Shown here: positions 1 through 64,000 of the stretch, in pieces | How the letters are laid out: each line of letters starts with the position of its first letter | Position numbering within the stretch: the first letter of the stretch is position 1 | From: Escherichia phage KIT06 | Sequence record: OQ349392.1 | Length of the DNA: 64,000 bases | Direction: 5' to 3' (one strand) | The notes under the pieces: generated by a model | The model's database searches: none | Told to the model about the DNA's origin: nothing | The model's input: only the letters and a program-made list of their open reading frames with translations | Position numbers and translations under genes: made by a program

Positions 1-25
1 AATCTGTTGATGAAGCAAAAGATGA

Positions 26-487
<462 letters not shown>

Positions 488-500
488 TTTCACAAAGTTG

Positions 501-529
501 TTTACACGCTGATGAGGTAGTGATACTAT
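501..529 (+). promoter_or_regulatory. T4-type early promoter (-35 TTTACA, 17-bp spacer, -10 TACTAT, TG-extended)
   Basis: GTTGTTTACA...TGATACTAT with A/T-rich TTTCACAAAG upstream element; precedes ipI. Confidence 0.7.
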
Positions 530-559
530 TATCTCATCAAAATTAATTAGGAAAATAAA

Positions 560-847
560 ATGAAAACTTTCAAAGAATTTACTTCTACAACTATCCCGGT
601 TTCTACTATTACTGAAGCTACTCTTACTTCTGAAGTTATTAAAGCAAATAAAGGACGAGAAGGTAAACCAATGATTAGTTTGGTTGATGGCGAAGAAATC
701 AAAGGTACTGTTTACCTAGGTGATGGGTGGTCTGCTAAAAAGGATGGTGCTACAATCATTATCTCTCCTGCTGAAGAAACTGCGTTGTTTAAAGCTAAAC
801 ACATTTCTGCGGCACATCTCAAGATTATTGCTAAAAATCTTTTGTAA
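560..847 (+). CDS. ipI: internal protein I (capsid-targeted; anti-type-IV-restriction IPI in T4)
   Basis: 95 aa; N-terminal MKTFKEF capsid-targeting-like sequence with I-T-E site at residue 19; C-terminus ...HISAAHLKIIAKNLL as recalled for T4 IPI. Confidence 0.6.
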   Translation: MKTFKEFTSTTIPVSTITEATLTSEVIKANKGREGKPMISLVDGEEIKGTVYLGDGWSAKKDGATIIISPAEETALFKAKHISAAHLKIIAKNLL

Positions 848-866
848 TAAATATTTCACAAAGTTG

Positions 867-895
867 TTTACATAGGGTTTTAGTTGTGATACTAT
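867..895 (+). promoter_or_regulatory. T4-type early promoter
   Basis: TTTACA-N17-TACTAT with upstream TTTCACAAAG element. Confidence 0.7.
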
Positions 896-923
896 TACCC
901 TATCAACTACTGAGGAGAATAAA

Positions 924-1196
924 ATGAAAACATTTAAAGAATTTATCAATGAAGCTACTTTTAACGAAAAAGTAAAAATTAGCAAAGCTGTCAAGACTAT
1001 GATTGATAACATCAATTACCTATATGGTATTGATTTAACTGACTATGTAACAGTTGGTAACAAACGTAACTATTTCGTGTTTGACATCTCTGAACTTGAC
1101 CAGAATCAAATTAACAACATTGAGCGTTTTGCTAATGATAAGGGTCTTCGTCATGAGTCAGCGGGTTATAAAAAATACGCAATTTATTTAAAATGA
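924..1196 (+). CDS. capsid-targeted internal-protein-like protein (CTS MKTFKEFINE)
   Basis: 90 aa; N-terminal 10 residues match the T4 internal-protein capsid-targeting sequence with I-x-E site; own early promoter and GAGGAGAATAAAATG leader. Confidence 0.55.
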   Translation: MKTFKEFINEATFNEKVKISKAVKTMIDNINYLYGIDLTDYVTVGNKRNYFVFDISELDQNQINNIERFANDKGLRHESAGYKKYAIYLK

Positions 1197-1197
1197 G

Positions 1198-1226
1198 TTT
1201 ACTTTTAAATAGGGTTGTGGTACTAT
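1198..1226 (+). promoter_or_regulatory. T4-type early promoter
   Basis: TTTACT-N17-TACTAT, TG-extended. Confidence 0.65.
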
Positions 1227-1256
1227 TACCTTATCAAAATTAATTAGGAAAATAAA

Positions 1257-1565
1257 ATGAAAACTTACCAAGAATTTATCAATGAAGCGGCTGCACCAAA
1301 GACATTCATTATTTATACTCAAGCGGGTCTTGATGATGAGTATGCGGAAGCAATTCTGAGGTCACTTGCTAAGAACGGCGTTGAAGTAATCGCCTCGGAC
1401 TTTAAGAAAGGGGCTTCCGAGCTGTTTATTTCTATAACTAAAGGATCTAAAGCTAAAATCAAATCATCATTCGGAGTTGCTCGTACCGATCAAATCGACA
1501 ATCATGACTTTAAACAAACTGGTGCTAAACGGCAGAACACAATTGCATCACGCGGAATAAAATAG
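1257..1565 (+). CDS. capsid-targeted internal-protein-like protein (CTS MKTYQEFINE)
   Basis: 102 aa; CTS-type N-terminus; preceded by AGGAAAATAAAATG leader identical to the one before ipI. Confidence 0.55.
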   Translation: MKTYQEFINEAAAPKTFIIYTQAGLDDEYAEAILRSLAKNGVEVIASDFKKGASELFISITKGSKAKIKSSFGVARTDQIDNHDFKQTGAKRQNTIASRGIK

Positions 1566-1576
1566 TTTATAAACCG

Positions 1577-1605
1577 TTTACTTTTAGATAGGGTAGTGAT
1601 ATTAT
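1577..1605 (+). promoter_or_regulatory. T4-type early promoter
   Basis: TTTACT-N17-TATTAT. Confidence 0.65.
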
Positions 1606-1633
1606 TACCCTATCAACTACTGAGGAGAATAAA

Positions 1634-1857
1634 ATGAAAACTTATCAAAAATTTATCGCTGAAGCTAAAAGACATGAAGATGAACTACCAATTGTTACGA
1701 AAACTTTTGATGGTACATTAAGTGATTTTAAAAAATTCCTAGCGATAAACTTTCTAAGTTAACTGGCTCTATTAGTGAAAAGGATGGTAAAGTCACGTTT
1801 TCTGCTCGTGGCACTGCTAATCTTAAAAAGCTTTTGAAAGCTGCTGGAGCGGAATAA
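1634..1857 (+). pseudogene. frameshifted CTS-type internal-protein gene
   Basis: ATG 1634 opens MKTYQKFIAEA... which stops at 1760-1762; the -1 frame continues from the A-run at 1730-1735 to a stop at 1855-1857 (…KLSKLTGSISEKDGKVTFSARGTANLKKLLKAAGAE). Confidence 0.5.
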
Positions 1858-1861
1858 GTTG

Positions 1862-1890
1862 TTTACTTCTGGGTAGTAGTGTGATACTAT
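1862..1890 (+). promoter_or_regulatory. T4-type early promoter
   Basis: TTTACT-N17-TACTAT followed by the conserved leader. Confidence 0.7.
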
Positions 1891-1918
1891 TACCCTATCA
1901 ACTACTGAGGAGAATAAA

Positions 1919-2104
1919 ATGAAACGTTGTGAATTAATTCGAAATGTTGCTATTGCAATTTCTGCTTCCGCTTTTAGTTTTTCAATGTTTGTTGGATTTA
2001 TATGCGGATTATTGACTACAGCAGAAAATGTTTTTTCACTTGTAGTAGCATTTTTAATTGGTTTAATCGCTATTGTTATGGATAAAATTTCTAAAGGTGA
2101 ATAA
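1919..2104 (+). CDS. small membrane protein (two predicted TM helices)
   Basis: 61-aa hydrophobic ORF directly after early promoter and GAGGAGAATAAAATG leader. Confidence 0.45.
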   Translation: MKRCELIRNVAIAISASAFSFSMFVGFICGLLTTAENVFSLVVAFLIGLIAIVMDKISKGE

Positions 2105-2509
2105 ATGAATATTAACGAATATTATGTTTATGCTGGGGATTATGCAAATCCTTCTCATTTTGAAGGTAATTTAATACCTGATAGAGTTTTTAATACTCCT
2201 TTTGAAGCGTGGAGTTGGGTTGAAAGTAAAAATGGATTTTCTTATCGTTATGTTGAAGTAACTGATTGGAAAGGAACTAAATATCCTAAAGAGCATTATT
2301 ATGTAGACCCATCTAAAGTAAATTTTCTTTTGTTCGCAGGCGATAATTACTATCCTTGCGGTGGATATGATGATTTGATTGCGTATGCTGAAACAGAAGA
2401 TGAATTACGCCAAATTATTGAAGACAATAAATCAAAACGATTTGGTGATAGTTTTGACTGGTGGCAAATCGTAAATGCCCATACACATACTATTGTTGAT
2501 AAAGGTTAA
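2105..2509 (+). CDS. hypothetical protein
   Basis: 134-aa ORF, ATGA overlap with upstream stop. Confidence 0.5.
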   Translation: MNINEYYVYAGDYANPSHFEGNLIPDRVFNTPFEAWSWVESKNGFSYRYVEVTDWKGTKYPKEHYYVDPSKVNFLLFAGDNYYPCGGYDDLIAYAETEDELRQIIEDNKSKRFGDSFDWWQIVNAHTHTIVDKG

Positions 2510-2511
2510 TA

Positions 2512-2802
2512 ATGATTCTTTATGCGAAAGTATCATCCATTGAAAATGGATATAAATATGATCAAGATGCGGCTAAAGCCTTGATTGATGATTATGGCAT
2601 TTTAACATGTTTTGAAGTTGAAAAGGTTTACATTGACCGTTCATCTTCTCAAGTTAAATTAGTGAAGGAAGACCGTAAATTTAATACAGTAAATTTTGAT
2701 TTCTTTATTGAAACAGAAAAAGGTCCTCTTGAATATGATATTTTCAAGAATCCTTTGGGTCTTGAATGTATTAAATATACTTACATTAATGCAGCGTGGT
2801 GA
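2512..2802 (+). CDS. hypothetical protein
   Basis: 96-aa ORF tightly packed with neighbours. Confidence 0.45.
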   Translation: MILYAKVSSIENGYKYDQDAAKALIDDYGILTCFEVEKVYIDRSSSQVKLVKEDRKFNTVNFDFFIETEKGPLEYDIFKNPLGLECIKYTYINAAW

Positions 2803-3320
2803 AAATGAATATTTGTTTGGGTACTACAATTCCGCAGGGTTACGTAATTGATGTCACTACCTGGGAAAATGATGGTGACAACTATAAAACCAAAACACTG
2901 TTTGGCGTAGAAGAGCATGAAATCTTACAATTCCAATATCTTTTAAAGAAGTTTAAAAGCCGACATTCTAGTACTAAAATTGAGCACTATTGTGGTAATG
3001 CTTCGTTCAGTGAGCAATCGCTTTTTATCTATGAATACTTGGTTGAAGGACTGTTCTCAGACCAACTTTATCCAGAATTCATTAAAAAGGTCTTTGATAT
3101 AGAAGTTGACCTTGGTAATAAATCTGAAGAAGATGAAGAACGTGTATTTGACTTATTCTTTGTGAATGGTAATAAAGTGCTTGAAGGACTTATTAATATT
3201 TTAGGTAATGCTTCTGAGTATTATGATTATGATTTTTTGCGTGTAGTTGAGAGTGTTAAATACTCTTATATAGAAGAAGAAATTGTTTTGCCGACCGTTA
3301 AAATGTTTAATTTGCTTTAA
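2796..3320 (+). CDS. hypothetical acidic protein
   Basis: 174-aa ORF overlapping upstream stop. Confidence 0.45.
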   Translation: MVKMNICLGTTIPQGYVIDVTTWENDGDNYKTKTLFGVEEHEILQFQYLLKKFKSRHSSTKIEHYCGNASFSEQSLFIYEYLVEGLFSDQLYPEFIKKVFDIEVDLGNKSEEDEERVFDLFFVNGNKVLEGLINILGNASEYYDYDFLRVVESVKYSYIEEEIVLPTVKMFNLL

Positions 3321-3406
3321 GAATTATTTGTTATTATTAACTCATATCGCATTGATTAATACCCTCTATCATCAAGGGTTCTTTCCTGAGAGCCTTTGTT
3401 AATAAT

Positions 3407-3479
3407 TGGGAATTAGCCAAGTTGGTAAGGCATAGCACTTTGACTGCTAGATGCAAAGGTTCGAGTCCTTTATTCCCAG
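3407..3479 (+). tRNA. tRNA-Gln (anticodon TTG)
   Basis: Cloverleaf folded by hand: acceptor TGGGAAT/ATTCCCA, anticodon stem TAGCA/TGCTA, loop CTTTGAC, T-loop GGTTCGAGTCC. Confidence 0.85.
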
Positions 3480-3480
3480 C

Positions 3481-3567
3481 GCGAGAATGGTCAAATTGGT
3501 AAAGGCACAGCACTTAAAATGCTGCGGAATGATTTCCTTGTGGGTTCGAGTCCCACTTCTCGCACCA
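3481..3567 (+). tRNA. tRNA-Leu (anticodon TAA)
   Basis: Acceptor GCGAGAA/TTCTCGC, loop CTTAAAA, long variable arm, encoded CCA. Confidence 0.85.
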
Positions 3568-3572
3568 AATTT

Positions 3573-3647
<75 letters not shown>

Positions 3648-3657
3648 ATTTAATTTA

Positions 3658-3731
3658 CTCCGTGTAGCTCAGTTTGGTAGAGCGTCTGCTTTGGGAGCAG
3701 AATGTCGCAGGTTCAAATCCTGCCGCGGAGA
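3658..3731 (+). tRNA. tRNA-Pro (anticodon TGG)
   Basis: Acceptor CTCCGTG/CGCGGAG, loop TTTGGGA, T-loop GGTTCAAATCC; no encoded CCA. Confidence 0.8.
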
Positions 3732-3733
3732 CT

Positions 3734-3823
3734 GGAGGCGTGGCAGAGTGGTTTAATGCACCGGTCTTGAAAACCGGCAGTCGCTCCGGCGACTCATAGG
3801 TTCAAATCCTATCGCCTCCGCCA
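3734..3823 (+). tRNA. tRNA-Ser (anticodon TGA)
   Basis: Acceptor GGAGGCG/CGCCTCC, loop CTTGAAA, long variable arm, encoded CCA. Confidence 0.85.
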
Positions 3824-3828
3824 GTTTT

Positions 3829-3904
3829 GCTGATTTAGCTCAGTAGGTAGAGCAACTCACTTGTAATGAGAAGGTCGGCGGTTCGATTCCGTCAATCAGC
3901 ACCA
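3829..3904 (+). tRNA. tRNA-Thr (anticodon TGT)
   Basis: Acceptor GCTGATT/AATCAGC, loop CTTGTAA, encoded CCA. Confidence 0.85.
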
Positions 3905-3905
3905 A

Positions 3906-3980
3906 GGCCCTGTAGCTGGAAGGTTCAAGCAAGCGACTCATAATCGCCAGATGGTGGTTCAATTCCACCCAGGGCCACCA
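3906..3980 (+). tRNA. tRNA with CAT anticodon (Ile via lysidine as in T4, or Met)
   Basis: Acceptor GGCCCTG/CAGGGCC, loop CTCATAA, encoded CCA; occupies the tRNA-Ile position of the T4 array. Confidence 0.75.
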
Positions 3981-3989
3981 AATTAATTT

Positions 3990-4076
3990 GGGGAGTTATC
4001 CCGTAGAGGTAGCGGTGTGGACTGTAAATCCATTGTCATTGCGACTCGGGTGGTTCGACTCCATCACTCCCCACCA
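3990..4076 (+). tRNA. tRNA-Tyr (anticodon GTA)
   Basis: Acceptor GGGGAGT/ACTCCCC, loop CTGTAAA, long variable arm, encoded CCA. Confidence 0.75.
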
Positions 4077-4080
4077 ATTT

Positions 4081-4155
4081 GGATGTGTAGCTCAATGGCA
4101 GAGCGATCGCCTGTTAAGCGATTGGTTATAGGTTCGAATCCTATCACGTCCGCCA
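4081..4155 (+). tRNA. tRNA-Asn (anticodon GTT)
   Basis: Acceptor GGATGTG/CACGTCC (one G-U), anticodon stem ATCGC/GCGAT, loop CTGTTAA, encoded CCA. Confidence 0.75.
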
Positions 4156-4159
4156 AATC

Positions 4160-4235
4160 CGAGGCATAGCTCAGAAGGAAGAGCAAGGACCTTCTAAGTC
4201 CTAGGTCGTAGGTTCGATCCCTATTGCCTCGACCA
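4160..4235 (+). tRNA. tRNA-Arg (anticodon TCT)
   Basis: Acceptor CGAGGCA/TGCCTCG, loop CTTCTAA, T-loop TTCGATC, encoded CCA. Confidence 0.8.
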
Positions 4236-4251
4236 ATTAAGTGAGGAAAAT

Positions 4252-4602
4252 ATGAAAGGTAATGTTTATTTAGTAGTTCATGGTTTAACATTCTATTTTA
4301 ATCACAATGACACTGTTATTTCTGAACGTGTAATTAATTTACTTTATCAGCATGCAGATTATGTTTATGTCGAAAACGAATACGGTCATTGGCAATTTCT
4401 CAAAAATCGTTCATTTGGTTTAGATGGTTACGAATACTTTGAACGTAAAGACCTTTTAGATAAAATTCCATTATCTACACAATATCAAAATCACAAGTCT
4501 TTATATAAATGCCGTCCAATTCGAAATGCTGAATCTGCGTATGAAGTAATTGATTTATGGCGTAAACGTCGTGGACAGGTTGATGCTTTAAAAGAATATT
4601 AA
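4252..4602 (+). CDS. hypothetical protein
   Basis: 116-aa ORF with GAGGAAAATATG ribosome-binding site directly after tRNA-Arg. Confidence 0.5.
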   Translation: MKGNVYLVVHGLTFYFNHNDTVISERVINLLYQHADYVYVENEYGHWQFLKNRSFGLDGYEYFERKDLLDKIPLSTQYQNHKSLYKCRPIRNAESAYEVIDLWRKRRGQVDALKEY

Positions 4603-4604
4603 GA

Positions 4605-4915
4605 AACCGGGTCGCTACCGGTAAGTCGTCGGACTGATGTTCCCTGGGTAAGGACTGGCATTAACAAATCTTTACGATCTGTTAATGTCCCCTTACATCA
4701 CAGCAGAAACGGCGCACCGAATTATCGATTCGAGGAAATATCTTTGCCGTAAGCCGAGTAGCGTTTTTGACGGAACGTTCGGATATGGTCGAGATATGGC
4801 CTTTTAAAAATATTGAGTAGCGTCAACTACTCAATAACCGGGTTCGAATCCCGGCGTTTCGTACAAACACTTGCCTTAGCAGGTGGAACCCCGACAAGGT
4901 TGCCGCAAGGCTTAG
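4605..4915 (+). ncRNA. structured non-coding region, probably stable RNA species (T4 rnaC/rnaD-like)
   Basis: ~310 bp without ORF, tRNA-like T-arm CCGGGTTCGAATCCCGG at ~4838-4854, ends at a strong terminator; T4 has two stable RNAs beside its tRNA cluster. Confidence 0.4.
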
Positions 4916-4941
4916 CCCCGACCGAAAGGTCGGGGCTTTTT
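4916..4941 (+). terminator. rho-independent terminator (GAAA tetraloop hairpin plus T-run)
   Basis: CCCCGACC-GAAA-GGTCGGGG followed by CTTTTT. Confidence 0.75.
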
Positions 4942-5075
4942 GGCATCTAGGCCTTTCTGGACCTCTCTAGGCATCATTTAGTTTCTACCCTTTATAATAT
5001 ATTATCCTACATTTTAATTGCCCCTCCCTGCCCTAGAATTCCCTAAAACTTTTTAAAAAATTTTTCACAAAACTG

Positions 5076-5104
5076 TTTACATCCCCGTTCTTCCATGGTA
5101 CTAT
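5076..5104 (+). promoter_or_regulatory. T4-type early promoter
   Basis: TTTACA-N17-TACTAT with TTTTTCACAAAA upstream element. Confidence 0.7.
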
Positions 5105-5148
5105 ACAACTATCAACTACTGATACAGAAAAACAACTTGGAGAATGAA

Positions 5149-5412
5149 ATGGATAATTACGGCGAACTGTTCAACTTCTTTATGAAATGCGTTTCAGAAG
5201 ATTTCGGTCGTACAGTGAATGATATTAAAGTCATCGGTCCTGACCATCCGATGTTTGAAACTTACGCAGTAATGGGTAATGAAGACGGTCAGTGGTATAC
5301 TGTAAAAGTTGTGATTAATATGTTCACTGCTGAAGGTTATGTTAAACTGTCTTCTAAAGTTTACCACGATAACGATGAAATCGCAGAAGAATATTTCAAT
5401 AATATGAAATAA
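5149..5412 (+). CDS. hypothetical protein
   Basis: In-frame ATG 5149 after GGAG; the annotated 5095 start lies inside the promoter. Confidence 0.5.
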   Translation: MDNYGELFNFFMKCVSEDFGRTVNDIKVIGPDHPMFETYAVMGNEDGQWYTVKVVINMFTAEGYVKLSSKVYHDNDEIAEEYFNNMK

Positions 5413-5480
5413 GTGTGTACAAACACCAAGGACGGTGTTATTATAGATTTATCAAAACAATCACAGAAGCGGAGAAATAA

Positions 5481-5657
5481 ATGACTATTTTAACTATTTG
5501 GTTTGACGAAAATGAAGAAACATACTGTGTGAACATTGATGAAAGTCCAATGCCTGACTTTGAATCTTCAGATAAAAACTCGGTTGTATCTTGGGCTGAA
5601 GGTTATAAAGCAGCAAAAGGCGATGTTGAAATAGTTTACAAACTATCCGGAGTATAA
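5481..5657 (+). CDS. hypothetical small protein (58 aa)
   Basis: ORF not in the supplied track; GGAGAAATAAATG ribosome-binding site. Confidence 0.4.
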   Translation: MTILTIWFDENEETYCVNIDESPMPDFESSDKNSVVSWAEGYKAAKGDVEIVYKLSGV

Positions 5658-5700
5658 TACTCTCATGGATTTTAAATCTTAATTAACCTAAGGAAATACT

Positions 5701-6294
5701 ATGAACACACTGAAGAAAATTGTTGATTTTATTCGCACTAAACTTGGTTCTGCAATGGCTAAAAATCTATCTGTTGAAGAACAGTATACTGCTGCAGCAG
5801 CAAAACTGCTTGATAAAATTAAAGACCTAAAAACTGCTTCTGTTAAATCTATTAATGAAGAAAAACGTATTCGTGAACTTATTGTTGAAAAGAATAAACA
5901 GGCTGAATCAAAAGAGCGTGAAATTCGCAAGCTTCTTTCCGAAGGTCAAGATGTAACAATGCATGCTAAACTCGGTTTACTATATCGCCGAACAGCTGAG
6001 CAGTTGACTACTAAAGCTGACGGTTATGCTGAAATGCGAATTGAAATCGCCAAGAAAGTAGTTGAGTTAGATGATGCTCGCCAAGAACTTGCGGTTAAAT
6101 TGGAATATATCCGTGAAACTCGTGCGGCAAATGCCCTTGGAATTAGTACTGCCGATGATGTAGTTGAAATTGCAGCACTGACTAAGGTTGATATTGAAGA
6201 TACCCTTGCTCGAGTTGAAACCTTTAATGGTAATATTTCCGGGGTTGAAACTACCTCTGCCGATGTTCAGGAATACATTAATTCTCTGAAATAA
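5701..6294 (+). CDS. hypothetical coiled-coil protein
   Basis: 197 aa, heptad-rich, AAGGA ribosome-binding site. Confidence 0.5.
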
Positions 6295-6298
6295 TGAT

Positions 6299-6320
6299 AA
6301 GGGGCTTCGGCCCCTATTAC
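6299..6320 (+). terminator. UUCG-tetraloop hairpin (terminator or RNA-stabilising element)
   Basis: GGGGC-TTCG-GCCCC immediately after the stop; weak T-run. Confidence 0.5.
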
Positions 6321-6335
6321 TTGGAGTAAATAGGA

Positions 6336-6944
6336 ATGAAAATGCAAAGTGATTTCAATTCAATGTTTGAAGAGTTCCAAAGACAGGTTGATGTTCCAGA
6401 TCAATTACTAAATGCTCTTAAACGTATGGCAGAAGGACGTAATTACTATTGGGGGTCTTCATATGAAACTGATGAAAGCCTTTCTGGAAGATTTTATAAA
6501 GGTAAAAAGTCTTTAATACGTCCTGGAATACTCATTAAAAGTATTGAATCAATTCATTCATTGACGTGTGATTTTGATGTTGAATTTACTGATTTCATTT
6601 CTCCTGAATGGACAGTTTGTTATTTAAATGACGATTATGATTATCTTGGCGTTTACAGTTTAAGTGACGCATGGTTTAAACGTAATTTACAAAAGTCAAA
6701 TTTATTTTATATTGATACTACGGTAAAATTTCAGGGAAAGAAATATTTCTTTACTCTTATAGTTGATTCTGAAACAAAACATGAAAATAAACGTATTCTT
6801 AGTAAAAAGAATATCTTGACTATTGTTGATGATCTTTTTGATAAATTCGTAGAAAATCCTAATTTTGAAAGCGATTTATTATTAGAAAAATTTGTTAAGG
6901 AATGTAGAGAATATGTCAAAGCCATCACTATACCTTCCAAGTAA
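6336..6944 (+). CDS. hypothetical protein
   Basis: 202-aa ORF. Confidence 0.5.
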   Translation: MKMQSDFNSMFEEFQRQVDVPDQLLNALKRMAEGRNYYWGSSYETDESLSGRFYKGKKSLIRPGILIKSIESIHSLTCDFDVEFTDFISPEWTVCYLNDDYDYLGVYSLSDAWFKRNLQKSNLFYIDTTVKFQGKKYFFTLIVDSETKHENKRILSKKNILTIVDDLFDKFVENPNFESDLLLEKFVKECREYVKAITIPSK

Positions 6945-7305
6945 ACCTGTGAAGTATGAACTAAAGCGTCAGCTAATTCCTACTGACGTATTAATAGGTC
7001 CTGTGACAGCTATATCATTTGTAATTCTATTGATTGTTGGAATGGTTATAGACTTTATGACTGATATTGAATCTGGCGTAATATTTTTGTTAGTATTAAT
7101 TCTTCCATTAGTAGTTCCATTTTTATTGGTACCTGTAAATTGGGTAGGATATTGGTATCAAGGAAGGCATTATCGTAAACGTGTACGTGAATGGAAAGCT
7201 CAGTGTAAAAAGATTAAAAAGGAACACCAGCTTAAACTAAATATGTATGAATTTAATGAAATTATGAAATTTGTTAAGGAATCACGATGCAAAAGCCAAA
7301 ACTAA
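6913..7305 (+). CDS. membrane protein (two TM helices, basic C-terminus)
   Basis: ORF 6892-7305; ATG 6913 preferred as start, uncertain. Confidence 0.4.
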   Translation: MSKPSLYLPSKPVKYELKRQLIPTDVLIGPVTAISFVILLIVGMVIDFMTDIESGVIFLLVLILPLVVPFLLVPVNWVGYWYQGRHYRKRVREWKAQCKKIKKEHQLKLNMYEFNEIMKFVKESRCKSQN

Positions 7306-7661
7306 ATAAAGTCAAATATTCTTTTTCTGAGTCATTTTTAATTTTTGCTGTGGCGTTGGCTGCAGCTCTTGCTGGTAGTCTTATTGGATTAATGATTGAC
7401 TGTATTATTTTAAACATCCGCAGTAACGTCAGCGGTATAGTAGATATAATAGAAGTTTGGAGTGAACTTCATTATACTATAGCGATTTCATTATTTTCAT
7501 TCTTTGGTATTATTTTATATTTTCATTATGATAATTTTAAAATAAATTGGCAAAGAAAAAAGGATTACAAAATACAATTAAAAGAATATAATAACTACAT
7601 GTCTTATATTGAAAATGAATCAATGAAAGAATTCGTGAATGATTGTAGGAAAATCAAATGA
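7287..7661 (+). CDS. membrane protein
   Basis: 124 aa, AAGGA ribosome-binding site, two hydrophobic segments. Confidence 0.45.
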   Translation: MQKPKLNKVKYSFSESFLIFAVALAAALAGSLIGLMIDCIILNIRSNVSGIVDIIEVWSELHYTIAISLFSFFGIILYFHYDNFKINWQRKKDYKIQLKEYNNYMSYIENESMKEFVNDCRKIK

Positions 7662-8146
7662 TTTTAAAAACTCGCTGGTATGATTTAGATGATGGGGACG
7701 ATGGCATTCCAGTTGATAGAGTTGACTGGAATGGCTGTTCCGAAGATATGAAAAATTTGTTAATTAGGGAGTTTAGAATGGGATATCAGCCAGTTAAGCC
7801 ATCTACTGCAACAGATGATAAGTTTGTATGTATTCAAAATGGCCGCGCTAAGTTAACGAACGCTGATTGGTTCACAGATAAAATTATGATTCTGTGGTAT
7901 ATTATTAGTCTTCCTGTGACATCATTCGTATTTTACTTTTTTATAAAAAATCCAATGGACAGAATAGGAGATTGGATTCTTTTAACCATACTTGTTAATA
8001 TTTTTACAGCAGCAATATTATCTGGGATATGGTACACGTTCATTGAAATGCCATGGCGGCTACGCAGACAACAAAAGATTTTTGATGAAAAGAAATATAC
8101 TCAAAATTTAAATAACTTTATCACTGAATGCAGGAAATTAAAATGA
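7658..8146 (+). CDS. membrane protein
   Basis: 162 aa, ATGA overlap, hydrophobic central segments. Confidence 0.45.
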   Translation: MILKTRWYDLDDGDDGIPVDRVDWNGCSEDMKNLLIREFRMGYQPVKPSTATDDKFVCIQNGRAKLTNADWFTDKIMILWYIISLPVTSFVFYFFIKNPMDRIGDWILLTILVNIFTAAILSGIWYTFIEMPWRLRRQQKIFDEKKYTQNLNNFITECRKLK

Positions 8147-8583
8147 AAACATTATCAGCTGGTATTATCTTTATGACAGAAGATAAAGATTTATTCATGG
8201 GACGGGTTACTGGTTCTCGTAAGCCTGGAATGATGGCACATCGCTGGGATATCCCAAAGGGCCGCGTAGAAAATTCTGATTTAAGCGCACTAGATGCAGC
8301 ACGAAGAGAATGTTTAGAAGAGACTGGTTTTAACAATTATAATCCAGACCTTCTAGAAGACCTAGGTGTATTTAAATATTCTAGTAATAAAGACTTACAT
8401 CTGTTTTATTATACGATTCCAGTAGAGCATGAGATGTTTAGAAATTGCCATTGCGAGTCTTATTTTGAAAATAAAGATGGCGTTATGATTCCAGAGATGG
8501 ATGCTTTTGCTCTTATTCCTCGTACTCAGTGGCAATATGTGATGGGTCCTTCACTTTACCGAATAATGAACAACCTCTTTTAA
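8143..8583 (+). CDS. nudE: Nudix hydrolase NudE (T4 e.1)
   Basis: Nudix box ...RRECLEETGF...; ATG 8143 overlaps upstream stop; position immediately upstream of e. Confidence 0.75.
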   Translation: MKTLSAGIIFMTEDKDLFMGRVTGSRKPGMMAHRWDIPKGRVENSDLSALDAARRECLEETGFNNYNPDLLEDLGVFKYSSNKDLHLFYYTIPVEHEMFRNCHCESYFENKDGVMIPEMDAFALIPRTQWQYVMGPSLYRIMNNLF

Positions 8584-9114
<531 letters not shown>

Positions 9115-9119
9115 AGTTG

Positions 9120-9148
9120 TTTACTTTCTCCTAGAACTGTGATAGTAT
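9120..9148 (+). promoter_or_regulatory. T4-type early promoter
   Basis: TTTACT-N17-TAGTAT overlapping the e stop; precedes ipII. Confidence 0.65.
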
Positions 9149-9185
9149 ATTCATAGTTACTAATTAAAATATTTAAAGGAACCAT

Positions 9186-9503
9186 ATGAAAACGTTTAAA
9201 GAATTTATTGCAGAATCTGCCCAAGGACAACGTGTAGAAGGCGGTTATATCTGGATTGAACAAGTTGAGCCGCCAAGTCGCACTTCTACAGGTAAATGGA
9301 AAATTACTGTTGATGGTCCTGGTGGTAAACGTAGGACTCTTAAAGAAATTAATGGGTACTATGAAGAAGCTCTTTCGGATGCAGGAACTTACATGATGCA
9401 AATCATGATTAAAAACCCTGAAAACCGTTTTGCAGCTAGAGTTTTCCGACGCATCGGTAATAAACTTTATGACGCATACTCTAAAAACTTCCCTAAAGAA
9501 TAA
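9186..9503 (+). CDS. ipII: internal protein II
   Basis: 105 aa with CTS MKTFKEFIAE. Confidence 0.8.
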   Translation: MKTFKEFIAESAQGQRVEGGYIWIEQVEPPSRTSTGKWKITVDGPGGKRRTLKEINGYYEEALSDAGTYMMQIMIKNPENRFAARVFRRIGNKLYDAYSKNFPKE

Positions 9504-9529
9504 CATGAATTAAAACAATAGGAACAAAA

Positions 9530-10108
9530 ATGAAAACGTATCAAGAATTTATTGCTGAAGCTTCTGTAGTAAAGGCCAAAGGCATTAATAAGGACGAGTG
9601 GAACTATCGTGGTGGAAACGGCTTTGACCCTAAAACAGCCCCTATTGAACGATACTTAGCTACAAAAGCTTCCGATTTTAAAGCTTTCGCTTGGGAAGGA
9701 CTTCGCTGGCGTACCGATTTAAATATTGAAGTTGACGGACTTAAATTTGGTCATATTCAAGATGTTGTTGCTAGTAACTTGGACGCAGCTTTTGTTAAAG
9801 CTGACGGTGACCTTCGTCGCTGGAATTTAAAACTATTCTCTAAACAGAAAGGCCCGGTGTTTGTGCCTAAAGCTGGTAAATGGGTTATTGATAATAAATT
9901 AGCTAAGGCTGTCAACTACGCTGGCCTTGAATTCGCCAAGCATAAATCATCATGGAAAGGTCTTGATGCAATGGCCTTCCGTAAAGAATTTGCTGATGTT
10001 ATGGCTAAAGGCGGCTTTAAGGCAGAAATAGATACCTCTAAAGGTACGTTTAAGGACGCTAATGTTCAGTACGCTTATGCCGTTGCTAATGCAGCCCGTG
10101 GTAATTAA
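9530..10108 (+). CDS. ipIII: internal protein III
   Basis: 192 aa with CTS MKTYQEFIAE. Confidence 0.85.
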   Translation: MKTYQEFIAEASVVKAKGINKDEWNYRGGNGFDPKTAPIERYLATKASDFKAFAWEGLRWRTDLNIEVDGLKFGHIQDVVASNLDAAFVKADGDLRRWNLKLFSKQKGPVFVPKAGKWVIDNKLAKAVNYAGLEFAKHKSSWKGLDAMAFRKEFADVMAKGGFKAEIDTSKGTFKDANVQYAYAVANAARGN

Positions 10109-10110
10109 TA

Positions 10111-10135
10111 AGGCCGATACTTAGGCCTATTTACA
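10111..10135 (+). terminator. hairpin, possible terminator
   Basis: AGGCC-loop-GGCCT after ipIII; weak T-run. Confidence 0.4.
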
Positions 10136-10285
10136 TTCAAATAACATGGGAACAACCTGGACCTCATGATTCTATGAGGGATTCCCGCCAACCTGTAATA
10201 AGGTCGAGCCCAAGTGCGGTAATGGGTAAATACAGAAATGGACAATTCATGCGCCATGGAATGGCCCAAATTTAGAGAGAATAAA

Positions 10286-10825
10286 ATGAGAACATTTTTA
10301 ACTGGTCCTTATCTATCCCTGATGAATGCTTTTACACACCATTCTGATGCTAGAGTAGAAGAAATTTGTAAAAACGATTATATCCCACCATTTGAAGACT
10401 TACTCAAACAGTATTGTACACTTCGTTTAGATGGTGGCAGACAATCTGGTAAATCAACTGCAGTAACTAATTTTGCCGCTAATTGGTTATATGATGGTGG
10501 AACAGTTATTGTTCTTTCTAATACTTCAGCTTATGCTAAAATTTCTGCGGGCCACATTAAAAAAGAATTTTCTCGTTATTCTAGCGATGATATTCGATTC
10601 CGCTTATTTACCGATTCTGTCCGTAGTTTTATCGGTAATAAAGGAAGCAAGTTCAGAGGTTTATTGCTTTCGCGAATTTTGTATATAATTGATGATCCTG
10701 TTAAAGCTCCTGATATGGATAAAATTTACGATATTCATATTGAAACTGTGCACCACTGTTGCAATAGTAAATGCTGCATTGGTGGTATTACTCGTCCACA
10801 GTTTTTCATAATCGGAATGCAATGA
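10286..10825 (+). CDS. P-loop NTPase-like protein with C-terminal Cys cluster
   Basis: Walker A GGRQSGKST, Walker-B-like LYIIDD, HHCCNSKCC; ATG 10286 after GAGAGAATAAAATG. Confidence 0.45.
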   Translation: MRTFLTGPYLSLMNAFTHHSDARVEEICKNDYIPPFEDLLKQYCTLRLDGGRQSGKSTAVTNFAANWLYDGGTVIVLSNTSAYAKISAGHIKKEFSRYSSDDIRFRLFTDSVRSFIGNKGSKFRGLLLSRILYIIDDPVKAPDMDKIYDIHIETVHHCCNSKCCIGGITRPQFFIIGMQ

Positions 10826-11151
10826 TGACAGACACGCAACTTTTCGAATATCTTTATTTTTCGCCAAAAACTGTTAAAAATAAATTGGTGAATCATTTTG
10901 AAATTTTGGCAAATAACAACGTCTTGAGCGAATTTTATCCTAAGCAATACAAACTACAAAAAGGTGTATTCAAAGGATGCAGAGTTTTGTGCACTGCTCC
11001 TAATGTAAGATTAATGAATAAAATTCCATATTTTACCATGGAATTTATTGATGGGCCTTTTAAAGGACTAATCACGCAGAGTTTAATGGCATATGATTCT
11101 GAGCCATTTTTAATTAAAGAGCAATCTTGGATAAATTTATTTTCTAATTGA
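10822..11151 (+). CDS. hypothetical protein
   Basis: ATG overlapping upstream TGA (ATGATG). Confidence 0.45.
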
Positions 11152-11159
11152 GAGGTTAT

Positions 11160-11522
11160 ATGAAAGCATATCAAATTCTTGAAGGCACGCATAAAGGTAC
11201 TATTTATTTTGAAGACGGTATTCAAGCACGAATTATTGTCTCTAAAACTTTTAAAGAGGACTCTTTTGTAGACCCAGAAATTTTCTATGGTTTGCATGCC
11301 CGTGAAATTGAAATTGAAACACAACCTACAGTTAAAATTGAAGGTGGTCAACACCTGAACGTTAACGTTCTGCGTCGTGAAACTCTGGAAGATGCAGTTA
11401 AGCATCCGGAAAAATATCCGCAGCTGACCATCCGTGTATCCGGTTATGCAGTTCGCTTTAACTCTCTGACTCCGGAACAGCAGCGCGACGTTATCGCTCG
11501 TACCTTTACTGAGAGTCTGTAA
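11160..11522 (+). CDS. autonomous glycyl-radical cofactor (GrcA/YfiD-like; T4 Y06I-type)
   Basis: C-terminus ...[59 protein letters not shown] with glycyl-radical motif RVSGY; 3' ~190 bp uses host-like GC-rich codons. Confidence 0.8.
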
Positions 11523-11743
11523 TGGCAAAGATAATTATTGAAGGTTCTGAAGATGTGTTAAATGCTTTCGCCGAATGGTTTAGTAATTCAGGCGAACAGC
11601 AATTTAATGAAGCGTGGAACATGGGTGATATTAGTGGAATTTATCCTACGACAGAAATTTCTGTTCAGGGATATGGCATTCATGAGCCTATTCGTTTAAT
11701 TGAATATGATTTGGGTACTGGTGAGGAAGTAAAATATGATTGA
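11522..11743 (+). CDS. hypothetical protein
   Basis: 73 aa, TAATG stop-start overlap. Confidence 0.45.
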   Translation: MAKIIIEGSEDVLNAFAEWFSNSGEQQFNEAWNMGDISGIYPTTEISVQGYGIHEPIRLIEYDLGTGEEVKYD

Positions 11744-12002
11744 AGATATTAAGGGTTATAAGCCACATACTGAAGAGAAAATCGGTAAAGTGAATGCTAT
11801 CAAAGATGCTGAAGTTCGTTTAGGACTTATCTTTGATGCTTTATATGATGAATTCTGGGAAGCACTAGATAATTGTGAAGACTGTGAATTCGCGAAGAAT
11901 TATGCTGAAAGCCTTGATCAGTTAACTATTGCTAAAACTAAACTCAAAGAAGCCAGTATGTGGGCTTGTCGTGCTGTGTTCCAACCAGAGGAAAAATATT
12001 AA
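11736..12002 (+). CDS. hypothetical protein (vs-block; Acb2/vs.4 candidate by position only)
   Basis: 88-aa ORF. Confidence 0.45.
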
Positions 12003-12280
12003 TGGCTCAATTAAGCGCAGGGTTTGGTTATGAGTATTATACTGCCCCTCGTCGTGTATCTGTTGCTCCTAAGAAAATTCAAAGTCTTGATGATTTCCAG
12101 GAAGTAATTCGTAACGCTTTCCAGGACTATGCGCGTTATCTTAAAGAAGATTCACAGGACTGTCTCGAAGAAGATGAAATTGCTTACTATGAGCAGCGTC
12201 TTGAACAGCTTAAAAACTTACATGAGGTTCGTGCAGAAGTTTCAAAGTCTATGAATAAATTGATTAGATTTAAAGAATAA
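12002..12280 (+). CDS. hypothetical protein (vs-block)
   Basis: 92 aa [13 protein letters not shown]...; ATG overlaps upstream stop. Confidence 0.5.
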
Positions 12281-12283
12281 CTG

Positions 12284-12312
12284 TTTACTTTTCCTCTTGA
12301 CTGTGGTATAAT
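12284..12312 (+). promoter_or_regulatory. T4-type early promoter
   Basis: TTTACT-N17-TATAAT (perfect -10) upstream of regB. Confidence 0.7.
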
Positions 12313-12339
12313 TTTTCTATCAGTTAAGAGGAGAATAAC

Positions 12340-12801
12340 ATGACTATCAACACAGAAGTTTTTATCCGTCGAAATAAGCTCCGTCGTCACTTTGAGTCGG
12401 AGTTTCGTCAAATTAACAATGAGATTCGTGAGGCATCAAAAGCAGCAGGGGTCTCATCGTTTCATCTAAAATATTCTCAGCATCTTCTTGATCGTGCAAT
12501 TCAACGGGAGATTGATGAGACATATGTTTTTGAATTATTCCATAAAATAAAAGACCATGTTTTAGAAGTTAATGAATTCCTGAATATGCCTCCACGCCCT
12601 GACATTGACGAGGATTTTATTGATGGGATTGAATATCGTCCTGGGCGTTTAGAAATCACAGATGGAAATCTTTGGCTTGGATTTACAGTTTGTAAACCTA
12701 ATGCGAAGTTCAAAGACCCGTCGCTTCAATGCAGGATGGCAATTATCAACAGTCGTCGTTTACCGGGAAAGGCTTCTAAGGCAGTAATTAAAACTCAATG
12801 A
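12340..12801 (+). CDS. regB: RegB endoribonuclease
   Basis: 153 aa MTINTEVFIRRNKLRRHFESEFRQINNEIREASKAAG... as recalled for T4 RegB. Confidence 0.9.
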   Translation: MTINTEVFIRRNKLRRHFESEFRQINNEIREASKAAGVSSFHLKYSQHLLDRAIQREIDETYVFELFHKIKDHVLEVNEFLNMPPRPDIDEDFIDGIEYRPGRLEITDGNLWLGFTVCKPNAKFKDPSLQCRMAIINSRRLPGKASKAVIKTQ

Positions 12802-12808
12802 GGTAAGC

Positions 12809-13354
12809 ATGAGAAAAGCACTACTCGCTGGTCTATTGGCCATTTCTATGATGGCACATAGCTCCGAGCATACTTTCAGTAATGTCCAACTCGATAACAT
12901 GCGTTACGCGTATCAATTCGGGGAACAATTTTCTAAGGATGGAAAATATAAAACACACAAAAATATCCACAAGAGCGGATTAGGTCATATAATGGCTGCT
13001 ATTTTATGGCAAGAAAGCTCTGCCGGAGTTAATTTAAAATCTAAACCAAAGCATCATGCCTACGGAATGTTCCAAAATTATTTGCCGACCATGCGCGCAA
13101 GAGTTAAGGAACTTGGTTATAATATGACCGATGCCGAAATAAAAAGAATGTTGAATAAACGGTCCAATTCAGCTTCCTGGGCGTACATTGAACTTTCTTA
13201 TTGGTTAAATATACATAAGGGCGATATAAGAAAAGCAATATCCTCTTATAATTCGGGATGGAATGTTAAAGCAGGTTCTAAATATGCTTCTGAAGTCCTA
13301 GAAAAGGCTAACTACCTTAAAAATAATAAACTGTTGGAAATAGTAAATGACTAA
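12809..13354 (+). CDS. secreted lytic-transglycosylase-like protein (SLT motifs)
   Basis: Signal peptide MRKALLAGLLAISMMAHS; E-S...GMFQ...SYNSGWN motifs. Confidence 0.5.
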   Translation: MRKALLAGLLAISMMAHSSEHTFSNVQLDNMRYAYQFGEQFSKDGKYKTHKNIHKSGLGHIMAAILWQESSAGVNLKSKPKHHAYGMFQNYLPTMRARVKELGYNMTDAEIKRMLNKRSNSASWAYIELSYWLNIHKGDIRKAISSYNSGWNVKAGSKYASEVLEKANYLKNNKLLEIVND

Positions 13355-13688
13355 AATTTTGGTTTTATGTGTAGGATTAATTTCATTTTCTGCGTTAGCA
13401 GATATATCATATTCTGAAGTTAGAGAGTATGTAAACCGTACTGCCGCGGATTATTGTGGGAAAAATAAAGCATGCCAAGCTGAATTTGCGCAGAAATTAA
13501 TATATGCATATAAAGACGGAGAAAGAGATAAATCAAGTAGATACAAGAACGATACTTTATTAAAACGATATGCTAAAAAGTGGAATACCTTAGAATGTTC
13601 AGTTGCGGAGGAGAAAGATAAAGCCGCTTGTCATTCAATGGTTGACCGTTTAGTAGATTCTTATAATCGAGGATTGAGTACTAGATGA
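13347..13688 (+). CDS. secreted Cys-containing protein
   Basis: 113 aa, signal peptide MTKILVLCVGLISFSALA, four Cys. Confidence 0.45.
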   Translation: MTKILVLCVGLISFSALADISYSEVREYVNRTAADYCGKNKACQAEFAQKLIYAYKDGERDKSSRYKNDTLLKRYAKKWNTLECSVAEEKDKAACHSMVDRLVDSYNRGLSTR

Positions 13689-14164
13689 TTGTAAAATATA
13701 TCAAGGGCGATATTGTCGCCCTATTTCTTCAAGGTAATATTATTGCGCACGGGTGCAATTGTTTTCATACTATGGGTTCAGGTGTAGCAGGTCAATTAGC
13801 AAGGGCCTATCCTAAAATTTTAGAAATAGATAAAACTACTACCGAGTACGGTTCTCGCGATAAATTAGGCGATATGTCTATTGTTTTTAAACATAGTCCT
13901 ACGGGATTTGGTATATGCTATAACCTGTATACGCAATACGAACCGGGTCCTAATCTTGATTATGGTGCTTTAGTAAACTGCATGATAGAATTAAATCTAC
14001 AGGCAGAGACCCTTTTGTTTAAACCAGTAATTTACATTCCACGCATAGGTTGCGGTATTGCTGGCGGTGATTGGGATAAGGTTTCTAAATTAATCGATAT
14101 GTTTACTCCTGATATTGATTTAATAGTGGTGGATTATGAAAGTACATTACCCGCATCCGTTTGA
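13685..14164 (+). CDS. macro-domain-like protein (ADP-ribose binding/hydrolase fold, tentative)
   Basis: N-terminal IKGDI, glycine-rich HGCNCFHTMGSGVAGQL loop, later PRIGCGIAGG, resembling macro-domain signatures. Confidence 0.4.
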   Translation: MIVKYIKGDIVALFLQGNIIAHGCNCFHTMGSGVAGQLARAYPKILEIDKTTTEYGSRDKLGDMSIVFKHSPTGFGICYNLYTQYEPGPNLDYGALVNCMIELNLQAETLLFKPVIYIPRIGCGIAGGDWDKVSKLIDMFTPDIDLIVVDYESTLPASV

Positions 14165-14348
14165 TCCTAAAAACAAAGCGGAAATTATTCGTCAATGGGA
14201 ACGCATTTGCCGTACTAAATGCCCAATTAATAGTTCTCATGATGTAGATAAAGATTATATTGGAACATTCGTTGAATATACCTTTATTGATAGGAAAGGT
14301 CGTAAACAACATGTAGAAGAATATTGCTTAAAGGTTACATGGTTATGA
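14136..14348 (+). CDS. hypothetical protein
   Basis: 70-aa ORF overlapping upstream gene end. Confidence 0.35.
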   Translation: MKVHYPHPFDPKNKAEIIRQWERICRTKCPINSSHDVDKDYIGTFVEYTFIDRKGRKQHVEEYCLKVTWL

Positions 14349-14530
14349 GTCTGAGTAAAGAACAAAAAGATAAATTGTTTGAGCTTATCCATGAACTTCT
14401 AGATGAGCATACAGAAGCAAACACCTTTTATGATGAATACGGCCCGCTATCTCCCGAACAGCAAGAAGAATTTGCTGACCGGTTTGATAAGAAAGAAAAC
14501 GAATTAATAGCTTATGTGAATACGCTTTAA
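14324..14530 (+). CDS. hypothetical protein
   Basis: 68-aa ORF; start may be ATG 14345. Confidence 0.4.
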   Translation: MLKGYMVMSLSKEQKDKLFELIHELLDEHTEANTFYDEYGPLSPEQQEEFADRFDKKENELIAYVNTL

Positions 14531-14539
14531 GAAGGTGAT

Positions 14540-15121
14540 ATGGCGAGTTTAATTTTTACTTATGCAGCAATGAATGCTGGAAAATCTGCTTCTCTTTTGA
14601 CTGCTGCGCATAATTATAAAGAACGCGGAATGGGTGTATTAGTTCTTAAACCTGCTATTGATACTCGCGATTCTGTCTGTGAAGTCGTTTCTCGCATTGG
14701 AATTAAGCAGGAAGCGAATATTATTACGGATGATATGGATATTTTTGAGTTCTATAAATGGGCTGAAGCACAAAAAGATATTCATTGCGTATTTGTAGAT
14801 GAAGCTCAGTTTTTAAAAACTGAACAGGTGCATCAATTAAGCCGAATTGTCGATACATACAATGTTCCTGTTATGGCTTATGGTCTAAGGACTGATTTCG
14901 CTGGAAAATTATTTGAAGGTTCTAAAGAACTTTTGGCGATTGCAGATAAACTTATTGAACTAAAGGCAGTTTGTCATTGCGGTAAAAAAGCGATTATGAC
15001 GGCTCGATTAATGGAAGATGGAACACCAGTTAAAGAAGGTAATCAAATCTGTATTGGTGATGAAATTTATGTTTCTTTGTGCAGAAAACATTGGAATGAA
15101 TTAACTAAAAAGCTCGGTTAG
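14540..15121 (+). CDS. tk: thymidine kinase
   Basis: 193 aa with P-loop NAGKSAS; MASLIFTYAAMNAGKSASLL... as recalled for T4 Tk. Confidence 0.95.
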   Translation: MASLIFTYAAMNAGKSASLLTAAHNYKERGMGVLVLKPAIDTRDSVCEVVSRIGIKQEANIITDDMDIFEFYKWAEAQKDIHCVFVDEAQFLKTEQVHQLSRIVDTYNVPVMAYGLRTDFAGKLFEGSKELLAIADKLIELKAVCHCGKKAIMTARLMEDGTPVKEGNQICIGDEIYVSLCRKHWNELTKKLG

Positions 15122-15130
15122 TGCAAAAGT

Positions 15131-15138
15131 TATAAATA
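15131..15138 (+). promoter_or_regulatory. T4 late promoter (TATAAATA)
   Basis: Exact TATAAATA 26 bp before ATG 15164. Confidence 0.55.
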
Positions 15139-15163
15139 GGTTTATCTAACTAAAGGGGTATAT

Positions 15164-15376
15164 ATGCTACAATTAACTGAAAAGCAACTTCGCAATCTTA
15201 CTGTTCTTCAATTAGATGAAATTCGTAGGGAAGTTGGAAATATCATTTCAGCTTTGCGTCGAGAAGTATCACTCAACCAATCTCCGGCAGACTATACTAG
15301 ATTGCGAAATTTTGAAAAATACCTTGATAAAGTTAAGGCCGTGCATCGGCACAAAGTAAATACAGGACAAAAATGA
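15164..15376 (+). CDS. hypothetical protein (rI-adjacent)
   Basis: 70-aa ORF. Confidence 0.5.
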
Positions 15377-15388
15377 TAGGAGGCCTTT

Positions 15389-15682
15389 ATGGCCTTAAAA
15401 GCAACGGCACTATTTGCCATGCTAGGATTAGCGTTTGCTTTATCTCCACCGATTGAAGCGAATGTCGATCCTCATTTTGATAAATTTATGGAATCTGGCA
15501 TTAGACATGTTTATATGCTTTTTGAAAATAAAAGCGTAGAATCATCTGAACAGTTCTATAGTTTTATGCGAACGACCTATAAAAATGACCCGTGCTCTTC
15601 CGATTTTGAATGTATAGAGCGAGGCGCGGAGATGGCACAATCATACGCTAGAATTATGAACATTAAATTGGAGACTGAATGA
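15389..15682 (+). CDS. rI: RI antiholin (lysis-inhibition regulator)
   Basis: 97 aa MALKATALFAMLGLAFALSPPIEANVDPHFDKFMESGIRH... as recalled for T4 RI. Confidence 0.9.
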   Translation: MALKATALFAMLGLAFALSPPIEANVDPHFDKFMESGIRHVYMLFENKSVESSEQFYSFMRTTYKNDPCSSDFECIERGAEMAQSYARIMNIKLETE

Positions 15683-16065
15683 AATTCAGCGACTTTTCAC
15701 AAAGTGGAAAACCTTCAAAGGCAGATGAATACTTAGGTTTATTAATGGCTGCACAAGCTTATTTTCATTCTGCACATTTTGAAACTAAAAGTTATGCTAG
15801 ACACAAAGCATACGATTTTATTTTCTCTGAGTTGCCAGATTTGATTGATAAATTTGGTGAGCAATATTTGGGGTATTCTGGTAGAAAATACACACCTTCT
15901 ATTCCAGATGCCAGTAAACTTCCTACCGACACAATTAAAATGATTGATCGCATATTAGACCAATCTAACAGCATTTACAAAGAAATGCCTCCAGCCATTC
16001 AAAGCACGATAGATGATATTACTGGAATGTTTTATCAAAGTAAATATCTTCTTTCCCTCGAATAA
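15679..16065 (+). CDS. hypothetical protein
   Basis: 128 aa, ATGA overlap. Confidence 0.5.
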
Positions 16066-16070
16066 CATTA

Positions 16071-16092
16071 GTCTCCTTCGGGAGACTTTTTT
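16071..16092 (+). terminator. rho-independent terminator (UUCG tetraloop)
   Basis: GTCTCC-TTCG-GGAGAC followed by TTTTTT. Confidence 0.8.
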
Positions 16093-16103
16093 CATTTTAC
16101 CGG

Positions 16104-16132
16104 TTTACTTTCCATTTGAGCTGTGATACTAT
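16104..16132 (+). promoter_or_regulatory. T4-type early promoter
   Basis: TTTACT-N17-TACTAT. Confidence 0.7.
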
Positions 16133-16160
16133 ACAACTATCGGATAAAGAGGAGAACATC

Positions 16161-16349
16161 ATGAAAATTGAAGCACTTAATCAAGAAGGAAATATCTACG
16201 TCATCATTAATGGTGATTTTTTCGTCGACATGGATGAAGTTACCAGTGAAGAACTTGAAAAACTTCTTAAGAAACGTTATGATATGTGTGATGAAGCTGC
16301 AACTCATATGGCGTGTGCAATATTCTCTCTTTCATATGTGGTGGAATAA
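16161..16349 (+). CDS. hypothetical small acidic protein
   Basis: ATG 16161 after AGAGGAGAACATC. Confidence 0.5.
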
Positions 16350-16552
16350 TGATTAGTATCGAACAAGCAGATAAAATTAAAGAATTGGTAGCTTTAATTC
16401 GCAAAGCAGACGAGGAACTTAGTGACTTTGCTTGGTTTTCGGCAGGCATTGCAAATAAAGGCGCTGAAGAACTTGAAGCTAAAGTTGATAATGCTGTAGA
16501 AGCTTTAGATATGTTTCTTGATGAAATTATCGATCATAATACGAGAGTTTAA
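16349..16552 (+). CDS. hypothetical small protein
   Basis: ATG 16349 overlapping upstream TAA. Confidence 0.45.
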   Translation: MISIEQADKIKELVALIRKADEELSDFAWFSAGIANKGAEELEAKVDNAVEALDMFLDEIIDHNTRV

Positions 16553-16554
16553 GT

Positions 16555-16749
16555 ATGCTAACACGTGAACAGTTTGAAAAAATCATTAAATTAGCACGTG
16601 ATATTGAAATAGATTCATACCAATTGGCAGTTGAGCATTGTGAAGGATATTCATACGATGGTATAGAAGCAGCTAAAAAGGATTTGGATAAATCCAAAGC
16701 TAAGTTAGTTCAATATCTTGAAATGATTAGGTGGAATAATGAAAACTGA
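16555..16749 (+). CDS. hypothetical small protein
   Basis: 64-aa ORF. Confidence 0.45.
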   Translation: MLTREQFEKIIKLARDIEIDSYQLAVEHCEGYSYDGIEAAKKDLDKSKAKLVQYLEMIRWNNEN

Positions 16750-16912
16750 AAAGCAGATGTTTTTAATGAAGCTAATTGAAGAATATGCTAATGCAGTTTC
16801 TGACTATGAGTATTCTTCTCGTGAAAGAGGTACAGCTTTCGCAAAGGAAGAAATGAAAATCATGGTTGATGCTCACACAAAGCTTCAGAATTTTATTGAA
16901 AACGTCATTTAA
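16739..16912 (+). CDS. hypothetical small protein (57 aa)
   Basis: Not in the track (<60 aa); ATG overlaps upstream stop. Confidence 0.35.
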   Translation: MKTEKQMFLMKLIEEYANAVSDYEYSSRERGTAFAKEEMKIMVDAHTKLQNFIENVI

Positions 16913-16915
16913 TGG

Positions 16916-16944
16916 TTTACAAGTTGGCAAGGTTATGGTATAGT
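16916..16944 (+). promoter_or_regulatory. T4-type early promoter
   Basis: TTTACA-N17-TATAGT. Confidence 0.65.
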
Positions 16945-17137
16945 AATCTTGTCAACTGCCAAGGAGAAGAGAATGAAAATTTTGTTTGTTGTGTATGTGA
17001 TGATTCAATATAATTACCCAATGTTTACTTATAATCTAGTGAACAACATTATTGATATTATTCAAAGGAGTATGTAATGACAAATGAACAAGCTTTTAAG
17101 TTAAGAGAATTAATTGAAACTTTAATTGGTGAATAAT

Positions 17138-17404
17138 GTGAGCTTTCCGAAATTAGAAGTAGGTGATTTAGTCTTAACAAAATTGTGGAATGATGCTCAA
17201 TCAGTAGAAATCTGCCAATATCGTGGAGCAACAGGTAATTTGATGTACACGATTTATAATCCAGAAATTTTATTAGAGTGTCATTTGGAACGCTTTATAA
17301 AAGACACTGATAGTATGCCTTATAGTGTATCGATTGTGCGTAAATCTGATACAAAGGAATACTCTAAAATTTTAGAAAAAATTCATGCCAATAAAAAGGA
17401 TTAA
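17138..17404 (+). CDS. hypothetical protein (non-ATG start)
   Basis: ORF 17126-17404 has no in-frame ATG near its 5' end; GTG 17138 after GGTGA is most plausible. Confidence 0.3.
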   Translation: MSFPKLEVGDLVLTKLWNDAQSVEICQYRGATGNLMYTIYNPEILLECHLERFIKDTDSMPYSVSIVRKSDTKEYSKILEKIHANKKD

Positions 17405-17405
17405 T

Positions 17406-17936
17406 ATGAAACGATTAGTACTAGAAGTTAGTTCACTTTTTGGTGAATTGGCTATAGAAAAAGTAAATAATATGTATCGTTTGACGCAAGAAGACGATAT
17501 GCTGTATTTTACACCTAGTGAAATTATTCATTTAACCCAAATTGAAAAACCTTATACTGATAAAATTGTAAGCATTAATGATGAGCATAAAATTCATTTC
17601 TATTCTTTATGCCCAGGATTTAACATTGAAAGCGAGTCAATATGCTTATCAATTAATAATTGGGATAATTTTATAACTAAAATTAAATATTTTTATTATT
17701 CTAACGAAAGAAAACATGGTTTAAAATGGTTTAAAAATTGCAATGCTATTATTACTAACGCTTGTAATCAAAATTATGAAACTGTTTTAAATGTATCAAA
17801 GTGTTACGAAGAAGGAGATGTCTTAACTATTCGTCAATCGGTAAATGATGTTAATGTTGTTGTATTAAACAAAGAAGAAGCTGTTTTATTAAAGACTTAT
17901 CTTGATTCTGTCATTCCAACTATGATTTCAAAGTGA
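17406..17936 (+). CDS. hypothetical protein (paralogue A of a tandem pair)
   Basis: ATG 17406 after AAAAAGGA; C-terminal motif KTYLDSVIPTM shared with next gene. Confidence 0.5.
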   Translation: MKRLVLEVSSLFGELAIEKVNNMYRLTQEDDMLYFTPSEIIHLTQIEKPYTDKIVSINDEHKIHFYSLCPGFNIESESICLSINNWDNFITKIKYFYYSNERKHGLKWFKNCNAIITNACNQNYETVLNVSKCYEEGDVLTIRQSVNDVNVVVLNKEEAVLLKTYLDSVIPTMISK

Positions 17937-17942
17937 GGAAAT

Positions 17943-18464
17943 ATGTTTATTTCAAGTGAAAGCGGTTTAATTCGTGTTGAATTTAAAAATGACATCTTCC
18001 TTATTCAAGGAGATGATATTATTAAAATGAGTTATGATGAAATTAAGAAAATTTGTAATGCTCTTGAAAATCATGGAAAGGTGAATGCTGTCATTGATAT
18101 TGGCGATTTATGGGTGACACTTTATGAAGTATCCGAAGGATTTAACATTGAAGATGAAAACAACATCTTAGCTATTGATAAAAGAAGTGATTTGTTTGAT
18201 GTGTTAAAAGTTTATGAACAGTCAAACGGTGGAAGAAAAGCTGCATTGATTTATCAAAAACCACATTCATGCGGAACTGCTTCAATCATTTCAGATATTG
18301 AAGATGAAACTGATACTTATATGTGTATTTTAAAAGCTGGTGGTGACCGTCATCCGGATTTTATTTCTATTCGTCAAAACAATGGAGAAATTTCATTATC
18401 AAAATCAGAAGCTGAAGCTATGATTAAGTATTTAACAACTGTTACACCTTCAATGAAAGGATAA
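17943..18464 (+). CDS. hypothetical protein (paralogue B of a tandem pair)
   Basis: 173 aa; C-terminal IKYLTTVTPSM and EGFNIE segment echo the upstream gene. Confidence 0.5.
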   Translation: MFISSESGLIRVEFKNDIFLIQGDDIIKMSYDEIKKICNALENHGKVNAVIDIGDLWVTLYEVSEGFNIEDENNILAIDKRSDLFDVLKVYEQSNGGRKAALIYQKPHSCGTASIISDIEDETDTYMCILKAGGDRHPDFISIRQNNGEISLSKSEAEAMIKYLTTVTPSMKG

Positions 18465-18466
18465 TT

Positions 18467-18928
18467 ATGATTATTAATGAAAGCTCTTGGCACTATAAAT
18501 TATTCAAAATGTTTAACGACGAATGGAAACGACCTAAGACACTGTGTGCATATTTTTGGTCTATTGTTATCCCTACATTTTTCGTTTCTTTTTTCGGATG
18601 TACTATACTCGCAGGTCTAACTATCATCTGCGCAGAAATCATGCAGAAATGGCTTATTTTTGGTAGTTTATGGACTCTTATTCCATCAGCATTTATACTT
18701 GCTATTTTGCTTGTTTTACTTATTATTGGTTCATTTGTTATTCCTGCACAATTGCATGAAAAATATAAAGATTATAAATGGAAAAAGGATTATGCTTTAC
18801 ATGTAGAAAATATTGATAGAGCGTATAAAGGTTTACCTCCTATTCAACCAAAGAAATCTATTATCGTCGAATTTTTAAAAGCGCGTAAAGCTAAAGTATG
18901 TCCTGTTATTGAATATAAGGCTGAATGA
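18467..18928 (+). CDS. integral membrane protein
   Basis: 153 aa with several hydrophobic helices. Confidence 0.5.
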   Translation: MIINESSWHYKLFKMFNDEWKRPKTLCAYFWSIVIPTFFVSFFGCTILAGLTIICAEIMQKWLIFGSLWTLIPSAFILAILLVLLIIGSFVIPAQLHEKYKDYKWKKDYALHVENIDRAYKGLPPIQPKKSIIVEFLKARKAKVCPVIEYKAE

Positions 18929-19938
18929 TGAAAACAGTAATGAAAAGCTATTTTGGTAGTCATCTTTATGGAACTTCTACTCCAGAATCTGATGTAGATT
19001 TTAAAGAAATCTTTGTTCCTCCTGCTCGTGATATTCTTATCGGAAATGTTAAAGAGCATATGAGTAAAAACACTAACAACACATCATCTAAAAACACTAA
19101 AGATGATATTGACCATGAACTATACAGTCTTAAGTATTTCTTTAAATTAGCAGCAGATGGTGAAACTGTAGCATTGGATATGCTCCACACTCCACCTGAA
19201 CTGGTAGTTAAATCTGATTTGCCTGATGTATGGAAGTTTATTCAAGACAATCGTTCTCGTTTTTATACAACTAACATGAAATCTTATTTAGGATATGTCC
19301 GCAAGCAAGCTTCTAAATATGGTGTCAAGGGTTCTCGTTTGGCCGCATTGCGTGATGTATTGAAAGTAGTTAATCAAATCCCTGAGCAATGGGTTGATTA
19401 CCAAGAAGACGGTTCCATTAAGCAGCGTCGAACTAAAGTTGAAGATATTAAGCATCGTCTTCCAGAGAACGAATTCTGTGAATGGGTATTCCATAATCAT
19501 GAGAAAACAGGCCCACAAACGTTCTACACTGTGTTGGGCCGTAAATATCAGACAACGCTTTCTCTTATCGAGCTTAAGCAGTCACTGAACAAATTAGATG
19601 CTGAATATGGCGAGCGCGCTCGTAAGGCTGAAGCTAATGAAGGTATTGACTGGAAAGCTCTGAGTCATGCTTGTCGTGGTGGACTCCAACTATTGGAAAT
19701 TTACAAAACTGGTGACTTAGTCTATCCACTTCAAGACGCTCCTTTTATTCTCGACGTGAAGTTGGGTAAACATCCATTTAAAACTGTTCAAGAGTTTTTG
19801 GAAGATGTGGTCGATCAAGTAGAAGCAGCATCCATTGAAGCTTCTAAGAACGGTATGCAGCAAAAAGTAGATATGAGTTTCTGGGATGACTTCCTTGAGA
19901 GGGTTTATCTTGAAAACCACCGAAGTTATTATAAATGA
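18925..19938 (+). CDS. hypothetical protein with nucleotidyltransferase-like motif
   Basis: 337 aa; N-terminal GSHLYGTSTPESDVDF fits the G-S...D-x-D pattern of pol-beta-type nucleotidyltransferases (tentative). Confidence 0.45.
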   Translation: MMKTVMKSYFGSHLYGTSTPESDVDFKEIFVPPARDILIGNVKEHMSKNTNNTSSKNTKDDIDHELYSLKYFFKLAADGETVALDMLHTPPELVVKSDLPDVWKFIQDNRSRFYTTNMKSYLGYVRKQASKYGVKGSRLAALRDVLKVVNQIPEQWVDYQEDGSIKQRRTKVEDIKHRLPENEFCEWVFHNHEKTGPQTFYTVLGRKYQTTLSLIELKQSLNKLDAEYGERARKAEANEGIDWKALSHACRGGLQLLEIYKTGDLVYPLQDAPFILDVKLGKHPFKTVQEFLEDVVDQVEAASIEASKNGMQQKVDMSFWDDFLERVYLENHRSYYK

Positions 19939-19940
19939 TA

Positions 19941-19964
19941 GGGAGCCTTCGGGCTCCCTTTTTT
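19941..19964 (+). terminator. rho-independent terminator (UUCG tetraloop)
   Basis: GGGAGCC-TTCG-GGCTCCC followed by TTTTTT. Confidence 0.8.
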
Positions 19965-19987
19965 GTTTAAATGACGTCACAAAGTTG

Positions 19988-20016
19988 TTTACAAGCATAA
20001 AGCTTTGTGGTACTAT
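19988..20016 (+). promoter_or_regulatory. T4-type early promoter
   Basis: TTTACA-N17-TACTAT. Confidence 0.7.
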
Positions 20017-20050
20017 ACAACTATCAACTGATGTGGATTTGGGGAATAAA

Positions 20051-20200
20051 ATGAAAACTACGTTAATTGAAGTAAAAAAGTTGATTGACACAGAAGAGAT
20101 TTCAGCTTATTTTGAAAATTTCTTAGAAGATGCAACTGAAGATAACGCGGTTTATCTCGCTCAGAAAATTATAGAAACATATTTGGAGCAGAATCAATGA
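20051..20200 (+). CDS. hypothetical small acidic protein (49 aa)
   Basis: ATG after GGGGAATAAA; upstream part of ORF 19886 overlaps the promoter. Confidence 0.45.
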   Translation: MKTTLIEVKKLIDTEEISAYFENFLEDATEDNAVYLAQKIIETYLEQNQ

Positions 20201-20460
20201 CAGTTTACGTAGATGTTTTAATGAATCATGGATGGAAACTTCGCGGTCATCCAACTAAAAATTGTCATATGTTCACTGATGGAGATATTGAAGAGCTTCA
20301 TGAAATGGCAGAAGCAATAGGAATGAAACGTTCTTGGTTTCAAGATAAACGCATTAAACATTATGACTTACACGCGCGGCGACGCCAAAAAGCCGTAGAA
20401 CTTGGAGCTGTAGAAGTATCTCGTCGCGAAGCAGTAAAAATTTGGCGAACATTAAAATAA
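20197..20460 (+). CDS. hypothetical basic protein
   Basis: 87 aa, ATGA overlap. Confidence 0.5.
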   Translation: MTVYVDVLMNHGWKLRGHPTKNCHMFTDGDIEELHEMAEAIGMKRSWFQDKRIKHYDLHARRRQKAVELGAVEVSRREAVKIWRTLK

Positions 20461-20464
20461 ATTG

Positions 20465-20493
20465 TTTACAGTAGGGTAGTAGTGTGATACTAT
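20465..20493 (+). promoter_or_regulatory. T4-type early promoter
   Basis: TTTACA-N17-TACTAT. Confidence 0.7.
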
Positions 20494-20529
20494 TACCCTA
20501 TCAAAACAAATGTGAAATTGGAGAATAAA

Positions 20530-21498
20530 ATGAAAACTGTAACTATCAATAAGGGTATCTACTTCGGTAAAGAAATCTCTGGAACTTTTGAGCTTTTAGG
20601 CGAATGGTTCCCAGATAATGCTCCGGTAGATGCACAAGGAGATGGTAAAGTTTTTGTTGAAATTGACGGTAAACGTCGCGGTGTTTGGGTTTACAAATCA
20701 GATATTTCATATGATGGTGTAAAAGTTGAAGAAGTTAAAGAATCATATGAAGATATGAAAACCCGCATTAATAAAAGATTTAATGTTATGGGAATGATGA
20801 CGAATGGTATTATTAACGGAAATATTCGTTCATTGATTATCTCTGGCGCAGCAGGTATTGGTAAAACGTATTCTTTAGATAAAGCTTTAAATAAAGCAAA
20901 TGATATTGGATACATTGAATATAAAAGCATTAATGGTAAAATCTCTGGTATTGGTCTTTATGAACAGCTTTGGAATAATCGTGAAGAGAATTCTGTCCTT
21001 TTGATTGATGATGTGGATGTTTTCTCTGATATGGACATTCTTAATCTTCTAAAAGCTGCTCTGGACACTGGAGAGACCCGTAAAGTCTGCTGGAGCACTG
21101 CATCTTCTTACTTAGAAGAAAAAGGCATTGACCGTGAGTTTGAATTTAAAGGAACGATTGTTTTTATCACAAACGTTGACATTGACCGCGAATTAGACCG
21201 TGGTACTAAACTTGCCCCACACTTACAAGCATTAGTGTCCCGCTCAGTTTATTTGGATTTGGGTGTTCACACTAATGAAGAAATTATGGTCAGGGTTGAA
21301 GATGTTATTCTTTCAACTGACATGATGCAAAAGCGCGGTCTTTCTGATGAAGAAACTTATAAAGCATTATCATGGATGAAAGTTAATGTTAATCGTTTAC
21401 GCAATGTTTCACTGCGTACTGCTCTTTATCTTGCTGACTTTATTATGACCGACAAAAACGGTTGGGAAGAAATTGCTGAGGTTACTCTTCTGAAATAA
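20530..21498 (+). CDS. AAA+ ATPase-like protein
   Basis: Walker A GAAGIGKT, Walker B LLIDDVD; ATG 20530 after GGAGAATAAA. Confidence 0.55.
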   Translation: MKTVTINKGIYFGKEISGTFELLGEWFPDNAPVDAQGDGKVFVEIDGKRRGVWVYKSDISYDGVKVEEVKESYEDMKTRINKRFNVMGMMTNGIINGNIRSLIISGAAGIGKTYSLDKALNKANDIGYIEYKSINGKISGIGLYEQLWNNREENSVLLIDDVDVFSDMDILNLLKAALDTGETRKVCWSTASSYLEEKGIDREFEFKGTIVFITNVDIDRELDRGTKLAPHLQALVSRSVYLDLGVHTNEEIMVRVEDVILSTDMMQKRGLSDEETYKALSWMKVNVNRLRNVSLRTALYLADFIMTDKNGWEEIAEVTLLK

Positions 21499-21599
21499 TT
21501 CATAAGAGGACTTCTATGACAAAAAGGCAGTTCAGAAATAGATTATATGGACTGCCATCAAAAAGATGACTAGAATTAAACTGGTGAATGGAGGTAGTG

Positions 21600-21902
21600 A
21601 TGTTATACTCAAAGGCTCGTGAAATTTACGAAACTAAGATTAAAGAAGCTGTATTTCAATTCGCAACGACAATGCGATGGACAAATGATTGGGAATATTC
21701 AAAAAATCATAAGAAGCCCTTGGTGACAAGAAAGGCTCATATGTTAGTGTTAATAGACCGTGAGCAGATTAAAGCCCGAGAAGCCCTCCAGAATCATAAA
21801 AAGGCTGCCTTTGAATGGTTTATGGATAACACTGCTCCTGAGACTAAGAAAGCAGTGAGCGCTTGGTTCAGTGGAAAAAATTGTGAAAGAAGTTTCTTTT
21901 AG
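21600..21902 (+). CDS. hypothetical protein
   Basis: ATG 21600 after GGAGG (alternative ATG 21588). Confidence 0.45.
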   Translation: MLYSKAREIYETKIKEAVFQFATTMRWTNDWEYSKNHKKPLVTRKAHMLVLIDREQIKAREALQNHKKAAFEWFMDNTAPETKKAVSAWFSGKNCERSFF

Positions 21903-21905
21903 TGG

Positions 21906-21934
21906 TTTACAAGACTGTTCCTCTGTGGTACTAT
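21906..21934 (+). promoter_or_regulatory. T4-type early promoter
   Basis: TTTACA-N17-TACTAT. Confidence 0.7.
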
Positions 21935-21962
21935 ACAACTATCAACTACGGAGGAACAGAAA

Positions 21963-22490
21963 ATGAACGCTAAAGATATTTTCAACTTGGTAAATTACAA
22001 TGATGGTAAATTTAAATCTGAAGCACAGAGTAAGTTCTTTAATGACATCTCAATCGGAGGTGAAATCACTGTTGATGGAGGACAAATTTACAAATCCCGT
22101 TGGAATTGGATCGTTATTATTGATGAGATTGGTATTGTAGAAATTTACAAGAATACGAATAAAAATCGTACATTACACTGGTCTCGTGATACTAACGAAC
22201 AGTACAAAAAGGATAAAGCATCTAAATTATCTCGTGTAACTCAAGAAGATATTGAGTTCATCAAGAAAGATATTTTAATGTATGATAACTTAATTGCTGA
22301 AGAGCAAGCTGTTATTGATAAATTTGATGAGATTAAAGCTTCTCGTGAAATTCCTGATTTTATGAAAGAATCAGTAAATGAACGATACACTCTCATTTCA
22401 GAGCGTATTGAAACTTACAAAAAGCAAAGAGCTGAACGCCAAAATACTCTTCGGAAGTTTGAAGAACGGTTAAAGACGGTACTCGCATAA
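21963..22490 (+). CDS. hypothetical protein (coiled-coil C-terminus)
   Basis: 175 aa after GGAGGAACAGAAAATG. Confidence 0.5.
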   Translation: MNAKDIFNLVNYNDGKFKSEAQSKFFNDISIGGEITVDGGQIYKSRWNWIVIIDEIGIVEIYKNTNKNRTLHWSRDTNEQYKKDKASKLSRVTQEDIEFIKKDILMYDNLIAEEQAVIDKFDEIKASREIPDFMKESVNERYTLISERIETYKKQRAERQNTLRKFEERLKTVLA

Positions 22491-22492
22491 CC

Positions 22493-22516
22493 GCTTTATA
22501 CCAAGGATGGTATAAT
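22493..22516 (+). promoter_or_regulatory. possible MotA-dependent middle promoter (imperfect MotA box)
   Basis: CGCTTTA, 12-bp spacer, TATAAT. Confidence 0.35.
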
Positions 22517-22545
22517 GGTTCTAAGCCCTTTTAATTGAGATTATT

Positions 22546-22953
22546 ATGAAACAGTTGATAATTAAAAGATTGAATTTATTGATATGTTGTTTATGTGTAG
22601 TAGTTGCATACGGTTATTATGCTATTAATGATTATATGCATTATAAAGATTATGATGTTACTGTAGTTAATACCATTACAGGAACACAAGGAAAAGGGTC
22701 TAGTTTATCGTTTATTGCCGTATATGAACTTAAAGACGGTTATAGATTTAGTGAATATATTTCCCCAGAGATGTATTCTTCAATAGAAAAAGGTGATAAT
22801 ATTACTGTAAGTTTACGTCCTTTCGACGTAAAACAGACACTGTTTGATAATATTGTTTGGTTCTTTGGGATGGTATTAGTTCAATCTGTGTGCGGTGCTT
22901 ATGTAGTCTGTTCCATCTTATTCTGTATATTTAGTAAAATTGAAATTGAGTGA
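22546..22953 (+). CDS. membrane protein
   Basis: 135 aa with N- and C-terminal hydrophobic helices. Confidence 0.5.
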   Translation: MKQLIIKRLNLLICCLCVVVAYGYYAINDYMHYKDYDVTVVNTITGTQGKGSSLSFIAVYELKDGYRFSEYISPEMYSSIEKGDNITVSLRPFDVKQTLFDNIVWFFGMVLVQSVCGAYVVCSILFCIFSKIEIE

Positions 22954-22960
22954 GGAAAAT

Positions 22961-23851
22961 ATGTCAGTAGTAATTAATAATGTCAATGCAGTAATTAAAT
23001 CTTTAGTTAATAAAAAAATGATGAATGAATGGACTGTATTTCGTCGTGGAGAGCCAGATAAATTTTTTCATAGATTTAACCCAACTTTGGATTTGAATGT
23101 TATCGACAAAGATGTTCATGCAGAAATTTTAGATAAGTTTAAAGTTGATATTGGATTTGGATTAGAAAAACATTTACAGCGAACAACCGGGTCTGGAATG
23201 AGTTTATCTAATCGCATTATGAAAGCCCTTAATAAAATTGGAGCGTTGTCTCGTATTAATGCGAGTGAAATTCTTCGTAATTATAATAAAGGATATGACC
23301 TTTATGGTCGACTAATGCCGAAATTATCATTCGATCAAATGATTGCGGATTTGTGGGAAAATCAACGACGATTATTAGCATTAGGCGCTCGATTAGCTAA
23401 AGGTCTAGATAAACAAATGATTTTTAAGACCAATAATACAGAAGACCTTAAATGCTTTAAATTTAGTATTCGTGGAGATGATTATTACATCAGAGCTCGC
23501 TCTACCGATTATATTAATATGGGACATCATCTCTGTTTAGCTTTTGAAGTTTTAAAAGAAGCTGGAACACTAGAATATTCATCTGGTGCAAAATGCCCTA
23601 TTGGTTCAAGTTGTATTTTAATTTATCGCCCGGATGAATCTAGTTCAACTAAATTGCCTACAAAACCTGTACCGGTTCGTAGTAACGAAAAACATTCTGA
23701 ACAAATTGATTATTTTAATAAGCAGATTGAAGAGCTGAATATTTCTATTCAACAATATGATGATGAAATTTTCAGACTATCTGGATTGAGTAGTAAAGCT
23801 AAATCTGAGCGTGAAAAGTTAATTAAAATTGTTGATTTACTTAAATCTTAA
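22961..23851 (+). CDS. hypothetical protein, C-terminal coiled coil (array member 1)
   Basis: ATG 22961 after GAGGAAAAT; C-terminal ~40 aa heptad-like. Confidence 0.5.
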   Translation: MSVVINNVNAVIKSLVNKKMMNEWTVFRRGEPDKFFHRFNPTLDLNVIDKDVHAEILDKFKVDIGFGLEKHLQRTTGSGMSLSNRIMKALNKIGALSRINASEILRNYNKGYDLYGRLMPKLSFDQMIADLWENQRRLLALGARLAKGLDKQMIFKTNNTEDLKCFKFSIRGDDYYIRARSTDYINMGHHLCLAFEVLKEAGTLEYSSGAKCPIGSSCILIYRPDESSSTKLPTKPVPVRSNEKHSEQIDYFNKQIEELNISIQQYDDEIFRLSGLSSKAKSEREKLIKIVDLLKS

Positions 23852-23859
23852 GGAACACC

Positions 23860-24888
23860 ATGAAAACTCGTTCTCAAATTGAAGATATGGTTCGTACTGC
23901 CAGTGATACTCGTAATGTTATGACATTTTTGTGTGAAAATAATTTAGACCCTGATAAAGTTAATCGTGTTATTCATCACTTTAAGTATACGAATAGCAGT
24001 GAATGGGTGCGTAATTTTAGTAAAGCGGGTTATATTACACAAATGACTGCTCGTGAGCAACTCACCGATTTCTGTAAAACTATTGATTATAAAAATCCTC
24101 TATTTGTTCAAGGCGTTGGTCAAAGTAAGGTCGATTTATCATCTGGATTTTTCAATCCAAATCATTATCGTATTGAATGGAGATTTATTGCTCTGTTCCG
24201 TAGACAATTAAAGCAAATTTTATCAACTGCGAGTCGATTAAAAGGTTCTGATATTAATTTAAAGAATCTGAAATTTGATGGTTATACTCTTCAGATGGAA
24301 GTAAGACCATTAAAAGAAAATAATAGAACTGCACGAATTAGCTTTAAACCTAATACAAAAAATTCTCTTTCAATTTGCGAATGCCTTAAATCGCAGTTGA
24401 CAGAAGCATTTAAGTATATGGATGTTGTTGCCGCTGTTCAGTCTAAGATTTTACCTCGTTTTGAGCGATTTAAATTAGACACAACAACATATGAACTTGA
24501 TATGATCGTTTCATTTAAATACGATTTTTTGAGAAAGGATGAAGTCACGCAAGAGAAAAAGCAAGAAGTGCAAGATAACTTAAATTTAAATTTATCCAAT
24601 TACTCATCAAACGACCCTAAATTTTGGATGTATAGCTCAAGCAATATAGATGCATGTAAACTTAATAAAGTGAGTTTTCTTCCTACTGAAAATTCAAATT
24701 TTAAACCTGTAGAAAAATGGCACGCTGACGCGATTGAGAAGTCTCTTGAGGCAGTAGATGATGAACTCGTTAAAGCGACCAATGAAGTGCTAGAAGCTGA
24801 AAAGGTGTTAGAACAAGCTCAGTCAAGGGTTCAAAATCTGACAAAGCAACGTTCTAAACTGAACAATGCACTAAATGCACTGAACTAG
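23860..24888 (+). CDS. hypothetical protein, C-terminal coiled coil (array member 2)
   Basis: 342 aa; C-terminus ...EAEKVLEQAQSRVQNLTKQRSKLNNALNALN. Confidence 0.5.
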   Translation: MKTRSQIEDMVRTASDTRNVMTFLCENNLDPDKVNRVIHHFKYTNSSEWVRNFSKAGYITQMTAREQLTDFCKTIDYKNPLFVQGVGQSKVDLSSGFFNPNHYRIEWRFIALFRRQLKQILSTASRLKGSDINLKNLKFDGYTLQMEVRPLKENNRTARISFKPNTKNSLSICECLKSQLTEAFKYMDVVAAVQSKILPRFERFKLDTTTYELDMIVSFKYDFLRKDEVTQEKKQEVQDNLNLNLSNYSSNDPKFWMYSSSNIDACKLNKVSFLPTENSNFKPVEKWHADAIEKSLEAVDDELVKATNEVLEAEKVLEQAQSRVQNLTKQRSKLNNALNALN

Positions 24889-24917
24889 TTTACTTTGCCA
24901 CAAGGATGTGGTATAAT
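24889..24917 (+). promoter_or_regulatory. T4-type early promoter
   Basis: TTTACT-N17-TATAAT overlapping upstream stop. Confidence 0.65.
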
Positions 24918-24945
24918 GTTCTTACTTTCTACTGAGGAGATTAAT

Positions 24946-25947
24946 ATGACTCGTAACGAATATATCAAATCATTCAATAGTGTTATTGATGATAAAGCTA
25001 TACCGATGTTTGGCCAAAATAGCGTTCTTTCTATTATCAATCAATGGCTCAATAGTGTTGATGCAGGTATTGTTTCTTCTACTAAATTTATTCATGAAAT
25101 TCGTAAAATTTCTAGTCGTGTAGATAAAGATGTTATCAAGAAAACCTTTAAAGAGTCTCGTCTTCTTTCATATTTGGTTAATCGGGATATTCTTGGTAAT
25201 TTTGGGAAAGAAATTAAACGAACCAAAGATGTAGTAGGATATAATTGGTTCGGTGATGTTAATTCTTATCATCTTAATAATAAAGAAGACCCTGAGAATA
25301 TTTTTACTCGTCGTTGGATTAGTAATTTCAGACTTTTCAAAGGACAGATTCTAAAATCAGCTTCTAAATTATGTTATGGCGATTATCGTCAAATTCATCC
25401 TTTGGCTTCTGATATGATTATCATAAAAGAATATGAACTTGATAAAAATAAAGTATCTATTTTTGTGAATTATGGATTTTTTACACCAGAAACTAACCAA
25501 AAGAATATTAATAAATTTTTCTCAATTGCTAGCACTATAACTCGTCAATTAGAAACCGCATTACTTTGTATGGAAACGGTAGAAAATATTCATACTTATC
25601 CTTTTAAGAATATGTGTGGTTGGGAAGGATATAAAATTATAATTAGCCTTCGTGAAGTGAAATGCGCTTATTCACCGACTGATAAAGAAATTTACCAACA
25701 AAAATGTGATGAAATTGTGAATACTCCTAAAGAAGAAACTACCCTTGAAGAACTAATGGATAATCTTGACGATTCGCCTGAACCGATAGAAATTCGTCCA
25801 GAAGTTATTGCACTAGAAAAAGCTTATAAAGAAGTTCTAGAAATTTCTAATAAAGCGCAGAAAGAATATGAGAAGGCTAAAAGGATTTGGGAAGAATCTG
25901 TTAATCGTCTGGATCGTCTTGAACAAGCTTTACAGCTAATTAAGTAA
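24946..25947 (+). CDS. hypothetical protein, C-terminal coiled coil (array member 3)
   Basis: ATG 24946 after GAGGAGATTAAT; C-terminus ...KAQKEYEKAKRIWEESVNRLDRLEQALQLIK. Confidence 0.5.
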   Translation: MTRNEYIKSFNSVIDDKAIPMFGQNSVLSIINQWLNSVDAGIVSSTKFIHEIRKISSRVDKDVIKKTFKESRLLSYLVNRDILGNFGKEIKRTKDVVGYNWFGDVNSYHLNNKEDPENIFTRRWISNFRLFKGQILKSASKLCYGDYRQIHPLASDMIIIKEYELDKNKVSIFVNYGFFTPETNQKNINKFFSIASTITRQLETALLCMETVENIHTYPFKNMCGWEGYKIIISLREVKCAYSPTDKEIYQQKCDEIVNTPKEETTLEELMDNLDDSPEPIEIRPEVIALEKAYKEVLEISNKAQKEYEKAKRIWEESVNRLDRLEQALQLIK

Positions 25948-25999
25948 TTTAAAGCCAAGGATGGCTCGGAGTATAAATCATTAACCAAATGAGAAGAAC

Positions 26000-26929
26000 A
26001 TGAAAACTCGTAAACATTATATTGATTATTTTGATAGTCTTATTACTAAACACCGTAATTATCAGATCGGACACAGAGCAGTAATCAATAATATTCTTCG
26101 TGATTTCCTTCAATATGTTGGCCAGGAAAATCATATCTGTAAAGATACACAGAACGCTTATTCTCATTCGTTGGGCAATTTGCTTCAATGGTTTAAACGT
26201 TCTCGTATGTTATCTTCTACTGTAGCTCGCGATAACATTAAAAACTTTATGAAGCCGAGTTTTATTAAATCTGCGACATCTATAACTGATTTGGTTGAAT
26301 TTACTATTGTTAACGATGTTAAAAAGACCCATTTGGCTGATTGGCTATCTACCATTCCTGAAACTAAATTTGCTGATAAATTTGCCTGTCAATTTAATGA
26401 CCAAGTGAATATGCTTTTTAAGCATGCTCGTAAACTATTTACCGCAGGCGATGACCGTACAAATACAGTTCATGTTAAGGACTGGGTTATTGCTGATGAA
26501 GTAACACACAAGCCAGGTGGTTCATCAGTATTAATTAATATCCAGGTTCCTTATTATTACTCACGTAATCTCGGCACCATGACAGCTAGAGAAATTAATA
26601 AGCACAACAAAACTATTCGTTCGTTGTCTTATAAACTCCGCATGATGCTAAAAATTATGGACGTAGTGGAAATGTATGACGAAACCGAAGATAACGGTTC
26701 AATGTTATACAGTTCACGCATTCTAATTAAACTGAAGAACCCTAATACATATAAGACAGTTGTAAAAGAGCCTAAAGTAGAAAAGATTGATAACTTGAGC
26801 GAAGAACGTGAATATCTCAATGCTCGCTTAATTGAAGTTGAATCCCAGATTGCCGAACACACCAAATTGTTAAAAGCTCTTAATGCAAAAGCAAATGGTT
26901 TACGCAATGCTATTGAGGTATTGAAATGA
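26000..26929 (+). CDS. hypothetical protein, C-terminal coiled coil (array member 4)
   Basis: 309 aa; C-terminus ...[42 protein letters not shown]. Confidence 0.5.
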   Translation: MKTRKHYIDYFDSLITKHRNYQIGHRAVINNILRDFLQYVGQENHICKDTQNAYSHSLGNLLQWFKRSRMLSSTVARDNIKNFMKPSFIKSATSITDLVEFTIVNDVKKTHLADWLSTIPETKFADKFACQFNDQVNMLFKHARKLFTAGDDRTNTVHVKDWVIADEVTHKPGGSSVLINIQVPYYYSRNLGTMTAREINKHNKTIRSLSYKLRMMLKIMDVVEMYDETEDNGSMLYSSRILIKLKNPNTYKTVVKEPKVEKIDNLSEEREYLNARLIEVESQIAEHTKLLKALNAKANGLRNAIEVLK

Positions 26930-27243
26930 AAAAGCGTCTATTAGAAGATATTGCAGCTTCAAGTAATTCCAGTCTAATTAAAATTATTATGGCTGGTGAA
27001 GAAGACGATCTGGAAATGCGTGGAAAGATTCATGGTTGCGATGATTTAGACTTTAAACCTCCAGCCTGGGATGCCATTATGGTTATGGTTGAACGCCGCG
27101 AAAGGGCTTCTAAGAATGTTCCGAACTGCCCAAAATGTGGTACTGAACAGGTTCAATTAATTCATTGGCAGACTAGTAATCTTCGTTATAAATGTCGTCA
27201 TTGCAAACACCGATTTAACCGAGAAGAAAATGACCAAGCGTAA
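26926..27243 (+). CDS. zinc-ribbon protein
   Basis: CPKCG...CRHCKH four-Cys motif. Confidence 0.5.
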
Positions 27244-27472
27244 AGAATATATGGAGATTGCTGAAAAGGCAGTCCGCGAATTAGCAATAGCTTATTATTA
27301 TGAACATGGTAAATTTCCTGATAGATACAGCGTGCTTAAATCTGCTTTAACTCGTTCATATAAAAATATGCTATCAGAAGTAAGTGATATTATATACAAA
27401 CATAAAGAACAAACAGGTCAAAGTCTTGATTACGACGAGACTTTTAAACAAGTACTAGGAATTAAGGAATAA
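27230..27472 (+). CDS. hypothetical protein
   Basis: 80-aa ORF. Confidence 0.45.
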
Positions 27473-27473
27473 T

Positions 27474-27737
27474 ATGTTTAAAGTATATGGTTATGATAGC
27501 AGCATCCATAAATGTGTGTATTGCGATAATGCAAAACGTCTTTTGACTGTGAAGAAACAGCCGTTTGAATTTATCAACATTATGCCGGAAAAAGGTGTTT
27601 TTGATGATGAGAAAATCGCTGAGCTTCTAACTAAACTGGGTCGTGATACTCAAATTGGTTTGACAATGCCACAAGTATTTGCTCCTGATGGAAGTCATAT
27701 TGGTGGATTTGACCAATTGCGGGAATACTTTAAATGA
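27474..27737 (+). CDS. nrdC: thioredoxin/glutaredoxin NrdC
   Basis: 87 aa MFKVYGYDSSIHKCVYCDNAKRLL... with CVYC redox motif. Confidence 0.92.
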   Translation: MFKVYGYDSSIHKCVYCDNAKRLLTVKKQPFEFINIMPEKGVFDDEKIAELLTKLGRDTQIGLTMPQVFAPDGSHIGGFDQLREYFK

Positions 27738-27949
27738 TGCTCGAAGGAACTGATTATATCCATGACTACCGCGGAAGCTCGGTATATGTAGGTGATGAGG
27801 TTGCAGTTTATTACGGGTATGGAACTTTGATGACAGCAAAGGTTATTCAAATTAAAAATAATCGTGCTAAACTCGAAGTTTATTATTCTAACGGTGAAAA
27901 GTCTATTTCTAAATGGAAATACGGCGATTGCATGGTCAAACTGGGGTAA
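27734..27949 (+). CDS. hypothetical protein
   Basis: 71 aa, ATGA overlap. Confidence 0.45.
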   Translation: MMLEGTDYIHDYRGSSVYVGDEVAVYYGYGTLMTAKVIQIKNNRAKLEVYYSNGEKSISKWKYGDCMVKLG

Positions 27950-27951
27950 AT

Positions 27952-28122
27952 ATGATTTACGATATTAGTGTATCAAGAACTCCGTCAATGGTTACTATTC
28001 CAGCCGAAGAATTAGATCGTCTTCAGAAAATTGAAGAGCTTCTTTGGGAAATTGAATCTGATTTGCCATCAGGATTAGAATCCTGGATTGATTATGAAGA
28101 ACTTAATAAATTGCGAAATTAA
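27952..28122 (+). CDS. hypothetical small protein (56 aa)
   Basis: ATG 27952 right after upstream stop. Confidence 0.4.
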   Translation: MIYDISVSRTPSMVTIPAEELDRLQKIEELLWEIESDLPSGLESWIDYEELNKLRN

Positions 28123-28133
28123 AGTGGTGAAAA

Positions 28134-28454
28134 ATGAATATTGAAAATAAATTAGATGTTGATGCAGTTCTGAGTGAAATCATCGAAGACCATGATGCAT
28201 TTTCAGAAAATTATGATTTCGATTTTTCGGATTATCTTAAACCTGTCGAAATAGAAGATTGGGTACAAGATGGCAAATGCCAATATCGGAAGTGCGTTTA
28301 TTTTAGTCCGAAACATAATGTACATGTTTCCGTAAATGAATCTCGCTCAGGTTCTTACCATTCTGACTGGTATTATGCAGTTCCAACTGTTGAACTAGTC
28401 GAGCCTCGTGAACGCGTAGTAACTCAGACAATACGAGAATGGATTACGCTATAA
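28134..28454 (+). CDS. hypothetical acidic protein
   Basis: 106-aa ORF. Confidence 0.5.
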   Translation: MNIENKLDVDAVLSEIIEDHDAFSENYDFDFSDYLKPVEIEDWVQDGKCQYRKCVYFSPKHNVHVSVNESRSGSYHSDWYYAVPTVELVEPRERVVTQTIREWITL

Positions 28455-28594
28455 AACCTTGGTGGGCGGCTAGATGGGAAACTGTAGAGCCAGAGCCGGA
28501 AGAACCGGTTTACACTGATGAAGAAACAGTATATAATGAACCTACGATAAATGACTTAATTGATATGGAGATGGGACATGATTACAGTAGATAA
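28439..28594 (+). CDS. hypothetical small acidic protein (51 aa)
   Basis: Not in the track; overlaps both neighbours. Confidence 0.3.
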   Translation: MDYAIKPWWAARWETVEPEPEEPVYTDEETVYNEPTINDLIDMEMGHDYSR

Positions 28595-29024
28595 GTGGTT
28601 TAGAATTAATCGTGCTGATACAGGGCTGTGTAATTATTGGCCGGAACTTAGTGCAGGTACTGTCTTTAAAGTTCGTGAACTTACAAAAGAATGCGAAGAT
28701 GATATAGAACCTGATACTGGAATTATTGAAATTGAACTTTCTGATGGAAAGATTATTAACATCTACGATAAGCCAATTACGTATTGGTGCTTATGGAATA
28801 CTGAATCAGTAGAAAATGGCGAAATTGAAGAGGTCGTAGAACGAGTTGATCAAGCTATTCATAAACCTAAAGCCGCTTTTCAAGGTGAACGTATTTCATA
28901 TGCATTAGCTAAATTAGCTGCGCAAGAAAACAACGATGGCTATGAAGGAAATTTGATGCAAGCTGCGGCAGAATATATTGAATGGCTTGAAACTCAAATT
29001 TCTTTTTCTGACCGAGCATTTTAA
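28578..29024 (+). CDS. hypothetical protein
   Basis: ATG 28578 (MITVDKW...); alternative ATG 28560. Confidence 0.45.
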   Translation: MITVDKWFRINRADTGLCNYWPELSAGTVFKVRELTKECEDDIEPDTGIIEIELSDGKIINIYDKPITYWCLWNTESVENGEIEEVVERVDQAIHKPKAAFQGERISYALAKLAAQENNDGYEGNLMQAAAEYIEWLETQISFSDRAF

Positions 29025-29042
29025 TACTTGAAAATAATAAAT

Positions 29043-29067
29043 ACCCTTATCTATTCAAGGTAAGGGT
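29043..29067 (+). promoter_or_regulatory. hairpin sequestering the gene 49 ribosome-binding site
   Basis: ACCCTTA-11 nt loop-TAAGGGT then TTTTATT; the 3' stem contains AAGGG 8 nt before ATG 29074. Confidence 0.5.
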
Positions 29068-29073
29068 TTTATT

Positions 29074-29547
29074 ATGTTATTGACTGGCAAATTATACAAA
29101 GAAGAAAAACAAAAATTTTATGATGCACAAAACGGTAAATGCTTAATTTGCCAACGAGAACTAAATCCTGATGTTCAAGCTAATCACCTTGACCATGACC
29201 ATGAATTAAATGGACCAAAAGCAGGAAAGGTACGTGGGTTGCTATGTAATCTCTGTAATGCTGCAGAAGGTCAAATGAAGCATAAATTCAATCGTTCTGG
29301 CTTAAAGGGACAAGGTGTTGATTATCTTGAATGGCTAGAAAATTTACTTACTTATTTAAAATCCGATTACACCCAAAATAATATTCACCCTAACTTCGTT
29401 GGAGATAAATCAAAGGAATTTTCTCGTTTAGGAAAAGAGGAAATGATGGCTGAGATGCTTCAAAGAGGATTTGAATATAATGAATCTGACACTAAAACAC
29501 AATTAATAGCTTCATTTAAGAAGCAGCTTAGAAAGAGTTTAAAATGA
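29074..29547 (+). CDS. 49: endonuclease VII (Holliday-junction resolvase)
   Basis: 157 aa MLLTGKLYKEEKQKFYDAQNGKCLICQRELNPDVQANHLDHDHELNGPKAGKVRGLLCNLCN... as recalled for T4 gp49. Confidence 0.95.
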   Translation: MLLTGKLYKEEKQKFYDAQNGKCLICQRELNPDVQANHLDHDHELNGPKAGKVRGLLCNLCNAAEGQMKHKFNRSGLKGQGVDYLEWLENLLTYLKSDYTQNNIHPNFVGDKSKEFSRLGKEEMMAEMLQRGFEYNESDTKTQLIASFKKQLRKSLK

Positions 29548-31361
29548 CAATTGAAAAAGAAATTGAAGGATTGATTCATAAAACTAATAAAGACCTTTTA
29601 AACGAGAATGCTAATAAAGATTCTCGTGTTTTTCCAACTCAACGGGACCTTATGGCTGGTATTGTGTCTAAACACATTGCCAAAAATATGGTCCCGTCTT
29701 TTATTATGAAAGCGCATGAAAGCGGAATTATTCATTTCCATGATATTGATTATTCCCCTGCTCTTCCATTTACTAATTGCTGTTTAGTAGATTTAAAAGG
29801 AATGCTTGAGAACGGATTTAAGCTCGGTAATGCACAGATTGAAACTCCTAAATCAATCGGTGTTGCTACTGCAATTATGGCACAAATTACTGCACAGGTT
29901 GCTTCCCATCAATATGGTGGAACGACTTTTGCGAATGTAGATAAAGTACTTTCTCCTTATGTTAAACGCACCTATGCAAAACATATTGAGGACGCAGAAA
30001 AATGGCAAATCGCTGATGCGTTGAATTATGCCCAATCTAAAACAGAAAAAGATGTATACGATGCATTCCAAGCTTATGAATACGAAGTAAATACTCTCTT
30101 TAGTTCAAACGGACAAACGCCTTTTGTAACAATTACATTTGGTACGGGAACTGACTGGACTGAACGAATGATTCAGAAAGCAATTCTGAAAAATCGTATT
30201 AAAGGCCTTGGTCGCGACGGGATAACTCCTATTTTCCCTAAACTTGTTATGTTCGTTGAAGAAGGTGTTAATCTTTATAAAGACGATCCGAACTATGATA
30301 TTAAGCAGCTTGCTCTAGAATGTGCAAGTAAAAGAATGTATCCTGACATCATTTCGGCTAAGAACAATAAAGCTATCACCGGTTCATCTATTCCTGTTTC
30401 TCCAATGGGTTGTCGTAGTTTCTTGGGTGTATGGAAAGATTCGACTGGTAATGAAATTCTTGATGGACGTAATAATCTTGGTGTTGTAACACTGAATCTT
30501 CCTCGCATTGCACTAGATTCTTATATTGGAACACAGTTCAATGAACAGAAATTTGCCGAATTGTTCAATGAGAGAATGGATTTATGTTTTGAAGCATTGA
30601 TGTGTAGAATTAGTTCATTAAAAGGAGTTAAAGCTACTGTTGCTCCTATTCTTTACCAAGAAGGTGCATTCGGGGTTCGTCTTAAACCTGATGACGATAT
30701 AATTGAGTTATTTAAAAACGGTAGAAGTTCAGTGTCTTTGGGATACATTGGTATTCACGAATTGAATATTCTTGTCGGTCGTGATATTGGACAAGAAATT
30801 TTAACTAAAATGAATGCTCATCTTAAGCAGTGGACTGAAAGAACTGGTTTTGCTTTTAGTTTGTATTCGACACCTGCTGAAAACCTGTGCTATCGCTTCT
30901 GTAAACTTGATACCGAAAAATATGGAAGTGTAAAAGATGTTACCGATAAAGGCTGGTACACTAACAGTTTCCACGTTTCAGTAGAAGAAAATATCACTCC
31001 GTTTGAAAAGATTTCTCGTGAAGCACCATATCATTTCATTGCGACAGGTGGTCACATTTCTTATGTTGAACTTCCTGATATGAAAAATAACCTAAAAGGT
31101 CTTGAGGCTGTATGGGATTATGCTGCGCAACATTTAGATTATTTTGGCGTTAACATGCCAGTAGATAAATGTTTTACGTGTGGAAGTACCCATGAAATGA
31201 CTCCTACTGAAAACGGATTTGTTTGTTCTATTTGTGGAGAAACTGATCCTAAAAAGATGAACACAATAAGAAGAACATGCGGATATCTTGGAACTCCTAG
31301 CGTTGTTCCATGGAATTTAGGTAAAATGAAAGAAATGGTAAAACGAGTAAAACATGCATAG
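29544..31361 (+). CDS. nrdD: anaerobic ribonucleoside-triphosphate reductase NrdD
   Basis: 605-aa uninterrupted ORF with C-terminal glycyl-radical motif RRTCGYLG and Cys cluster. Confidence 0.97.
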   Translation: MTIEKEIEGLIHKTNKDLLNENANKDSRVFPTQRDLMAGIVSKHIAKNMVPSFIMKAHESGIIHFHDIDYSPALPFTNCCLVDLKGMLENGFKLGNAQIETPKSIGVATAIMAQITAQVASHQYGGTTFANVDKVLSPYVKRTYAKHIEDAEKWQIADALNYAQSKTEKDVYDAFQAYEYEVNTLFSSNGQTPFVTITFGTGTDWTERMIQKAILKNRIKGLGRDGITPIFPKLVMFVEEGVNLYKDDPNYDIKQLALECASKRMYPDIISAKNNKAITGSSIPVSPMGCRSFLGVWKDSTGNEILDGRNNLGVVTLNLPRIALDSYIGTQFNEQKFAELFNERMDLCFEALMCRISSLKGVKATVAPILYQEGAFGVRLKPDDDIIELFKNGRSSVSLGYIGIHELNILVGRDIGQEILTKMNAHLKQWTERTGFAFSLYSTPAENLCYRFCKLDTEKYGSVKDVTDKGWYTNSFHVSVEENITPFEKISREAPYHFIATGGHISYVELPDMKNNLKGLEAVWDYAAQHLDYFGVNMPVDKCFTCGSTHEMTPTENGFVCSICGETDPKKMNTIRRTCGYLGTPSVVPWNLGKMKEMVKRVKHA

Positions 31362-32184
31362 GTATTATATAATTTATAAAATAACAAATATAATTAATTC
31401 AAAGGAATATATCGGTGCGCATAGCACCGATAACATAAATGACGGTTATATGGGGTCAGGAACATTGATTCGTGCCGCTTTATTAAAATATGGTAGAAAA
31501 AATTTTAATAAAGAAATTTTACATGTTTTTGATAATGAAAAACAAATGTATGATAAAGAAGCTGAACTCGTAACCGAAGAGTATTGTCTAAAAGAAAATA
31601 CATATAATATTAAACCTGGTGGAAAAGGTGGAACTGCCTATGAACAGACACTTGAACATCGCCGCAAAAATAGTTTAGCAAATAAAGGTAAAAAGAGAAC
31701 AGAAGAAACTAAAATAGCTATTTCACGTGCTTTAAAGAAATATAAACGTACGCCAGAGCATCAAGCAAATTTAAATAAAGCCGTAAGCATAGCTATGAAG
31801 CGAAAAGATGTTAGAAGTAAATTAGCTGGAGAGCGGTCTGAGAAAGATAAATTATCTATATCAAACGGTGTTAAAAAATATTACAATTCTTTGAGTGAAG
31901 AAGAACGCGAACTTCATCGCAAGCGAATTATTGAAGGTAAAAAGAATTCTCCCATGTCATTGGAATCTAGACAAAAGCTTTCAAAAGCTTTAAAAGGACT
32001 TCAAGTTGGTTCAAAAAATCCAATGTATGGAAAAATTTCTCCAACTAGCAAAACCGTTTCAGTTGACGGTATTAAATATGATTCAATTAAAAAGTGCTCA
32101 AATGCCATAAAAGTTTCTAGACATCTTATACTAAAACGCTGTAATTCTACTGATGAAGCTTGGAAAAATTGGATATTATTATGA
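31354..32184 (+). CDS. free-standing GIY-YIG homing endonuclease (Seg-like)
   Basis: N-terminal YIIYKITN...EYIGAHS GIY-YIG module; basic C-terminal region with NUMOD3-like GSKNPMYGK; overlaps nrdD stop and nrdG start. Confidence 0.8.
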   Translation: MHRYYIIYKITNIINSKEYIGAHSTDNINDGYMGSGTLIRAALLKYGRKNFNKEILHVFDNEKQMYDKEAELVTEEYCLKENTYNIKPGGKGGTAYEQTLEHRRKNSLANKGKKRTEETKIAISRALKKYKRTPEHQANLNKAVSIAMKRKDVRSKLAGERSEKDKLSISNGVKKYYNSLSEEERELHRKRIIEGKKNSPMSLESRQKLSKALKGLQVGSKNPMYGKISPTSKTVSVDGIKYDSIKKCSNAIKVSRHLILKRCNSTDEAWKNWILL

Positions 32185-32651
32185 ATTATGACAGAATATA
32201 CCCGTGTTGCTTTGTTAACGGTCCTGGGTGCCGAACTGTTCTTTTCGTTACAGGTTGTTTGCATAAATGTGAAGGGTGTTATAATAAATCAACATGGAAT
32301 GCTAGAAATGGCGTTCCATTCACTGGTGAAACACTAGAACAATTAATTAAATGTTTGAATAATGATTATATAGAAGGATTAACTATAACTGGAGGAGACC
32401 CTCTCTATCCAGATAACCGAGATGTTGTTCATTGCATTGTTCAAACAGTAAAAAATCTTTATCCGAATAAAAGCATTTGGTTGTGGACAGGATATAAGTT
32501 TGAAGATATTAAACAACTAGAAATGCTTAAATATGTTGATGTTATTATTGATGGGAAGTATGAGAAAAATCTTCCGACCAAAAAGCTGTGGCGAGGTTCA
32601 GATAATCAGCGACTTTGGTCAAATACCGATGGGGTGTGGAAACATGATTAA
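32181..32651 (+). CDS. nrdG: anaerobic RNR activating enzyme NrdG (radical SAM)
   Basis: MNYDRIYPCCFVNGPGCRTVLFVTGCLHKCEGCYN...; ATG 32181 overlaps the endonuclease stop. Confidence 0.9.
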   Translation: MNYDRIYPCCFVNGPGCRTVLFVTGCLHKCEGCYNKSTWNARNGVPFTGETLEQLIKCLNNDYIEGLTITGGDPLYPDNRDVVHCIVQTVKNLYPNKSIWLWTGYKFEDIKQLEMLKYVDVIIDGKYEKNLPTKKLWRGSDNQRLWSNTDGVWKHD

Positions 32652-32765
32652 ACTGAATTATATTATTGATACTATAAATGATATGATTTTTCATTTTGGT
32701 CCAGAATTTTATTCGCAGTATAGTTTAGTACTTATCAATGCTTGGTTAATCAATTAAGGGTAAAT

Positions 32766-32981
32766 ATGTATAAATTTCGTAAAGGTTTAGCTGATTTTCT
32801 TACAACTGTAACATTCTTTTTGTTTATGGCAGTTGGTGCTATTTTTCTTATTCCTTTTATTGCTATATTTTTCGTGATTAGCTTAATTTCTCCAGAAAAA
32901 GGACTATCTTCTAGCGAGTTCAATGAGCGTCTGGATAAAATTACTAACAAACTGAATGCTGTTCTTGATAAAAAGGCTTAA
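32766..32981 (+). CDS. small membrane protein
   Basis: ATG 32766 after AAGGG; hydrophobic core. Confidence 0.45.
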   Translation: MYKFRKGLADFLTTVTFFLFMAVGAIFLIPFIAIFFVISLISPEKGLSSSEFNERLDKITNKLNAVLDKKA

Positions 32982-32983
32982 TT

Positions 32984-33295
32984 ATGATTAGTTTTGAGCG
33001 GTATGTGGTAGAGAGTTGGAAGGGTTTTGATATGTTCGGTAATGACTATTATTTCTATGAATGTAGTCTAAATCCTAGTTTTTGGGCTGGACGAGAACGA
33101 GAACTTGAAGAAATTAATAACCGCGCTGAATTGTTAGGTGAATTACCTACGGTTTATTTTACCTTTGATGCATCTGGATTTGTTATCCAGGTTTATTTTC
33201 CTGAAGAAAATTCTGGCGATGATTCTGTTAACCCGCCATACTGGGCTTATCAAGGAATTATTTCTCGTGGAACAAAACTCGAACTTAAAGAATAA
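32984..33295 (+). CDS. hypothetical protein
   Basis: 103-aa ORF. Confidence 0.5.
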   Translation: MISFERYVVESWKGFDMFGNDYYFYECSLNPSFWAGRERELEEINNRAELLGELPTVYFTFDASGFVIQVYFPEENSGDDSVNPPYWAYQGIISRGTKLELKE

Positions 33296-33296
33296 G

Positions 33297-33590
33297 ATTG
33301 AAGTCTATGGAATTCCAGATGAAGTAGGTCGTTGTCCTGGATGTCAATCAGTTACAAAACTTCTAAAGGAGCTCAATGCTCCTTTTACTTTCTATAAAGT
33401 TCTTACAAATAATGGTAAGATTGAGTATGATCGCCCACTGATTGTATCTCTTGCTAAACGTGCTGGATTCACATCTCTTAACATTCGTTATCCAGTCATT
33501 TTCATCAATGATTCTAGACAAAAGAACATTAAACACTTCAAAGAAACTCTCATTTCACTTGGATATGATAGAGATATCATAGAAGATTAA
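33297..33590 (+). CDS. nrdH: glutaredoxin-like protein (NrdH-like) without canonical start codon
   Basis: KIEVYGIPDEVGRCPGCQ... with CPGC redox motif; reading frame opens right after upstream TAA; first sense codon ATT, no in-frame ATG. Confidence 0.4.
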   Translation: MEVYGIPDEVGRCPGCQSVTKLLKELNAPFTFYKVLTNNGKIEYDRPLIVSLAKRAGFTSLNIRYPVIFINDSRQKNIKHFKETLISLGYDRDIIED

Positions 33591-33593
33591 GAC

Positions 33594-33613
33594 GGGCCCT
33601 CTGGGCCTTTCTT
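33594..33613 (+). terminator. hairpin plus T-rich tract (possible terminator)
   Basis: GGCCC-TCT-GGGCC followed by TTTCTTTCTC. Confidence 0.45.
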
Positions 33614-33689
33614 TCTCGCATTCTGTATATTACCATTCTAAGCTATCGTTCCCTTCTTATCATTCCCTAAAATAATTTTCACAAAGTTG

Positions 33690-33718
33690 TTTACAAGAAG
33701 TTCAAACTGTGGTATTAT
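33690..33718 (+). promoter_or_regulatory. T4-type early promoter
   Basis: TTTACA-N17-TATTAT. Confidence 0.65.
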
Positions 33719-33748
33719 TAACATATGAATTGCCTTTGAGGATTTGAT

Positions 33749-33925
33749 ATGGTTGATAAAGAGATTAAAAGGGATCAGTATTATCGTGTTAACGGACATA
33801 TTGTTATTGTTACAGCAGTAGATGATCTAGATGTTCATTATACTGTACTTAAATGGAACAAACACATGATTTGTGACCGTGCTGTATTTAGTTCAGTTGC
33901 TAAGGAAATTAAACTCCATGGGTAA
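33749..33925 (+). CDS. hypothetical small protein (58 aa)
   Basis: Not in the track; ATG 33749. Confidence 0.35.
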   Translation: MVDKEIKRDQYYRVNGHIVIVTAVDDLDVHYTVLKWNKHMICDRAVFSSVAKEIKLHG

Positions 33926-34211
33926 AACGTATCGTCGTAAAGATTTAAAAGTACGTGATTATGACTATTTCGGAAAGCGTAAAGCTCCTGATGGTGTAAG
34001 TCATAAAGATATGGTTGAAAACATTTTTCGCTCTGATAAATGGCGTAGAATGAAAGGCATTGATTCAGAAGTTAAAGATGAGCTAAATCGTCAATTACGT
34101 AGTGAAGTAAGAAAGTTGAAAAAATCAGTTTACATTGATGACGATTTTGATTATAATACTTCTCAACGAGTTGCTAAACGTAAATCAAACGAGTGCTATC
34201 GTTACAGCTGA
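33918..34211 (+). CDS. hypothetical basic protein
   Basis: ATG 33918 overlapping upstream stop; Lys/Arg-rich. Confidence 0.45.
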   Translation: MGKTYRRKDLKVRDYDYFGKRKAPDGVSHKDMVENIFRSDKWRRMKGIDSEVKDELNRQLRSEVRKLKKSVYIDDDFDYNTSQRVAKRKSNECYRYS

Positions 34212-34218
34212 GGAAAAT

Positions 34219-34350
34219 ATGAATATCAAACGTATGCTTTTTAAACAAGGATTATACACTTTAAATGTTGCTCCAAAAGGCGATACGACCAAGTGGTCAG
34301 TAAATGACTGGATTAAATTCATTGATGAAAATGGCAATTGGAAAATTTAA
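34219..34350 (+). CDS. hypothetical small protein (43 aa)
   Basis: ATG after GAGGAAAAT. Confidence 0.4.
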   Translation: MNIKRMLFKQGLYTLNVAPKGDTTKWSVNDWIKFIDENGNWKI

Positions 34351-34551
34351 ATGAATCCTGAATCTAAATTATCACAACGAATTGCCGAAGCTCGTCGTCA
34401 GTTCTTTGAAAATATGATAGCCCAAGGTATTGATGACGAAGTTTTTCTGAACTGGTTTTGGAATCACAAATATTCAAGTTGTTCAGGGGCAATATTAATA
34501 TCAGCCGCAATGATGTATGAAGGCTGGAAGGGTGCCAAACAGTTTAGCTAA
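34351..34551 (+). CDS. hypothetical small protein
   Basis: 66 aa, TAAATG junction. Confidence 0.45.
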   Translation: MNPESKLSQRIAEARRQFFENMIAQGIDDEVFLNWFWNHKYSSCSGAILISAAMMYEGWKGAKQFS

Positions 34552-34569
34552 GGGCTTCGGCCCTTTTTG
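34551..34569 (+). terminator. rho-independent terminator (UUCG tetraloop)
   Basis: AGGGC-TTCG-GCCCT followed by TTTTT. Confidence 0.8.
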
Positions 34570-34603
34570 GATAATAAAATTTTAACGCAATTGAGGATAA
34601 TGT

Positions 34604-34930
34604 ATGACTATTCAAATTAAAAACGCCATCAATTCTTATGCATATGATAAAGTAGTTTCTCTGCTAGAAAAAGGCGATATTGTAACTCCTCAAATTTTGG
34701 ATAAATGGGAAAAAGAGCTTCATCAGATGATGAAACAGAATGATCAGAAAATTGGACGAAATACTATTCGTGAATTGTTGGTTCAATATATCTTGTCAGA
34801 ATTTGATGTTAAAGCTTTTGGTGTAGAATCTAAAGCTTATCAAAAGCATGAAATTTCTGATAAAACTATTCGTCGTATGAAAAATCAACGCAAGAAAAAA
34901 TTTGCTGATCTGAAAATTACTAAGGTATAA
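34604..34930 (+). CDS. hypothetical protein
   Basis: 108 aa after GAGGATAATGTATG. Confidence 0.5.
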   Translation: MTIQIKNAINSYAYDKVVSLLEKGDIVTPQILDKWEKELHQMMKQNDQKIGRNTIRELLVQYILSEFDVKAFGVESKAYQKHEISDKTIRRMKNQRKKKFADLKITKV

Positions 34931-34932
34931 TT

Positions 34933-35148
34933 ATGAATGAATCTCTTATCAATGATTTGCGTCTTGCCGGATATGAAGTAAATACAAATGGCATTGGTTT
35001 AACTCAAATTGAAGGAAATGGATTTATCCTTGAGTATGAATTTAGCCAATGGTGGTTATATGCTAATTACGGCGAATTGATTGAATATGCCGATCAATTT
35101 GATTCACTAGATGCAGCTCTTGAAGCGGCTAAGTTGATGAATGCATGA
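34933..35148 (+). CDS. hypothetical small acidic protein
   Basis: 71-aa ORF. Confidence 0.45.
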   Translation: MNESLINDLRLAGYEVNTNGIGLTQIEGNGFILEYEFSQWWLYANYGELIEYADQFDSLDAALEAAKLMNA

Positions 35149-35414
35149 AATTTATTAATATTTCTATTACTATTGAAAATTATGGAATTTTCTATGTTGA
35201 CCAATATATGAAAATTTCATTTTTCCCAAATAAGACTGGTGTTGGATATTGGGAAAGCCATGTTTCTGAATTAAATGAAAGCGAATATGTTAGCACACAT
35301 GAAAAGTTTTTAGACTTTTTATATCATGCTGATTTAACTAGTCATTATATAGATATTCATGAATTTAAAAAGATGATGGAGAAAGTATTCCAAGCATACT
35401 GTTTACTTAGATAG
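35145..35414 (+). CDS. hypothetical protein
   Basis: 89 aa, ATGA overlap. Confidence 0.45.
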   Translation: MKFINISITIENYGIFYVDQYMKISFFPNKTGVGYWESHVSELNESEYVSTHEKFLDFLYHADLTSHYIDIHEFKKMMEKVFQAYCLLR

Positions 35415-35494
35415 CTGATTTATCCTCTATGCTTTAAGATAGATCTTCAAATATTATGATATAATAGATCTATGAATTGAGCTAAGAGGTGAAA

Positions 35495-36052
35495 ATGTCA
35501 GAAACTAAGCCTAAATATAATTACGTAAACAATAAAGAGCTTTTACAAGCTATTATTGATTGGAAAACAGAATTAGCAAATAATAAAGACCCAAATAAAG
35601 TAGTTCGTCAGAATGATACTATCGGATTAGCCATTATGCTTATTGCAGAAGGCTTATCTAAACGTTTCAACTTTTCAGGATACACCCAATCCTGGAAACA
35701 AGAAATGATTGCAGATGGTATAGAAGCTTCTATTAAGGGGCTTCATAATTTTGATGAAACGAAATATAAAAACCCACATGCATATATAACTCAAGCTTGT
35801 TTTAATGCATTCGTCCAACGTATTAAAAAAGAACGTAAGGAAGTTGCAAAGAAATATAGTTACTTCGTTCACAATGTCTATGACAGTCGTGACGACGATA
35901 TGGTTGCGTTAGTAGATGAAACTTTTATTCAAGACATCTACGATAAAATGACGCATTACGAAGAATCAACCTATAGAACACCGGGGGCTGAAAAGAAAAG
36001 TGTTGTAGACGATTCTCCTAGTTTGGATTTTTTATATGAGGCTAACGATTAA
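35495..36052 (+). CDS. 55: late-transcription sigma factor gp55
   Basis: 185 aa [20 protein letters not shown]... after AAGAGG. Confidence 0.92.
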
Positions 36053-36254
36053 CCTCTCCGGATTCTTGGAAGAAATACCTGAAGTTGAAGCTATTCCCTA
36101 TTTACTTAAAATGTATCTCAGGGAAGTTTTAGCTCTTGACATTGATATTGATCCAGAAAATCCGTATGATACCGCTTTTAAATCTAATGGTGTAGAATTA
36201 AACTATCGGTATCATTTAACAGATGATGATTTTTATTTTATATTAGAGAAATAA
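36036..36254 (+). CDS. hypothetical small protein
   Basis: 72-aa ORF overlapping the end of gene 55; start uncertain. Confidence 0.35.
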
Positions 36255-36255
36255 T

Positions 36256-36573
36256 ATGACTGATAAACCCGAAATTAATGATGAAGTGGAAAAGCTTATT
36301 TCTTCTATTGAAGAAAAGAACCGTCTTGAAGCAGAAAGAAAAGCAAATAAGTTATTGTCTAAAAACAAACGCGAACTGAACCGTCTTTATAAGCACGCTC
36401 AGATTGCAGCTGAAAACAATAATTTTGCTCAATACGAATATGCTATCAAGAAAAGTCGGGATATTCTAAAACAGCCATATAACGATGAACTTATTAGTAT
36501 TCTTTGGAAGACTACTAGATCGCAGATTGAGGATATGATTGATGCTTACACACGTAAAATTCAAGCGTCTTAA
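36256..36573 (+). CDS. hypothetical protein
   Basis: 105-aa ORF. Confidence 0.5.
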   Translation: MTDKPEINDEVEKLISSIEEKNRLEAERKANKLLSKNKRELNRLYKHAQIAAENNNFAQYEYAIKKSRDILKQPYNDELISILWKTTRSQIEDMIDAYTRKIQAS

Positions 36574-36745
36574 AATTAACGCAGGATTTACTGAATCTTT
36601 GAATGGTCATCTTTGTGTGAAAATTTCTGAAAAAGAATACCATGATAGTTCAATTAAAGAAGTTAATCCTCCTATTGTAAGAGCAGACCCTAATATGAAA
36701 GTGTGGGTTGATTCTTATCAAGTCAAAAAATGGTGGCAACTGTGA
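36542..36745 (+). CDS. hypothetical small protein
   Basis: ATG 36542 overlaps upstream gene by 32 nt; start uncertain. Confidence 0.3.
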   Translation: MLTHVKFKRLKINAGFTESLNGHLCVKISEKEYHDSSIKEVNPPIVRADPNMKVWVDSYQVKKWWQL

Positions 36746-36921
36746 AAGATGAACACCAGACTTCTGAAATAGATTATAATAAAATTCGTTCCTCTAAAGT
36801 AGAAATGATGAGACGCTTTAAAGAGGCTCATGATAAAGCTAAAGCAGAAGGAACTATAACGTATAAGCGTATTAAATTTAGAAGCTCTAATGAGCCTCTG
36901 TACGGTGTATTATGCGGATAG
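36730..36921 (+). CDS. hypothetical small protein
   Basis: 63-aa ORF. Confidence 0.4.
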   Translation: MVATVKDEHQTSEIDYNKIRSSKVEMMRRFKEAHDKAKAEGTITYKRIKFRSSNEPLYGVLCG

Positions 36922-36936
36922 GAGCTTCGGCTCCTA
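36919..36936 (+). terminator. UUCG-tetraloop hairpin (terminator or stabiliser)
   Basis: TAGGAGC-TTCG-GCTCCTA. Confidence 0.5.
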
Positions 36937-36939
36937 TAT

Positions 36940-36963
36940 TGCTTTATAAATTTTTGGTAAAAT
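36940..36963 (+). promoter_or_regulatory. MotA-dependent middle promoter
   Basis: MotA box TTGCTTTA, 11-bp spacer, -10 TAAAAT; 25 bp before the alpha-gt start. Confidence 0.5.
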
Positions 36964-36987
36964 AAACCAAAACAATGAGGATATTAA

Positions 36988-38190
36988 ATGAAAGTATGTA
37001 TTTTTATGGCTCGAGGTCTTGAAGGTTGCGGTGTAACTAAATTTTCTCTTGAGCAGCGTGATTGGTTTATTAAAAATGGTCATGAAGTAACTTTGGTTTA
37101 TGCTAAAGATAAATCATTTACTCGTAATTGCGCGCATGATTATAAATCATTTTCAATTCCGGTTTTATTGGCAAAAGAATACGATAAAACGCTTAAGCTG
37201 GTAAATGATTGTGATATTCTAGTTATCAATTCAGTTCCTGCTACTTCAGTCGAAGAAGACACAATTAATAACTATAAAAAAATTATTGATAACATTAAAC
37301 CTTCGGTTCGTGTTGTAGTTTATCAGCATGACCATTCTTCTCTTTCTTTGCGTCGAAATTTGGGATTAGAAGAAACTGTTCGTCGAGCTGATGTTATTTT
37401 TAGCCATTCTGATAATGGCGATTTTAATAAAGTTTTAATGAAAGAATGGTATCCAGAAACTGTTTCACTGTTTGATGATATTGAAGAAGCACCGACTGTA
37501 TATAACTTTCAGCCTCCTATGGATATTGCGAAGGTTCGATCAACTTACTGGAAAGATGTTTCTGAAATTAACATGAATATCAACCGTTGGATTGGTCGTA
37601 CTACTACATGGAAAGGCTTTTATCAGATGTTTGATTTTCACGAAAAACATCTTAAACCTGCAGGACTAAGTACTATTATGGAAGGTCTGGAACGTTCTCC
37701 AGCGTTCATTCCTATTAAAGAAAAAGGAATTCCATACGAGTATTATCGTCTTCATCAAGTAGACCAAATTAAAATTGCTCCTAATTTGCCGACGCAAATT
37801 CTCGACCGTTATGTAAATAGCGAAATGCTTGAACGCATGAGTAAATCCGGATTTGGTTATCAGCTGAGTAAATTAGATAAAAAATATCTACAGCGTTCTT
37901 TAGAATATACTCATCTCGAGCTTGGTGCGTGTGGAACAATTCCGGTATTTTGGAAATCTACTGGCGAAAATTTAAAATTCCGTGTTGATAATACTCCGTT
38001 AATTTCACATGATAGTGGTATCGTTTGGTTTGATGAAAATGACATGGAATCAACATTTGAACGTATTAAAGAACTGTCATCTGATCGAGCTCTTTATGAC
38101 CGTGAACGTGAAAAAGCTTATGAATTTTTGTATCAGCATCAAGATTCAAGCTTCTGCTTTAAAGAACAGTTTGACATTATTACAAAATAA
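36988..38190 (+). CDS. agt: DNA alpha-glucosyltransferase
   Basis: 400 aa M(K)VCIFMARGLEGCGVTKFSLEQRDWFIKNGHEVTLVYAKDKSF... as recalled for T4 alpha-gt. Confidence 0.93.
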   Translation: MKVCIFMARGLEGCGVTKFSLEQRDWFIKNGHEVTLVYAKDKSFTRNCAHDYKSFSIPVLLAKEYDKTLKLVNDCDILVINSVPATSVEEDTINNYKKIIDNIKPSVRVVVYQHDHSSLSLRRNLGLEETVRRADVIFSHSDNGDFNKVLMKEWYPETVSLFDDIEEAPTVYNFQPPMDIAKVRSTYWKDVSEINMNINRWIGRTTTWKGFYQMFDFHEKHLKPAGLSTIMEGLERSPAFIPIKEKGIPYEYYRLHQVDQIKIAPNLPTQILDRYVNSEMLERMSKSGFGYQLSKLDKKYLQRSLEYTHLELGACGTIPVFWKSTGENLKFRVDNTPLISHDSGIVWFDENDMESTFERIKELSSDRALYDREREKAYEFLYQHQDSSFCFKEQFDIITK

Positions 38191-38212
38191 AGGGCTTCGG
38201 CCCTTTAGCTTT
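38191..38212 (+). terminator. UUCG-tetraloop hairpin terminator
   Basis: AGGGC-TTCG-GCCCT then TTAGCTTTA. Confidence 0.6.
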
Positions 38213-38229
38213 ATACGGAGTTTGATATA

Positions 38230-38370
38230 ATGATATTTCTTGGATATGTGATACTTTTTCTTGCATTTTATCTATTTGCTAGAGCATGTTGGATTGGGTT
38301 CTTTAGCACTCCAGATGGATTTATTTCAATAATTTTATTTTGCATTTCAATGACGGTTCTTGATATATGA
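38230..38370 (+). CDS. small hydrophobic peptide (46 aa)
   Basis: Not in the track; ends ATATGA overlapping gene 47 start. Confidence 0.35.
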   Translation: MIFLGYVILFLAFYLFARACWIGFFSTPDGFISIILFCISMTVLDI

Positions 38371-39386
38371 AAATTTTAAATTTAGGTGATTGGCATTTAG
38401 GCGTTAAAGCTGATGATGAGTGGATTCAATCAATCCAGTTGGATGGAATTAAGCAAGCGATAGAATATTCTAAGAAAAACGGAATTACTACATGGATTCA
38501 ATACGGCGATATTTTTGATGTGCGAAAAGCAATCACACATAAAACTATGGAGTTCGCCCGTGAAATAGTTCAAATGCTTGATGATGCTGGTATTACCCTG
38601 CATACTGTTGTAGGAAACCATGATATGCACTTTAAAAATACTTTAACTCCAAATGCTTCTACTGAGCTTTTGGCTAAATATTCTAATGTTAAAGTATATG
38701 ATAAGCCTACTACAGTAGATTTTGACGGATGTTTGATTGATTTAATTCCTTGGATGTGTGAAGAAAATACTGGTGAAATTCTTGAACACATCAAAACTTC
38801 ATCTGCTTCTTTTTGTGTCGGTCACTGGGAACTGAATGGATTTTATTTTTATAAAGGAATGAAATCTCACGGTCTTGAACCTGATTTCCTTAAGACTTAT
38901 AAAGAGGTGTGGTCTGGTCACTTCCATACTATCTCTGAGGCTGCTAACGTCAGATATATTGGGACACCATGGACACTAACTGCAGGTGACGAGAATGACC
39001 CTCGTGGGTTCTGGATGTTTGATACAGAAACAGAACGAATGGAATTTATTCCAAACAACACTACCTGGCATCGTCGAATTCAATATCCATTTAAGGGAAA
39101 AATTGACTATAAAGATTTTACAAATCTATCAGTACGTGTTATAGTAACTGAGGTAGACAAAAATCTGACGAAGTTCGAATCTGAACTAGAAAAAGTTGTG
39201 CATTCATTACGAGTTGTGTCAAAGATTGATAACTCTGTCGAGTCAGATGATAGTGAAGAAGTTGAAGTTCAATCTCTTCAGACGTTAATGGAAGAATACA
39301 TTAATGCAATTCCAGACATCACTGATTCTGACCGCGAAGCACTTATTCAATATGCAAATCAGTTATATGTAGAGGCAACACAATGA
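38367..39386 (+). CDS. 47: recombination nuclease subunit gp47 (Mre11-like)
   Basis: 339 aa with phosphoesterase motifs LGDWHLG, GDIFD, GNHD. Confidence 0.93.
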   Translation: MKILNLGDWHLGVKADDEWIQSIQLDGIKQAIEYSKKNGITTWIQYGDIFDVRKAITHKTMEFAREIVQMLDDAGITLHTVVGNHDMHFKNTLTPNASTELLAKYSNVKVYDKPTTVDFDGCLIDLIPWMCEENTGEILEHIKTSSASFCVGHWELNGFYFYKGMKSHGLEPDFLKTYKEVWSGHFHTISEAANVRYIGTPWTLTAGDENDPRGFWMFDTETERMEFIPNNTTWHRRIQYPFKGKIDYKDFTNLSVRVIVTEVDKNLTKFESELEKVVHSLRVVSKIDNSVESDDSEEVEVQSLQTLMEEYINAIPDITDSDREALIQYANQLYVEATQ

Positions 39387-39646
39387 CTTTTGATGAATTT
39401 AAAAATGTTATGATGAGTCAGCATTTTGAATGCGAAGTAAAAGATGATATTGGGCATAAAGAAATTATTGAATATTGGTTTGAACCGCTAGAGGTTGAAG
39501 ATAATTGTATTAAAAAGGTCACGGTCTGCACTGACTGGGCTGTATCTTTTAACTTCAACATTTTAGATAATGACACACCTAAATCATTACAAGATATGGC
39601 TGTATCTTGTATTAAGGATGCATACTGTGAAGTTTTCGACATTTGA
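39383..39646 (+). CDS. hypothetical protein
   Basis: 87 aa, ATGA overlap with gene 47 stop. Confidence 0.45.
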   Translation: MTFDEFKNVMMSQHFECEVKDDIGHKEIIEYWFEPLEVEDNCIKKVTVCTDWAVSFNFNILDNDTPKSLQDMAVSCIKDAYCEVFDI

Positions 39647-39833
39647 CATTAATGATGAATTCATAGCAAATATTGATTACACCGAAGAAGATTCTAGATA
39701 TGTTGGAATAATTTATATCACATCAAAAGCAGCACAAGGTGTTGTTTGCATGGCTGAATTTGATGAATACTTTTTAGATTATGACGATATGATAGAATGG
39801 TCTAAAAGATACATTAAAAGGAATCTTTTGTGA
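39618..39833 (+). CDS. hypothetical protein (start uncertain)
   Basis: ORF 39570-39833 overlaps upstream gene; ATG 39618 or GTG 39627 after AAGGA. Confidence 0.35.
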   Translation: MHTVKFSTFDINDEFIANIDYTEEDSRYVGIIYITSKAAQGVVCMAEFDEYFLDYDDMIEWSKRYIKRNLL

Positions 39834-41512
39834 AGAATTTTAAACTAAACCGAGTTAGGTATCAAAATATAATGTCAGTAGGTGGAAATCCTATTGACAT
39901 TCAACTAGATAAGGTTCAAAAAACTCTTATTACTGGACGAAATGGCGGTGGTAAGTCTACTATGTTAGAAGCCATCACATTTGGGCTTTTCGGCAAGCCA
40001 TTCCGTGATGTAAAGAAAGGTCAATTAATAAACAGCACAAATAAGAAAGAACTTTTAGTTGAACTGTGGATGGAATATGATGAGAAAAAGTACTATATCA
40101 AAAGAGGACAAAAACCAAACGTTTTCGAAATCACCGTTAACGGTACACGTCTTAATGAATCTGCCAGCAGTAAAGATTTCCAAGCAGAATTTGAACAGCT
40201 TATCGGAATGTCATATGCCAGTTTCAAGCAGATTGTTGTCCTTGGTACAGCAGGGTATACCCCTTTCATGGGTTTGTCGACCCCTGCGCGAAGAAAGCTT
40301 GTGGAAGACCTGCTTGAGGTAGGAACATTAGCTGAAATGGATAAGCTTAATAAAGCACTAATACGTGAATTAAATTCACAAAACCAAGTGCTTGATGTTA
40401 AAAAAGATAGTATTATCCAACAAATTAAAATATATAATGATAACGTTGAACGCCAGAAAAAATTAACTGGTGATAATCTTACTCGTCTGCAGAATATGTA
40501 TGATGATTTAGCAAAAGAAGCTAGAACGTTAAAATCGGAAATAGAAGAAGCTAATGAAAGATTAGTTAATATTGTTTTGGATGAAGACCCGACTGATGCA
40601 TTTAATAAAATCGGTCAAGAAGCATTTTTAATTAAATCAAAAATTGACTCGTATAATAAAGTTATTAATATGTATCACGAAGGTGGATTATGTCCAACCT
40701 GTTTGTCACAATTAAGTTCCGGTGATAAAGTTGTTTCTAAAATTAAAGATAAAGTTTCTGAATGCACGCATTCATTTGAACAGCTTTCAACACATCGTGA
40801 TAATTTAAAAGTTCTTGTTGATGAATACCGAGATAATATTAAAACCCAACAGACGTTGGCAAATGATATTCGCAATAAAAAGCAATCTCTAATCACGACT
40901 GTAGATAAAGCTAAAAAGGTTAAAGCGGCTATAGAAAAAGCATCATCTGAGTTTATTGACCATGCTGATGAAATAGCACTGCTTCAAGAAGAACTTGATA
41001 AAATTGTTAAGACAAAAACTAATTTAGTAATGGAAAAATACCACAGAGGAATTTTGACTGACATGCTCAAAGATTCTGGTATTAAAGGTGCTATTATTAA
41101 AAAGTACATTCCATTATTTAATAAGCAAATTAACCATTATCTTAAAATAATGGAAGCGGATTATGTGTTTACATTAGATGAAGAATTTAATGAGACAATT
41201 AAATCCCGTGGTCGTGAAGATTTTAGTTATGCTTCATTTAGTCAAGGTGAAAAAGCACGAATTGATATTGCTCTTTTATTTACTTGGCGTGATATTGCTG
41301 AAAAAGTTTCAGGTGTTAAAATAAACACACTAATTCTTGATGAAGTTTTTGATTCAGCAACTGATGTTGAAGGCGTAAAAGCTATTTCAACTATTTTAGA
41401 TAGTTTAAAAAATACTAATGTTTTTGTTATTTCGCATAGAGACCATGACCCACAAGCATATGGTCAGCATCTTCAAATGAAGAAAGTTGGTCGATTTACT
41501 GTAATGGTTTAA
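39830..41512 (+). CDS. 46: recombination ATPase gp46 (Rad50/SbcC-like)
   Basis: 560 aa; Walker A GRNGGGKST; GTG start M(V)KNFKLNRV... Confidence 0.93.
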   Translation: MKNFKLNRVRYQNIMSVGGNPIDIQLDKVQKTLITGRNGGGKSTMLEAITFGLFGKPFRDVKKGQLINSTNKKELLVELWMEYDEKKYYIKRGQKPNVFEITVNGTRLNESASSKDFQAEFEQLIGMSYASFKQIVVLGTAGYTPFMGLSTPARRKLVEDLLEVGTLAEMDKLNKALIRELNSQNQVLDVKKDSIIQQIKIYNDNVERQKKLTGDNLTRLQNMYDDLAKEARTLKSEIEEANERLVNIVLDEDPTDAFNKIGQEAFLIKSKIDSYNKVINMYHEGGLCPTCLSQLSSGDKVVSKIKDKVSECTHSFEQLSTHRDNLKVLVDEYRDNIKTQQTLANDIRNKKQSLITTVDKAKKVKAAIEKASSEFIDHADEIALLQEELDKIVKTKTNLVMEKYHRGILTDMLKDSGIKGAIIKKYIPLFNKQINHYLKIMEADYVFTLDEEFNETIKSRGREDFSYASFSQGEKARIDIALLFTWRDIAEKVSGVKINTLILDEVFDSATDVEGVKAISTILDSLKNTNVFVISHRDHDPQAYGQHLQMKKVGRFTVMV

Positions 41513-41567
41513 TTTATAAGAGATTATGCTTTAATTTATTAGAGTATAATCTCTATGGAGGAAAAAC

Positions 41568-41756
41568 ATGGAATATTCAACTGGACAGCATCTATTAACT
41601 ATTCCTGAAATAAAACGATATATTCTGAGAAATAATTTTTCTAATGAAGAGCATATAGTTACTGAATCTATGCTTAAGAATGCATTTAAATCAGAATATA
41701 CGAAAATAATGTCCAACAGAAATGAAGCTTGGACTGTTACTGATTATTATGACTAA
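41568..41756 (+). CDS. hypothetical small protein
   Basis: 62 aa after GGAGGAAAAACATG. Confidence 0.5.
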   Translation: MEYSTGQHLLTIPEIKRYILRNNFSNEEHIVTESMLKNAFKSEYTKIMSNRNEAWTVTDYYD

Positions 41757-41765
41757 AGGTGTATT

Positions 41766-42155
41766 ATGACTAAAATTACCGTGAATTATACTGTTGATGT
41801 AAAAGATATTCAGCCAAAACACGTGCGTTCTGAATCAAATCCACAAAACCAAAATAAAATTCGTCGAGCATGGGTTTTGTCTCTTTCTGATAACGCGATG
41901 GAAGTTATTCAGAACAAAATTAAATCTGCACCTGCTCGTCATGCGTATTATGAAGCTATCGATCGTGAAGTTAGTGATAAATGGATTGAACTGATGCGCA
42001 AACATACGGCAGAATCTCTAAATGCTGGTGCTAAATTTATTATGACTTCATGCGGTGAACGCCTTGAAGATGATTATTGCGGTAATGCAGATGAACGTCT
42101 AATTGTTGCTGCTCAAATTGTTGCGGAAACAATTGCTGCTGATTTTAATCGTTAA
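41766..42155 (+). CDS. rpbA: RNA polymerase binding protein RpbA
   Basis: 129 aa immediately upstream of gene 45, as in T4. Confidence 0.75.
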
Positions 42156-42156
42156 T

Positions 42157-42181
42157 TGCTTTATTAAATTAGTTATAAAAT
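42157..42181 (+). promoter_or_regulatory. MotA-dependent middle promoter
   Basis: MotA box TTGCTTTA then TATAAAAT; 30 bp before the gene 45 start. Confidence 0.55.
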
Positions 42182-42210
42182 TAAATCTCATTTGAATTGA
42201 AGGAAATTAC

Positions 42211-42897
42211 ATGAAACTGTCTAAAGATACTACTGCTCTGCTTAAAAATTTCGCTACTATTAACTCTGGTATTATGCTTAAATCCGGTCAATTTATTATG
42301 ACTCGCGCGGTTAATGGTACCACTTATGCGGAAGCAAATATTTCTGACACTATTGATTTTGATGTAGCAATTTACGATTTGAACGGTTTTCTCGGTATTC
42401 TGTCTCTAGTTAATGACGATGCAGAAATTTCCCAGTCAGAAGATGGAAATATTAAAATTGCTGATGCCCGTTCAACAATTTTTTGGCCAGCAGCCGATCC
42501 GAGTACAGTAGTTGCTCCTAATAAACCAATTCCATTCCCGGTAGCATCTGTTGTTACTGAAATTAAAGCTGAAGACCTTCAACAGCTGTTGCGTGTATCT
42601 CGTGGTCTGCAGATTGATACAATTGCTATCACAGTAAAAGAAGGTAAAATCGTAATTAACGGTTTTAATAAAGTAGAAGATTCTGCTTTGACTCGTGTTA
42701 AATATTCTTTGACTCTTGGTGATTATGATGGTGAAAATACATTTAATTTCATTATCAATATGGCAAATATGAAAATGCAACCAGGAAATTATAAACTTCT
42801 TCTCTGGGCAAAAGGTAAACAAGGCGCTGCTAAATTTGAAGGTGAACACGCGAATTATGTAGTAGCTCTTGAAGCTGATTCTACCCACGATTTTTAA
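42211..42897 (+). CDS. 45: sliding clamp gp45
   Basis: 228 aa MKLSKDTTALLKNFATINSGIMLKSGQFIMTRAVNGTTYAEANISD... Confidence 0.95.
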   Translation: MKLSKDTTALLKNFATINSGIMLKSGQFIMTRAVNGTTYAEANISDTIDFDVAIYDLNGFLGILSLVNDDAEISQSEDGNIKIADARSTIFWPAADPSTVVAPNKPIPFPVASVVTEIKAEDLQQLLRVSRGLQIDTIAITVKEGKIVINGFNKVEDSALTRVKYSLTLGDYDGENTFNFIINMANMKMQPGNYKLLLWAKGKQGAAKFEGEHANYVVALEADSTHDF

Positions 42898-42898
42898 T

Positions 42899-42922
42899 AG
42901 AGGGCTTCGGCCCTTTATAATT
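42899..42922 (+). terminator. UUCG-tetraloop hairpin terminator
   Basis: GAGGGC-TTCG-GCCCTT then TATAATTT. Confidence 0.6.
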
Positions 42923-42948
42923 TACACTAAAACTTGAATGAGGAAATT

Positions 42949-43908
42949 ATGATTACTGTAAATGAAAAAGAACACATTCTTGAACAGAAATATCGTCCAT
43001 CTACTATCGATGAATGTATTCTTCCCGCCTTTGATAAAGAAACCTTTAAATCTATTACAAGTAAAGGTAAGATTCCACATATTATTCTTCATTCTCCTTC
43101 TCCAGGAACAGGTAAAACAACTGTAGCAAAAGCATTGTGTCATGATGTAAATGCTGATATGATGTTTGTGAATGGATCAGATTGTAAAATTGATTTCGTT
43201 CGTGGTCCTTTGACTAATTTTGCCAGTGCAGCTTCATTTGATGGTCGTCAAAAAGTAATCGTTATTGATGAATTTGACCGTTCAGGGTTAGCAGAGTCTC
43301 AGCGACATCTTCGTTCCTTTATGGAAGCTTATAGTTCAAACTGTAGTATTATTATTACTGCTAACAATATTGATGGTATTATTAAACCGCTTCAGTCACG
43401 CTGCCGAGTTATTACGTTCGGTCAACCGACCGATGAAGATAAAATTGAAATGATGAAGCAGATGATTCGTCGATTGACTGAAATCTGTAAGCATGAAGGA
43501 ATTGCTATAGCTGATATGAAAGTTGTAGCAGCTTTGGTTAAAAAGAATTTTCCTGATTTTCGTAAAACTATTGGCGAGCTCGATAGTTATTCATCTAAAG
43601 GTGTTTTGGATGCTGGTATTTTATCACTGGTTACTAACGATCGTGGTGCTATTGATGATGTTCTTGAGTCTCTCAAAAATAAAGATGTTAAACAACTCAG
43701 AGCTTTAGCACCAAAATATGCGGCTGATTATTCGTGGTTCGTTGGTAAACTTGCCGAAGAAATTTATACACGCGTAACTCCGCAAAGTATTATTCGTATG
43801 TATGAAATTGTTGGTGAAAATAACCAGTATCATGGAATTGCGGCTAATACGGAATTACATTTAGCATATCTTTTCATTCAATTGGCATGTGAAATGCAGT
43901 GGAAGTGA
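42949..43908 (+). CDS. 44: clamp loader large subunit gp44
   Basis: 319 aa [17 protein letters not shown]... with Walker [11 protein letters not shown]. Confidence 0.95.
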
Positions 43909-43909
43909 T

Positions 43910-44473
43910 ATGAGCTTATTTGAAGATGATATTCAATTAAACGAGCATCAAGTTGCTTGGTATTCAAAAGATTGGACAGCTGTCCAATCTGCTGCTGATT
44001 CTTTTAAAGAAAAAGCTGAAAATGAATTTTTTGAAATAATTGGAGCTATTAATAATAAAACTAAATGCTCTATTGCTCAAAAAGATTATTCAAAATACAT
44101 GGTTGAGAATGCATTATCACAATTTCCTGAATGTATGCCAGCTGTATATGCTATGAATTTAATTGGATCAGGTTTAAGCGATGAAGCCCATTTTAATTAT
44201 CTAATGGCTGCTGTTCCTCGGGGTAAAAGATATGGTAAATGGGCAAAACTGGTAGAAGATTCTACCGAAGTATTGATTATTAAGTTACTTGCTAAGCGGT
44301 ATCAAGTTAATACAAATGATGCAATTAACTATAAATCAATTCTTACTAAAAATGGAAAACTCCCTTTAGTATTAAAAGAACTAAAAGGTTTAGTCACGGA
44401 TGATTTTTTGAAAGAAGTGACTAAGAACGTAAAAGAACAGAAACAACTCAAAAAACTAGCATTGGAATGGTAA
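43910..44473 (+). CDS. 62: clamp loader small subunit gp62
   Basis: 187 aa [22 protein letters not shown]...; ATG overlaps gene 44 stop. Confidence 0.92.
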
Positions 44474-44474
44474 A

Positions 44475-44843
44475 ATGATTGAAATTACTCTTAAAAAACC
44501 TGAAGATTTTCTGAAAGTTAAAGAAACTCTGACTCGTATGGGAATTGCTAATAATAAAGATAAAGTTCTATATCAGTCCTGTCATATTCTTCAGAAAAAA
44601 GGACTATACTATATCGTTCATTTTAAAGAAATGCTTCGTATGGATGGTCGCCAGGTTGAAATGACAGAAGAAGATGAAGTTCGTCGTGATTCGATTGCAT
44701 GGCTGTTAGAAGATTGGGGACTGATTGAAATCGTTCCTGGTCAAAGAACTTTTATGAAAGATTTAACCAATAACTTCCGAGTTATTTCTTTTAAACAAAA
44801 ACATGAATGGAAACTCGTTCCAAAATATACGATTGGTAATTAA
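44475..44843 (+). CDS. regA: translational repressor RegA
   Basis: 122 aa MIEITLKKPEDFLKVKETLTRMGIANNKDKVLYQSCHILQKKG... Confidence 0.92.
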   Translation: MIEITLKKPEDFLKVKETLTRMGIANNKDKVLYQSCHILQKKGLYYIVHFKEMLRMDGRQVEMTEEDEVRRDSIAWLLEDWGLIEIVPGQRTFMKDLTNNFRVISFKQKHEWKLVPKYTIGN

Positions 44844-44844
44844 T

Positions 44845-45066
44845 ATGACTGCTATAACCCCACAAGAATACATGGCGTCTCTTAAAGAAAAATATAATCT
44901 TTCTGCAACAGAAACACTTTTTGATTTACCAGAAAATCTCCAACTAAAATTTCAGGTAGAATTTCAAAAATTAGTTCACCCAGAACAAAAACACTTTACC
45001 GCAGTGGTTAAGTCAATTAATGCAGATGGATTGACAATTTTTCACCGACAAATGGTATTAATTTAA
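44845..45066 (+). CDS. hypothetical small protein
   Basis: 73 aa, ATG right after regA stop. Confidence 0.45.
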   Translation: MTAITPQEYMASLKEKYNLSATETLFDLPENLQLKFQVEFQKLVHPEQKHFTAVVKSINADGLTIFHRQMVLI

Positions 45067-45068
45067 GC

Positions 45069-45090
45069 AAGGGGCTTCGGCCCCTTATTT
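45069..45090 (+). terminator. UUCG-tetraloop hairpin terminator
   Basis: GGGGC-TTCG-GCCCC then TTATTT. Confidence 0.65.
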
Positions 45091-45144
45091 GGAGTATAAT
45101 ATATCAAGAGCCTAATAACTCGGGCTATAAACTAAGGAATATCT

Positions 45145-47841
45145 ATGAAAGAATTTTATATCTCTATCGAAACAGTCGGAAATAATATTGTTGAGCGTTA
45201 TATTGATGAAAACGGAAAGGAACGTACTCGTGAAGTAGAATATCTTCCGACTATGTTTAGGCATTGTAAGGAAGAGTCAAAGTACAAAGACATTTACGGT
45301 AAAAATTGCGCTCCTCAAAAATTTCCATCAATGAAAGATGCACGAGACTGGATGAAGCGAATGGAAGACATCGGTCTCGAAGCTCTTGGTATGAACGATT
45401 TTAAACTCGCTTATATCAGTGATACATATGGTTCAGAAATTGTTTATGACCGAAAATTTGTTCGTGTAGCTAACTGTGACATTGAGGTTACTGGTGATAA
45501 ATTTCCTGACCCAATGAAAGCAGAATATGAAATTGATGCTATCACTCATTATGATTCAATTGACGACCGTTTTTACGTCTTTGATTTGTTGAATTCAATG
45601 TACGGTTCAGTATCAAAATGGGATGCAAAGTTAGCTGCTAAGCTTGACTGTGAAGGTGGTGATGAAGTTCCTCAAGAAATTCTTGACCGAGTAATTTATA
45701 TGCCATTTGATAATGAGCGCGATATGCTCATGGAATATATTAATCTCTGGGAACAGAAACGACCTGCTATTTTTACTGGTTGGAATATTGAGGGATTTGA
45801 CGTTCCGTATATCATGAATCGTGTTAAAATGGTTCTCGGTGAACGTAGTATGAAACGTTTCTCTCCAATCGGTCGAGTAAAATCTAAACTAATTCAAAAT
45901 ATGTACGGTAGCAAAGAAATTTATTCTATTGATGGCGTATCTATTCTTGATTATTTAGATTTGTACAAGAAGTTCGCATTTACTAATTTGCCATCGTTCT
46001 CTTTGGAATCAGTTGCTCAACACGAAACCAAAAAAGGTAAATTGCCGTACGATGGTCCTATTAATAAACTTCGTGAGACTAATCATCAACGATACATTAG
46101 TTATAACATCATTGACGTAGAATCAGTTCAAGCAATTGATAAAATTCGTGGGTTTATCGATCTAGTTTTAAGTATGTCTTATTACGCTAAAATGCCTTTT
46201 TCTGGTGTAATGAGTCCTATTAAAACTTGGGATGCTATTATTTTTAACTCATTGAAAGGTGAACATAAGGTTATTCCTCAACAAGGTTCGCACGTTAAAC
46301 AGAGTTTTCCAGGTGCATTTGTATTTGAACCTAAACCGATTGCTCGTCGATACATTATGAGTTTTGACTTGACGTCTCTGTATCCTAGCATTATTCGTCA
46401 GGTTAACATTAGTCCTGAGACTATTCGTGGACAGTTTAAAGTTCATCCAATTCATGAATATATCGCAGGAACAGCTCCTAAGCCAAGTGATGAATATTCT
46501 TGTTCTCCGAATGGATGGATGTATGATAAGCATCAAGAAGGTATCATTCCAAAGGAAATCGCTAAAGTATTTTTCCAACGTAAAGATTGGAAAAAGAAAA
46601 TGTTCGCTGAAGAAATGAATGCCGAAGCTATTAAAAAGATTATTATGAAAGGTGCAGGGTCTTGTTCAACTAAACCAGAAGTTGAACGATATGTTAAGTT
46701 CAATGATGATTTCTTAAACGAATTATCGAATTACACTGAATCTGTTCTTAATAGTCTGATCGAAGAATGTGAAAAAGCAGCTACACTTGCTAACACAAAT
46801 CAGCTGAACCGTAAAATTCTTATTAACAGTCTTTATGGTGCTCTTGGTAATATTCATTTCCGTTACTATGATTTGCGAAATGCTACTGCTATCACAATTT
46901 TTGGTCAAGTTGGTATTCAGTGGATTGCTCGTAAAATTAATGAATACCTAAATAAAGTATGTGGAACTGATGGTGAAGATTTCATCGCGGCGGGTGATAC
47001 TGATTCGGTATATGTTTGTGTAGATAAAGTTATTGAAAAAGTAGGTCTTGACCGCTTTAAAGAACAAAATGATTTAGTTGAATTCATGAATCAGTTTGGT
47101 AAGAAAAAGATGGAACCTATGATTGATGTTGCATATCGTGAGTTATGTGATTATATGAATAACCGCGAGCATCTGATGCATATGGACCGTGAAGCTATTT
47201 CTTGCCCTCCACTTGGTTCAAAGGGTGTTGGTGGATTTTGGAAAGCGAAAAAACGTTATGCTCTGAACGTTTATGATATGGAAGATAAACGATTTGCTGA
47301 ACCGCATCTAAAAATCATGGGTATGGAAACTCAACAAAGTTCAACACCAAAAGCAGTACAAGAAGCTCTCGAAGAAAGTATTCGTCGTATTCTTCAGGAA
47401 GGTGAAGAGTCTGTCCAAGAATACTATAAGAACTTTGAGAAAGAATACCGTCAACTTGACTATAAAGTTATTGCTGAAGTAAAAACCGCGAACGATATAG
47501 CGAAATATGATGATAAAGGTTGGCCAGGGTTTAAATGCCCGTTCCATATTCGTGGTGTACTAACTTATCGTCGAGCTGTTAGTGGTTTAGGTGTAGCTCC
47601 AATTTTGGATGGAAATAAGGTAATGGTTCTTCCATTACGTGAGGGAAATCCATTTGGTGACAAGTGCATTGCTTGGCCGTCGGGTACGGAACTTCCAAAA
47701 GAAATTCGTTCTGATGTACTGTCTTGGATTGACTACTCAACTTTGTTCCAAAAATCGTTTGTTAAACCGCTTGCGGGCATGTGTGAATCGGCAGGTATGG
47801 ACTATGAGGAAAAAGCTTCGTTAGACTTCTTGTTTGGCTGA
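45145..47841 (+). CDS. 43: DNA polymerase gp43 (family B)
   Basis: 898 aa MKEFYISIETVGNNIVERYIDENGKERTRE...; polymerase motifs DTDS and KxxxNSLYG. Confidence 0.97.
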   Translation: MKEFYISIETVGNNIVERYIDENGKERTREVEYLPTMFRHCKEESKYKDIYGKNCAPQKFPSMKDARDWMKRMEDIGLEALGMNDFKLAYISDTYGSEIVYDRKFVRVANCDIEVTGDKFPDPMKAEYEIDAITHYDSIDDRFYVFDLLNSMYGSVSKWDAKLAAKLDCEGGDEVPQEILDRVIYMPFDNERDMLMEYINLWEQKRPAIFTGWNIEGFDVPYIMNRVKMVLGERSMKRFSPIGRVKSKLIQNMYGSKEIYSIDGVSILDYLDLYKKFAFTNLPSFSLESVAQHETKKGKLPYDGPINKLRETNHQRYISYNIIDVESVQAIDKIRGFIDLVLSMSYYAKMPFSGVMSPIKTWDAIIFNSLKGEHKVIPQQGSHVKQSFPGAFVFEPKPIARRYIMSFDLTSLYPSIIRQVNISPETIRGQFKVHPIHEYIAGTAPKPSDEYSCSPNGWMYDKHQEGIIPKEIAKVFFQRKDWKKKMFAEEMNAEAIKKIIMKGAGSCSTKPEVERYVKFNDDFLNELSNYTESVLNSLIEECEKAATLANTNQLNRKILINSLYGALGNIHFRYYDLRNATAITIFGQVGIQWIARKINEYLNKVCGTDGEDFIAAGDTDSVYVCVDKVIEKVGLDRFKEQNDLVEFMNQFGKKKMEPMIDVAYRELCDYMNNREHLMHMDREAISCPPLGSKGVGGFWKAKKRYALNVYDMEDKRFAEPHLKIMGMETQQSSTPKAVQEALEESIRRILQEGEESVQEYYKNFEKEYRQLDYKVIAEVKTANDIAKYDDKGWPGFKCPFHIRGVLTYRRAVSGLGVAPILDGNKVMVLPLREGNPFGDKCIAWPSGTELPKEIRSDVLSWIDYSTLFQKSFVKPLAGMCESAGMDYEEKASLDFLFG

Positions 47842-47854
47842 TAGAATAAATCTA

Positions 47855-47876
47855 GGGACCTCCGGGTCCCTTTTTC
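47855..47876 (+). terminator. rho-independent terminator
   Basis: GGGACC-TCCG-GGTCCC followed by TTTTT. Confidence 0.8.
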
Positions 47877-47959
47877 ATACAAGTAATATAAATCTATACT
47901 TAGGAAAAATAGATGATTCTGGGCCCTTTGAATTCATTAAAAATTTTTTCACAAAATGG

Positions 47960-47988
47960 TTTACATCCCGGTTCCTTTATGGTACTAT
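47960..47988 (+). promoter_or_regulatory. T4-type early promoter
   Basis: TTTACA-N17-TACTAT with TTTTTTCACAAAA upstream element. Confidence 0.7.
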
Positions 47989-48022
47989 ACAACTATCAAC
48001 TGATGCGGATTTGGAGAATGAA

Positions 48023-48403
48023 ATGAAAATCGCTATTTTGGTTATTGCATTGGGTCTTACTGGTTGTGTAGCTCAAGGACCAGTAGTAAATCAGTCTGAT
48101 GTAGGAAAAATTGTAAACTGTTCAAGCAAATTTTATAATCCTAATGTTAAGTGTTATAAAGAAGCTCCAAAACAGACAGTAGAACAAATGCAGGCGAATT
48201 TTGACGAAGCTATTCGTCCAGATGAATCTGCCCAAGCATATCGTAATTCAGATGTAATTACACGCGAAGAAAAAATTGAAAGCTACTGCGCTGAACTTTG
48301 GGCAAATTGGGCTAATAATTACCAATGGCGTACTGGTAAAAATGCTCCGATGGAGTATGTAGTAAATTCTTATAATTCATGTGTAAAAAATTTAACTAAG
48401 TGA
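48023..48403 (+). CDS. predicted lipoprotein
   Basis: ATG 48023 after GGAGAATGAA; signal peptide with lipobox LTGC. Confidence 0.55.
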   Translation: MKIAILVIALGLTGCVAQGPVVNQSDVGKIVNCSSKFYNPNVKCYKEAPKQTVEQMQANFDEAIRPDESAQAYRNSDVITREEKIESYCAELWANWANNYQWRTGKNAPMEYVVNSYNSCVKNLTK

Positions 48404-48410
48404 GGAAAAC

Positions 48411-48662
48411 ATGGAAACTTTAGTAGCAGGTTCAATTTTTATGGTTTTAGTTTCAGGCGTGTTGGCTATTATTATATACATGCTTCCATGGTTCATCGCC
48501 TTGATGCGTGGGTCAAAATCTACAGTAGGAATCTTTTTCACATCTTTACTGTTTAACTGGTCAATTATTGGTTGGTTTATTACATTTATTTGGTCAATTG
48601 CCGGTGAAACTAAAAAATCTGCACAGCAAAACCAAGTAATTATCATCAGAGAGAAGGAATGA
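48411..48662 (+). CDS. imm: immunity protein Imm (superinfection exclusion)
   Basis: 83-aa two-TM protein METLVAGSIFMVLVSGVLAIIIYMLPWFIALMRGSKSTVG... Confidence 0.9.
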   Translation: METLVAGSIFMVLVSGVLAIIIYMLPWFIALMRGSKSTVGIFFTSLLFNWSIIGWFITFIWSIAGETKKSAQQNQVIIIREKE

Positions 48663-48808
48663 AAAGCAAAATTATAGCAGTGCTGCTTTTAATCTTGATG
48701 ATTATAATAAGTATATACTATAGTGTAACGGTTCCTCTTATGATTCCAACGCTTATTATAGGGTGGAGTTTATTACTGTTACAAGTTAAATATGAATGTA
48801 TCAATTGA
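48659..48808 (+). CDS. small membrane peptide (49 aa)
   Basis: Not in the track; ATGA overlap with imm stop. Confidence 0.35.
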   Translation: MKSKIIAVLLLILMIIISIYYSVTVPLMIPTLIIGWSLLLLQVKYECIN

Positions 48809-48815
48809 GGTTTAA

Positions 48816-49556
48816 ATGATTAATGACTCTATGACAGTTGAAGAAATTCGTCTTCATTTGGGAATTGCATTAAAGGAAAAAGATTTTGTAATTGACAAAA
48901 CCGGGGTTAAAACTATTGAAATTATTGGTGCATCATTTGTAGCAGATGAACCTTTTATTTTTGGTGCTCTTAATGACGAATACATTCAGCGTGAACTTGA
49001 ATGGTATAAATCTAAAAGCTTGTTTGTTAAAGATATTCCAGGTGAAACACCGAAGATTTGGCAACAAGTAGCATCTTCTAAAGGTGAAATTAACTCGAAT
49101 TATGGTTGGGCTATCTGGTCAGAAGATAACTATGCTCAGTATGATATGTGTTTAGCTGAACTTTGTCAAAATCCTGATTCTCGACGTGGTATCATGATTT
49201 ATACTCGTCCATCCATGCAATTTGACTACAATAAAGATGGTATGTCAGATTTCATGTGTACTAATACAGTACAGTACCTGATTCGTGATAAGAAAGTCAA
49301 TGCAGTCGTTAACATGAGAAGCAATGATTGCTGGGCAGGCTATCGTAATGATTATGCATGGCAAAAATACGTATTAGATAAATTAGTATCTGATTTGAAT
49401 GCAGGCGACCCATCGCGGCAATATAAAGCAGGTTCTATTATATGGAACGTTGGAAGTCTTCATGTGTACGAAAATCAGTTTTATTTAGTTGACCATTGGT
49501 GGAACACTGGTGAAACTCATATTGCTAAAAAGGATTATACTGGAAAATGGAAGTAA
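48816..49556 (+). CDS. 42: dCMP hydroxymethylase gp42
   Basis: 246 aa MINDSMTVEEIRLHLGIALKEKDFVIDKTGVKTIEIIGASFVADEPF... Confidence 0.95.
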   Translation: MINDSMTVEEIRLHLGIALKEKDFVIDKTGVKTIEIIGASFVADEPFIFGALNDEYIQRELEWYKSKSLFVKDIPGETPKIWQQVASSKGEINSNYGWAIWSEDNYAQYDMCLAELCQNPDSRRGIMIYTRPSMQFDYNKDGMSDFMCTNTVQYLIRDKKVNAVVNMRSNDCWAGYRNDYAWQKYVLDKLVSDLNAGDPSRQYKAGSIIWNVGSLHVYENQFYLVDHWWNTGETHIAKKDYTGKWK

Positions 49557-50188
49557 ATGTGCCACATGTTTATAAGTATAAACATCCTAAAACTAAAAAG
49601 TGGTATATAGGAAGTCATGATGGTCACAACCCGAATTATGATGGTTCGGGTGTAGTTTGGCAACATGCTAAAAAGAAATATGGAATAAAATCCTTTAATA
49701 AAGAAATATTATATGAAGGACCAATGTTTAGACAAGTTGAAGAAATTATTTTAACTTGTTTAGATGCTGCTAATTGTCCGGATTCATATAATTTAAAGAA
49801 TGAAGCATGGGGAGGAAGTTTTCCAGGCAAATTAAATGGAATGTACGGTAAAAAACTATCTCCAGAAGAAAGATATAAGTGCGGAAATGCCTTTCGTGGA
49901 ATCAAGCGTCCTGATCATTCTAAAAGAATGAAAGGCGAAGGTAATCCAATGTATGGTAAAAATGAGCAGGCATATGGAATTATAAATCGAGCAAAGGAAA
50001 ATTCTGGTAAAACTTATGAAGAAATTTTTGGCGCAGAAAAAGCTAAAATAATTAAAGAAACGATGTCTAAAAATCGTAAAGGAAAACCTCATAATTTGAT
50101 AGAAAAAATATGTCCGCATTGCGGACTAAAAGGACGTGGGCCAAATATGACAAGATACCATTTTGACAAATGTAAGGCACTTAAATGA
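49547..50188 (+). CDS. free-standing GIY-YIG homing endonuclease (Seg-like)
   Basis: HVYKYKH...KKWYIGSHDG GIY-YIG module; repeated NUMOD3-like GKKLSPEE / NPMYGK motifs; overlaps gene 42 stop. Confidence 0.75.
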   Translation: MEVNVPHVYKYKHPKTKKWYIGSHDGHNPNYDGSGVVWQHAKKKYGIKSFNKEILYEGPMFRQVEEIILTCLDAANCPDSYNLKNEAWGGSFPGKLNGMYGKKLSPEERYKCGNAFRGIKRPDHSKRMKGEGNPMYGKNEQAYGIINRAKENSGKTYEEIFGAEKAKIIKETMSKNRKGKPHNLIEKICPHCGLKGRGPNMTRYHFDKCKALK

Positions 50189-51027
50189 TTCAATTTGTAA
50201 TTCCAAGTTATCAACGCGTAGGGGCAGTTTCTGCCCTTGATATGTTTCCGACTGATTATGAACCTCATATTGTAGTACGTGAACACGAAGAAAAAGCTTA
50301 TTTTGACGCTTACGGGTCTAGAGCTAAAATTATAACTATTCCTGATGATGTTAATGGAATTGCTGGAACTCGTAAAGCAATTACTGATATGTATGCAGGT
50401 CAACGAATTTGGATGATCGATGATGATACTACTATTCGTATGAGTTCAATGCGAAAGAAAGATGATCGTCGCTGCGTAGATAAAATTAATCAGTTAACTC
50501 GTGAACAGTTCTATGAATTGATTCAATATGTTGAAGATGCCATGGATTGCGGATATTATCATGGCCATGCTCGTTTACCAATTTTTAAAATTACTTCATC
50601 TTGGGGTAATTATCGTGAAAATTCATATGGATTCACGAATACATGGTATGACCTTGGAAAACTTACGACAGAACAAATTGGGTATGGAAAAATTGATTTA
50701 TGCGAAGATATGTATGCATTTCTCAATTTAATTAATCAAGGTTATCCGCATTTGGCCTTGTTCAAATATCTGGTTGTGTCTGGAAAAGCACAAGCTCCAG
50801 GTGGATGTAGTTCAATTCGTAGTAATTCAAAACATAATAGAGCTCTTGAGCAAATCAATAGAGAGTTTCCAGAGCAAGCTCGTTGGAAAACATCGAATAT
50901 TGAAAAGAGAAAATCGTTGGGTGAAGAAGACGAGCCATTAAAGGTTCTTCGCATGTGTGTTTCGCGCAAAGAAAAATCAGAAGCGTTTCATAAGTTTAAT
51001 GCTATTCATCCAATAGCAGTCGATTAA
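50185..51027 (+). CDS. GT-A-type glycosyltransferase in the beta-gt slot (possibly T2/T6 beta-glucosyl-HMC-alpha-glucosyltransferase)
   Basis: 280 aa with DxD-type motif WMIDDDTTI; unlike T4 beta-gt as recalled. Confidence 0.5.
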   Translation: MIQFVIPSYQRVGAVSALDMFPTDYEPHIVVREHEEKAYFDAYGSRAKIITIPDDVNGIAGTRKAITDMYAGQRIWMIDDDTTIRMSSMRKKDDRRCVDKINQLTREQFYELIQYVEDAMDCGYYHGHARLPIFKITSSWGNYRENSYGFTNTWYDLGKLTTEQIGYGKIDLCEDMYAFLNLINQGYPHLALFKYLVVSGKAQAPGGCSSIRSNSKHNRALEQINREFPEQARWKTSNIEKRKSLGEEDEPLKVLRMCVSRKEKSEAFHKFNAIHPIAVD

Positions 51028-51104
51028 TGCCTAAATTTATTGTGTTATAATTACTTTATCTTTAACCAGTGAGGAAAATATAATGATGCCTATGGAAAAA
51101 ATGA

Positions 51105-52286
51105 ATGTCTATTGCAGATTTAAAATCCCGTTTGATTAAAGCTTCCACTTCTAAAATGACTGCTGAACTGACTACATCTAAATTCTTTAATGAAAAGGAT
51201 GTAATCCGTACAAAAATCCCAATGCTTAATATCGCTATTTCTGGTGCGATTGATGGTGGTATGCAGTCTGGTTTAACCATTTTTGCAGGTCCTTCTAAAC
51301 ACTTTAAATCAAATATGTCTTTGACTATGGTTGCGGCGTATTTGAACAAATATCCTGATGCGGTTTGTTTATTTTATGATAGCGAATTTGGTATTACTCC
51401 AGCTTATTTGCGATCCATGGGAGTTGACCCGGAACGAGTAATTCATACACCAATTCAGTCAGTTGAACAGCTGAAAATTGATATGGTGAATCAGCTTGAA
51501 GCTATTGAGCGCGGTGAAAAAGTTATTGTATTCATCGACTCAATCGGTAATATGGCTTCTAAGAAAGAAACGGAAGATGCCTTGAATGAAAAATCTGTGG
51601 CAGATATGACTCGTGCTAAATCACTGAAGTCATTATTCCGTATTGTTACTCCTTATTTTAGTATTAAAAACATTCCGTGTGTTGCGGTTAACCACACAAT
51701 TGAAACAATTGAAATGTTTAGTAAAACCGTGATGACAGGTGGTACAGGCGTAATGTATTCGGCTGATACTGTATTCATTATCGGTAAGCGCCAGATTAAA
51801 GATGGTTCTGATCTTCAGGGGTATCAATTTGTTCTAAATGTAGAAAAATCTCGTACCGTTAAAGAAAAAAGTAAATTCTTTATTGATGTTAAATTTGACG
51901 GTGGTATCGATCCTTATTCTGGATTGTTAGATATGGCTCTTGAATTAGGATTTGTAGTAAAACCTAAAAATGGTTGGTATGCTCGTGAATTTCTTGACGA
52001 AGAAACCGGCGAGATGATTCGCGAAGAAAAATCTTGGCGTGCAAAAGATACCAATTGCACTACATTCTGGGGTCCTTTATTTAAGCATCAACCATTCCGA
52101 GATGCTATTAAACGTGCTTATCAGTTAGGTGCTATTGATAGTAATGAAATTGTTGAAGCTGAAGTTGATGAATTGATTAACTCAAAGGTTGAAAAATTTA
52201 AATCTCCAGAAAGTAAAAGTAAATCAGCCGCTGATTTAGAAACTGACCTAGATCAGTTAAGTGATATGGAAGAATTTAATGAATAA
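51105..52286 (+). CDS. uvsX: recombinase UvsX (RecA-like)
   Basis: 393 aa MSIADLKSRLIKASTSKMTAELT... Confidence 0.95.
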   Translation: MSIADLKSRLIKASTSKMTAELTTSKFFNEKDVIRTKIPMLNIAISGAIDGGMQSGLTIFAGPSKHFKSNMSLTMVAAYLNKYPDAVCLFYDSEFGITPAYLRSMGVDPERVIHTPIQSVEQLKIDMVNQLEAIERGEKVIVFIDSIGNMASKKETEDALNEKSVADMTRAKSLKSLFRIVTPYFSIKNIPCVAVNHTIETIEMFSKTVMTGGTGVMYSADTVFIIGKRQIKDGSDLQGYQFVLNVEKSRTVKEKSKFFIDVKFDGGIDPYSGLLDMALELGFVVKPKNGWYAREFLDEETGEMIREEKSWRAKDTNCTTFWGPLFKHQPFRDAIKRAYQLGAIDSNEIVEAEVDELINSKVEKFKSPESKSKSAADLETDLDQLSDMEEFNE

Positions 52287-52623
52287 AGATGATTTAGATT
52301 TAGATCTAGAAATTATCGATGAATCCCCCTCTTCGGAGGGGGAAGAAGAAAGAAAAGAACGTCTTTTTAATGAATCTCTTAAGATAATTAAATCTGCCAT
52401 GGAAAATGTTATCCAGGAGATTGTCATTAAACTAGAAGACGGTTCTACACACATTGTGTATGTGACAAAATTAGATTGGGTTGATGGAAAAGTCGTAATG
52501 GACTTTGCTGTTCTTGACCAAGAAAGAGGAGCTGAGTTAGCTCCTCATGTAGAAAAATGTATTACAATGCAACTACAAGATGCATTTAATAAAAGGTCAA
52601 AGAAAAAATTTAAATTCTTTTAA
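52279..52623 (+). CDS. 40: gp40 (head-vertex assembly factor)
   Basis: MNKDDLDLDLEIIDESPSSEGEEERKERLF...; ATG 52279 overlaps uvsX stop. Confidence 0.75.
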   Translation: MNKDDLDLDLEIIDESPSSEGEEERKERLFNESLKIIKSAMENVIQEIVIKLEDGSTHIVYVTKLDWVDGKVVMDFAVLDQERGAELAPHVEKCITMQLQDAFNKRSKKKFKFF

Positions 52624-52632
52624 GGAGTAAGT

Positions 52633-54060
52633 GTGGTAGAAATTATTCTTTCTCATCTCATATTTGATCAAGCTTATTTTTCAAAAGTTTGGCCATATAT
52701 GGATTCAGAATATTTTGAAAGTGGTCCGGCTAAAAATACGTTCAAATTAATTAAATCTCATGTTAATGAGTATCATAGCGTTCCATCCATTAATGCGTTA
52801 AATGTTGCATTAGAAAATAGTTCATTTACTGAAACAGAATATTCTGGTGTAAAAACACTTATTTCAAAACTAGCCGATTCTCCGGAAGACCACAGCTGGT
52901 TAGTAAAAGAAACAGAAAAATATGTTCAGCAAAGGGCAATGTTTAATGCCACGTCTAAAATAATTGAAATTCAAACTAATGCTGAGCTTCCTCCGGAAAA
53001 ACGAAATAAGAAAATGCCAGATGTAGGTGCTATTCCTGACATCATGCGCCAAGCATTATCAATTTCATTTGATAGTTACGTTGGTCATGATTGGATGGAT
53101 GACTACGAAGCACGTTGGCTATCTTATATGAATAAAGCTCGTAAGGTTCCATTTAAACTCAAAATTCTAAATAAAATTACTAAAGGCGGAGCTGAGACTG
53201 GAACACTGAACGTTTTAATGGCTGGTGTTAACGTTGGTAAGTCATTAGGTCTGTGTTCATTGGCAGCAGATTATTTACAGCTTGGACATAATGTTCTTTA
53301 CATTTCCATGGAAATGGCAGAAGAAGTCTGTGCTAAGCGTATTGACGCTAATATGCTTGATGTTTCTCTTGATGACATTGATGATGGGCATATTTCTTAC
53401 GCTGAGTATAAAGGAAAAATGGAAAAATGGCGTGAGAAATCTACTCTCGGTCGTTTAATCGTTAAACAGTATCCTACTGGTGGAGCAGACGCTAATACAT
53501 TTCGATCGCTTTTAAACGAATTAAAGCTCAAGAAGAATTTTGTTCCAACAATCATTATTGTTGACTATCTAGGTATTTGTAAATCTTGCCGCATCAGAGT
53601 TTACTCAGAAAATAGTTACACAACTGTTAAAGCTATCGCAGAGGAATTGCGTGCTCTGGCTGTTGAAACCGAAACTGTTCTTTGGACTGCAGCACAGGTT
53701 GGTAAGCAAGCTTGGGATTCTTCTGATGTTAACATGAGCGATATTGCAGAATCTGCCGGTCTTCCAGCAACAGCCGATTTTATGCTTGCGGTCATTGAAA
53801 CCGAGGAGTTAGCAGCTGCTGAACAACAACTCATTAAGCAAATCAAATCACGATATGGTGATAAGAATAAATGGAATAAGTTTTTGATGGGTGTTCAAAA
53901 AGGAAATCAGAAATGGGTAGAAATTGAACAAGATTCTACTCCAACTGAAGTGAACGAAGTAGCAGGTTCACAGCAGATTCAGGCTGAGCAGAATCGCTAT
54001 CAAAGAAACGAATCTACTCGAGCCCAGTTAGATGCTTTGGCAAATGAATTAAAATTTTAG
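52633..54060 (+). CDS. 41: replicative DNA helicase gp41
   Basis: 475 aa, GTG start after AAGGAG; Walker A GVNVGKS. Confidence 0.95.
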   Translation: MVEIILSHLIFDQAYFSKVWPYMDSEYFESGPAKNTFKLIKSHVNEYHSVPSINALNVALENSSFTETEYSGVKTLISKLADSPEDHSWLVKETEKYVQQRAMFNATSKIIEIQTNAELPPEKRNKKMPDVGAIPDIMRQALSISFDSYVGHDWMDDYEARWLSYMNKARKVPFKLKILNKITKGGAETGTLNVLMAGVNVGKSLGLCSLAADYLQLGHNVLYISMEMAEEVCAKRIDANMLDVSLDDIDDGHISYAEYKGKMEKWREKSTLGRLIVKQYPTGGADANTFRSLLNELKLKKNFVPTIIIVDYLGICKSCRIRVYSENSYTTVKAIAEELRALAVETETVLWTAAQVGKQAWDSSDVNMSDIAESAGLPATADFMLAVIETEELAAAEQQLIKQIKSRYGDKNKWNKFLMGVQKGNQKWVEIEQDSTPTEVNEVAGSQQIQAEQNRYQRNESTRAQLDALANELKF

Positions 54061-54089
54061 TTTACAAGCTGACAGGACTATGGTATAGT
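54061..54089 (+). promoter_or_regulatory. T4-type early promoter
   Basis: TTTACA-N17-TATAGT abutting gene 41 stop. Confidence 0.65.
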
Positions 54090-54118
54090 AGTCTTGTTGG
54101 TTAAATGAGGAGATTGTT

Positions 54119-54301
54119 ATGGAATTGGTAAAGGTAGTTTTTATGGGGTGGTTTAAGAATGAAAGCATGTTTACTAAAGAAATCACAATGATGAAAGACG
54201 ACGTTCAATGGGCTACTACTCAATATGCTGAAGTTAATAAAGCATTAGTTAAAGCTTTCATTGATGACAAGAAAGTATGCGAAGTGGATTGCCGAGGGTA
54301 A
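54119..54301 (+). CDS. dmd: Dmd, inhibitor of host RnlA/LsoA RNase toxins (T4 61.5)
   Basis: 60 aa MELVKVVFMGWFKNESMFTKEITMMKDDVQWATTQYAEVNKALVKAFIDDKKVCEVDCRG; first gene after 41 as in T4. Confidence 0.8.
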   Translation: MELVKVVFMGWFKNESMFTKEITMMKDDVQWATTQYAEVNKALVKAFIDDKKVCEVDCRG

Positions 54302-54302
54302 T

Positions 54303-54545
54303 ATGCATATCGTTTTATTTAAACCTACTCCGTATAATGTCAGGAAAAATACTCAATTCAAAGCACTTATTGCAGATACGTGGGAATTGGTGTTAGATAT
54401 TCCAGCAGAAGAAAGTCCTCCATTTGGTCGAGTGGAATTTATTAAGTTTGCTGTGCGCCCTACGAAGCGGCAGATTCGCCAATGCAAAAGATACTTTCGT
54501 AAAATCGTCAAGTTAAAGAAACAGTTATTGATGCTAGTAAAATAG
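54303..54545 (+). CDS. hypothetical small basic protein
   Basis: ATG 54303 after GAGGGTAAT. Confidence 0.45.
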   Translation: MHIVLFKPTPYNVRKNTQFKALIADTWELVLDIPAEESPPFGRVEFIKFAVRPTKRQIRQCKRYFRKIVKLKKQLLMLVK

Positions 54546-54548
54546 TAG

Positions 54549-54577
54549 TTTACAAGCTGATAGAGTTGTGTTATAGT
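54549..54577 (+). promoter_or_regulatory. T4-type early promoter
   Basis: TTTACA-N17-TATAGT. Confidence 0.65.
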
Positions 54578-54608
54578 AATTCTATCAGCTAATCGCGGAG
54601 AAAAGAAA

Positions 54609-54863
54609 ATGATGCTAGTTAATAGAGAATATCAGTTTAAATCAGAAGAAGATTTGGAAAAATTCGCAAGTGGTTGTGAACTGAATAGACGCACAGCTAA
54701 AGTCATAGGATTAAAACCCTTTACAGTTCTAGATTGTGAAGTTTCTAAATTCCGCAGAGGGTGTTCTATTAGCGGTCATGCTCTGGTTGATGGGAACACA
54801 TTTTTCTTTGTTTTTAGCGTCAGAGAACTTTTATTGATTAACGAACTTGAGGAAATAAAATAG
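54609..54863 (+). CDS. hypothetical small protein
   Basis: 84 aa after GCGGAGAAAAGAAAATG. Confidence 0.5.
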   Translation: MMLVNREYQFKSEEDLEKFASGCELNRRTAKVIGLKPFTVLDCEVSKFRRGCSISGHALVDGNTFFFVFSVRELLLINELEEIK

Positions 54864-54892
54864 TTTACTTTTGTTAGAAATTGAGATACTAT
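54864..54892 (+). promoter_or_regulatory. T4-type early promoter
   Basis: TTTACT-N17-TACTAT. Confidence 0.65.
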
Positions 54893-54921
54893 TATAAACA
54901 TAAACTACTGAGGAGATTATC

Positions 54922-55215
54922 ATGAAAAAATTTGTTTTTGCTGCAATTTTTGCTTTGGCTTCTTGTGCTGCTCAGCCTGCTATGGCGGGTTATGATAAAG
55001 ATTTGTGCGAATGGTCTATGACTGCAGATCAGACTGAGGTTGAAACTCAGATTGAAGCAGATATTATGAATATCGTTGAGCGTGATCGCCCTGAAATGAA
55101 AGCTGAAGTACAAAAACAGCTTAAGTCTGGTGGTGTAATGCAGTATAATTACGTTCTGTATTGTGATAAAAACTTCAATAATAAAAATATCATCGCTGAA
55201 GTAGTAGGTGAATAA
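54922..55215 (+). CDS. sp: Spackle periplasmic protein (superinfection exclusion)
   Basis: 97 aa with signal peptide MKKFVFAAIFALASCAAQPAMA... Confidence 0.85.
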   Translation: MKKFVFAAIFALASCAAQPAMAGYDKDLCEWSMTADQTEVETQIEADIMNIVERDRPEMKAEVQKQLKSGGVMQYNYVLYCDKNFNNKNIIAEVVGE

Positions 55216-55841
55216 TGCTCTATCAAATGCACAAGTGTAAAGACACGTACAATTATAAAGGTGCCCAGTGTTATATCATCAATCGTGAAAACGTGGGTCC
55301 AGGTCATTCGCATCAATCACGGTTTGTATTCGTTAAAAATAATGAAATTATAGCAGTTGCTAATTACATGCTTGTGACTAATGATGTTAATCCGGTGCCT
55401 TTTACGTATTATAATCTAATGGATTTGGCGTACGATTATAATTGGTTTAATCATGATAATTTGGCTCATATTGAAGGCGTAGGATTTGACATCTCTTATT
55501 CTAGTTACTCGTTGTGTCCTATGAGCCGAGCTCATAAAGAGCCTGAATATTTTTCATTTCGTCGGCGTGTAGACTTTGAACGCAGCACAGAGTATATCGG
55601 TGGAATTTTTGTTAAAGATAATCGAATTACTCGCATTATTTATCCTTTGGGCTGTGGTCAAAAAGATATTGATGTTGATTTAGACTTTACTGAAAACATC
55701 ATTAATCATATTGCTTCTGTGTATTTTGATATTGATCATAAAATTGTAATATGTGGATATGAATTACCATCAGAAAAACAGTCTAAAGTGAATGTTTCTA
55801 TTGATGACCAAATTTTTAATGCTTTTATGAATAGAGGTTAA
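55215..55841 (+). CDS. hypothetical protein in the T4 61.2 position (AdfA-like anti-DarT candidate by synteny)
   Basis: 208-aa ORF between sp and primase; assignment is positional only. Confidence 0.4.
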   Translation: MLYQMHKCKDTYNYKGAQCYIINRENVGPGHSHQSRFVFVKNNEIIAVANYMLVTNDVNPVPFTYYNLMDLAYDYNWFNHDNLAHIEGVGFDISYSSYSLCPMSRAHKEPEYFSFRRRVDFERSTEYIGGIFVKDNRITRIIYPLGCGQKDIDVDLDFTENIINHIASVYFDIDHKIVICGYELPSEKQSKVNVSIDDQIFNAFMNRG

Positions 55842-55842
55842 T

Positions 55843-56007
55843 ATGAAAACGTTTAAAGAATTTATCAAAGAAGATATGGTCGCTGGAGATTCAGGTGGTA
55901 ATCCTGAAAATATCTCTACTGGAACAACGTCAGGCGCTGTAGTAAATAAAGGTCCTGAACAGATTCCTAAAAAGAAAAAAGAGGAATCTAAAGAAAAAGA
56001 AGAGTAA
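55843..56007 (+). CDS. small CTS-bearing protein (54 aa)
   Basis: Not in the track; MKTFKEFIKE N-terminus identical in type to internal-protein CTS; Lys/Glu-rich tail. Confidence 0.4.
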   Translation: MKTFKEFIKEDMVAGDSGGNPENISTGTTSGAVVNKGPEQIPKKKKEESKEKEE

Positions 56008-56009
56008 AA

Positions 56010-57038
56010 ATGTCATCAATACCTTGGATTGATAATGAGTTTGCATACCGTGCGCTAGCTCATTTACCTAAATTCACACAAGTAAATAATAGTTCAACTT
56101 TTAAATTACGGTTTAGATGCCCTGTTTGTGGAGATTCAAAAACCGACCAAAATAAAGCCCGTGGATGGTATTATGGTGATAATAATGAAGGAAATATTCA
56201 TTGTTATAACTGTAACTATCATGCACCAATCGGAATATATTTAAAGGAGTTTGAACCTGATTTATATCGTGAGTATATCTTTGAAATAAGAAAAGAAAAA
56301 GGTAAAAGTCGTCCAGTAGAAAAACCTAAAGAACTTCCTAAACAACCTGAGAAGAAAATAATTAAATCTCTTCCGTCATGTATTAGATTAGATAAACTGG
56401 CGGAAGACCATCCAATTATAAAATACGTAAAAGCTCGCTGTATTCCAAAGGATAAATGGAAATATCTTTGGTTTACAACCGAATGGCCTAAATTAGTTAA
56501 TAGTATAGCACCAGGAACATACAAAAAGGAAATACCTGAGCCCCGTCTTGTTATTCCAATTTATAATGCTAATGGAAAAGCTGAGTCTTTTCAAGGACGT
56601 GCATTAAAGAAAGATGCTCCCCAAAAATATATCACAATCAAAGCTTATCCTGAGGCAACAAAAATCTATGGAGTCGAACGAGTCAAAGATGGTGATGTAT
56701 ATGTTCTAGAAGGACCTATAGATTCACTTTTTATTGAAAACGGTATAGCTATTACGGGTGGTCAATTAGACCTAGAAATTGTTCCATTTAAAGATAGACG
56801 TGTATGGGTTTTAGATAATGAACCTCGTCACCCTGACACTATTAAACGAATGACTAAATTAGTTGATGCAGGAGAAAGGGTTATGTTTTGGGACAAATCT
56901 CCCTGGAAATCAAAAGATGTTAATGATATGATTAGAAAGGAAGGTGCAACCCCTGAACAAATTATGGAATATATGAAAAATAATATTGCACAGGGGTTGA
57001 TGGCTAAAATGCGGCTATCTAAATATGCTAAGATTTAA
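56010..57038 (+). CDS. 61: DNA primase gp61
   Basis: 342 aa with zinc-binding CPVCGDS...CYNCNYH and TOPRIM-like core. Confidence 0.93.
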   Translation: MSSIPWIDNEFAYRALAHLPKFTQVNNSSTFKLRFRCPVCGDSKTDQNKARGWYYGDNNEGNIHCYNCNYHAPIGIYLKEFEPDLYREYIFEIRKEKGKSRPVEKPKELPKQPEKKIIKSLPSCIRLDKLAEDHPIIKYVKARCIPKDKWKYLWFTTEWPKLVNSIAPGTYKKEIPEPRLVIPIYNANGKAESFQGRALKKDAPQKYITIKAYPEATKIYGVERVKDGDVYVLEGPIDSLFIENGIAITGGQLDLEIVPFKDRRVWVLDNEPRHPDTIKRMTKLVDAGERVMFWDKSPWKSKDVNDMIRKEGATPEQIMEYMKNNIAQGLMAKMRLSKYAKI

Positions 57039-57235
57039 ATTAACCCAACTAAAGCAAATGCTAAATCTACGAATGTATCAAGAGTAATTACTGGAATACT
57101 AACGCCATGAGCAATAGCAACTGGCGATAAAACAAAATTCCAAAGTAAAATTCCTATCATAGCAGAAATAGTAAAAGCTATACGTTTTTTATTACCTTTG
57201 ATGGCATTAACAAGTGCCATTAATTTTTGTACCAT
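57035..57235 (-). CDS. small membrane protein on the opposite strand
   Basis: 66 aa, two hydrophobic helices; strong minus-strand AAGGAGG 5 nt before ATG. Confidence 0.55.
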   Translation of the reverse strand: MVQKLMALVNAIKGNKKRIAFTISAMIGILLWNFVLSPVAIAHGVSIPVITLDTFVDLAFALVGLI

Positions 57236-57248
57236 ATGTCCTCCTTAT

Positions 57249-57272
57249 TGCTTTATATATTTATTGTATAAT
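57249..57272 (+). promoter_or_regulatory. MotA-dependent middle promoter
   Basis: MotA box TTGCTTTA, 11-bp spacer, -10 TATAAT; upstream of gene 56. Confidence 0.55.
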
Positions 57273-57308
57273 TAATCTACTAACCCATGAATTGAAAGGA
57301 AAAATAAC

Positions 57309-57827
57309 ATGCCACATTTTAACGAATGTAGTCATCTGATCGAAGGCGCTGATAAAGCTCAAAATGAATACTGGGATATTCTCGGTGATGAAAAAGACCC
57401 GCTGCAGGTTATGCTTGATATGCAGAAATCTTTGCAGGTTCGTTTAGCTAAAGATAAACCTGAATATAACCGTCATCCTGATGATTTGGCTACTGCTGGT
57501 GAAGTTGTTGATTGGCTGCGTAATCAGAAAGATTATATTGATGATGAATTCCGCGAACTTCTGACTTCTCTTGGCGGTATGAGCAATGGCGAAAAAGATG
57601 CATCTGCTGTATGGAAACCTTGGAAGTCACAGCACGGTGAACGCCGTGAAACTCTAATTACTGATTTGTCTCCACAAGACCAGTTAGAAATTAAATTCGA
57701 AATGATTGATATTCTTCATTTCGTTCTGAATATGTTCCAAGGTCTCGGTCTTACGGCTGAAGAAATCTTTAAACTTTATTATCTGAAAAATGCTGAAAAC
57801 TTCGCTCGTCAAGATCGAGGTTATTAA
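57309..57827 (+). CDS. 56: dCTP pyrophosphatase gp56
   Basis: 172 aa M(P)HFNEC(S)HLIEG...NEYWDILGDEKDPLQVMLDMQ...LYYLKNAENFARQDRGY. Confidence 0.92.
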   Translation: MPHFNECSHLIEGADKAQNEYWDILGDEKDPLQVMLDMQKSLQVRLAKDKPEYNRHPDDLATAGEVVDWLRNQKDYIDDEFRELLTSLGGMSNGEKDASAVWKPWKSQHGERRETLITDLSPQDQLEIKFEMIDILHFVLNMFQGLGLTAEEIFKLYYLKNAENFARQDRGY

Positions 57828-58036
57828 TGGCTCGTTTAAATAAACGCCAGCTTAAGAAAGCCCGCAAGAAACGTATTGACCAGCTATTTAAAAATTATGA
57901 CAAAGAGCTCGTATGTGAGCTCTTATCTAATCAGCTTCGTGTGGTTGATTGGGTTGATTGGGTTGTAGAAGAAGGTCCTGATGAAATTTTTGTCAGCGAA
58001 GAAGCCTTAAAATTAATTATAGAACATTCAAAATGA
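57827..58036 (+). CDS. hypothetical small protein (occupies the T4 segF position)
   Basis: 69 aa; contains 9-bp tandem repeat encoding VDWVDWV. Confidence 0.45.
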   Translation: MARLNKRQLKKARKKRIDQLFKNYDKELVCELLSNQLRVVDWVDWVVEEGPDEIFVSEEALKLIIEHSK

Positions 58037-58242
58037 AATTTGATTTTTATGCATGGCAAAAAGCCGGGAGACCGGCTAGTCGAGCATTTGGTTCTGATGG
58101 ATATAATATTAGAGCCCATTGGAAATTTAATGCTCCAGAAGATTATTCTCCGGTAATTATTAACGGCGATGTTGTTATATTAACTAAAATCGGGTATTTT
58201 AACGTTCCGCGAGAATTTATTATAAATAATCATGTAATTTAA
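58033..58242 (+). CDS. hypothetical small protein
   Basis: 69 aa, ATGA overlap. Confidence 0.45.
   Translation: MKFDFYAWQKAGRPASRAFGSDGYNIRAHWKFNAPEDYSPVIINGDVVILTKIGYFNVPREFIINNHVI
58231..58238 (+). promoter_or_regulatory. T4 late promoter (TATAAATA)
   Basis: Exact TATAAATA 21 bp before soc ATG. Confidence 0.65.
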
Positions 58243-58258
58243 ATAAAAGGAGAATTAC

Positions 58259-58516
58259 ATGGCTAGTACTCGCGGTTATGTTAATATCAAAACATTTGAC
58301 CAAGCAGTTGATGGTGGTACAATTCAGGGTAAAGAAATTTCTGTAGCTTTCCCTCTTTATTCTGATGTTCACAAAATTTCTGGTGCTCATTATCAGACAT
58401 TCCCTTCTGAAAAAGCAGCATATTCTACAGTATATGAAGAAAATCAGCGTACTGAATGGATCACTGCTAATGAAGGTCTTTGGACTGTTACACCTACACC
58501 AGGTGTAGGTGGTTAA
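58259..58516 (+). CDS. soc: small outer capsid protein Soc
   Basis: 85 aa MASTRGYVNIKTFDQ...ISVAFPLYSDVHKISGAHYQTFPSEKAAYSTVYEENQRTEW... Confidence 0.9.
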   Translation: MASTRGYVNIKTFDQAVDGGTIQGKEISVAFPLYSDVHKISGAHYQTFPSEKAAYSTVYEENQRTEWITANEGLWTVTPTPGVGG

Positions 58517-58525
58517 ATAATTTAA

Positions 58526-58548
58526 GGAATCCTTCGGGGTTCCTTTTT
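58526..58548 (+). terminator. rho-independent terminator (UUCG tetraloop)
   Basis: GGAATCC-TTCG-GGGTTCC followed by TTTTT. Confidence 0.8.
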
Positions 58549-58559
58549 CGTTTTTGCAG

Positions 58560-58588
58560 TTTACATATCAAAATGAGTGTGGTATAAT
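58560..58588 (+). promoter_or_regulatory. T4-type early promoter
   Basis: TTTACA-N17-TATAAT. Confidence 0.7.
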
Positions 58589-58614
58589 AGAATTATCTTA
58601 TAGAGGAGAACACT

Positions 58615-58827
58615 ATGTTAAATCGTTGGATTAAACCAAATGAAGACCTCCAGAAGGTTCTTGATAAAGCTATCGCTGATAAATGGGGTATGAAAAGCTG
58701 GGATTGTGATGTCGTCACGCATTCATTCATGATGCATGCAGATGGTTCAGTCGAGTTCAATGCTGAAATGCGATACACTGACTGGGGTGGATTTCAAAGA
58801 GTCGAATTTCAAAGAGGCTTTTTGTAA
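58615..58827 (+). CDS. hypothetical small protein
   Basis: 70 aa after AGAGGAGAACACTATG. Confidence 0.5.
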   Translation: MLNRWIKPNEDLQKVLDKAIADKWGMKSWDCDVVTHSFMMHADGSVEFNAEMRYTDWGGFQRVEFQRGFL

Positions 58828-59168
58828 TGTTTATCTTTAATTGGTTTAAAAGTTTCTTTACGGATTTTTTCTCTACAACTCCCGGAGAAGGTGTAGTTCC
58901 TATTTCAAACGACTACCTTCCTTTAACTGTAGTTGAATATGTTTATATGGGAGATGGAACAGTAGAAGCAGTTACTATGACTTATGAAGAAGCCCAAGAA
59001 TATTATAAAAATCCTTGGCGCTGGTCAACACCTACTACATCATCTAATACACAGAATACGCAGTCTAGTTCTGATTCATATGATACTAATGTTCCTGTTC
59101 ATGTATGGACGGGCGATTCATGTGGAAGTTCTTGTGATTCTAGTTGTTCATCTACATCTTGTGATTGA
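58827..59168 (+). CDS. hypothetical protein with Ser/Cys-rich C-terminus
   Basis: 113 aa ending [18 protein letters not shown]. Confidence 0.45.
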
Positions 59169-59176
59169 GGAAAATT

Positions 59177-59662
59177 ATGGAAGCGATTTTGTTTGAAATG
59201 TATATTAGCAGTAATAGTATGTCGTTTGCTAAAGACGTTCCAATTACTGTAGCAGTAATGATTGATAAAAGATATGATAATAGCATGTATCTAGTAGAAG
59301 ATTTTATTTCAATGCCAGTTCCAGAAGATGCTGAAATAAAACTTAAAAAGATTGGTATTATTGAAACTGTACGAAATTCTCCATTTATGTCAATTCAAGC
59401 ATTTACTAAATCTAACTATATTGATGTTGCTGAAGCATATTATAACAATAAACCGTTGCCATTATATTCATATGATTCAATATATGACTGGAAAGTAGAT
59501 AAGGGAAATAAATTTATAATTACGGAAGAAAATGCGCTATCATATTTTATTACCTCTTTATGGAATAATTTAAATCCAAATTTGCTAAAAATTCATAAAT
59601 TCGATGATGCTCCTACTGTTGTTTTAGGTAAAATAAATGAAAGTTCTGAAGAAAATGTTTGA
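59177..59662 (+). CDS. hypothetical protein
   Basis: ATG 59177 after GAGG (track start 59165 is TTG). Confidence 0.45.
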
Positions 59663-59840
59663 ATGGTTCAATAGACCAAACTCAATGTACATTGATGATG
59701 GTTGGGTTGAACAAGCAAATAAAGAAATACAGAATGAATCAGAAGAATGGATGAAATCAATGATTAGTGCTGAGAAAGAAAAGAAATTAGAACGCTCAGC
59801 GCTTAAATTGATGAGAGACATCTATGGGGATAAATCATGA
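59637..59840 (+). CDS. hypothetical small protein
   Basis: 67-aa ORF overlapping upstream gene end. Confidence 0.35.
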
Positions 59841-60001
59841 ACAGAGATATGACGCTAGAAGAGGCCAAGGCTAAAGCAAATGAAGCATTGGATTTGCTTC
59901 TTAAAATCGGTAGTAAAATGATGAAAGAAAATGAGAAATATATCCAGGAAAACAAAATTCCTGACGGCCCGTTAGTAGGCAAGAGGAAATCACATGATTG
60001 A
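59837..60001 (+). CDS. hypothetical small protein (54 aa)
   Basis: Not in the track; overlaps both neighbours. Confidence 0.35.
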
Positions 60002-60464
60002 AGTAGCAAAACATTATTCAATAGAATTTATGTCTAAAGAAGGTAAATCGGTAAATACACTTGATAAAGAGTGCTCATTAATTATTCCTTTAGCAGAAAA
60101 TCCGGATATTTTAATTAAAGATATAAAAGAAAGAAAATATCCAGAAAATGTTATTCTAATTATAAAGCATACTGAAGATATTTTGCAGAATACTGATTCA
60201 CCGTTTTCTTCTTCCGAAGCTTTAACTATTAAAGGCTATAAAAGAGCCCATGAATATGGTCTTTTTGACCTGTTTGAAGACGATAAAGTTAAATTAGCGA
60301 GTCAACCTTCTAAAAGTAAAACATTCATTATTGAAGATATTAAAGATATAAATGCATTTGTTAAGATGGTCTGGGCTCATTTTGATGTTGGACTACGCTG
60401 GAGAATGTCCGAAGAAGAAAGAAAAATTATTGAAGCTAATCGTTATTTTGGTTTTTATCGCTAG
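59994..60464 (+). CDS. hypothetical protein (possibly mrh-like by position)
   Basis: 156-aa ORF upstream of the mod genes. Confidence 0.45.
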
Positions 60465-60472
60465 GAATTAAT

Positions 60473-60655
60473 ATGGATTTATTTGAGATGTTAGAAGATA
60501 ATCATTCTACGAATATCCAGAATGATTCTAGTGATTATAAGAAAGAGTACCGTATAGTATTACAGAATTATGGAATTGAAGCCCCAGATGCTCTTCTAGA
60601 AGAACTAGCTTCATACCATCTTGACCCTCCGCCCTGGGCTCCCTGGGCAAAATAA
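60473..60655 (+). CDS. hypothetical small acidic protein
   Basis: 60-aa ORF. Confidence 0.4.
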   Translation: MDLFEMLEDNHSTNIQNDSSDYKKEYRIVLQNYGIEAPDALLEELASYHLDPPPWAPWAK

Positions 60656-60667
60656 TTCAAAAAGTTG

Positions 60668-60696
60668 TTTACTTTCCTTCCTAACAATGATATGAT
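60668..60696 (+). promoter_or_regulatory. T4-type early promoter
   Basis: TTTACT-N17-TATGAT. Confidence 0.6.
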
Positions 60697-60722
60697 AGCT
60701 TCTGAAGTATATGGAGGCTATC

Positions 60723-61346
60723 ATGATTATTAATCTTGCAGATGTTGAACAGTTATCTATAAAAGCTGAAAGCGTTGATTTTCAATATGATATGTATAAA
60801 AAGGTCTGTGAAAAATTTACTGACTTTGAACAATCAGTTCTTTGGCAATGTATGGAAGCCAAAAAGAATGAATCTCTTCATCGGCAGTTGAATAAAATCA
60901 TTAAAAAGCATTTAACTAAATCACCTTATCAGCTATATCGTGGTATATCAAAATCGACAAAAGAACTCATTAAAGATTTACAAGTTGGAGAAGTGTTTTC
61001 AACGAATAGAGTAGATTCATTTACTACTAGTTTGCACACAGCATGTGGTTTTTCTTATGTTGAGTATTTCACTGAAATAATATTTCGCTTAAAAACTGAT
61101 AAAGCTTTTAATTATTCTGACCATATCAGCGATATTATACTTTCTTCTCCTAATACTGAGTTTAAGTATACATATGAAGATACTGATGGATTAGATTCAG
61201 AACGTACTGATAACTTAATGATGATTGTGCGTGAACAAGAATGGATGATTCCAATTGGAAAGTATAAAATAACTTCTATTTCAAAAGAAAAATTACACGA
61301 TTCGTTTGGAACATTTAAAGTGTATGATATTGAGGTAGTTGAATGA
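60723..61346 (+). CDS. modB: mono-ADP-ribosyltransferase ModB-like
   Basis: ATG 60723 after GGAGG; R-S-E type motifs LYRG, STN, REQEWMIP. Confidence 0.7.
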   Translation: MIINLADVEQLSIKAESVDFQYDMYKKVCEKFTDFEQSVLWQCMEAKKNESLHRQLNKIIKKHLTKSPYQLYRGISKSTKELIKDLQVGEVFSTNRVDSFTTSLHTACGFSYVEYFTEIIFRLKTDKAFNYSDHISDIILSSPNTEFKYTYEDTDGLDSERTDNLMMIVREQEWMIPIGKYKITSISKEKLHDSFGTFKVYDIEVVE

Positions 61347-61945
61347 AATATTCAGCAATGCAATTAAAAGATTTTAAAATCAAATCAATGGATGCATCGG
61401 TGCGTGCTTCTATTCGTGAAGAATTACTTTCTGAAGGATTTAATTTATCCGAAATTGAACTTTTAATTCATTGTATTACTAATAAGCCAGACGATCATTC
61501 TTGGTTAAATGAAATAATCAAATCTCGTTTGGTTCCAAACGATAAACCTCTTTGGAGAGGTGTTCCAGTTGAGACTAAGCAGGCGTTAAATCAAGGAATT
61601 GATATTATTACATTTGATAAAGTAGTATCAGCTTCATATGATAAAAATATAGCTTTACATTTTGCTTCTGGATTAGAATACAATACACAAGTTATTTTTG
61701 AATTCAAAGCTCCTATGGTATTTAATTTCCAGGAGTATGCTATAAAAGCTTTACGTTGTAAAGAATATAGTCCGAGTTTTAAATTTCCAGATAGCCATCG
61801 CTATCGTAATATGGAATTAGTTTCAGATGAACAAGAAGTAATGATACCAGCTGGAAGTGTATTTAGAATTGCGGATAGATATGAATATAAAAAGTATTCA
61901 ACATACACTATCTATACTCTTGATTTTGAAGGATTTAATCTATAA
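61343..61945 (+). CDS. modA: mono-ADP-ribosyltransferase ModA-like
   Basis: 200 aa; LWRG, SAS, DEQEVMIP motifs; paralogue of upstream gene. Confidence 0.75.
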   Translation: MKYSAMQLKDFKIKSMDASVRASIREELLSEGFNLSEIELLIHCITNKPDDHSWLNEIIKSRLVPNDKPLWRGVPVETKQALNQGIDIITFDKVVSASYDKNIALHFASGLEYNTQVIFEFKAPMVFNFQEYAIKALRCKEYSPSFKFPDSHRYRNMELVSDEQEVMIPAGSVFRIADRYEYKKYSTYTIYTLDFEGFNL

Positions 61946-62002
61946 TGGAAGGACTTAGATTCATTATACCATGAAAGTTTTAAAGCATTTTTCATAAAGT
62001 TG

Positions 62003-62031
62003 TTTACAAGCTGAAGTAAAAATGTTATAGT
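62003..62031 (+). promoter_or_regulatory. T4-type early promoter
   Basis: TTTACA-N17-TATAGT. Confidence 0.65.
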
Positions 62032-62061
62032 ATAAGTAGTTAACCCGTCCGTGAGAAAAAT

Positions 62062-62808
62062 ATGAAACTGTCTAAAAATCAAATTCGTAAAATTACACGT
62101 CGTTTAGAGCATACTCAGGCATCTGCCAAAAGACGTTCTAAAGATTTTAACTTAGACTTCAATTACATTAAGAACATTTTAGATCAGAAAGTTTGCGCTT
62201 ACTCGGGAGAACCTTTTGATAATCGTATTGAAGGAGAGAAATTATCGTTAGAACGTTTTGATAATAACGTTGGATACATTAAAGGGAATGTTATTGCAGT
62301 AAAGAAAAAGTATAATACATTTCGTTCTGATTATACTTTAGAAGAGTTGATTGAAAAGCGTGATTTATTTGCTTTGCGAATTGGTCGTTCATCTGCGAAA
62401 AAAGTTCATAAACTAAATTTAGATGAAAAGAAATGGGCTAAAATCAAAAAGACTTATAATCAAATTAAAGCTATACAGAAAAAACGTGAAAACCGAATTG
62501 AGCACATTTCTCAGCTTTCTAAATCAAAACAAACTTCTGACGTTAAGCTAACGATTATAGCACTCAAAGCTCGTATTGATGGTTCTCGTATAGCAGAAGG
62601 CGCTGAAGTTGTTAAATTGAACGTTCTTCTTAAAGGCTCGGATTGGAAAACTGTGAAAAAGTTGTCAGAAGCAGAAATGCAATATGATATGTGTGATAAA
62701 ATTATTCAAGGTGTAGAGCGGTATCAAAACTTGTCTTTTATTGATAAACTTAAACTGAAAAGAGGATACCCGCTAAATTGTTCAATTTTTAAACTTATCC
62801 GAGGATAA
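62062..62808 (+). CDS. srd: Srd (sigma-like protein)
   Basis: 248-aa basic protein between modA and dda as in T4. Confidence 0.65.
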   Translation: MKLSKNQIRKITRRLEHTQASAKRRSKDFNLDFNYIKNILDQKVCAYSGEPFDNRIEGEKLSLERFDNNVGYIKGNVIAVKKKYNTFRSDYTLEELIEKRDLFALRIGRSSAKKVHKLNLDEKKWAKIKKTYNQIKAIQKKRENRIEHISQLSKSKQTSDVKLTIIALKARIDGSRIAEGAEVVKLNVLLKGSDWKTVKKLSEAEMQYDMCDKIIQGVERYQNLSFIDKLKLKRGYPLNCSIFKLIRG

Positions 62809-62809
62809 T

Positions 62810-63121
62810 ATGTTTTATGTATATGCGATAGTGTATAGAGATAAAGATGGATTTGCGGTGCCTGTTCCTCTTGATGAACATCGTCCTGCTGTATTTTTTG
62901 AAAGGGAGATTGCTGATAAAGTATTTACTACTCTTAAAGAGCAGTATCGACTAGCTTTAGGTATGGGAATTCCGAGATTAGTTGAGACTCCACGCAAGTT
63001 TTGGTTTAATAAAATAGAAGTTAAACATGTTAAGCCTGATGTAGACACACAAAGATTATATCGGCGAATTTTAGATACTGGGCGTATTGTTAGTATACCA
63101 ATTGCAGGGAATTTACGATGA
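62810..63121 (+). CDS. hypothetical protein (dda.1 position)
   Basis: 103 aa; stop overlaps dda ATG. Confidence 0.5.
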   Translation: MFYVYAIVYRDKDGFAVPVPLDEHRPAVFFEREIADKVFTTLKEQYRLALGMGIPRLVETPRKFWFNKIEVKHVKPDVDTQRLYRRILDTGRIVSIPIAGNLR

Positions 63122-64000
63122 CATTTGATGATTTGACAGAAGGCCAGAAAAATGCCTTTAACATCGTTATGAGGGCTATTAAAGAAAAGAAACATCATGT
63201 AACTATTAATGGACCTGCTGGTACTGGTAAGACTACTCTTACTAAGTTCATCATTGAAGCCTTAATATCTACAGGCGAAACTGGCATTATTTTAGCAGCT
63301 CCTACTCATGCAGCTAAAAAGATTCTTTCAAAACTGTCAGGGAAAGAAGCGAGTACTATTCACAGTATTCTTAAAATTAACCCAGTAACATACGAAGAAA
63401 ACGTTCTTTTTGAGCAAAAAGAAGTACCGGATTTGGCTAAATGCAGAGTACTAATCTGCGACGAAGTGTCAATGTATGATAGAAAGCTATTTAAAATTCT
63501 GCTTTCAACTATTCCACCTTGGTGTACTATAATTGGAATAGGCGATAATAAGCAAATTAGACCTGTTGACCCAGGAGAAAATACTGCTTATATCAGTCCA
63601 TTCTTTACGCACAAAGACTTTTATCAGTGTGAACTCACTGAAGTTAAACGCAGTAATGCTCCTATTATTGATGTAGCTACTGATGTTCGTAACGGTAAGT
63701 GGATTTATGATAAAATTGTTGACGGACATGGAGTACGTGGATTTACTGGTGATACCGCTTTACGCGATTTTATGGTAAATTATTTTTCAATCGTCAAATC
63801 ACTAGATGATTTGTTTGAAAATCGCGTAATGGCATTTACGAATAAATCTGTTGATAAGTTAAATAGCATTATTCGCAAAAAGATTTTTGAAACCGATAAA
63901 GATTTTATCGTTGGTGAAATTATTGTAATGCAGGAACCATTAATTAAAACATATAAAATTGATGGAAAGCCTGTGTCAGAAATTATTTTTAATAACGGGC
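63118..64000 (+). CDS. dda: Dda DNA helicase (5' part; continues beyond window)
   Basis: MTFDDLTEGQKNAFNIVMRAIKEKKHHVTINGPAGTGKTTLTKF... Walker A GPAGTGKTT; no stop before window end. Confidence 0.9.
   Translation, partial: MTFDDLTEGQKNAFNIVMRAIKEKKHHVTINGPAGTGKTTLTKFIIEALISTGETGIILAAPTHAAKKILSKLSGKEASTIHSILKINPVTYEENVLFEQKEVPDLAKCRVLICDEVSMYDRKLFKILLSTIPPWCTIIGIGDNKQIRPVDPGENTAYISPFFTHKDFYQCELTEVKRSNAPIIDVATDVRNGKWIYDKIVDGHGVRGFTGDTALRDFMVNYFSIVKSLDDLFENRVMAFTNKSVDKLNSIIRKKIFETDKDFIVGEIIVMQEPLIKTYKIDGKPVSEIIFNNG

Follow-up and report, generated by a model that had tools for sequence, protein, structure and literature searches.

Dsr1 is an NAD-depleting defence protein with a TPR-repeat sensor, and its trigger is reported to be the major capsid protein (PMC12803255). 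NrdC.5 of phage T4 restores infection of a Dsr1-carrying host and is sufficient alone to do so (Srikant et al., 2022, eLife, PMC9391042). This activity was described for the T4 protein only and against Dsr1 from strain ECOR17, with neither a mechanism nor any paralogs named (PMC9391042). Literature searches returned nothing on DUF7235, Y04OP, anti-DSR1 or DSR1 inhibitors, and nrdC is absent from two recent papers mentioning Dsr1, one of which is a catalogue of phage anti-defence proteins.

A possible functional analogue of NrdC.5 is DSAD1 of SPbeta-type phages, which binds and inhibits DSR2 (PMC10973363, PMC10981675). The likeness, drawn by inference only, is that of a phage protein set against a SIR2-domain, NAD-depleting defence with a virion structural trigger; the target of DSAD1 is DSR2 and not Dsr1, and no sequence or structural relation is claimed. 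DSAD1 is also small, has a single domain and lacks a tethered coiled-coil tail. The nrdC.x genes also resemble T4 dmd, tifA and adfA in being non-essential early accessory genes that are clustered, vary between relatives and can be lost at no cost on laboratory hosts. However, those three genes are small and mutually unrelated, whereas the nrdC.x genes derive from a single 300–340-aa protein duplicated three times in place.

This report describes the nrdC.6–nrdC.3 genes of a window (the whole 64-kb stretch of DNA that was analysed) which is Tequatrovirus (T4-like phage) DNA with 31–38% G+C. The genes themselves are already known; what is new here is the superfamily link among them and the candidate status of three paralogs. 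Pfam keeps PF26897, PF23882 and PF26899 as three separate families of unknown function, which we propose to unite.

Gene Content of the Locus

Four consecutive plus-strand ORFs of the window correspond, in order, to nrdC.6, nrdC.5, nrdC.4 and nrdC.3:

22961–23851, plus strand: nrdC.6, 296 aa, PF26899 / phrog_2257, the paralog that has diverged most
23860–24888, plus strand: nrdC.5, 342 aa, DUF7235 / phrog_2351
24946–25947, plus strand: nrdC.4, 333 aa, PF26897 (Phage_T4_Y04OP) / phrog_1435
26000–26929, plus strand: nrdC.3, 309 aa, PF26897 / phrog_1435, paralog of nrdC.4

The second ORF is tied to T4 NrdC.5 by identity (94.2% over the full length), by position (syntenic and of the same length class) and by the Pfam family DUF7235 (PF23882), whose profile is covered entirely by the ORF (E = 9.7e-119, 396.8 bits against a gathering cut-off of 30 bits). 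NrdC.3, a mosaic allele, is only 60% identical to its T4 counterpart. NrdC.6 matches phrog_2257 (3e-152), and PF26899 is present in the precomputed annotation of 105/105 of the NrdC.6 relatives found. NrdC.4 and NrdC.3 match phrog_1435 (3e-168 and 1e-116, respectively) and belong to PF26897 according to the precomputed annotation of cluster representatives, which comprise proteins 88–94% identical to NrdC.4 as well as NrdC.3-type clusters. A GAGGAG ribosome-binding site lies ahead of the nrdC.4 start at 24946, the same start as annotated in T4. The four genes, which lie immediately upstream of the glutaredoxin gene nrdC, are transcribed early and all in the same direction.

A Proposed Superfamily of Homologous Bodies

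A sequence-only reading of this DNA had described four proteins with different N-terminal bodies and a shared architecture. The architecture is indeed that of a family, but the bodies are not different: those of NrdC.4 and NrdC.3 align with each other, and NrdC.5 and NrdC.6 join them by profile. The same reading had left room for the proteins being unrelated conserved T4 nrdC.x products; they are conserved products of these T4 genes, although not unrelated ones.

By pairwise BLASTP NrdC.4 and NrdC.3 were similar over 231 body residues (E = 8e-8), and the other five paralog pairs gave no significant match. Since only this pair was linked by BLASTP, profiles were needed to relate the remaining proteins. 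In hhalign comparisons NrdC.4 and NrdC.3 aligned at 98% and NrdC.5 matched the combined NrdC.3/NrdC.4 profile at 89%. Remote members were matched at 99.2% by NrdC.5, 99.6% by the NrdC.3/4 profile and 90.5% by NrdC.6, and NrdC.6 matched the superfamily at 92% (E = 5.8e-7). All of these superfamily alignments are co-linear, and two bridging proteins (P0268 and P0272) show full-length matches to several paralog profiles. NrdC.8 was considered as a short member of the family but matched none of the family profiles (hhalign P > 0.1 in each case) and was rejected.

In the AlphaFold2 models of NrdC.5 and NrdC.6, helices and strands follow one another in identical order; the confidence of the models is moderate (mean pLDDT 68 and 77; alignments of only 27–28 sequences). 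In NrdC.6 an N-terminal helical region precedes an alpha/beta domain, which is joined through a disordered linker (residues 228–242) to a tail with helices at 246–272 and 278–295; in NrdC.5 the tail is a single helix (286–341) that follows a disordered linker. Foldseek searches with the two models share three BFVD matches (E = 1e-6 to 2e-3), with TM-scores that are low (0.17–0.49) because of the flexible linker. The remaining BFVD matches are uncharacterised proteins of ~220–375 aa, most of them from T4-like phages. The body is without a solved structural relative, and its structure would probably define a new fold.

Profiles, bridging sequences of other T4-like phages, the two AlphaFold models and Foldseek together place PF26899, DUF7235 and PF26897 in one superfamily. 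The link to NrdC.6 is suggested by profile probabilities of ~90%, shared Foldseek matches of low TM-score and a matching topology.

C-Terminal Tails

The helical tails previously reported at the ends of the four proteins are real: the best 28-residue heptad window falls within the last 60 residues in 4/4. Their length had been given as ~40 residues, which the AlphaFold2 helices extend to about 50. The tails are located as follows:

23696–23845, plus strand: tail of NrdC.6, aa 246–295, two helices, with an invariant DDEIFRL and a terminal LLK
24715–24882, plus strand: tail of NrdC.5, aa 286–341, one long helix after the disordered linker 224–285
25795–25944, plus strand: tail of NrdC.4, about aa 284–333, position estimated from the heptads and from how the sequence aligns with the NrdC.5 helix
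26783–26926, plus strand: tail of NrdC.3, about aa 262–309

Pro and Gly are nearly absent from the tails, and the fraction of Glu, Lys and Gln is 0.27–0.40 vs 0.16–0.20 in the bodies. Heptad spacing was evaluated with a home-made scorer. Per tail, 3–55 of 2000 shuffles scored equal or better, the signal being modest for NrdC.4 and NrdC.3 (shuffle p = 0.017–0.028). Long predicted helices with a heptad spacing above that of shuffled sequences of the same composition would fit a coiled coil, and the superfamily profile weakly matches GCN4 zippers through tail positions (E = 0.3–0.5). The two helices predicted for the NrdC.6 tail could fold back on each other.

Tails of this kind might be a by-product, devoid of significance, of an A+T-rich composition that favors Lys, Glu, Ile and Asn codons. 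The G+C content of the window (see above) and the NrdC.4 and NrdC.3 scores, only modestly above shuffles, would agree with such an origin, but a control within the window contradicts it. Among the plus-strand ORFs with an ATG start and at least 100 aa (n = 76), a C-terminal heptad score of at least 25 is reached by 5, namely these four and nrdC.8, and the top five are found within six consecutive ORFs (chance 1.9e-5). Moreover, long helices are predicted by AlphaFold2 at the tails, and in each of the four families examined the tail is more conserved than the body (NrdC.6: identity 0.69 vs 0.47). A compositional artefact was rejected on the ORF control and is extremely improbable.

Members whose bodies are only about 20% identical still keep the tail, which belongs to the ancestral architecture and is connected through a disordered linker. 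The sequence-only reading had gone further and regarded the tails as a common C-terminal interaction module, in which case four effectors with unrelated bodies would share one coiled-coil element and dock through it on the same partner or on each other. All four proteins and the unrelated NrdC.8 do carry a heptad-patterned C-terminal helix, and the terminal motif L-x-x-A-[IL]-x-x-L-K is seen repeatedly, in paralogs as well as in remote members. However, the heptad pattern and this motif are all that the paralog tails have in common: comparing profiles of the tails alone, against a control of reversed tails, did not relate any paralog significantly to another (best P = 0.002), and the bodies are homologous by BLASTP and hhalign. 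The metagenomic protein P0269, in which an unrelated 110-aa body is joined to a NrdC.5 tail, would also speak for a transferable module, but its gene comes from one contig of just 803 nt, in which the 5' half (479 nt) has no phage match by DNA or protein search. As this contig may be an assembly chimera, P0269 was rejected as evidence of tail shuffling. A module shared in this way is thus improbable; judged from their sequences, the tails look paralog-specific rather than copies of one docking element.

Early Promoters and Duplication History

Related sequences had been noticed upstream of two of the genes, and these were recovered as CAAGGATG followed by TATAAT or TATAAA before nrdC.4 (24901) and nrdC.3 (25956). 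They form part of two promoter-like elements:

24889–24917, plus strand: early promoter before nrdC.4, T4-type, with TTTACT, a 17-nt spacer, TATAAT and TG before the -10
25948–25977, plus strand: degenerate copy of this promoter before nrdC.3, with TTTAAA, an 18-nt spacer and TATAAA

The spacer of the first carries CAAGGATG and that of the second CCAAGGATGG. The annotation of phage Lutter has a promoter at the position corresponding to that of nrdC.4. A third copy of the CAAGGATG motif precedes nrdC.7 (22502), and these three are all the copies in the 64 kb.

Superfamily members were found only in T4-like (Straboviridae) phages. In a comparison of loci queried with the NrdC.6 family alignment, a single copy is present in one lineage, nine related T4-like genomes of ~155–172 kb carry three, and Tequatrovirus has four; nrdC.3 was seen in Tequatrovirus loci only. 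Copy number grew via local tandem duplication, and nrdC.3 is a copy of nrdC.4 that was duplicated together with its early promoter. Alleles of nrdC.3 differ by 40–60% in the central domain and are conserved at the ends, which is taken as a sign of an arms race.

Damaged alleles occur in nature, including a frameshifted nrdC.4 and a deletion fusion of nrdC.5 to nrdC.3 (nrdC.5::nrdC.3), and nrdC.5 is lost without cost on laboratory hosts (PMC9391042). The genes are therefore dispensable, and are shown to be accessory and often damaged.

These observations bear on the proposal that the proteins serve a housekeeping or host-takeover function, such as nucleic-acid binding, and that the rescue by NrdC.5 on Dsr1 hosts is indirect. 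Such a function would be compatible with the lack of a published mechanism for NrdC.5 and with a weak resemblance of NrdC.3 residues 30–86 to the N-terminal DNA-binding domain of tyrosine recombinases. This resemblance is sub-threshold, as the matches are far below the curated cut-offs both in Pfam (PF02899, tyrosine recombinase N-terminal SAM-like; E = 0.065, 14 bits vs a cut-off of 22.3) and in NCBIfam (E = 0.0013 and 0.014, 18 and 14.7 bits vs cut-offs of 279 and 330). In NCBIfam every match was sub-threshold and reflected either the coiled coil or the recombinase N-terminus. A housekeeping task does not fit well with genes that the phage can do without and that natural isolates often carry in broken form, with mosaic diversity and a sole known phenotype that is defence-specific, and this proposal has a low probability.

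Proposed Counter-Defence Role and Mechanism

The term effectors, used for these proteins in the sequence-only reading, fits at least one of them, as T4 NrdC.5 counters Dsr1 experimentally (PMC9391042). By sequence, the NrdC.5 of the window is the ortholog of this tested anti-Dsr1 protein, and the other three are its paralogs. We infer that NrdC.3, NrdC.4 and NrdC.6 are candidate counter-defence proteins, which may be tuned to other defence variants.

In the reading preferred here, which is rather probable when taken as a whole, the locus encodes tandem counter-defence paralogs in which the body provides specificity and the tail self-association. Each member would consist of an N-terminal helical region, an alpha/beta domain (in order, two helices, a beta-hairpin, a helix and a beta-hairpin) and, beyond a disordered linker whose length varies, a conserved amphipathic helix of ~50 residues ending in L-x-x-A-[IL]-x-x-L-K. 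Target specificity would be located in the globular body, chiefly in those parts of it, central and N-terminal, that are hypervariable. The tail would act as a paralog-specific coiled-coil element for self-association, presenting several bodies on flexible tethers. Being made early, the proteins may already be bound to the defence protein when its late trigger, reported for Dsr1 to be the major capsid protein, is produced.

The roles of the two parts could also be reversed, so that the tail is the business end, a helix that inserts into the target (e.g., a Dsr1-type TPR sensor) and blocks recognition of the trigger, and the body stabilises or steers it. Helices and C-terminal peptides are common ligands of TPR domains. 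The sensor of Dsr1 is built of TPR repeats (PMC12803255), conservation within each paralog is highest in the tail, the NrdC.6 tail has charged surface residues that do not vary, and a conserved motif occupies the extreme C-terminus. Yet it is the variable regions, located in the body, that would be expected to set target specificity, and a self-associating helix would display just such a hydrophobic heptad stripe; the conserved charged residues of the NrdC.6 tail (DDEIFRL) are compatible with a binding surface as well as with a structural role. A blocking tail is thus unlikely, if still the likeliest of the alternatives considered. A bolder version, in which the tail with its terminal motif is a tethered plug for the TPR sensors of bacterial immune proteins in general and the four paralogs are early blockers, tuned one by one to different clades of Dsr1/Avs7-type capsid sensors, is more doubtful still; if true, it would reveal a phage inhibitor repertoire directed against pattern-recognition receptors and built by tandem duplication.

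The increase from one to three to four copies, the mosaic nrdC.3 and the frequent knock-outs would depict a phage that expands and prunes its anti-defence repertoire. The findings also give a handle on the action of NrdC.5, with the variable body as the candidate specificity element and the tethered helix as a candidate element for self-association or plugging. T4 is a reference phage in which about half of the genes are without an assigned function. Three hypothetical genes encoding 300–340-aa proteins now become paralogs of nrdC.5, the one gene of the block with a phenotype, and hence testable candidates.

The nrdC.6 to nrdC.3 locus

The flagged 4.1 kb matches 656 phage records, with up to 97% identity to Tequatrovirus (T4-like) phages. 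Position and T4 annotation identify the four open reading frames (ORFs), all on the plus strand within a long early-gene run, as follows, together with two neighbors:

21963-22490: nrdC.8, two genes upstream of the flagged block; 175 aa, with a C-terminal heptad-patterned helix ...LRKFEERLKTVLA
22961-23851, plus strand: nrdC.6
23860-24888, plus strand: nrdC.5
24946-25947, plus strand: nrdC.4
26000-26929, plus strand: nrdC.3
27474-27737: nrdC, the glutaredoxin gene

nrdC.5 matches Pfam DUF7235 (E = 9.7e-119), and the PHROGs involved (phrog_1435 for nrdC.4 and nrdC.3, phrog_2351 for nrdC.5, phrog_2257 for nrdC.6) are all of unknown function. Many GenBank T4-like genomes give the label "thioredoxin" to nrdC.1 through nrdC.11, these four genes among them; Pfam, PHROG and NCBIfam scans gave no thioredoxin family match for the four proteins, and the label appears to be carried over from the gene-name prefix nrdC. 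Upstream of the block, nrdC.10 (20512-21498, 328 aa) contains a Walker-A-like motif (GAAGIGKT) and probably encodes a P-loop NTPase; in L007, a locus from a further T4-like lineage, the counterpart is preceded by a gene with an RlaP nucleotidyltransferase domain.

Heptad-patterned C-terminal tails

Tails were evaluated with a home-made heptad score (hydrophobic residues at a/d, polar or charged residues elsewhere, Pro/Gly penalized) taken over 28-residue windows as the best of seven registers. The best window of the whole protein lies within the last 60 residues in all four flagged proteins. Among the 76 ORFs that start with ATG on the plus strand of the 64-kb window and encode 100 aa or more, only five have a C-terminal score of at least 25, namely nrdC.6, nrdC.5, nrdC.4, nrdC.3 and nrdC.8; the chance of the top five of 76 falling inside six consecutive ORFs is 1.9e-5. 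When each tail was shuffled 2000 times, between 3 and 55 of the shuffles, depending on the tail, scored as high as the original. The tails have an excess of Glu, Lys and Gln and almost no Pro or Gly. AlphaFold2 models show a disordered segment followed by helix in NrdC.5 (224-285, then one helix at 286-341) and NrdC.6 (228-242, then helices at 246-272 and 278-295). Scores, within-window comparison, shuffles and models bear out the coiled-coil-like tails that the sequence-only reading had assigned to these ORFs, at a length closer to 50 than to the proposed ~40 residues. Nearly every Tequatrovirus or related T4-like locus examined retains the nrdC.8 tail; as a candidate relative of the four proteins nrdC.8 was rejected, its body being unrelated (hhalign P > 0.1).

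Probable common descent of the protein bodies

BLASTP aligns 231 body residues of NrdC.4 and NrdC.3 at 25% identity (E = 8e-8) and finds no significant match in the remaining five pairs among NrdC.3, NrdC.4, NrdC.5 and NrdC.6. With family alignments drawn from 259 database relatives, hhalign gives co-linear matches between NrdC.4 and NrdC.3 (98% probability) and between NrdC.5 and the combined NrdC.3/4 profile (89%, E = 2.4e-6). When 1.84 billion cluster representatives were searched exhaustively by HMMER with the NrdC.5+4+3 profile, no more than 19 clusters reached E ≤ 0.001, which makes this family very small. The search provided remote full-length members (P0260, P0266, P0268, P0271, P0272 and P0273), including P0268, with BLASTP matches to NrdC.5, NrdC.4 and NrdC.3, and P0272, which is matched by the NrdC.6, NrdC.5 and NrdC.3/4 HMMs, that of NrdC.6 spanning nearly its full length. 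With a profile restricted to the remote members, hhalign scores NrdC.3/4 at 99.6% (E = 2e-24), NrdC.5 at 99.2% (E = 3e-19) and NrdC.6 at 90.5% (E = 1.4e-6, extending to the C-terminus); against the full superfamily NrdC.6 reaches 92% (E = 5.8e-7).

The conserved core of NrdC.3/4/5 reads (S/A)R-L-L-S...A-R-D..L..F-G-K, then ...I-L-K-x-A-S-K-L..G-D-x-R, and that of NrdC.6 L-S-R-x-N-A..I-L-K-N-Y-N-K-G, then N-Q-R-R-L-L-A-L-G-A-R-L-A-x-G-x-D-K-Q. Both the NrdC.5 and the NrdC.6 model, of moderate confidence (pLDDT 68 and 77 for the two), run from about five helices at the N-terminus through two helices and a beta-hairpin to a further helix, a second beta-hairpin, the linker and the tail. In Foldseek searches of BFVD both match uncharacterized phage proteins of roughly 220-375 aa, three of them common to both searches (A0A2Z4QAR2, A0A1V0DXL6 and A0A1Z1LY96), with low TM-scores because of the flexible linker. 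The phages concerned, most of which we take to be T4-like, infect Erwinia, Klebsiella, Serratia, Yersinia, Aeromonas, Acinetobacter, Pectobacterium, Enterobacter and Citrobacter. NrdC.3, NrdC.4 and NrdC.5 are thus very probably diverged paralogs, and NrdC.6 is probably a further one; the bodies, described as different in the sequence-only reading, are judged homologous from BLASTP (NrdC.4/NrdC.3), hhalign and the remote members, in keeping with the model topology and the shared Foldseek matches.

NrdC.3 residues 30-86 (window 26087-26257) weakly resemble the SAM-like domain at the N-terminus of XerD-type tyrosine recombinases, all matches lying below threshold (Pfam E = 0.065; NCBIfam E = 0.0013 and 0.014), which could reflect a helical-bundle domain of this type or noise.

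Conservation of the tail

Identity over the last 45 residues exceeds that of the remaining sequence in the families of NrdC.6 (0.69 vs 0.47), NrdC.4 (0.81 vs 0.71), NrdC.3 (0.88 vs 0.83) and NrdC.5 (0.94 vs 0.91), and the best heptad window lies in the tail in 97-100% of members of each. Tail and terminal motif are retained at only ~20% body identity (e.g., RDKLKAAISVLK, RGKLLRAIQALK, LDRLEQALELVK, RDALVNAIKEFK). Because of this conservation and retention the tail is best regarded as an ancestral piece of architecture under selection, yet it appears paralog-specific in sequence, since tail-only profiles show no significant likeness between paralogs (best P 0.002), real tails outscoring reversed ones in 5/6 pairs. 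The proposal of a shared C-terminal module on different bodies is therefore not sustained: it is the whole proteins that share descent. A structural role in self-association would account for this pattern better than a shared docking site; the invariant charged residues of the NrdC.6 tail (DDEIFRL) could also serve a binding role in that protein.

An 803-nt ENA contig (L003) encodes P0269, 173 aa, in which an unrelated 110-aa N-terminal part precedes the NrdC.5 tail (87% identity). The contig's 3' 324 nt match Tequatrovirus phages at 100% identity, and neither DNA nor protein searches matched its 5' 479 nt to any phage; it represents either a chimeric assembly or a genuine recombinant.

Duplication history and promoters

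Loci fetched with the NrdC.6 family alignment were searched using the HMM of each family. All four genes, nrdC.6 to nrdC.3, occur in Tequatrovirus loci. Nine related ~155–172-kb T4-like genomes (L013-L021), probably Dhakavirus or Gaprivervirus judging by the phages named with matching proteins, have nrdC.6-like, divergent nrdC.5-like (~300 aa) and nrdC.4-like genes but no nrdC.3; L007 has a single family member at the syntenic position upstream of nrdC. The promoter sites discussed are:

22492-22516: octamer-bearing promoter site before nrdC.7
24889-24917: octamer-bearing early promoter of nrdC.4, among the region's best sigma-70-type matches; the phage Lutter annotation also places a promoter here
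25948-25977: octamer-bearing promoter site before nrdC.3

The nrdC.4 promoter is GTTTACTTTGCCACAAGGATGTGGTATAAT in Tequatrovirus, and ATTTAAAGCCAAGGATGGCTCGGAGTATAAA precedes nrdC.3; wherever L013-L021 have the exact motif, their nrdC.4 promoter is GTTTAC(T/A)TCCAAGGATGGAGGGAGTATAAT, intermediate between the two. This intermediate and the copy series across loci show that nrdC.3 arose by duplication of nrdC.4 plus its promoter, the copied promoter having since drifted off consensus, which explains the related upstream sequences noticed earlier and confirmed here.

The octamer CAAGGATG has just three copies in 64 kb, each inside a promoter spacer of this block; at least three copies occur by chance in 22% of shuffles, so that placement alone is notable. 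The copy preceding nrdC.7 (GCTTTA, 12-nt spacer, TATAAT) looks like a MotA-dependent middle promoter, and a similar site (GCTTTG...CAAGGATGATATAAT) occurs elsewhere in L018, at about 17530-17585.

Allelic variation and natural knock-outs

Window NrdC.3 and that of T4 (L002) share only 60% identity overall: ~90% across the 70 N-terminal residues and 77-100% over the last 40, but only 37-60% within the central domain; such mosaic alleles suggest cassette-like exchange between conserved ends. In the NrdC.6 family the N-terminal 60 residues are the most variable part. A frameshift in a natural phage (L012, 10950-11982) splits nrdC.4 into ORFs of 193 and 158 aa, and P0056 (contigs up to 167 kb) fuses NrdC.5 residues 146-274 to NrdC.3 residues 129-309, so that nrdC.4 is lost.

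The T4 reference AF158101 (L002) has a one-base frameshift in nrdC.6, so its annotated 275-aa product ("31.7 kDa") lacks the conserved tail; T4 "wild" KJ477684 (L022) encodes an intact 296-aa NrdC.6 in a gene left unannotated. The frameshift reflects either an error in sequencing or a mutation particular to that strain.

NrdC.5 function and candidate role of its paralogs

An evolved T4 clone with compensatory deletions lost infectivity on strain ECOR17; it infects again when dsr1, encoding an NAD-depleting defense protein, is disrupted, plasmid-borne dsr1 shields MG1655 from it, and T4 nrdC.5 in trans restores infectivity (Srikant et al., eLife 2022, PMC9391042). That study discusses neither the mechanism nor the paralogs of NrdC.5, and our literature search found no later paper on the family. 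Window NrdC.5 is 94% identical to that of T4. A 2026 preprint (PMC12803255) describes the sensor of Dsr1 as a bilobed TPR-repeat domain that Avs7 also has, and reports the phage major capsid protein as its trigger.

The most economical model we can infer is that early-made NrdC.5 would engage Dsr1 ahead of the late capsid protein, and that NrdC.3, NrdC.4 and NrdC.6 may act likewise on other defense variants. The model is supported by signs of dispensable arms-race genes (mosaic nrdC.3, the variable NrdC.6 N-terminus, frameshifted nrdC.4 and the nrdC.5::nrdC.3 fusion). The effector family suggested by the sequence-only reading is accordingly kept as likely, through common descent of whole proteins and not through a shared tail grafted on different bodies. 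The four genes and one function (NrdC.5) were already known; what is new is the link between three Pfam families (PF26899, DUF7235 and PF26897), the conserved architecture of body, tether and helix, the duplication history of the locus, and the status of NrdC.3, NrdC.4 and NrdC.6 as counter-defense candidates.

Follow-up and report, generated by a model that had tools for sequence, protein, structure and literature searches.

A late-promoter box and hairpin before gene 49 of Escherichia phage KIT06 resemble the T4 translational switch and are conserved by compensatory change in distant T4-like phages

In Escherichia phage KIT06 (OQ349392.1) the start codon of gene 49, which encodes recombination endonuclease VII, is preceded within a few nucleotides by an RNA hairpin, and the question is whether this hairpin controls translation of the gene behind it, ends transcription of the gene before it, or does something else. 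The initial annotation had proposed that it buries the ribosome-binding site in transcripts arriving from upstream and leaves it free in transcripts that start inside the hairpin, and had stated that control of this kind is described for T4 gene 49. This precedent is real, as two reviews list it: section 29 of PMC3014915 names e, soc, 49 and I-TevI as T4 genes in which the Shine-Dalgarno (SD) sequence and/or the AUG is sequestered in an RNA helix, and section 12 of PMC2988022, citing Barth et al. 1988, places T4 gene 49 among the genes with a sequestered start region (the text by Edgell and colleagues prints '39', but the reference given is the gene 49 paper). Here we analysed the locus within a 64,000-nucleotide stretch of the phage DNA, referred to below as the window, and compared it with its counterparts in related phages.

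The identity of the locus is clear. The window belongs to a Tequatrovirus, and over the 1 kb around the hairpin it shares 95–99% identity with hundreds of records of T4-like phages and 95.8% with T4. The open reading frame at 29074–29547 (+ strand, 157 aa) carries the Pfam domains Endonuclease_7 (PF02945, 5e-22) and T4 endonuclease VII dimerisation (PF09124, 1.5e-33), and its product matches T4 gp49 at 157 of 157 residues. With both domains and the pin–49–nrdD context shared with T4, the gene is the orthologue of T4 gene 49. On its upstream side lies pin (PinA peptidase inhibitor, 28578–29024, +), identified by Pfam and by comparison with T4, whose ATG at 28578 matches the T4 start (the first start from the ORF finder is a TTG at 28560) and which read-through RNA would cross before reaching the hairpin. 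On its downstream side lies nrdD (29544–31361, +, 605 aa, uninterrupted), identified by Pfam and its reading frame. Because the nrdD start overlaps the gene 49 stop, nrdD needs transcription that continues through or past the hairpin. The genes nrdC through nrdD all have the same orientation, and a sigma-70-type promoter-like site upstream of pin (TTTACA-17-TATAAT, 11/12, 28509–28537, +), found by a consensus scan and conserved in T4, could from its sequence be a source of early read-through RNA.

Read directly from the + strand, positions 29043–29067 are ACCCTTATCTATTCAAGGTAAGGGT, followed by TTTATT and then by the ATG at 29074. The segment ACCCTTA (29043–29049) is complementary to TAAGGGT (29061–29067), and the 11 nt TCTATTCAAGG lie between them, so the 7-bp arms originally described are indeed perfect. 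The 11-nt loop is not retained in the ViennaRNA fold, which adds the pairs U29050.G29060, C29051-G29059 and U29052-A29058 to give a 10-bp stem closed by the 5-nt loop AUUCA (29053–29057, +; AUUUA in T4). In this fold the 5′ arm is ACCCUUAUCU (29043–29052, +), defined by the fold, the inverted repeat and the covariation described below and expected only in transcripts that start upstream, and the 3′ arm is AGGUAAGGGU (29058–29067, +), defined by the fold and by its duplex with the anti-SD sequence. The AAGGG Shine-Dalgarno sequence sits within the 3′ arm at 29062–29066, and 6 nt (29068–29073) separate the stem from the start codon, both as initially reported. The folding-energy calculation suggested at that stage bears the stem out, with a ΔG of −12.4 kcal/mol, a z-score of −5.0 and 0/200 dinucleotide shuffles folding equally well, while the minus strand folds at only −8.7 kcal/mol. 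Below the stem the helix is extended by eight A-U pairs between an A/U-rich 5′ strand (29034–29041, +), which overlaps the promoter box, and the U-rich 3′ strand UUUAUUAU (29068–29075, +), with U29042 bulged. The same arms are recovered by a search for repeats, and the extension takes in the A and the U of the gene 49 AUG. The T-rich TTTATT that had been described as a tail is thus present, but a strand pairing with the box is a better description of it than the tail of a terminator. The 51 nt from 29030 to 29080 fold at −18.1 kcal/mol, and the 42 nt from 29034 to 29075 at −17.0 kcal/mol, which places it in the top 0.12% of all 42-nt segments when both strands of the 64-kb window are considered (mean −4.15, sd 2.9). 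At the Rfam gathering score the whole window returned only 10 tRNAs, and no family covers the hairpin.

If the hairpin is to act as a switch, a late promoter must be placed such that late RNA lacks its 5′ strand. The putative late-promoter box AATAAATA (29036–29043, +) lies directly against that strand, its final A (29043) being the first paired base of the hairpin, so that RNA started from it would leave much of the 5′ strand behind. The box matches the T4 late consensus TATAAATA at seven of eight positions, and the A at −13 is the commonest T4 late-promoter variant, found in 9 of the 50 T4 sites listed in PMC2988020. As the bare motif TAAATA is common in this A+T-rich DNA, a promoter role for AATAAATA is predicted from its conservation and from the T4 precedent. 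In T4 the 8-bp TATAAATA box spans −13 to −6 according to PMC1524935, which puts the predicted late +1 at A29049 (+), the seventh base of the 5′ arm, and this position is an A in 25 of 25 sequences (column 12 of alignment A3, see below). Supplementary files of a T4 dRNA-seq preprint, the TSS table aside, list no start at the corresponding T4 positions (NC_000866.4 46876–46881). RNA starting at 29049 retains only AUCU of the 5′ arm, leaving four weak pairs. The perfect consensus TATAAATA occurs 6 times in the whole window, where 11.1 occurrences would be expected from shuffling (97 of 100 shuffles contain at least 6). This is a mild depletion, and three of the six sites are the promoters of genes e and soc.

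The predicted consequences for the ribosome-binding site were determined by modelling a read-through RNA (28949–29110) and a late RNA starting at 29049. In the read-through RNA each base of the Shine-Dalgarno region (29058–29066) is predicted to be unpaired only 0–5% of the time, compared with a mean of 55% in the late RNA (29057–29066), and A29074 and U29075 of the AUG are predicted to be unpaired 3–7% of the time in the read-through RNA and 40–64% in the late RNA. Opening 29057–29079 would cost 19.1 kcal/mol in the read-through RNA and 3.5 kcal/mol in the late RNA. The best duplex with the anti-SD sequence (about 29057–29067, with UAAGGG) is worth only about −5 to −6.5 kcal/mol (−5.0 for UAAGGG), and cannot pay the opening cost of the read-through RNA. 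The late leader, in turn, folds at −2.0 kcal/mol with a z-score of +1.9, i.e. it is less structured than its own shuffles. The modelling therefore agrees with the originally proposed buried ribosome-binding site, and predicts sequestration of the T4 type in RNA that starts upstream.

All the sequence elements required for the original interpretation are present, and they support it: the hairpin and box very probably constitute the gene 49 late-promoter/hairpin translational switch of T4. In such a switch, early and middle transcripts would start upstream (at the 28509–28537 site or, as in T4, at middle promoters before nrdC) and run through pin. Within this read-through RNA 29043–29052 would pair with 29058–29067 and 29034–29041 with 29068–29075, burying the weak Shine-Dalgarno sequence (UAAGGG) together with the A and U of the start codon, and as a result 30S subunits should bind poorly and little endonuclease VII should be made. 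At late times RNA polymerase with gp55 and gp33 would recognise AATAAATA and start at about A29049, and since this RNA would lack the first six bases of the 5′ arm its leader should be nearly unstructured and gene 49 translated. The sequence elements, their folding energies, the covariation and the near-identity to T4 are observed directly; where late RNA starts in this phage, how much read-through occurs and how strongly translation responds are what we infer from them. Endonuclease VII cuts branched DNA, and intermediates of replication and recombination could plausibly be spared if the enzyme were not made until packaging. The device itself, in which RNA structure ties translation to the promoter that made the transcript, is known from T4.

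Comparison with T4 leaves little room between the two elements. The T4 sequence across the element is AATAAATACCCTTATCTATTTAAGGTAAGGGTTTATTATG. The orthologous locus has the same order of pin, gene 49 and nrdD with identical gp49, neither the late-promoter box nor either stem arm differs, and the SD and AUG are sequestered alike. The differences are the loop, AUUCA here and AUUUA in T4; the distance from stem to AUG, 6 nt here and 5 in T4 owing to one extra U; the C-terminus of pin just upstream; and the internal GUG of T4 gene 49, which is GUA here. Late 5′ ends were reportedly mapped inside the T4 hairpin by Barth, Powell, Trupin and Mosig (Genetics 1988, 120:329), who are also said to have described a nested pair of products from gene 49. 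The T4 record correspondingly annotates two gene 49 coding sequences, the second and shorter product starting at the internal GUG. This is codon 53 (29230–29232), which reads GTA here and GTG in T4. In most relatives it is GTT, GTA, GTC or ATT, and GTG is found only in T4, one further locus (L004), three Aeh1-like loci and KP15. As the internal GUG is not a start codon in most relatives, the nested protein is, judging from these sequences, probably not a conserved feature of gene 49.

Separately, the pin C-terminus of this phage (...ISFSDRAF, 28990–29030 region, stop at 29022–29024) is unlike that of T4, whose pin stops 5 nt before the box, and matches instead the pin ending of more distant loci (L017, L018, L025 and L028). 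This match points to a mosaic junction immediately before the gene 49 promoter.

The timing of gp49 in infected cells is available for T4 from PMC9697503, which classes the gene 49 transcript as early (Tables S2 and S3). In that data set the LFQ value of END7_BPT4 is zero at 0, 1, 3, 5 and 8 min; at 12 min two of three replicates contain the protein, and at 20 and 30 min every replicate does. This course resembles that of the late proteins gp48 and gp54 and is unlike that of gp33, which is seen from 3–5 min. Since the same study also classes many early-gene proteins as late, NrdD and UvsX among them, the timing of gp49 is consistent with a translational switch but not decisive.

For T4-type phages the mechanism is already known and the present locus adds nothing new to it. 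What is added here is that the switch has been kept by compensatory change across distant T4-like genera, and that the terminator-like tail is specific to one clade. We compared 44 gene 49 loci from viral contigs and those of six named phages, with gp49 identities to the query of 38–100%. The layout of TAAATA box, hairpin, SD in the 3′ arm or loop, and start codon is found in 34 distinct upstream sequences (gp49 44–100%), and in 32 of these the pairing begins at the last A of TAAATA. Across the 34 the hairpin has median values of 10 bp, −11.5 kcal/mol and z = −3.7, and a start 6 nt past the box would leave a median of 4 stem pairs (range 0–6). The TAAATA motif is invariant in all aligned relatives, while the flank upstream of it is not conserved, and the Aeh1-like loci carry at this position CTAAATA, the late-promoter consensus reported for Aeh1 (PMC1524935). 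The stems themselves are diverse, with about 18 kinds of sequence that include CCCTTATCT/AGGTAAGGG, GGTTCATCT/AGGTGAACC, GAGTCAT/ATGACTC, CCTCTATA/TATAGGGG and GTCCTAT/ATAGGGC, and in AS-gz (AAGAGCATA/TATGCTCTT) the AUG itself is inside the stem. The same geometry recurs at gp49 identities of 44–57% in Krischvirus ECD7, Slopekvirus KP15, Tulanevirus AS-gz, Lazarusvirus AM101, Acinetobacter phage 133 and the Aeh1-like phages. By comparison, the lower A/U extension is confined to the T4-type clade among the relatives compared. The hairpin remains next to gene 49 irrespective of the upstream neighbour, be it pin, nrdC or a hypothetical gene.

To quantify the pairing we counted pairs of the named 10-bp helix in a MAFFT alignment of 32 sequences that was not fitted to any structure (A1). 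In this alignment 87% of cells are paired, compared with 38–50% when the partners are slid by 1–3 columns, 56 cells are changed on both sides (5–15 when slid), and the covariation score is 0.397 (at most 0.115 when slid); 0/500 shuffles reached these pairing and covariation values. RNAalifold predicted no structure on A1, because eight distant rows are misaligned, but on the 25 well-aligned sequences (A3) it recovers the stem unaided. Up to four pair types occur per position in A3, pair 8/36 for example being GC in 9, CG in 7, AU in 6 and UA in 3 sequences with none broken. The freely covarying pairs fall at promoter positions −5 to −3 and the invariant columns are the box, the +1 A and the SD, as one would expect where selection acts on the promoter, the start site, the ribosome site and the helix alike. 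The structure is thus maintained by selection through compensatory changes in the relatives. In addition, one U.G pair is conserved (UG in 21 and UA in 4 sequences of A3), and together with the weaker fold of the minus strand this indicates that the structure acts in the sense-strand RNA and not in DNA. No comparable box and hairpin were seen in Vibrio phage PG216 (Schizotequatrovirus, gp49 38%), and conservation may therefore not span the whole family. The switch is not specific to T4, and it probably ranks among the cis-regulatory RNA structures that T4-like phages have conserved most deeply; our literature search found no paper on conservation of the gene 49 hairpin. Conservation of this depth, if true, would speak for strong family-wide selection against endonuclease VII before late times.

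A hairpin followed by a U-rich stretch between two genes could also be mainly an intrinsic (Rho-independent) terminator after pin, its overlap with the gene 49 ribosome-binding site being incidental. The likeness to intrinsic terminators, which share the stem-loop and the U-rich stretch behind it, is genuine: a consensus scan picks out 29043–29067 plus TTTATTATGT as terminator-like (10 pairs, 4 of them G-C, and a 5-nt loop), the homologous hairpin (1517–1539) of phage Lutter (MT682714) has been labelled 'terminator' by automatic annotation, and the T4 middle promoter inside gene 49 that serves nrdD according to PMC2988021 would be useful if some transcripts stop at the hairpin. However, the stem is G+C-poor; nrdD is co-oriented with gene 49, overlaps its stop and has a transcript that is classed early in T4; and most relatives do not preserve a terminator tail. 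This comparison relied on unbroken U-runs and on how far the stem lies from the AUG; a count of T in the 8 nt after the stem was dropped as a test, as gene 49 itself begins AUGUUAUU. A U-run of at least 3 (closing U counted) follows the stem in only 6 of the 34 distinct relatives, all of them in the T4-type clade, so that most relatives keep the hairpin without the run and the U-tract is not conserved along with the stem among the 34. In 21 of the 34 only 0–1 nt separates the end of the stem from the AUG, or the stem overlaps the AUG. Conservation concerns the promoter box, the location of the SD in the 3′ arm and the proximity to the AUG rather than a tail, and it is gene 49, not the gene before it, that the hairpin accompanies. 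For the T4-type clade the composition of the tail is explained by its complementarity to, and pairing with, the A-rich promoter box. Termination as the main role is therefore unlikely, although some termination in the T4-type clade is possible as a second role of the hairpin, and since the switch is conserved by compensatory evolution the automatic terminator annotation is probably wrong or incomplete.

A stable stem-loop at the end of a gene can act as a barrier to 3′ exonucleases, and the hairpin, 19 nt past the pin stop codon, is in the right place to protect the 3′ end of pin mRNA or to serve as an RNase target without any control of gene 49 translation. We regard such a stability or processing element as highly improbable, since it would leave unexplained the invariant late-promoter box abutting the 5′ arm, the constant location of the SD in the 3′ arm or loop and the persistence of the hairpin next to differing upstream genes. 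There is finally the adjacency of an inverted repeat to the gene for a cruciform-cutting enzyme, which could point to a role in DNA, for example as a cruciform substrate of endonuclease VII, if the repeat is not simply due to chance, but none of the analyses favours either reading. Chance is hard to reconcile with 0/200 shuffles folding as well and with the strong covariation. As for a cruciform, arms of 10 bp are short for extrusion, and we rejected this reading on the conserved U.G pair, which in DNA would be mismatched on this strand and on the opposite one, where it becomes A.C, and on the weaker minus-strand fold (−8.7 kcal/mol). Neither chance nor a DNA-level role is given any appreciable weight here.

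The translational switch, by contrast, has counterparts of the same design both in T4 and elsewhere in the window. In T4 gene e, as at gene 49, the early read-through RNA hides the SD and the late promoters lie in the 5′ strand of the helix (PMC3014915), the differences being that gene e has two perfect TATAAATA boxes and that its hairpin has no sequence similarity to that of gene 49. Late RNA without the inhibitory 5′ strand is likewise described in PMC2988022 for soc, I-TevI, I-TevII, I-TevIII, segB and Aeh1 mobE; the sequences of soc and the homing endonuclease genes are unrelated to that of gene 49, and in soc it is mainly the AUG and not the SD that is paired. Two of these genes are present in the window. 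In the gene e region (8586–9114), where the gene encodes a 164-aa lysozyme (Pfam Phage_lysozyme), there are perfect TATAAATA boxes at 8586 and 8599 before the ATG at 8620 and a hairpin of −14 kcal/mol (z = −4.2) that pairs the GGAGG Shine-Dalgarno sequence. The soc region (58221–58516; gene product 85 aa, Pfam Soc 2.7e-45) has TATAAATA at 58221, a second TAAATA at 58240 and an 11-bp hairpin of −8.5 kcal/mol (z = −3.8) covering the AUG at 58259. Genes e and soc thus serve as internal controls and show a design like that of gene 49. Among the 20 TAAATA boxes located 18–57 nt before an ORF of at least 50 aa, the hairpin of gene 49 is the most stable and that of gene e the second most stable.

Several further features were seen in the course of this analysis. 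Within 17464–17936, a y05I-like ORF (145 aa, Pfam T4_y05I_N and T4_y05I_C) is preceded by a TAAATA box at 17464 and a 9-bp hairpin of −8.1 kcal/mol that reaches the AUG, and from its sequence it may be another case of the gene 49-type design. Downstream of nrdD, a free-standing endonuclease ORF (31354–32184, 276 aa) with an N-terminal GIY-YIG-like motif and NUMOD3 begins with an ATG that overlaps the nrdD stop; nrdD is uninterrupted here, whereas T4 nrdD carries the I-TevII intron. Within the first 30 codons of this ORF, at 31410–31432, there is a perfect 9-bp G+C-rich hairpin (AUCGGUGCG-CAUAG-CACCGAU; −15.8 kcal/mol for the region, z = −6.3). Phage Lutter MT682714 (L002) has an extra 273-aa ORF (2016–2837) between gene 49 and nrdD. 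Ten tRNA genes are clustered at 3407–4232 on the + strand, and just downstream of this cluster, at about 4897–4938, lies the most stable 42-nt fold in the window, formed on both strands at −27 and −26 kcal/mol.

Follow-up and report, generated by a model that had tools for sequence, protein, structure and literature searches.

What is the open reading frame lodged between nrdD and nrdG in the T4-like Escherichia phage KIT06, and does its presence have anything to do with the absence of the group I intron that T4 carries in nrdD? To address this, we analysed a window of 64,000 nucleotides (sequence record OQ349392.1), in which gene 49 (endo VII; 29074–29547, placed by ORF layout) is followed by nrdD, the gene in question, named segH below, and nrdG, the corresponding order in T4 being 49-nrdD-mobC-nrdG. 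All genes and tracts described here lie on the plus strand.

The gene at the nrdD/nrdG junction

The ORF at 31354–32184 encodes 276 amino acids and is a separate reading frame, in a frame of its own, between two complete genes. Upstream lies nrdD (29544–31361), whose 605-residue product was assigned from the ORF and from Pfam matches to NRDD (E=4.8e-171) and Gly_radical (E=7e-25) as the large subunit of the anaerobic (class III) ribonucleotide reductase; downstream lies nrdG (32181–32651), encoding the activase of NrdD, a radical-SAM protein with Pfam matches to Fer4_12 (E=4e-48) and Radical_SAM. For nrdG the ORF list gives a TTG start at 32160; the ATG at 32181 yields the 156-residue protein beginning MNYDRIYP, as annotated in PP01, T6 and T2. 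The preliminary description had a 276-residue ORF overlapping both the nrdD stop and the nrdG start, and these overlaps could be measured: read from the sequence, the segH ATG and the nrdD TAG share 8 nucleotides (ATGCATAG), and the segH TGA and the nrdG ATG share 4 (ATGA).

The translated product is identical at 276 of 276 positions to SegH of phage RB3 (ABI48949.1, in AY262138.2, deposited as ‘SegH homing endonuclease’). A protein of RB10 is likewise 100% identical, and the records of PP01 and T6 name the same gene segH, the T6 protein being 98.2% identical. In RB3, U5, T6 and PP01 segH occupies the same position between nrdD and nrdG, with the same 8-nucleotide and 4-nucleotide overlaps as in the window; RB3 differs from the window in the flanks only, its nrdD and nrdG being ~95% identical.

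Proteins of the GIY-YIG superfamily carry the GIY and YIG motifs near the N-terminus, 10–11 residues apart. In the translation of SegH we found I6-I7-Y8 and, after ten residues, Y19-I20-G21, within a GIY-YIG domain that extends from residue 1 to ~92 and is marked by Y8, Y19-I-G21, E69 and N85. NUMOD3 repeats follow at residues ~100–228 (NUMOD3 match, E=3.1e-8, above its cut-off), and an I-TevI-like helix-turn-helix occupies residues 226–273. A direct phmmer search of SegH against the PDB sequences gave nothing meaningful and a profile was needed; a family profile of SegH and seven relatives, searched against 177,635 PDB sequences, matched I-TevI only, both in its DNA-binding domain (1I3J, E=5e-12; the match to 1I3J/1T2T covers residues 49–114, E=5.4e-12) and in its catalytic domain (1MK0, E=2.4e-5; 1LN0, E=3.3e-4). 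The catalytic residues of I-TevI are E75 and N90, and its conserved arginine is R27. Y8, Y19, G21, E69 and N85 are invariant in the eight-sequence family alignment; the first three align with Y6, Y17 and G19 of I-TevI, E69 aligns with the E75 position (Ala in the mutant chain of 1MK0, Glu in 1LN0), and N85 aligns with the YN of I-TevI. R27 lies in a stretch of I-TevI that has no counterpart in the Seg profile, and the eight-sequence alignment has no invariant arginine. Among the other family models, PHROG 314 matched SegH with E=2.4e-60, while TIGR01453 ‘group I intron endonuclease’ (E=3.3e-13) scored 50.2 bits, below its cut-off of 56.05, SegE_GIY-YIG (E=0.0024) stayed below the curated cut-off, and Pfam GIY-YIG PF01541 (E=2.9) was not significant alone. 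A single-sequence AlphaFold2 model, all-helical with a mean pLDDT of 43, was unusable.

SegH thus shares the plan of I-TevI of the T4 td intron (1MK0, 1LN0, 1I3J), in which a long linker joins the catalytic GIY-YIG domain at the N-terminus to a DNA-binding part with NUMOD3 and helix-turn-helix at the C-terminus, although their pairwise similarity is low and was detected by profile only. I-TevI, which cleaves at most 25 bp from the intron insertion site, is encoded within a self-splicing group I intron, whereas SegH is free-standing, its gene lying neither in an intron nor in an intein. The SegA–G proteins of T4 share both family and lifestyle with SegH, SegD being 29.5% identical over 91% of SegH, but their insertion sites and targets differ, and segH itself is not found in T4. 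We conclude that the 276-codon ORF is almost certainly segH, a free-standing T-even-type GIY-YIG homing endonuclease gene at the nrdD/nrdG junction. Sandegren, Nord and Sjöberg (Nucleic Acids Res 2005, 33:6203) reportedly described SegH as a free-standing GIY-YIG homing endonuclease, which is said to cleave close to its own gene and to home in mixed infections. The arrangement in the window is therefore real but ordinary, segH having been known since 2005; the preliminary description had not recognised the gene as one already characterised.

The intron-less nrdD and the T4 junction

The nrdD gene of the window is collinear with spliced T4 nrdD, and the sole break in the otherwise continuous alignment with T4 is a 1033-nucleotide block found only in T4, which maps between positions 30081 and 30082. 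At this empty intron site the exon junction is rebuilt as AYE immediately followed by YEVNT. An Rfam scan of the window for group I introns (RF00028) returned none, while the T4 nrdD intron, used as a positive control, was recovered at 105 bits. Except for one synonymous T>C change, the intron-less allele is that of T2, T6 and RB3, and the T4-type nrdD intron was found in only 27 phage records; lacking it is the common state of nrdD.

Alignment and scan both bear out the preliminary description of nrdD as a single 605-codon ORF without the T4 group I intron, and the coordinates it gave for the locus, 29544–32651, proved exact. The comparison with T4 and T2 that it had proposed for nrdD-nrdG located the intron gap at 30081/30082 and found the T2 junction empty and the T4 junction occupied by mobC. 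It had also placed the endonuclease gene at this locus ‘instead’ of the intron; the intron is indeed absent and the gene present, but the link between the two does not hold, because some relatives have both. RPN226, Lv5cm and LH2 carry the intron together with segH, T2 carries neither, and T4 combines the intron with mobC at the position that segH occupies in the window. Since relatives carry both, either or neither, replacement of the intron by segH is ruled out, and the two are independent presence/absence polymorphisms. The sunY-type nrdD intron of T4 with I-TevII resembles segH as a mobile element that targets nrdD but, unlike segH, is missing from the window.

T4 mobC, a free-standing HNH homing-endonuclease-like gene, lies at the same junction and in the same orientation as segH. 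Like segH, it overlaps both neighbours and borrows host codons, its own beginning duplicating nrdG codons 1–7; it differs in encoding a nuclease of an unrelated family (HNH, 210 aa) and in its point of insertion, which lies on the nrdG side of the junction, whereas that of segH lies in the nrdD tail.

A shared cassette with recoded edges

To delimit the segment that segH shares with RB3, the two sequences were compared across the locus. No mismatch occurs in 956 nucleotides at 31251–32206, a tract made up of segH, 103 nucleotides of nrdD and 26 nucleotides of nrdG, compared with 71 mismatches in 1480 nucleotides of nrdD and 22 in 403 of nrdG. Judged from these sequences, the tract represents a shared, presumptively mobile cassette together with its co-converted edges.

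On the left-hand side, the 3′ tail of nrdD at 31277–31361 is recoded and travels with segH. It starts within the codons for the glycyl-radical motif RRTCGYLG and ends in TPSVVPWNLGKMKEMVKRVKHA followed by the stop, and it differs from HEG-less T2 at 34 of 85 nucleotides, as against 15 of the preceding 395 nucleotides of nrdD (~4%). Every segH-carrying phage examined has exactly this tail. The closest distant homologue of SegH, 47% identical and likewise encoded directly downstream of nrdD, is that of Klebsiella Slopekvirus KLB27; this lineage is ruled out as the donor of the tail, since its NrdD tail differs.

The right-hand edge of the cassette is variable. Here codons 4–19 of nrdG (32192–32237) are recoded, with differences that are almost only synonymous, and in the nrdG 5′ region Pi is 12% among 12 segH-carrying phages versus 1–3% among 7 HEG-less phages. 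The 5′ haplotypes mix segments of the T2 type with segments of a fully recoded type, a mosaic pattern consistent with co-conversion tracts of variable length. The window carries the fully recoded haplotype (TGC CGA ACT), which is rare and is matched exactly in LH2 only and closely in Ec_MI-02 and TB004. In the latter two phages, a 279-residue HNH gene unrelated to segH lies upstream of the fully recoded nrdG 5′ allele and itself begins with 13 unrecoded, T2-type nrdG codons.

The two recoded stretches (31277–31361 and 32192–32237) might be read as a fossil record of several endonucleases competing for one junction: segH of the window would sit on a target-site allele first selected as immunity to the rival HNH endonuclease, and the graded mosaics of the other segH-carrying phages would be the co-conversion end points of single homing events. 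We regard this scenario as speculative and rather unlikely. Independently of it, the nrdD/nrdG junction is a hot spot, at which at least three mutually unrelated endonuclease genes occur.

Spread, maintenance and expression of segH

Among related phages, ~72 records carry segH, whereas 562 of 725 records have a contiguous, empty nrdD/nrdG junction with a CAATGA overlap; in the empty sites of T2 and G50 the nrdD stop overlaps the nrdG ATG. Divergence within the cassette is 0–0.4%, compared with 2–11% in the flanks (Fisher p down to 4e-18), and the pattern of a conserved cassette crosses genera, for example into Mosigvirus moha. That nearly the same cassette stands in diverged backgrounds speaks for its recent transfer. 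LH2 is an exception, its segH allele being more diverged than its flanks; between this allele and that of the window dN/dS is 0.11, a value that indicates purifying selection on SegH. Decayed copies also occur: that of sutha is frameshifted by 4 nucleotides, and that of PD112 has lost ~580 internal nucleotides. Taken as a population pattern, these sequences fit a mobile, selfish cassette. The preliminary description had considered that the same gene might occupy this position in all relatives, which on distribution is not so, given ~72 records with segH and 562 empty junctions; its reading of the locus, a free-standing gene for a GIY-YIG homing endonuclease set between nrdD and nrdG, is upheld by the identity with RB3 SegH, the two-domain profile match to I-TevI, the patchy distribution and a cassette more conserved than its flanks.

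An intact frame could also belong to an inactive relic, once a homing endonuclease gene, that no longer cuts and is kept only because its removal would harm the end of nrdD or uncouple the translation of nrdG. The cassette does contain the stop of nrdD and the start of nrdG, decayed copies are known from relatives (frameshifted in sutha, internally deleted in PD112), and mobC, at the same site in T4, is without demonstrated activity (Table 1 of PMC2988022). However, the ORF of the window is full length, and its product is identical to the RB3 protein, whose deposition describes an active homing endonuclease; all family-invariant residues are kept, comparison with the divergent LH2 allele (dN/dS 0.11) shows selection on the protein, and near-identical cassettes are found in diverged backgrounds, so that we consider a relic highly improbable.

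The gene might instead be kept mainly for the benefit of the phage, be it marker exclusion of a competitor's nrdD-nrdG in co-infection, regulation of the nrd operon or anti-defence; the purifying selection on SegH speaks for this. Seg and Mob enzymes do exclude T2 markers in T4 x T2 crosses (PMC2790892, PMC2988022), and a 2026 report describes SegB as aiding immune evasion by amplifying anti-defence loci (PMC13096335). Against this, most relatives are without segH, as the 562 empty junctions show, decayed copies occur, and the locus suggests no cargo beyond the reductase genes. That phage benefit is the main reason for keeping segH thus seems extremely improbable, although such a benefit is compatible with homing and does not exclude it.

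We found no late promoter (TATAAATA) within 28 kb on either side; the closest ones lie at 15131 and 58221. Immediately ahead of segH there is neither a MotA-type middle promoter nor a sigma-70-like site. Nor was a regulatory hairpin found at segH, where the translation-initiation region folds no better than shuffled sequences (z = 0.35). Seg genes are described as cassettes that lack promoters or are embedded in operons, that lie between genes which are essential or conserved and that are inherited with co-converted flanks, and intronless homing with co-conversion is documented in the same source (PMC2988022). We propose that segH, having no promoter of its own, would be transcribed on the nrdD-nrdG message; given that its ATG is set 8 nucleotides inside the end of nrdD, low-level translation by coupling or re-initiation is probable. 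By overlapping the nrdG ATG, the segH stop would preserve the coupling of nrdG that exists at the empty site.

When a phage lacking segH infects the same cell, SegH would bind DNA through its C-terminal NUMOD3/helix-turn-helix domain, and the N-terminal GIY-YIG domain would make a double-strand break, presumably near the nrdD/nrdG junction. Recombination-dependent repair of the T4 type would then copy segH, with a variable length of nrdD and nrdG flank, from the segH-carrying genome. The former nrdD tail sequence ATGCATAGG serves as the start of segH, and the cassette supplies its own recoded nrdD tail; with a replacement tail and a segH start within the former one, both reductase genes stay intact.

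Beyond correct annotation the value of the finding is small, since segH is a textbook free-standing homing endonuclease gene, reportedly characterised by experiment two decades ago and unchanged in dozens of sequenced phages. The locus is nevertheless a clean natural example of the life cycle of a homing endonuclease gene at one junction, with its stages of invasion (identical cassettes in diverged backgrounds and in another genus), maintenance (by purifying selection) and decay (a frameshift and an internal deletion), and it illustrates how such cassettes can preserve host genes, through a replacement nrdD tail and the stop/start overlaps that are kept.

Identity and setting of the nrdD/nrdG endonuclease gene

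The window comes from the genome of a T4-like (Tequatrovirus-type) phage, and the genes of the locus all lie on the plus strand: gene 49 (endonuclease VII) at 29074-29547; nrdD, encoding the large subunit of the anaerobic ribonucleotide reductase, as a single 605-codon ORF at 29544-31361 (Pfam NRDD, E=4.8e-171, plus a glycyl-radical domain); segH, a 276-codon ORF at 31354-32184; and nrdG, encoding the radical-SAM activase, from an ATG at 32181 to 32651, with Fer4_12 and radical SAM domains. The mechanical ORF list places the nrdG start at a TTG (32160); the ATG at 32181 yields the 156-aa version (MNYDRIYP...) that is annotated in all relatives. The ATG of segH lies within ...AAA CAT GCA TAG and overlaps nrdD by 8 nt, and at the 3' end, TTA TTA TGA, the nrdG start codon overlaps as ATGA. 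Reading the ORFs, segH among them, directly from the sequence showed that the preliminary description, an uninterrupted 605-codon nrdD followed by an endonuclease ORF overlapping both neighbours, was exact in wording and coordinates.

In a translated search against 50,697 phage records, the protein proved 100% identical to SegH of phage RB3 (AY262138.2, titled as NrdD partial, SegH complete and NrdG partial, with the product 'homing endonuclease'), which supports the proposal of a free-standing GIY-YIG homing-endonuclease gene between nrdD and nrdG. RB10 encodes the same protein (100% identity) and T6 a close one (98.2%); in the annotation of T6 and PP01 the gene is named segH. The ORF agrees in full with a deposited sequence and is the segH that has been characterised before. 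The SegH paper reportedly found mobC replaced by segH in a few of 18 screened phages, and it is said to describe cleavage by SegH near its own gene, in segH+ and segH- DNA alike, and homing of segH in mixed infections. In the T4 record, mobC (HNH) stands at the exact position of the window segH, in agreement with its published location between nrdG and nrdD (PMC2988022); segH and mobC are alternative occupants of one site.

When aligned with T4, both nrdD exons matched the window and a 1033-nt T4 block was missing between 30081 and 30082; removing this block from T4 nrdD joins AYE to YEVNT, which the window encodes without a break. An Rfam scan, in which the T4 nrdD intron served as positive control and was detected at 105 bits, found no group I intron in the whole 64 kb, and alignment and scan together bear out the claimed absence of the T4 intron. 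Bar one synonymous change, the intron-less allele of the window is the standard one of T2, T6, RB3 and others, and with the T4-type intron in only 27 phage records the intron-less nrdD is the usual state. The further suggestion that the endonuclease gene replaces the intron did not hold, because the two occur in every combination among relatives, and segH and the missing intron are therefore causally unrelated. In phage LH2 (L012 1291-2330), a divergent nrdD group I intron with 66% nucleotide identity to that of T4 occupies the identical insertion site and codes for a 256-aa I-TevII homologue.

Domain architecture of SegH

Curated single-family models were only partly convincing for SegH: the NUMOD3 model matched above its cut-off (E=3e-8), the I-TevI DNA-binding domain and SegE_GIY-YIG models scored under theirs, the general Pfam GIY-YIG model was not significant (E=2.9), TIGR01453 'group I intron endonuclease' gave E=3e-13 with 50.2 bits against a cut-off of 56.05, and PHROG 314 'homing endonuclease' gave E=2e-60. 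For this reason, we built a profile from SegH and seven relatives (the Klebsiella Slopekvirus homologue, T4 SegD and five others) and searched it against all PDB sequences. Only I-TevI was matched, both in its DNA-binding domain (1I3J/1T2T, E=5e-12) and over the full length of its GIY-YIG catalytic domain (1MK0, E=2.4e-5; 1LN0, E=3.3e-4). Residues Y8, Y19, G21, E69 and N85, invariant in SegH and the seven relatives, align with Y6, Y17, G19, E75 and N90 of I-TevI; a counterpart of I-TevI R27 could not be placed in the family alignment, and a single-sequence AlphaFold model of SegH was unusable (pLDDT 43). The profile matches support a predicted I-TevI-like two-domain architecture.

A second seg-like ORF, of 213 aa, lies at 49547-50188 (+), with VYKY...WYIG motifs, a weak NUMOD3 match and 32% identity to the SegH N-terminal domain; it overlaps both gene 42 (dCMP hydroxymethylase, 48816-49556) and a 280-aa ORF (50185-51027), and its position differs from that of T4 segA. 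Ten tRNA genes are clustered at 3407-4232 (+) (Rfam), one of them barely above threshold (30.2 bits, 3992-4071); this is the T-even tRNA region, and T4 has eight such genes, fewer than the window.

Edges of the insertion and other occupants of the junction

In T2, G50 and five more phages without an endonuclease gene at this junction (HEG-less), NrdD ends in ...KEIMHRVKHQ and its stop codon overlaps the nrdG ATG (CAATGA). In the window and in every segH+ phage, nrdD is heavily recoded over its final 85 nt (31277-31361): this tail differs from T2 at 34 of 85 positions, the 395 nt before it at 15 (about 4%). The changes are at first synonymous, in the RRTCGYLG glycyl-radical codons, and then alter amino acids, from NPNERGFNLGKNKEIMHRVKHQ to TPSVVPWNLGKMKEMVKRVKHA. 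The segH start, ATGCATAGG, has the same nine bases as the M-H-R codons of the T2-type nrdD tail, and the 17-nt patch preceding it, GGTAAAACGAGTAAAAC, re-creates a VKRVKH ending for NrdD in another frame. From this match and this patch, we infer that the cassette (segH and its flanking edges) provides a replacement nrdD tail, the old tail serving as the segH start. The right-hand junction of the insertion is exactly the nrdG ATG.

Within nrdG, segH+ phages have a nucleotide diversity of 12% from +15 to +65, almost all of it synonymous, and in seven HEG-less phages the value for the first 60 nt is 1-3%. The 5' haplotypes form a graded series: T2-type sequence reaches right up to segH in moha, the intermediate haplotypes of RB3, PP01, T6 and others switch type at differing points, and the window, LH2 and the HNH-carrying Ec_MI-02 and TB004 have the fully recoded type. 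Only LH2 shares the window haplotype (32192-32237; TGC CGA ACT) exactly, and Ec_MI-02 and TB004 have it in nearly the same form. We read the graded series as probable variable end points of co-conversion, and an arms race over the target site is a possible source of the haplotypes. Both the recoded nrdD tail and the nrdG haplotypes are consistent with known homing-endonuclease biology.

The HNH occupants are built as the mirror image of segH, T4 mobC having nrdG codons 1-7 repeated at its start. A third occupant, a 279-aa HNH ORF in Ec_MI-02 (L013 1972-2811) and TB004 (L014), is 38% identical to T4 MobC over 60 residues, and its first 13 codons duplicate those of T2-type nrdG (MNYDRFYPCDFVN). 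In Mosigvirus FL18 (L017 1313-1981), nrdD is almost wholly missing and a 222-aa seg-like ORF stands in its place, running on in frame into the 22 terminal codons of the segH-type nrdD tail, with segH directly after; FL18 thus has a tandem of two endonuclease genes and lacks the anaerobic reductase large subunit. The closest distant SegH homologue, with 47% identity, lies immediately downstream of nrdD in Klebsiella Slopekvirus KLB27 (L019 359-1210), where, however, a 53-nt spacer replaces the overlap seen in the window and the next gene is not nrdG.

Expression, mobility and decay

Promoter and structure scans gave no evidence for dedicated control of segH. No late promoter (TATAAATA) was found in the scanned 28800-32700, and the closest exact matches elsewhere in the window are at 15131 and 58221; no MotA-type middle promoter lies directly before segH, those matched in 28800-32700 being in gene 49, early nrdD and nrdG; no sigma-70-like site precedes segH; and its initiation region is no better structured than shuffles (z = 0.35). 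The region's best sigma-70-like match (TTTGCA, 16-nt spacer, TATAAT with upstream TG; 10/12) is located inside nrdG at 32258-32285 (+), about 80 nt past the start. If the T4 cassettes without promoters and the overlapping starts treated in PMC2988022 are a guide, segH would most likely be transcribed on the nrdD-nrdG message and translated at a low level via coupling or re-initiation.

At an identity of at least 90%, segH is present in about 72 records, the same number covering at least 80% of the 4.3-kb query, and the nrdD/nrdG junction is contiguous and empty in 562 of 725 records. Comparison of the window with RB3 gave no mismatch in the 956 nt of 31251-32206, 71 in 1480 nt of nrdD and 22 in 403 nt of nrdG. 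Eleven segH+ phages, Mosigvirus moha among them, typically show a divergence of 0-0.4% in the cassette and of 2-11% in its flanks (Fisher p down to 4e-18). LH2 is the exception, having a 4.8%-diverged segH allele yet the closest flanks; the window and LH2 alleles show a dN/dS of 0.11, and SegH is therefore under purifying selection. Decayed copies were found as well. The segH of sutha (L010 2554-3388) has gained 4 nt behind window position 31434, so that a stop arises at codon 31; PD112 (L007 2826-3056) has lost about 580 nt from inside the gene (window 31493-32069), and only ~140 nt at its start and ~115 nt at its end are left. At 31410-31432, within the segH codons for YIGAHSTD and a little upstream of the sutha frameshift site, lies a perfect palindrome with a 9-bp stem, TATCGGTGCGCATAGCACCGATA. 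Taken together, distribution, conservation, selection and decay are the stages expected of a homing-endonuclease cycle.

Follow-up and report, generated by a model that had tools for sequence, protein, structure and literature searches.

Beta-glucosyltransferase (beta-gt) of phage T4 works on hmC DNA with UDP-glucose. The relatives of T4 follow another scheme: every T-even relative other than T4 has alpha-gt together with beta-alpha-gt (Petrov et al. 2010, PMC2993671). Deletion of the T6 orthologue of beta-glucosyl-HMC-alpha-glucosyltransferase (ba-gt) leaves alpha-glucosyl-hmC only, and beta-1,6 transfer to alpha-glucosyl-hmC has been demonstrated genetically for this orthologue only (PMC11078745). 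The additional sugar has consequences for defence, as Brig1-type glycosylases act on alpha-glucosyl-hmC while gentiobiosyl-hmC is protected (PMC11078745). T-even genomes also harbor free-standing homing endonucleases, and those of T4 cut a neighbouring conserved gene hundreds of base pairs away from their own gene; SegA, for instance, cuts uvsX (PMC2988022). In the thymidylate synthase (TS) family, the motif homologous to the gene 42 stretch described below is the target of I-TevI and I-BmoI (PMC5009752).

Here we analyze a locus of Escherichia phage KIT06 in which both themes meet. The window, understood as the whole stretch of DNA analyzed, comprises 64,000 nt of record OQ349392.1. Downstream of gene 42, which is about 90% identical in nucleotide sequence to gene 42 of T4, T2 and T6, two ORFs were found on the plus strand at the coordinates given by the first-pass annotation. 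The 213-aa ORF starts inside gene 42, overlapping its stop, as previously noted, here by 10 nt, and the start of ba-gt overlaps the end of the 213-aa ORF by 4 nt (ATGA). Because of their phrog_842 and phrog_314 matches, and of a dN/dS of about 0.13-0.17 for the 213-aa ORF, both are classed as conserved genes, and chance ORFs are excluded. The locus is probably made of two independent parts, ba-gt and an endonuclease gene.

Table 1. Features of the KIT06 locus and related genes of the window, as assigned by sequence comparison.
Feature	Positions	Strand	Support
Gene 42, dCMP hydroxymethylase, 246 aa	48816..49556	+	Pfam Thymidylat_synt E 9e-15; phrog_160 E 2.5e-66
3' tract of gene 42, inferred co-conversion tract	49317..49553	+	complete linkage with the endonuclease gene
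Patch 1, recoded active-site codons, MRSND-CWA-GY vs MRSND-VVF-GF	49317..49343	+	17 of 27 nt are fixed differences
Patch 2, HVY-ENQ-F vs HVY-SRH-F	49469..49478	+	fixed differences
Predicted free-standing Seg-like GIY-YIG homing endonuclease gene, 213 aa	49547..50188	+	phrog_314 E 2e-31
GIY-YIG nuclease domain, aa 6-90	49562..49816	+	
NUMOD3-type DNA-binding repeats, aa about 94-140	49826..49966	+	Pfam NUMOD3 E 0.0026, under the cut-off in this sequence itself; found in 23 of 38 family members
C-terminal CxxC...H...C zinc-finger-like motif (C189, C192, H205, C209)	50111..50173	+	nearly invariant family-alignment columns
ba-gt, predicted beta-glucosyl-HMC-alpha-glucosyltransferase, 280 aa, GT-A fold (model)	50185..51027	+	phrog_842 E 4e-88
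DDD (DxD-type) motif, aa 79-81	50419..50427	+	invariant in family alignment
uvsX, conserved right flank of the variable cassette	51105..52286	+	synteny with T4, T6 and T2
alpha-gt, maker of the ba-gt substrate alpha-glucosyl-hmC	36988..38190	+	phrog_2888 E 9e-222
Paralogous GIY-YIG gene, 276 aa	31354-32184		

The 280-aa protein had been proposed to be a glycosyltransferase unlike T4 beta-gt, and this view is borne out. BLASTP detects no similarity to T4 beta-gt (E 3.4) and Pfam PF09198 does not match the protein, which rules out that it is T4 beta-gt; alignment with the beta-alpha-glucosyltransferases of T2 and T6, in turn, yields 98.2% and 97.9% identity. The anticipated WMIDDD motif is present at aa 76-81; its DDD portion occurs in all but one of 24 phages sampled (23 of 24), the exception being the record of T6, which has DD, and modelling suggests a nucleotide-sugar transferase fold of GT-A type with a DxD-type metal/UDP site. 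The gene lies between gene 42 and uvsX, and the genome has both gene 42 and alpha-gt, the latter assignment being confirmed by its phrog match. Judged by these comparisons, the 280-aa gene is an ordinary second glucosyltransferase of the T2/T6 type. Its product would use UDP-glucose to add a second glucose, in beta-1,6 linkage, onto the alpha-glucosyl-hmC provided by alpha-gt, and gentiobiosyl-hmC would thus be formed on some fraction of cytosines.

Because alpha-gt accompanies a T2/T6-type ba-gt, gene content predicts T2/T6-style DNA with alpha-glucosyl and gentiobiosyl hmC. This prediction had been made before, and as such it stands. The exception is T4 and not the window. Phage records with ba-gt at 95% identity or more number about 471, and those with a T4-type beta-gt at 90% or more number 29. 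The ba-gt set is therefore the normal state among T4 relatives, and its combination with alpha-gt is already known, hence not new. This part of the analysis confirms textbook T-even biology, and its use is to indicate the hmC-sugar pattern to be expected and hence the host defences that may be relevant.

The 213-aa gene is indeed the second GIY-YIG gene of the window, the other being the 276-aa paralogue. Its assignment required a family alignment beyond the single sequence: alone, the protein falls below the thresholds of Pfam GIY-YIG and NCBIfam, and single-sequence searches of PDB sequences with either protein of the locus returned chance matches only. The GIY-YIG fold is supported by the family alignment and by a model whose best structural match is I-TevI. 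Residues Y9, Y20, G22 and N82 are conserved, and the acidic pair E64/E65 aligns with E75 of I-TevI. The region of I-TevI that contains the canonical Arg27 is deleted in the family, which shows YxGSG instead; the same variant is found in SegA of T4, an experimentally active enzyme that is 32% identical to the KIT06 protein. The zinc-finger-like region is modelled as a small beta-hairpin and a helix. Comparison with orthologues from other genera indicates purifying selection (the dN/dS values given above). Altogether, the 213-aa protein is classified by its sequence features as a free-standing, Seg-like GIY-YIG homing endonuclease. An alternative start, an in-frame GTG preceded by GGAAG, is found at 49559. 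Identity with SegD, suggested by a 'segD' label in record LR746311, was considered and rejected: T4 segD lies between genes 23 and 24 (PMC2988022), a different position, and among T4 genes segC alone matches at E<=1e-5, with 35% identity over part of the protein.

Compared with T6 and T2, in which gene 42 and ba-gt overlap by ATGA, the insertion of the endonuclease gene is exact. The gene is found in 77 records, that is, in about 16% of phages with ba-gt; T2, T6 and the other 84% or so lack it. Identity among carriers is 98.4-99.7% at the nucleotide level, and nucleotide diversity (pi 0.011) is below that of the flanks (0.02-0.07). Intact ORFs are present in 9 of 10 sampled carriers, and decayed copies also exist: Shinka has a frameshift, and remnants of 77 aa are found in three loci (L064/65/71). 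In relatives with 44-65% identity, the gene lies directly downstream of a PF00303 (thymidylate-synthase-family) gene in 9 of 9 cases, whatever comes next; depending on the genome, the neighbour is beta-gt, both transferases or neither. Between 48400 and 51200, neither a T4 late promoter motif (TATAAATA) nor a MotA box was found, as fits a promoter-less cassette; sigma-70-like and terminator-like matches occur at the frequency expected in shuffled sequence, and a promoter of its own cannot be assigned to the gene. A hairpin at 50219-50239 is also present in T6 and is therefore outside the insertion. In the literature searched, mostly outside subscription journals, an endonuclease at the gene 42/ba-gt junction is not described. 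In view of its distribution, we classify the endonuclease gene as an optional selfish element that travels with the end of gene 42 and not with ba-gt.

The association with gene 42 was examined in 10 carrier and 14 non-carrier Tequatroviruses. As IMG/VR contains five Tequatrovirus gene 42 loci, these phages were sampled singly from GenBank phage records. Every one of the 33 fixed differences that separate carriers from non-carriers maps to the last 240 nt of gene 42; its first 500 nt and ba-gt have none. Net divergence is 0 at first and reaches 0.09-0.30 from the scan interval beginning at 49266 onwards, and the left edge of the tract is sharp. Differences are densest in patch 1, where active-site codons are recoded from VVF to CWA. 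This patch is homologous to the VFL codons located one codon before the insertion site of the T4 td intron, and we consider it a candidate recognition or cleavage site made resistant. A change in a CNNNG-type cleavage motif was sought at the position homologous to the I-TevI cut, but the G is kept in both alleles and is uninformative.

The linkage extends beyond one genus. Klebsiella phages (Jiaodavirus) have CWA in carriers and VVF in non-carriers, with identical nucleotide cores in genus-typical backgrounds; sequence between the patches is back to local type, and linkage of patch 1 is still complete in the two genera. Patch 2 has the form QNQ in carrier Klebsiella phages and seems dispensable, as carrier L108 keeps SRH. 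Phage LH2 has all 17 patch 1 sites and none of the other 16, and lacks both patch 2 and the endonuclease. In totals from short-query megablast, which do not pair record by record, patch 1 appears in 75 phage records and the endonuclease in 77. Among 70 gp42 loci from IMG/VR, the endonuclease was found beside 7 of 30 xWA alleles, with 3 additional remnants, and beside none of 40 VVF-type alleles. The association yields a Fisher p of 0.0017 in these loci and of 3e-6 in the Tequatrovirus sample, values that overstate independence because the sampled phages are related.

Our preferred and moderately likely interpretation is that the endonuclease targets gene 42 near patch 1, that it homes by cutting there, and that CWA confers resistance. 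The ORF would be read from the gene 42 transcript, without a promoter of its own. In mixed infections, the enzyme would cut gene 42 of phages devoid of the endonuclease, at or near active-site codons 175-185 (AATGAC GTG GTC TTC GGA), about 210-240 bp upstream of the endonuclease gene. Recombinational repair from the carrier genome would then copy the DNA between the cut and the end of the endonuclease ORF, and the recoded CWA patch would shield the carrier's own gene 42. Repair tracts that end early would generate resistant phages without endonuclease, LH2 being a possible example, and ba-gt would be a downstream bystander. A single GIY-YIG site cannot, however, comprise two separate patches, and which of them matters, if either, is not apparent from the data.

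Some observations speak against this interpretation. In other T4-like clades, xWA...ENQ is the native gp42 allele without endonuclease (23 of 30 xWA loci), so that the linked tract may be donor DNA that hitch-hiked and not a determinant of immunity. The more distant members of the family adjoin genes of VVF or LVF type (L109, L112, L115), and the patch is therefore not universally tied to the family. One may view the ORF as a passive or inactive relic, imported once together with the 3' tract by ordinary recombination and engaged neither in ongoing homing nor in resistance. The native alleles are in line with this view, and so are the synonymous choices common to both genera, which suggest common descent of the tract, the missing canonical Arg and the decay of some copies. 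We nevertheless consider it unlikely: purifying selection is seen across genera (dN/dS about 0.15), the ORF is intact in most carriers and nearly identical across phages whose flanks are diverged and freely recombined, linkage of patch 1 is complete despite reversion between the patches, and in unrelated genomes the family is still located behind TS-family genes.

A second possibility is that the enzyme is active on another target, such as the empty gene 42/ba-gt junction or a site in ba-gt, and that the gene 42 tract reflects one-sided conversion. Intron-encoded GIY-YIG enzymes do bind at their insertion site, and T2, T6 and other phages share a conserved empty junction (TGGAAATGATTCAA). Cleavage at that point should, however, convert both sides, and ba-gt is undifferentiated even in its first 120 nt. 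Furthermore, the sharp left edge of the linked block, at about 49300, coincides with a densely recoded conserved motif, and what family members have in common is the upstream gene, not the sequence downstream. Such a target appears quite improbable.

The proposal of the first-pass annotation, that the endonuclease helps to spread the glucosyltransferase swap, is not supported either, as ba-gt alleles are not associated with the endonuclease and linkage is with gene 42, upstream. That the enzyme cuts phages with beta-gt or without a second transferase, repair dragging ba-gt in, is very unlikely: it would suit a position at the edge of the sole variable segment between gene 42 and uvsX, the mirror arrangement of T4 (42 - beta-gt - segA - uvsX) and a cut in T4-type gene 42, whose repair would need to reach uvsX, replacing beta-gt and segA, but carriers and non-carriers are separated in ba-gt neither by fixed differences nor by net divergence, the closest ba-gt, that of ime09 (99.6% aa), comes from a non-carrier, most ba-gt phages lack the endonuclease, the same family adjoins beta-gt in MHG19, a Yersinia phage, both ba-gt and beta-gt in L108 and unrelated genes elsewhere, and LH2 has SegA beside ba-gt.

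If gene 42 is the target, the endonuclease would be a neat natural case of homing without an intron, and its predicted cut would fall within the active-site codons of a gene essential for nucleotide modification, at a position homologous to the classic I-TevI site. A candidate resistant allele, and candidate resistant phages without endonuclease, are already in databases. Confirmation would add to the Seg enzymes one whose target is defined, would account for a localized bias of markers at gene 42 in T-even crosses, and would be relevant to engineering or mixing therapeutic Tequatroviruses. A more tentative speculation is that these enzymes form an undescribed free-standing GIY-YIG lineage specialised on TS-superfamily genes at the I-TevI/I-BmoI motif, that the VVF-to-CWA change is resistance, and that the cassette edge is a recombination boundary. 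If so, targets would include dCMP hydroxymethylase and its relatives in many unrelated phages, and the boundary would be an exchange point for beta-gt, ba-gt or both.

Comparison with known systems places each part of the locus. The KIT06 ba-gt resembles those of T2 and T6 in amino acid sequence (98% identity), in its slot between gene 42 and uvsX, in ATGA-type coupling upstream and in the presence of alpha-gt in the genome; it follows the endonuclease gene while theirs follow gene 42, the DDD motif of the T6 reference is shorter by one Asp, and nothing else of substance differs. T4 beta-gt occupies the same slot but has no sequence similarity; its fold class is GT-B (Pfam T4-Gluco-transf), while KIT06 ba-gt is modelled as GT-A, and its acceptor is free hmC instead of alpha-glucosyl-hmC. 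The endonuclease resembles the T4 Seg enzymes (SegA, SegC, SegF, SegG) in its YxGSG GIY-YIG domain, NUMOD3-type modules and size (about 210-220 aa). Like their genes, it is intergenic, co-oriented with its neighbours, sporadic among close relatives and linked to a conversion tract in the adjoining conserved gene. None of the T4 seg genes is orthologous to it, however, the best match, SegC, being limited to aa 7-138, and T4 has no endonuclease at the 3' site of gene 42. With I-TevI (T4 td intron) and I-BmoI (B. mojavensis thyA intron) it shares the GIY-YIG nuclease domain, at only about 25% identity, and its putative target belongs to the same gene superfamily as theirs. The linked gene 42 patch aligns with the site in td at which I-TevI homes (QRSxD-VFL-G|LPFN). 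Those enzymes are intron-encoded, inside the gene, whereas that of KIT06 is free-standing and downstream; its inferred cut would be about 200 bp from the insertion point, compared with 23-25 nt for I-TevI.

The window is a segment of a Tequatrovirus (T-even) genome in which gene 43, imm.1, imm, 42.1, gene 42, a 213-aa ORF, a 280-aa ORF, uvsX and genes 40 and 41 follow one another on the + strand. Both ORFs described after gene 42 in the first-pass annotation are present, and their coordinates and overlaps were confirmed (table below). Dozens of sequenced coliphages show 96-98% identity across the entire 2.6-kb stretch. Upstream, the 189-aa ORF listed for imm.1 has a TTG start overlapping the end of gene 43; as its match to the imm.1 family (phrog_1754) is limited to residues 64-189, the true start is probably an internal Met at about 48023.

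Features of the window, with the two recoded patches of gene 42
Feature	Position	Strand	Remark
nrdD	29544-31361
276-aa Seg-like ORF	31354-32184	+	between nrdD and nrdG
nrdG	32160-32651
alpha-gt	36988-38190
189-aa ORF (imm.1)	47834-48403	+	TTG start
gene 42	48816-49556	+
patch 1	49317-49343		MRSND-VVF-GF -> MRSND-CWA-GY; 17/27 nt changed
patch 2	49469-49478		Y-SRH-F -> Y-ENQ-F
213-aa ORF, endonuclease	49547-50188	+	10-nt overlap with gene 42 stop
280-aa ORF, ba-gt	50185-51027	+	ATG overlaps 213-aa ORF stop (ATGA)
hairpin	50219-50239	+	within ba-gt 5' end
uvsX	51105-52286	+

The 280-aa protein is 98.2% identical to the T2 beta-glucosyl-HMC-alpha-glucosyltransferase (ba-gt) and 97.9% identical to that of T6, and matches the corresponding PHROG family (E 4e-88) and, above the cut-off, Pfam TAGT. 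The DDD of its WMIDDD motif is invariant across a family alignment reaching down to 32% identity. No similarity to T4 beta-gt was detectable, and alpha-gt is also encoded in the window. Altogether, these observations indicate that the proposed T2/T6-type gene set, with an enzyme unlike T4 beta-gt, was read correctly; the alignment to T4 beta-gt that had been named as refuting it did not appear. ba-gt is an already known, ordinary enzyme. The pair alpha-gt plus beta-alpha-gt occurs in all T-even relatives except T4 (Petrov et al. 2010, PMC2993671), and in T6 deleted for ba-gt the sole form left is alpha-glucosyl-hmC (PMC11078745). The phage collection holds about 471 records with ba-gt (at least 95% identity) versus 29 with T4-type beta-gt (at least 90%).

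In the T6 reference record (NC_054907, about 3229-3240 of the locus) the motif reads WMIDD, one Asp codon fewer than in all 23 other sampled ba-gt genes, T2 among them. Either a genuine variant or a peculiarity of stock or sequencing could account for this; T6 is the phage with the highest gentiobiosyl-hmC content. Two Tequatrovirus-like loci, L098 (phage PM136, 1601-3525) and L108 (3633-5536), carry ba-gt followed immediately by a 358-aa beta-gt homologue (55% identical to T4 beta-gt), and thus both 'alternative' transferases within one cassette. To our knowledge, CC31 was the sole case noted earlier.

The 213-aa protein matches a phage 'homing endonuclease' PHROG (E 2e-31); NUMOD3 and TIGR01453 match the single sequence below threshold only. 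Among the 38 members aligned, out of about 60 homologues found, Pfam matches were to SegE_GIY-YIG (13/38), GIY-YIG (7/38) and NUMOD3 (23/38). The family profile gives a full-length match to the I-TevI catalytic domain (E 1e-3); two Tyr, a Gly, an acidic pair and an Asn are conserved, as is a C-terminal CxxC-H-C motif. A YxGSG motif stands where I-TevI has its Arg27 region, a variant shared with T4 SegA (32% identity), which is an active enzyme (PMC2988022). Orthology to a T4 seg gene was rejected, the top T4 match being SegC (35%, partial length only), and there is no basis for the 'segD' label given in one record. The ORF encodes an uncharacterised new endonuclease of a known kind, with a specific, testable target prediction. 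The paralogous 276-aa GIY-YIG endonuclease gene at nrdD/nrdG matches phrog_314 (E 2e-60) and the 213-aa family profile (E 2e-25); the close relative vB_SsoM_113 has no such paralogue at that place.

Many phages, T6 and T2 among them, have gene 42 joined directly to ba-gt by an ATGA overlap; relative to this junction the window has a clean 630-nt insertion. The ORF (at least 95% identity) is found in about 16% of ba-gt phages. Ten phages having it (carriers) show 98.4-99.7% identity in the ORF (pi 0.011), with diversity below that of both flanks; comparison with orthologues from other genera gives dN/dS values of about 0.13-0.17, dS being close to saturation. Decayed copies were also detected: in Shinka (L091, 1032-1674) the zinc-finger motif is lost through a frameshift around codon 188, and three metagenomic phages (L064, L065, L071) retain 77-aa remnants just after gp42. 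Homing endonuclease genes typically show such sporadic clean insertion, low diversity and decayed copies. The hairpin within ba-gt (9 bp, GC-rich) precedes a T-rich tail and carries a terminator annotation in phage DalCa; because T6 has it in identical form, it does not belong to the insertion, and it may attenuate or regulate expression.

When 10 carrier and 14 non-carrier Tequatroviruses were compared, all 33 fixed differences fell within the 3'-terminal 240 nt of gene 42 (49317-49553), concentrated in patches 1 and 2, with none in the first 500 nt of the gene and none in ba-gt. Net divergence is zero to about 49260, reaches 0.09 in the interval starting at 49266, peaks at 0.30 in that starting at 49296, remains at 0.07-0.21 over the rest of gene 42, and is back at zero across all of ba-gt. 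Alleles of ba-gt are not sorted by carrier status, and the closest one comes from a non-carrier.

The association recurs in Jiaodavirus (Klebsiella phages), where a 70%-identical endonuclease lies at the same place: 3/3 carriers have CWA and QNQ, and 3/3 non-carriers VVF and ERH. In these carriers the nucleotide cores are identical to those of coliphage carriers, in genus-typical backgrounds. Phage records contain patch 1 in 75 cases and the ORF in 77. Among 70 IMG/VR gp42 loci, the ORF lies beside 7 of 30 xWA-type genes (plus 3 remnants) and beside none of the 40 VVF-type (p 0.0017; as the sampled phages are related, p-values overstate independence). Several observations qualify the linkage evidence. 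xWA...ENQ is also the native allele of clades without the ORF, more distant family members adjoin VVF- or LVF-type genes, and the carrier L108 keeps SRH, so patch 2 is not obligatory. LH2 (L083, 1719-3968) is a mosaic, with the carrier state at 17/17 patch 1 sites and 0/16 other sites, and no ORF; its order is gene 42, ba-gt, segA (99% identical to T4 segA), uvsX.

The first-pass annotation had also suggested that the endonuclease may help the modification-gene swap to spread. The data speak against its carrying ba-gt: linkage to ba-gt is absent, most ba-gt phages are without the ORF, and a T4-type SegA adjoins ba-gt in LH2. For nine of nine relatives with 44-65% identity, found in quite different phages, the gene immediately upstream is a co-oriented member of the Thymidylat_synt family, and the genes after them vary (beta-gt, ba-gt-like plus beta-gt, dCMP deaminase, helicase, IMP dehydrogenase), so that some adjoin beta-gt or neither transferase. 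Yersinia phage MHG19 (L107, 2276-4746) has gene 42, a same-family endonuclease (65% identity), beta-gt and uvsX; in L108, a ba-gt-like gene plus beta-gt follow the endonuclease. The gene 42-uvsX slot can host an endonuclease on either side, the 213-aa ORF after gene 42 or segA before uvsX. A weaker form of the idea survives: in a cross with T4, a gene 42 cut could be repaired only by replacing the entire beta-gt-segA segment.

The best reading is intronless homing, of the kind known for SegF/gene 56 and SegG/gene 32. The endonuclease would cut gene 42 of phages without the ORF, at or near patch 1; repair would copy the carrier sequence, starting at the cut and running through the ORF, and the recoded patch would shield the carrier. 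Short repair tracts might yield resistant phages of the LH2 type, without the endonuclease. Cleavage by the 213-aa protein, its target and the resistance of the recoded allele are what we infer. A cut at the gene 42/ba-gt junction is at odds with the abrupt left boundary of the linked block and with the block-free ba-gt side; both agree with a cut placed about 210-240 bp upstream of the ORF. Free-standing T4 endonucleases cut the adjoining conserved gene at comparable distances (PMC2988022). In T4 thymidylate synthase, the aligned counterpart of patch 1 is QRSVD-VFL-G|LPFN, and the insertion point of the td intron lies one codon past VFL, so patch 1 falls within the equivalent of the I-TevI homing site of td (PMC5009752). 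If so, one active-site motif in two paralogous genes would be exploited by both intron-encoded and free-standing GIY-YIG enzymes.
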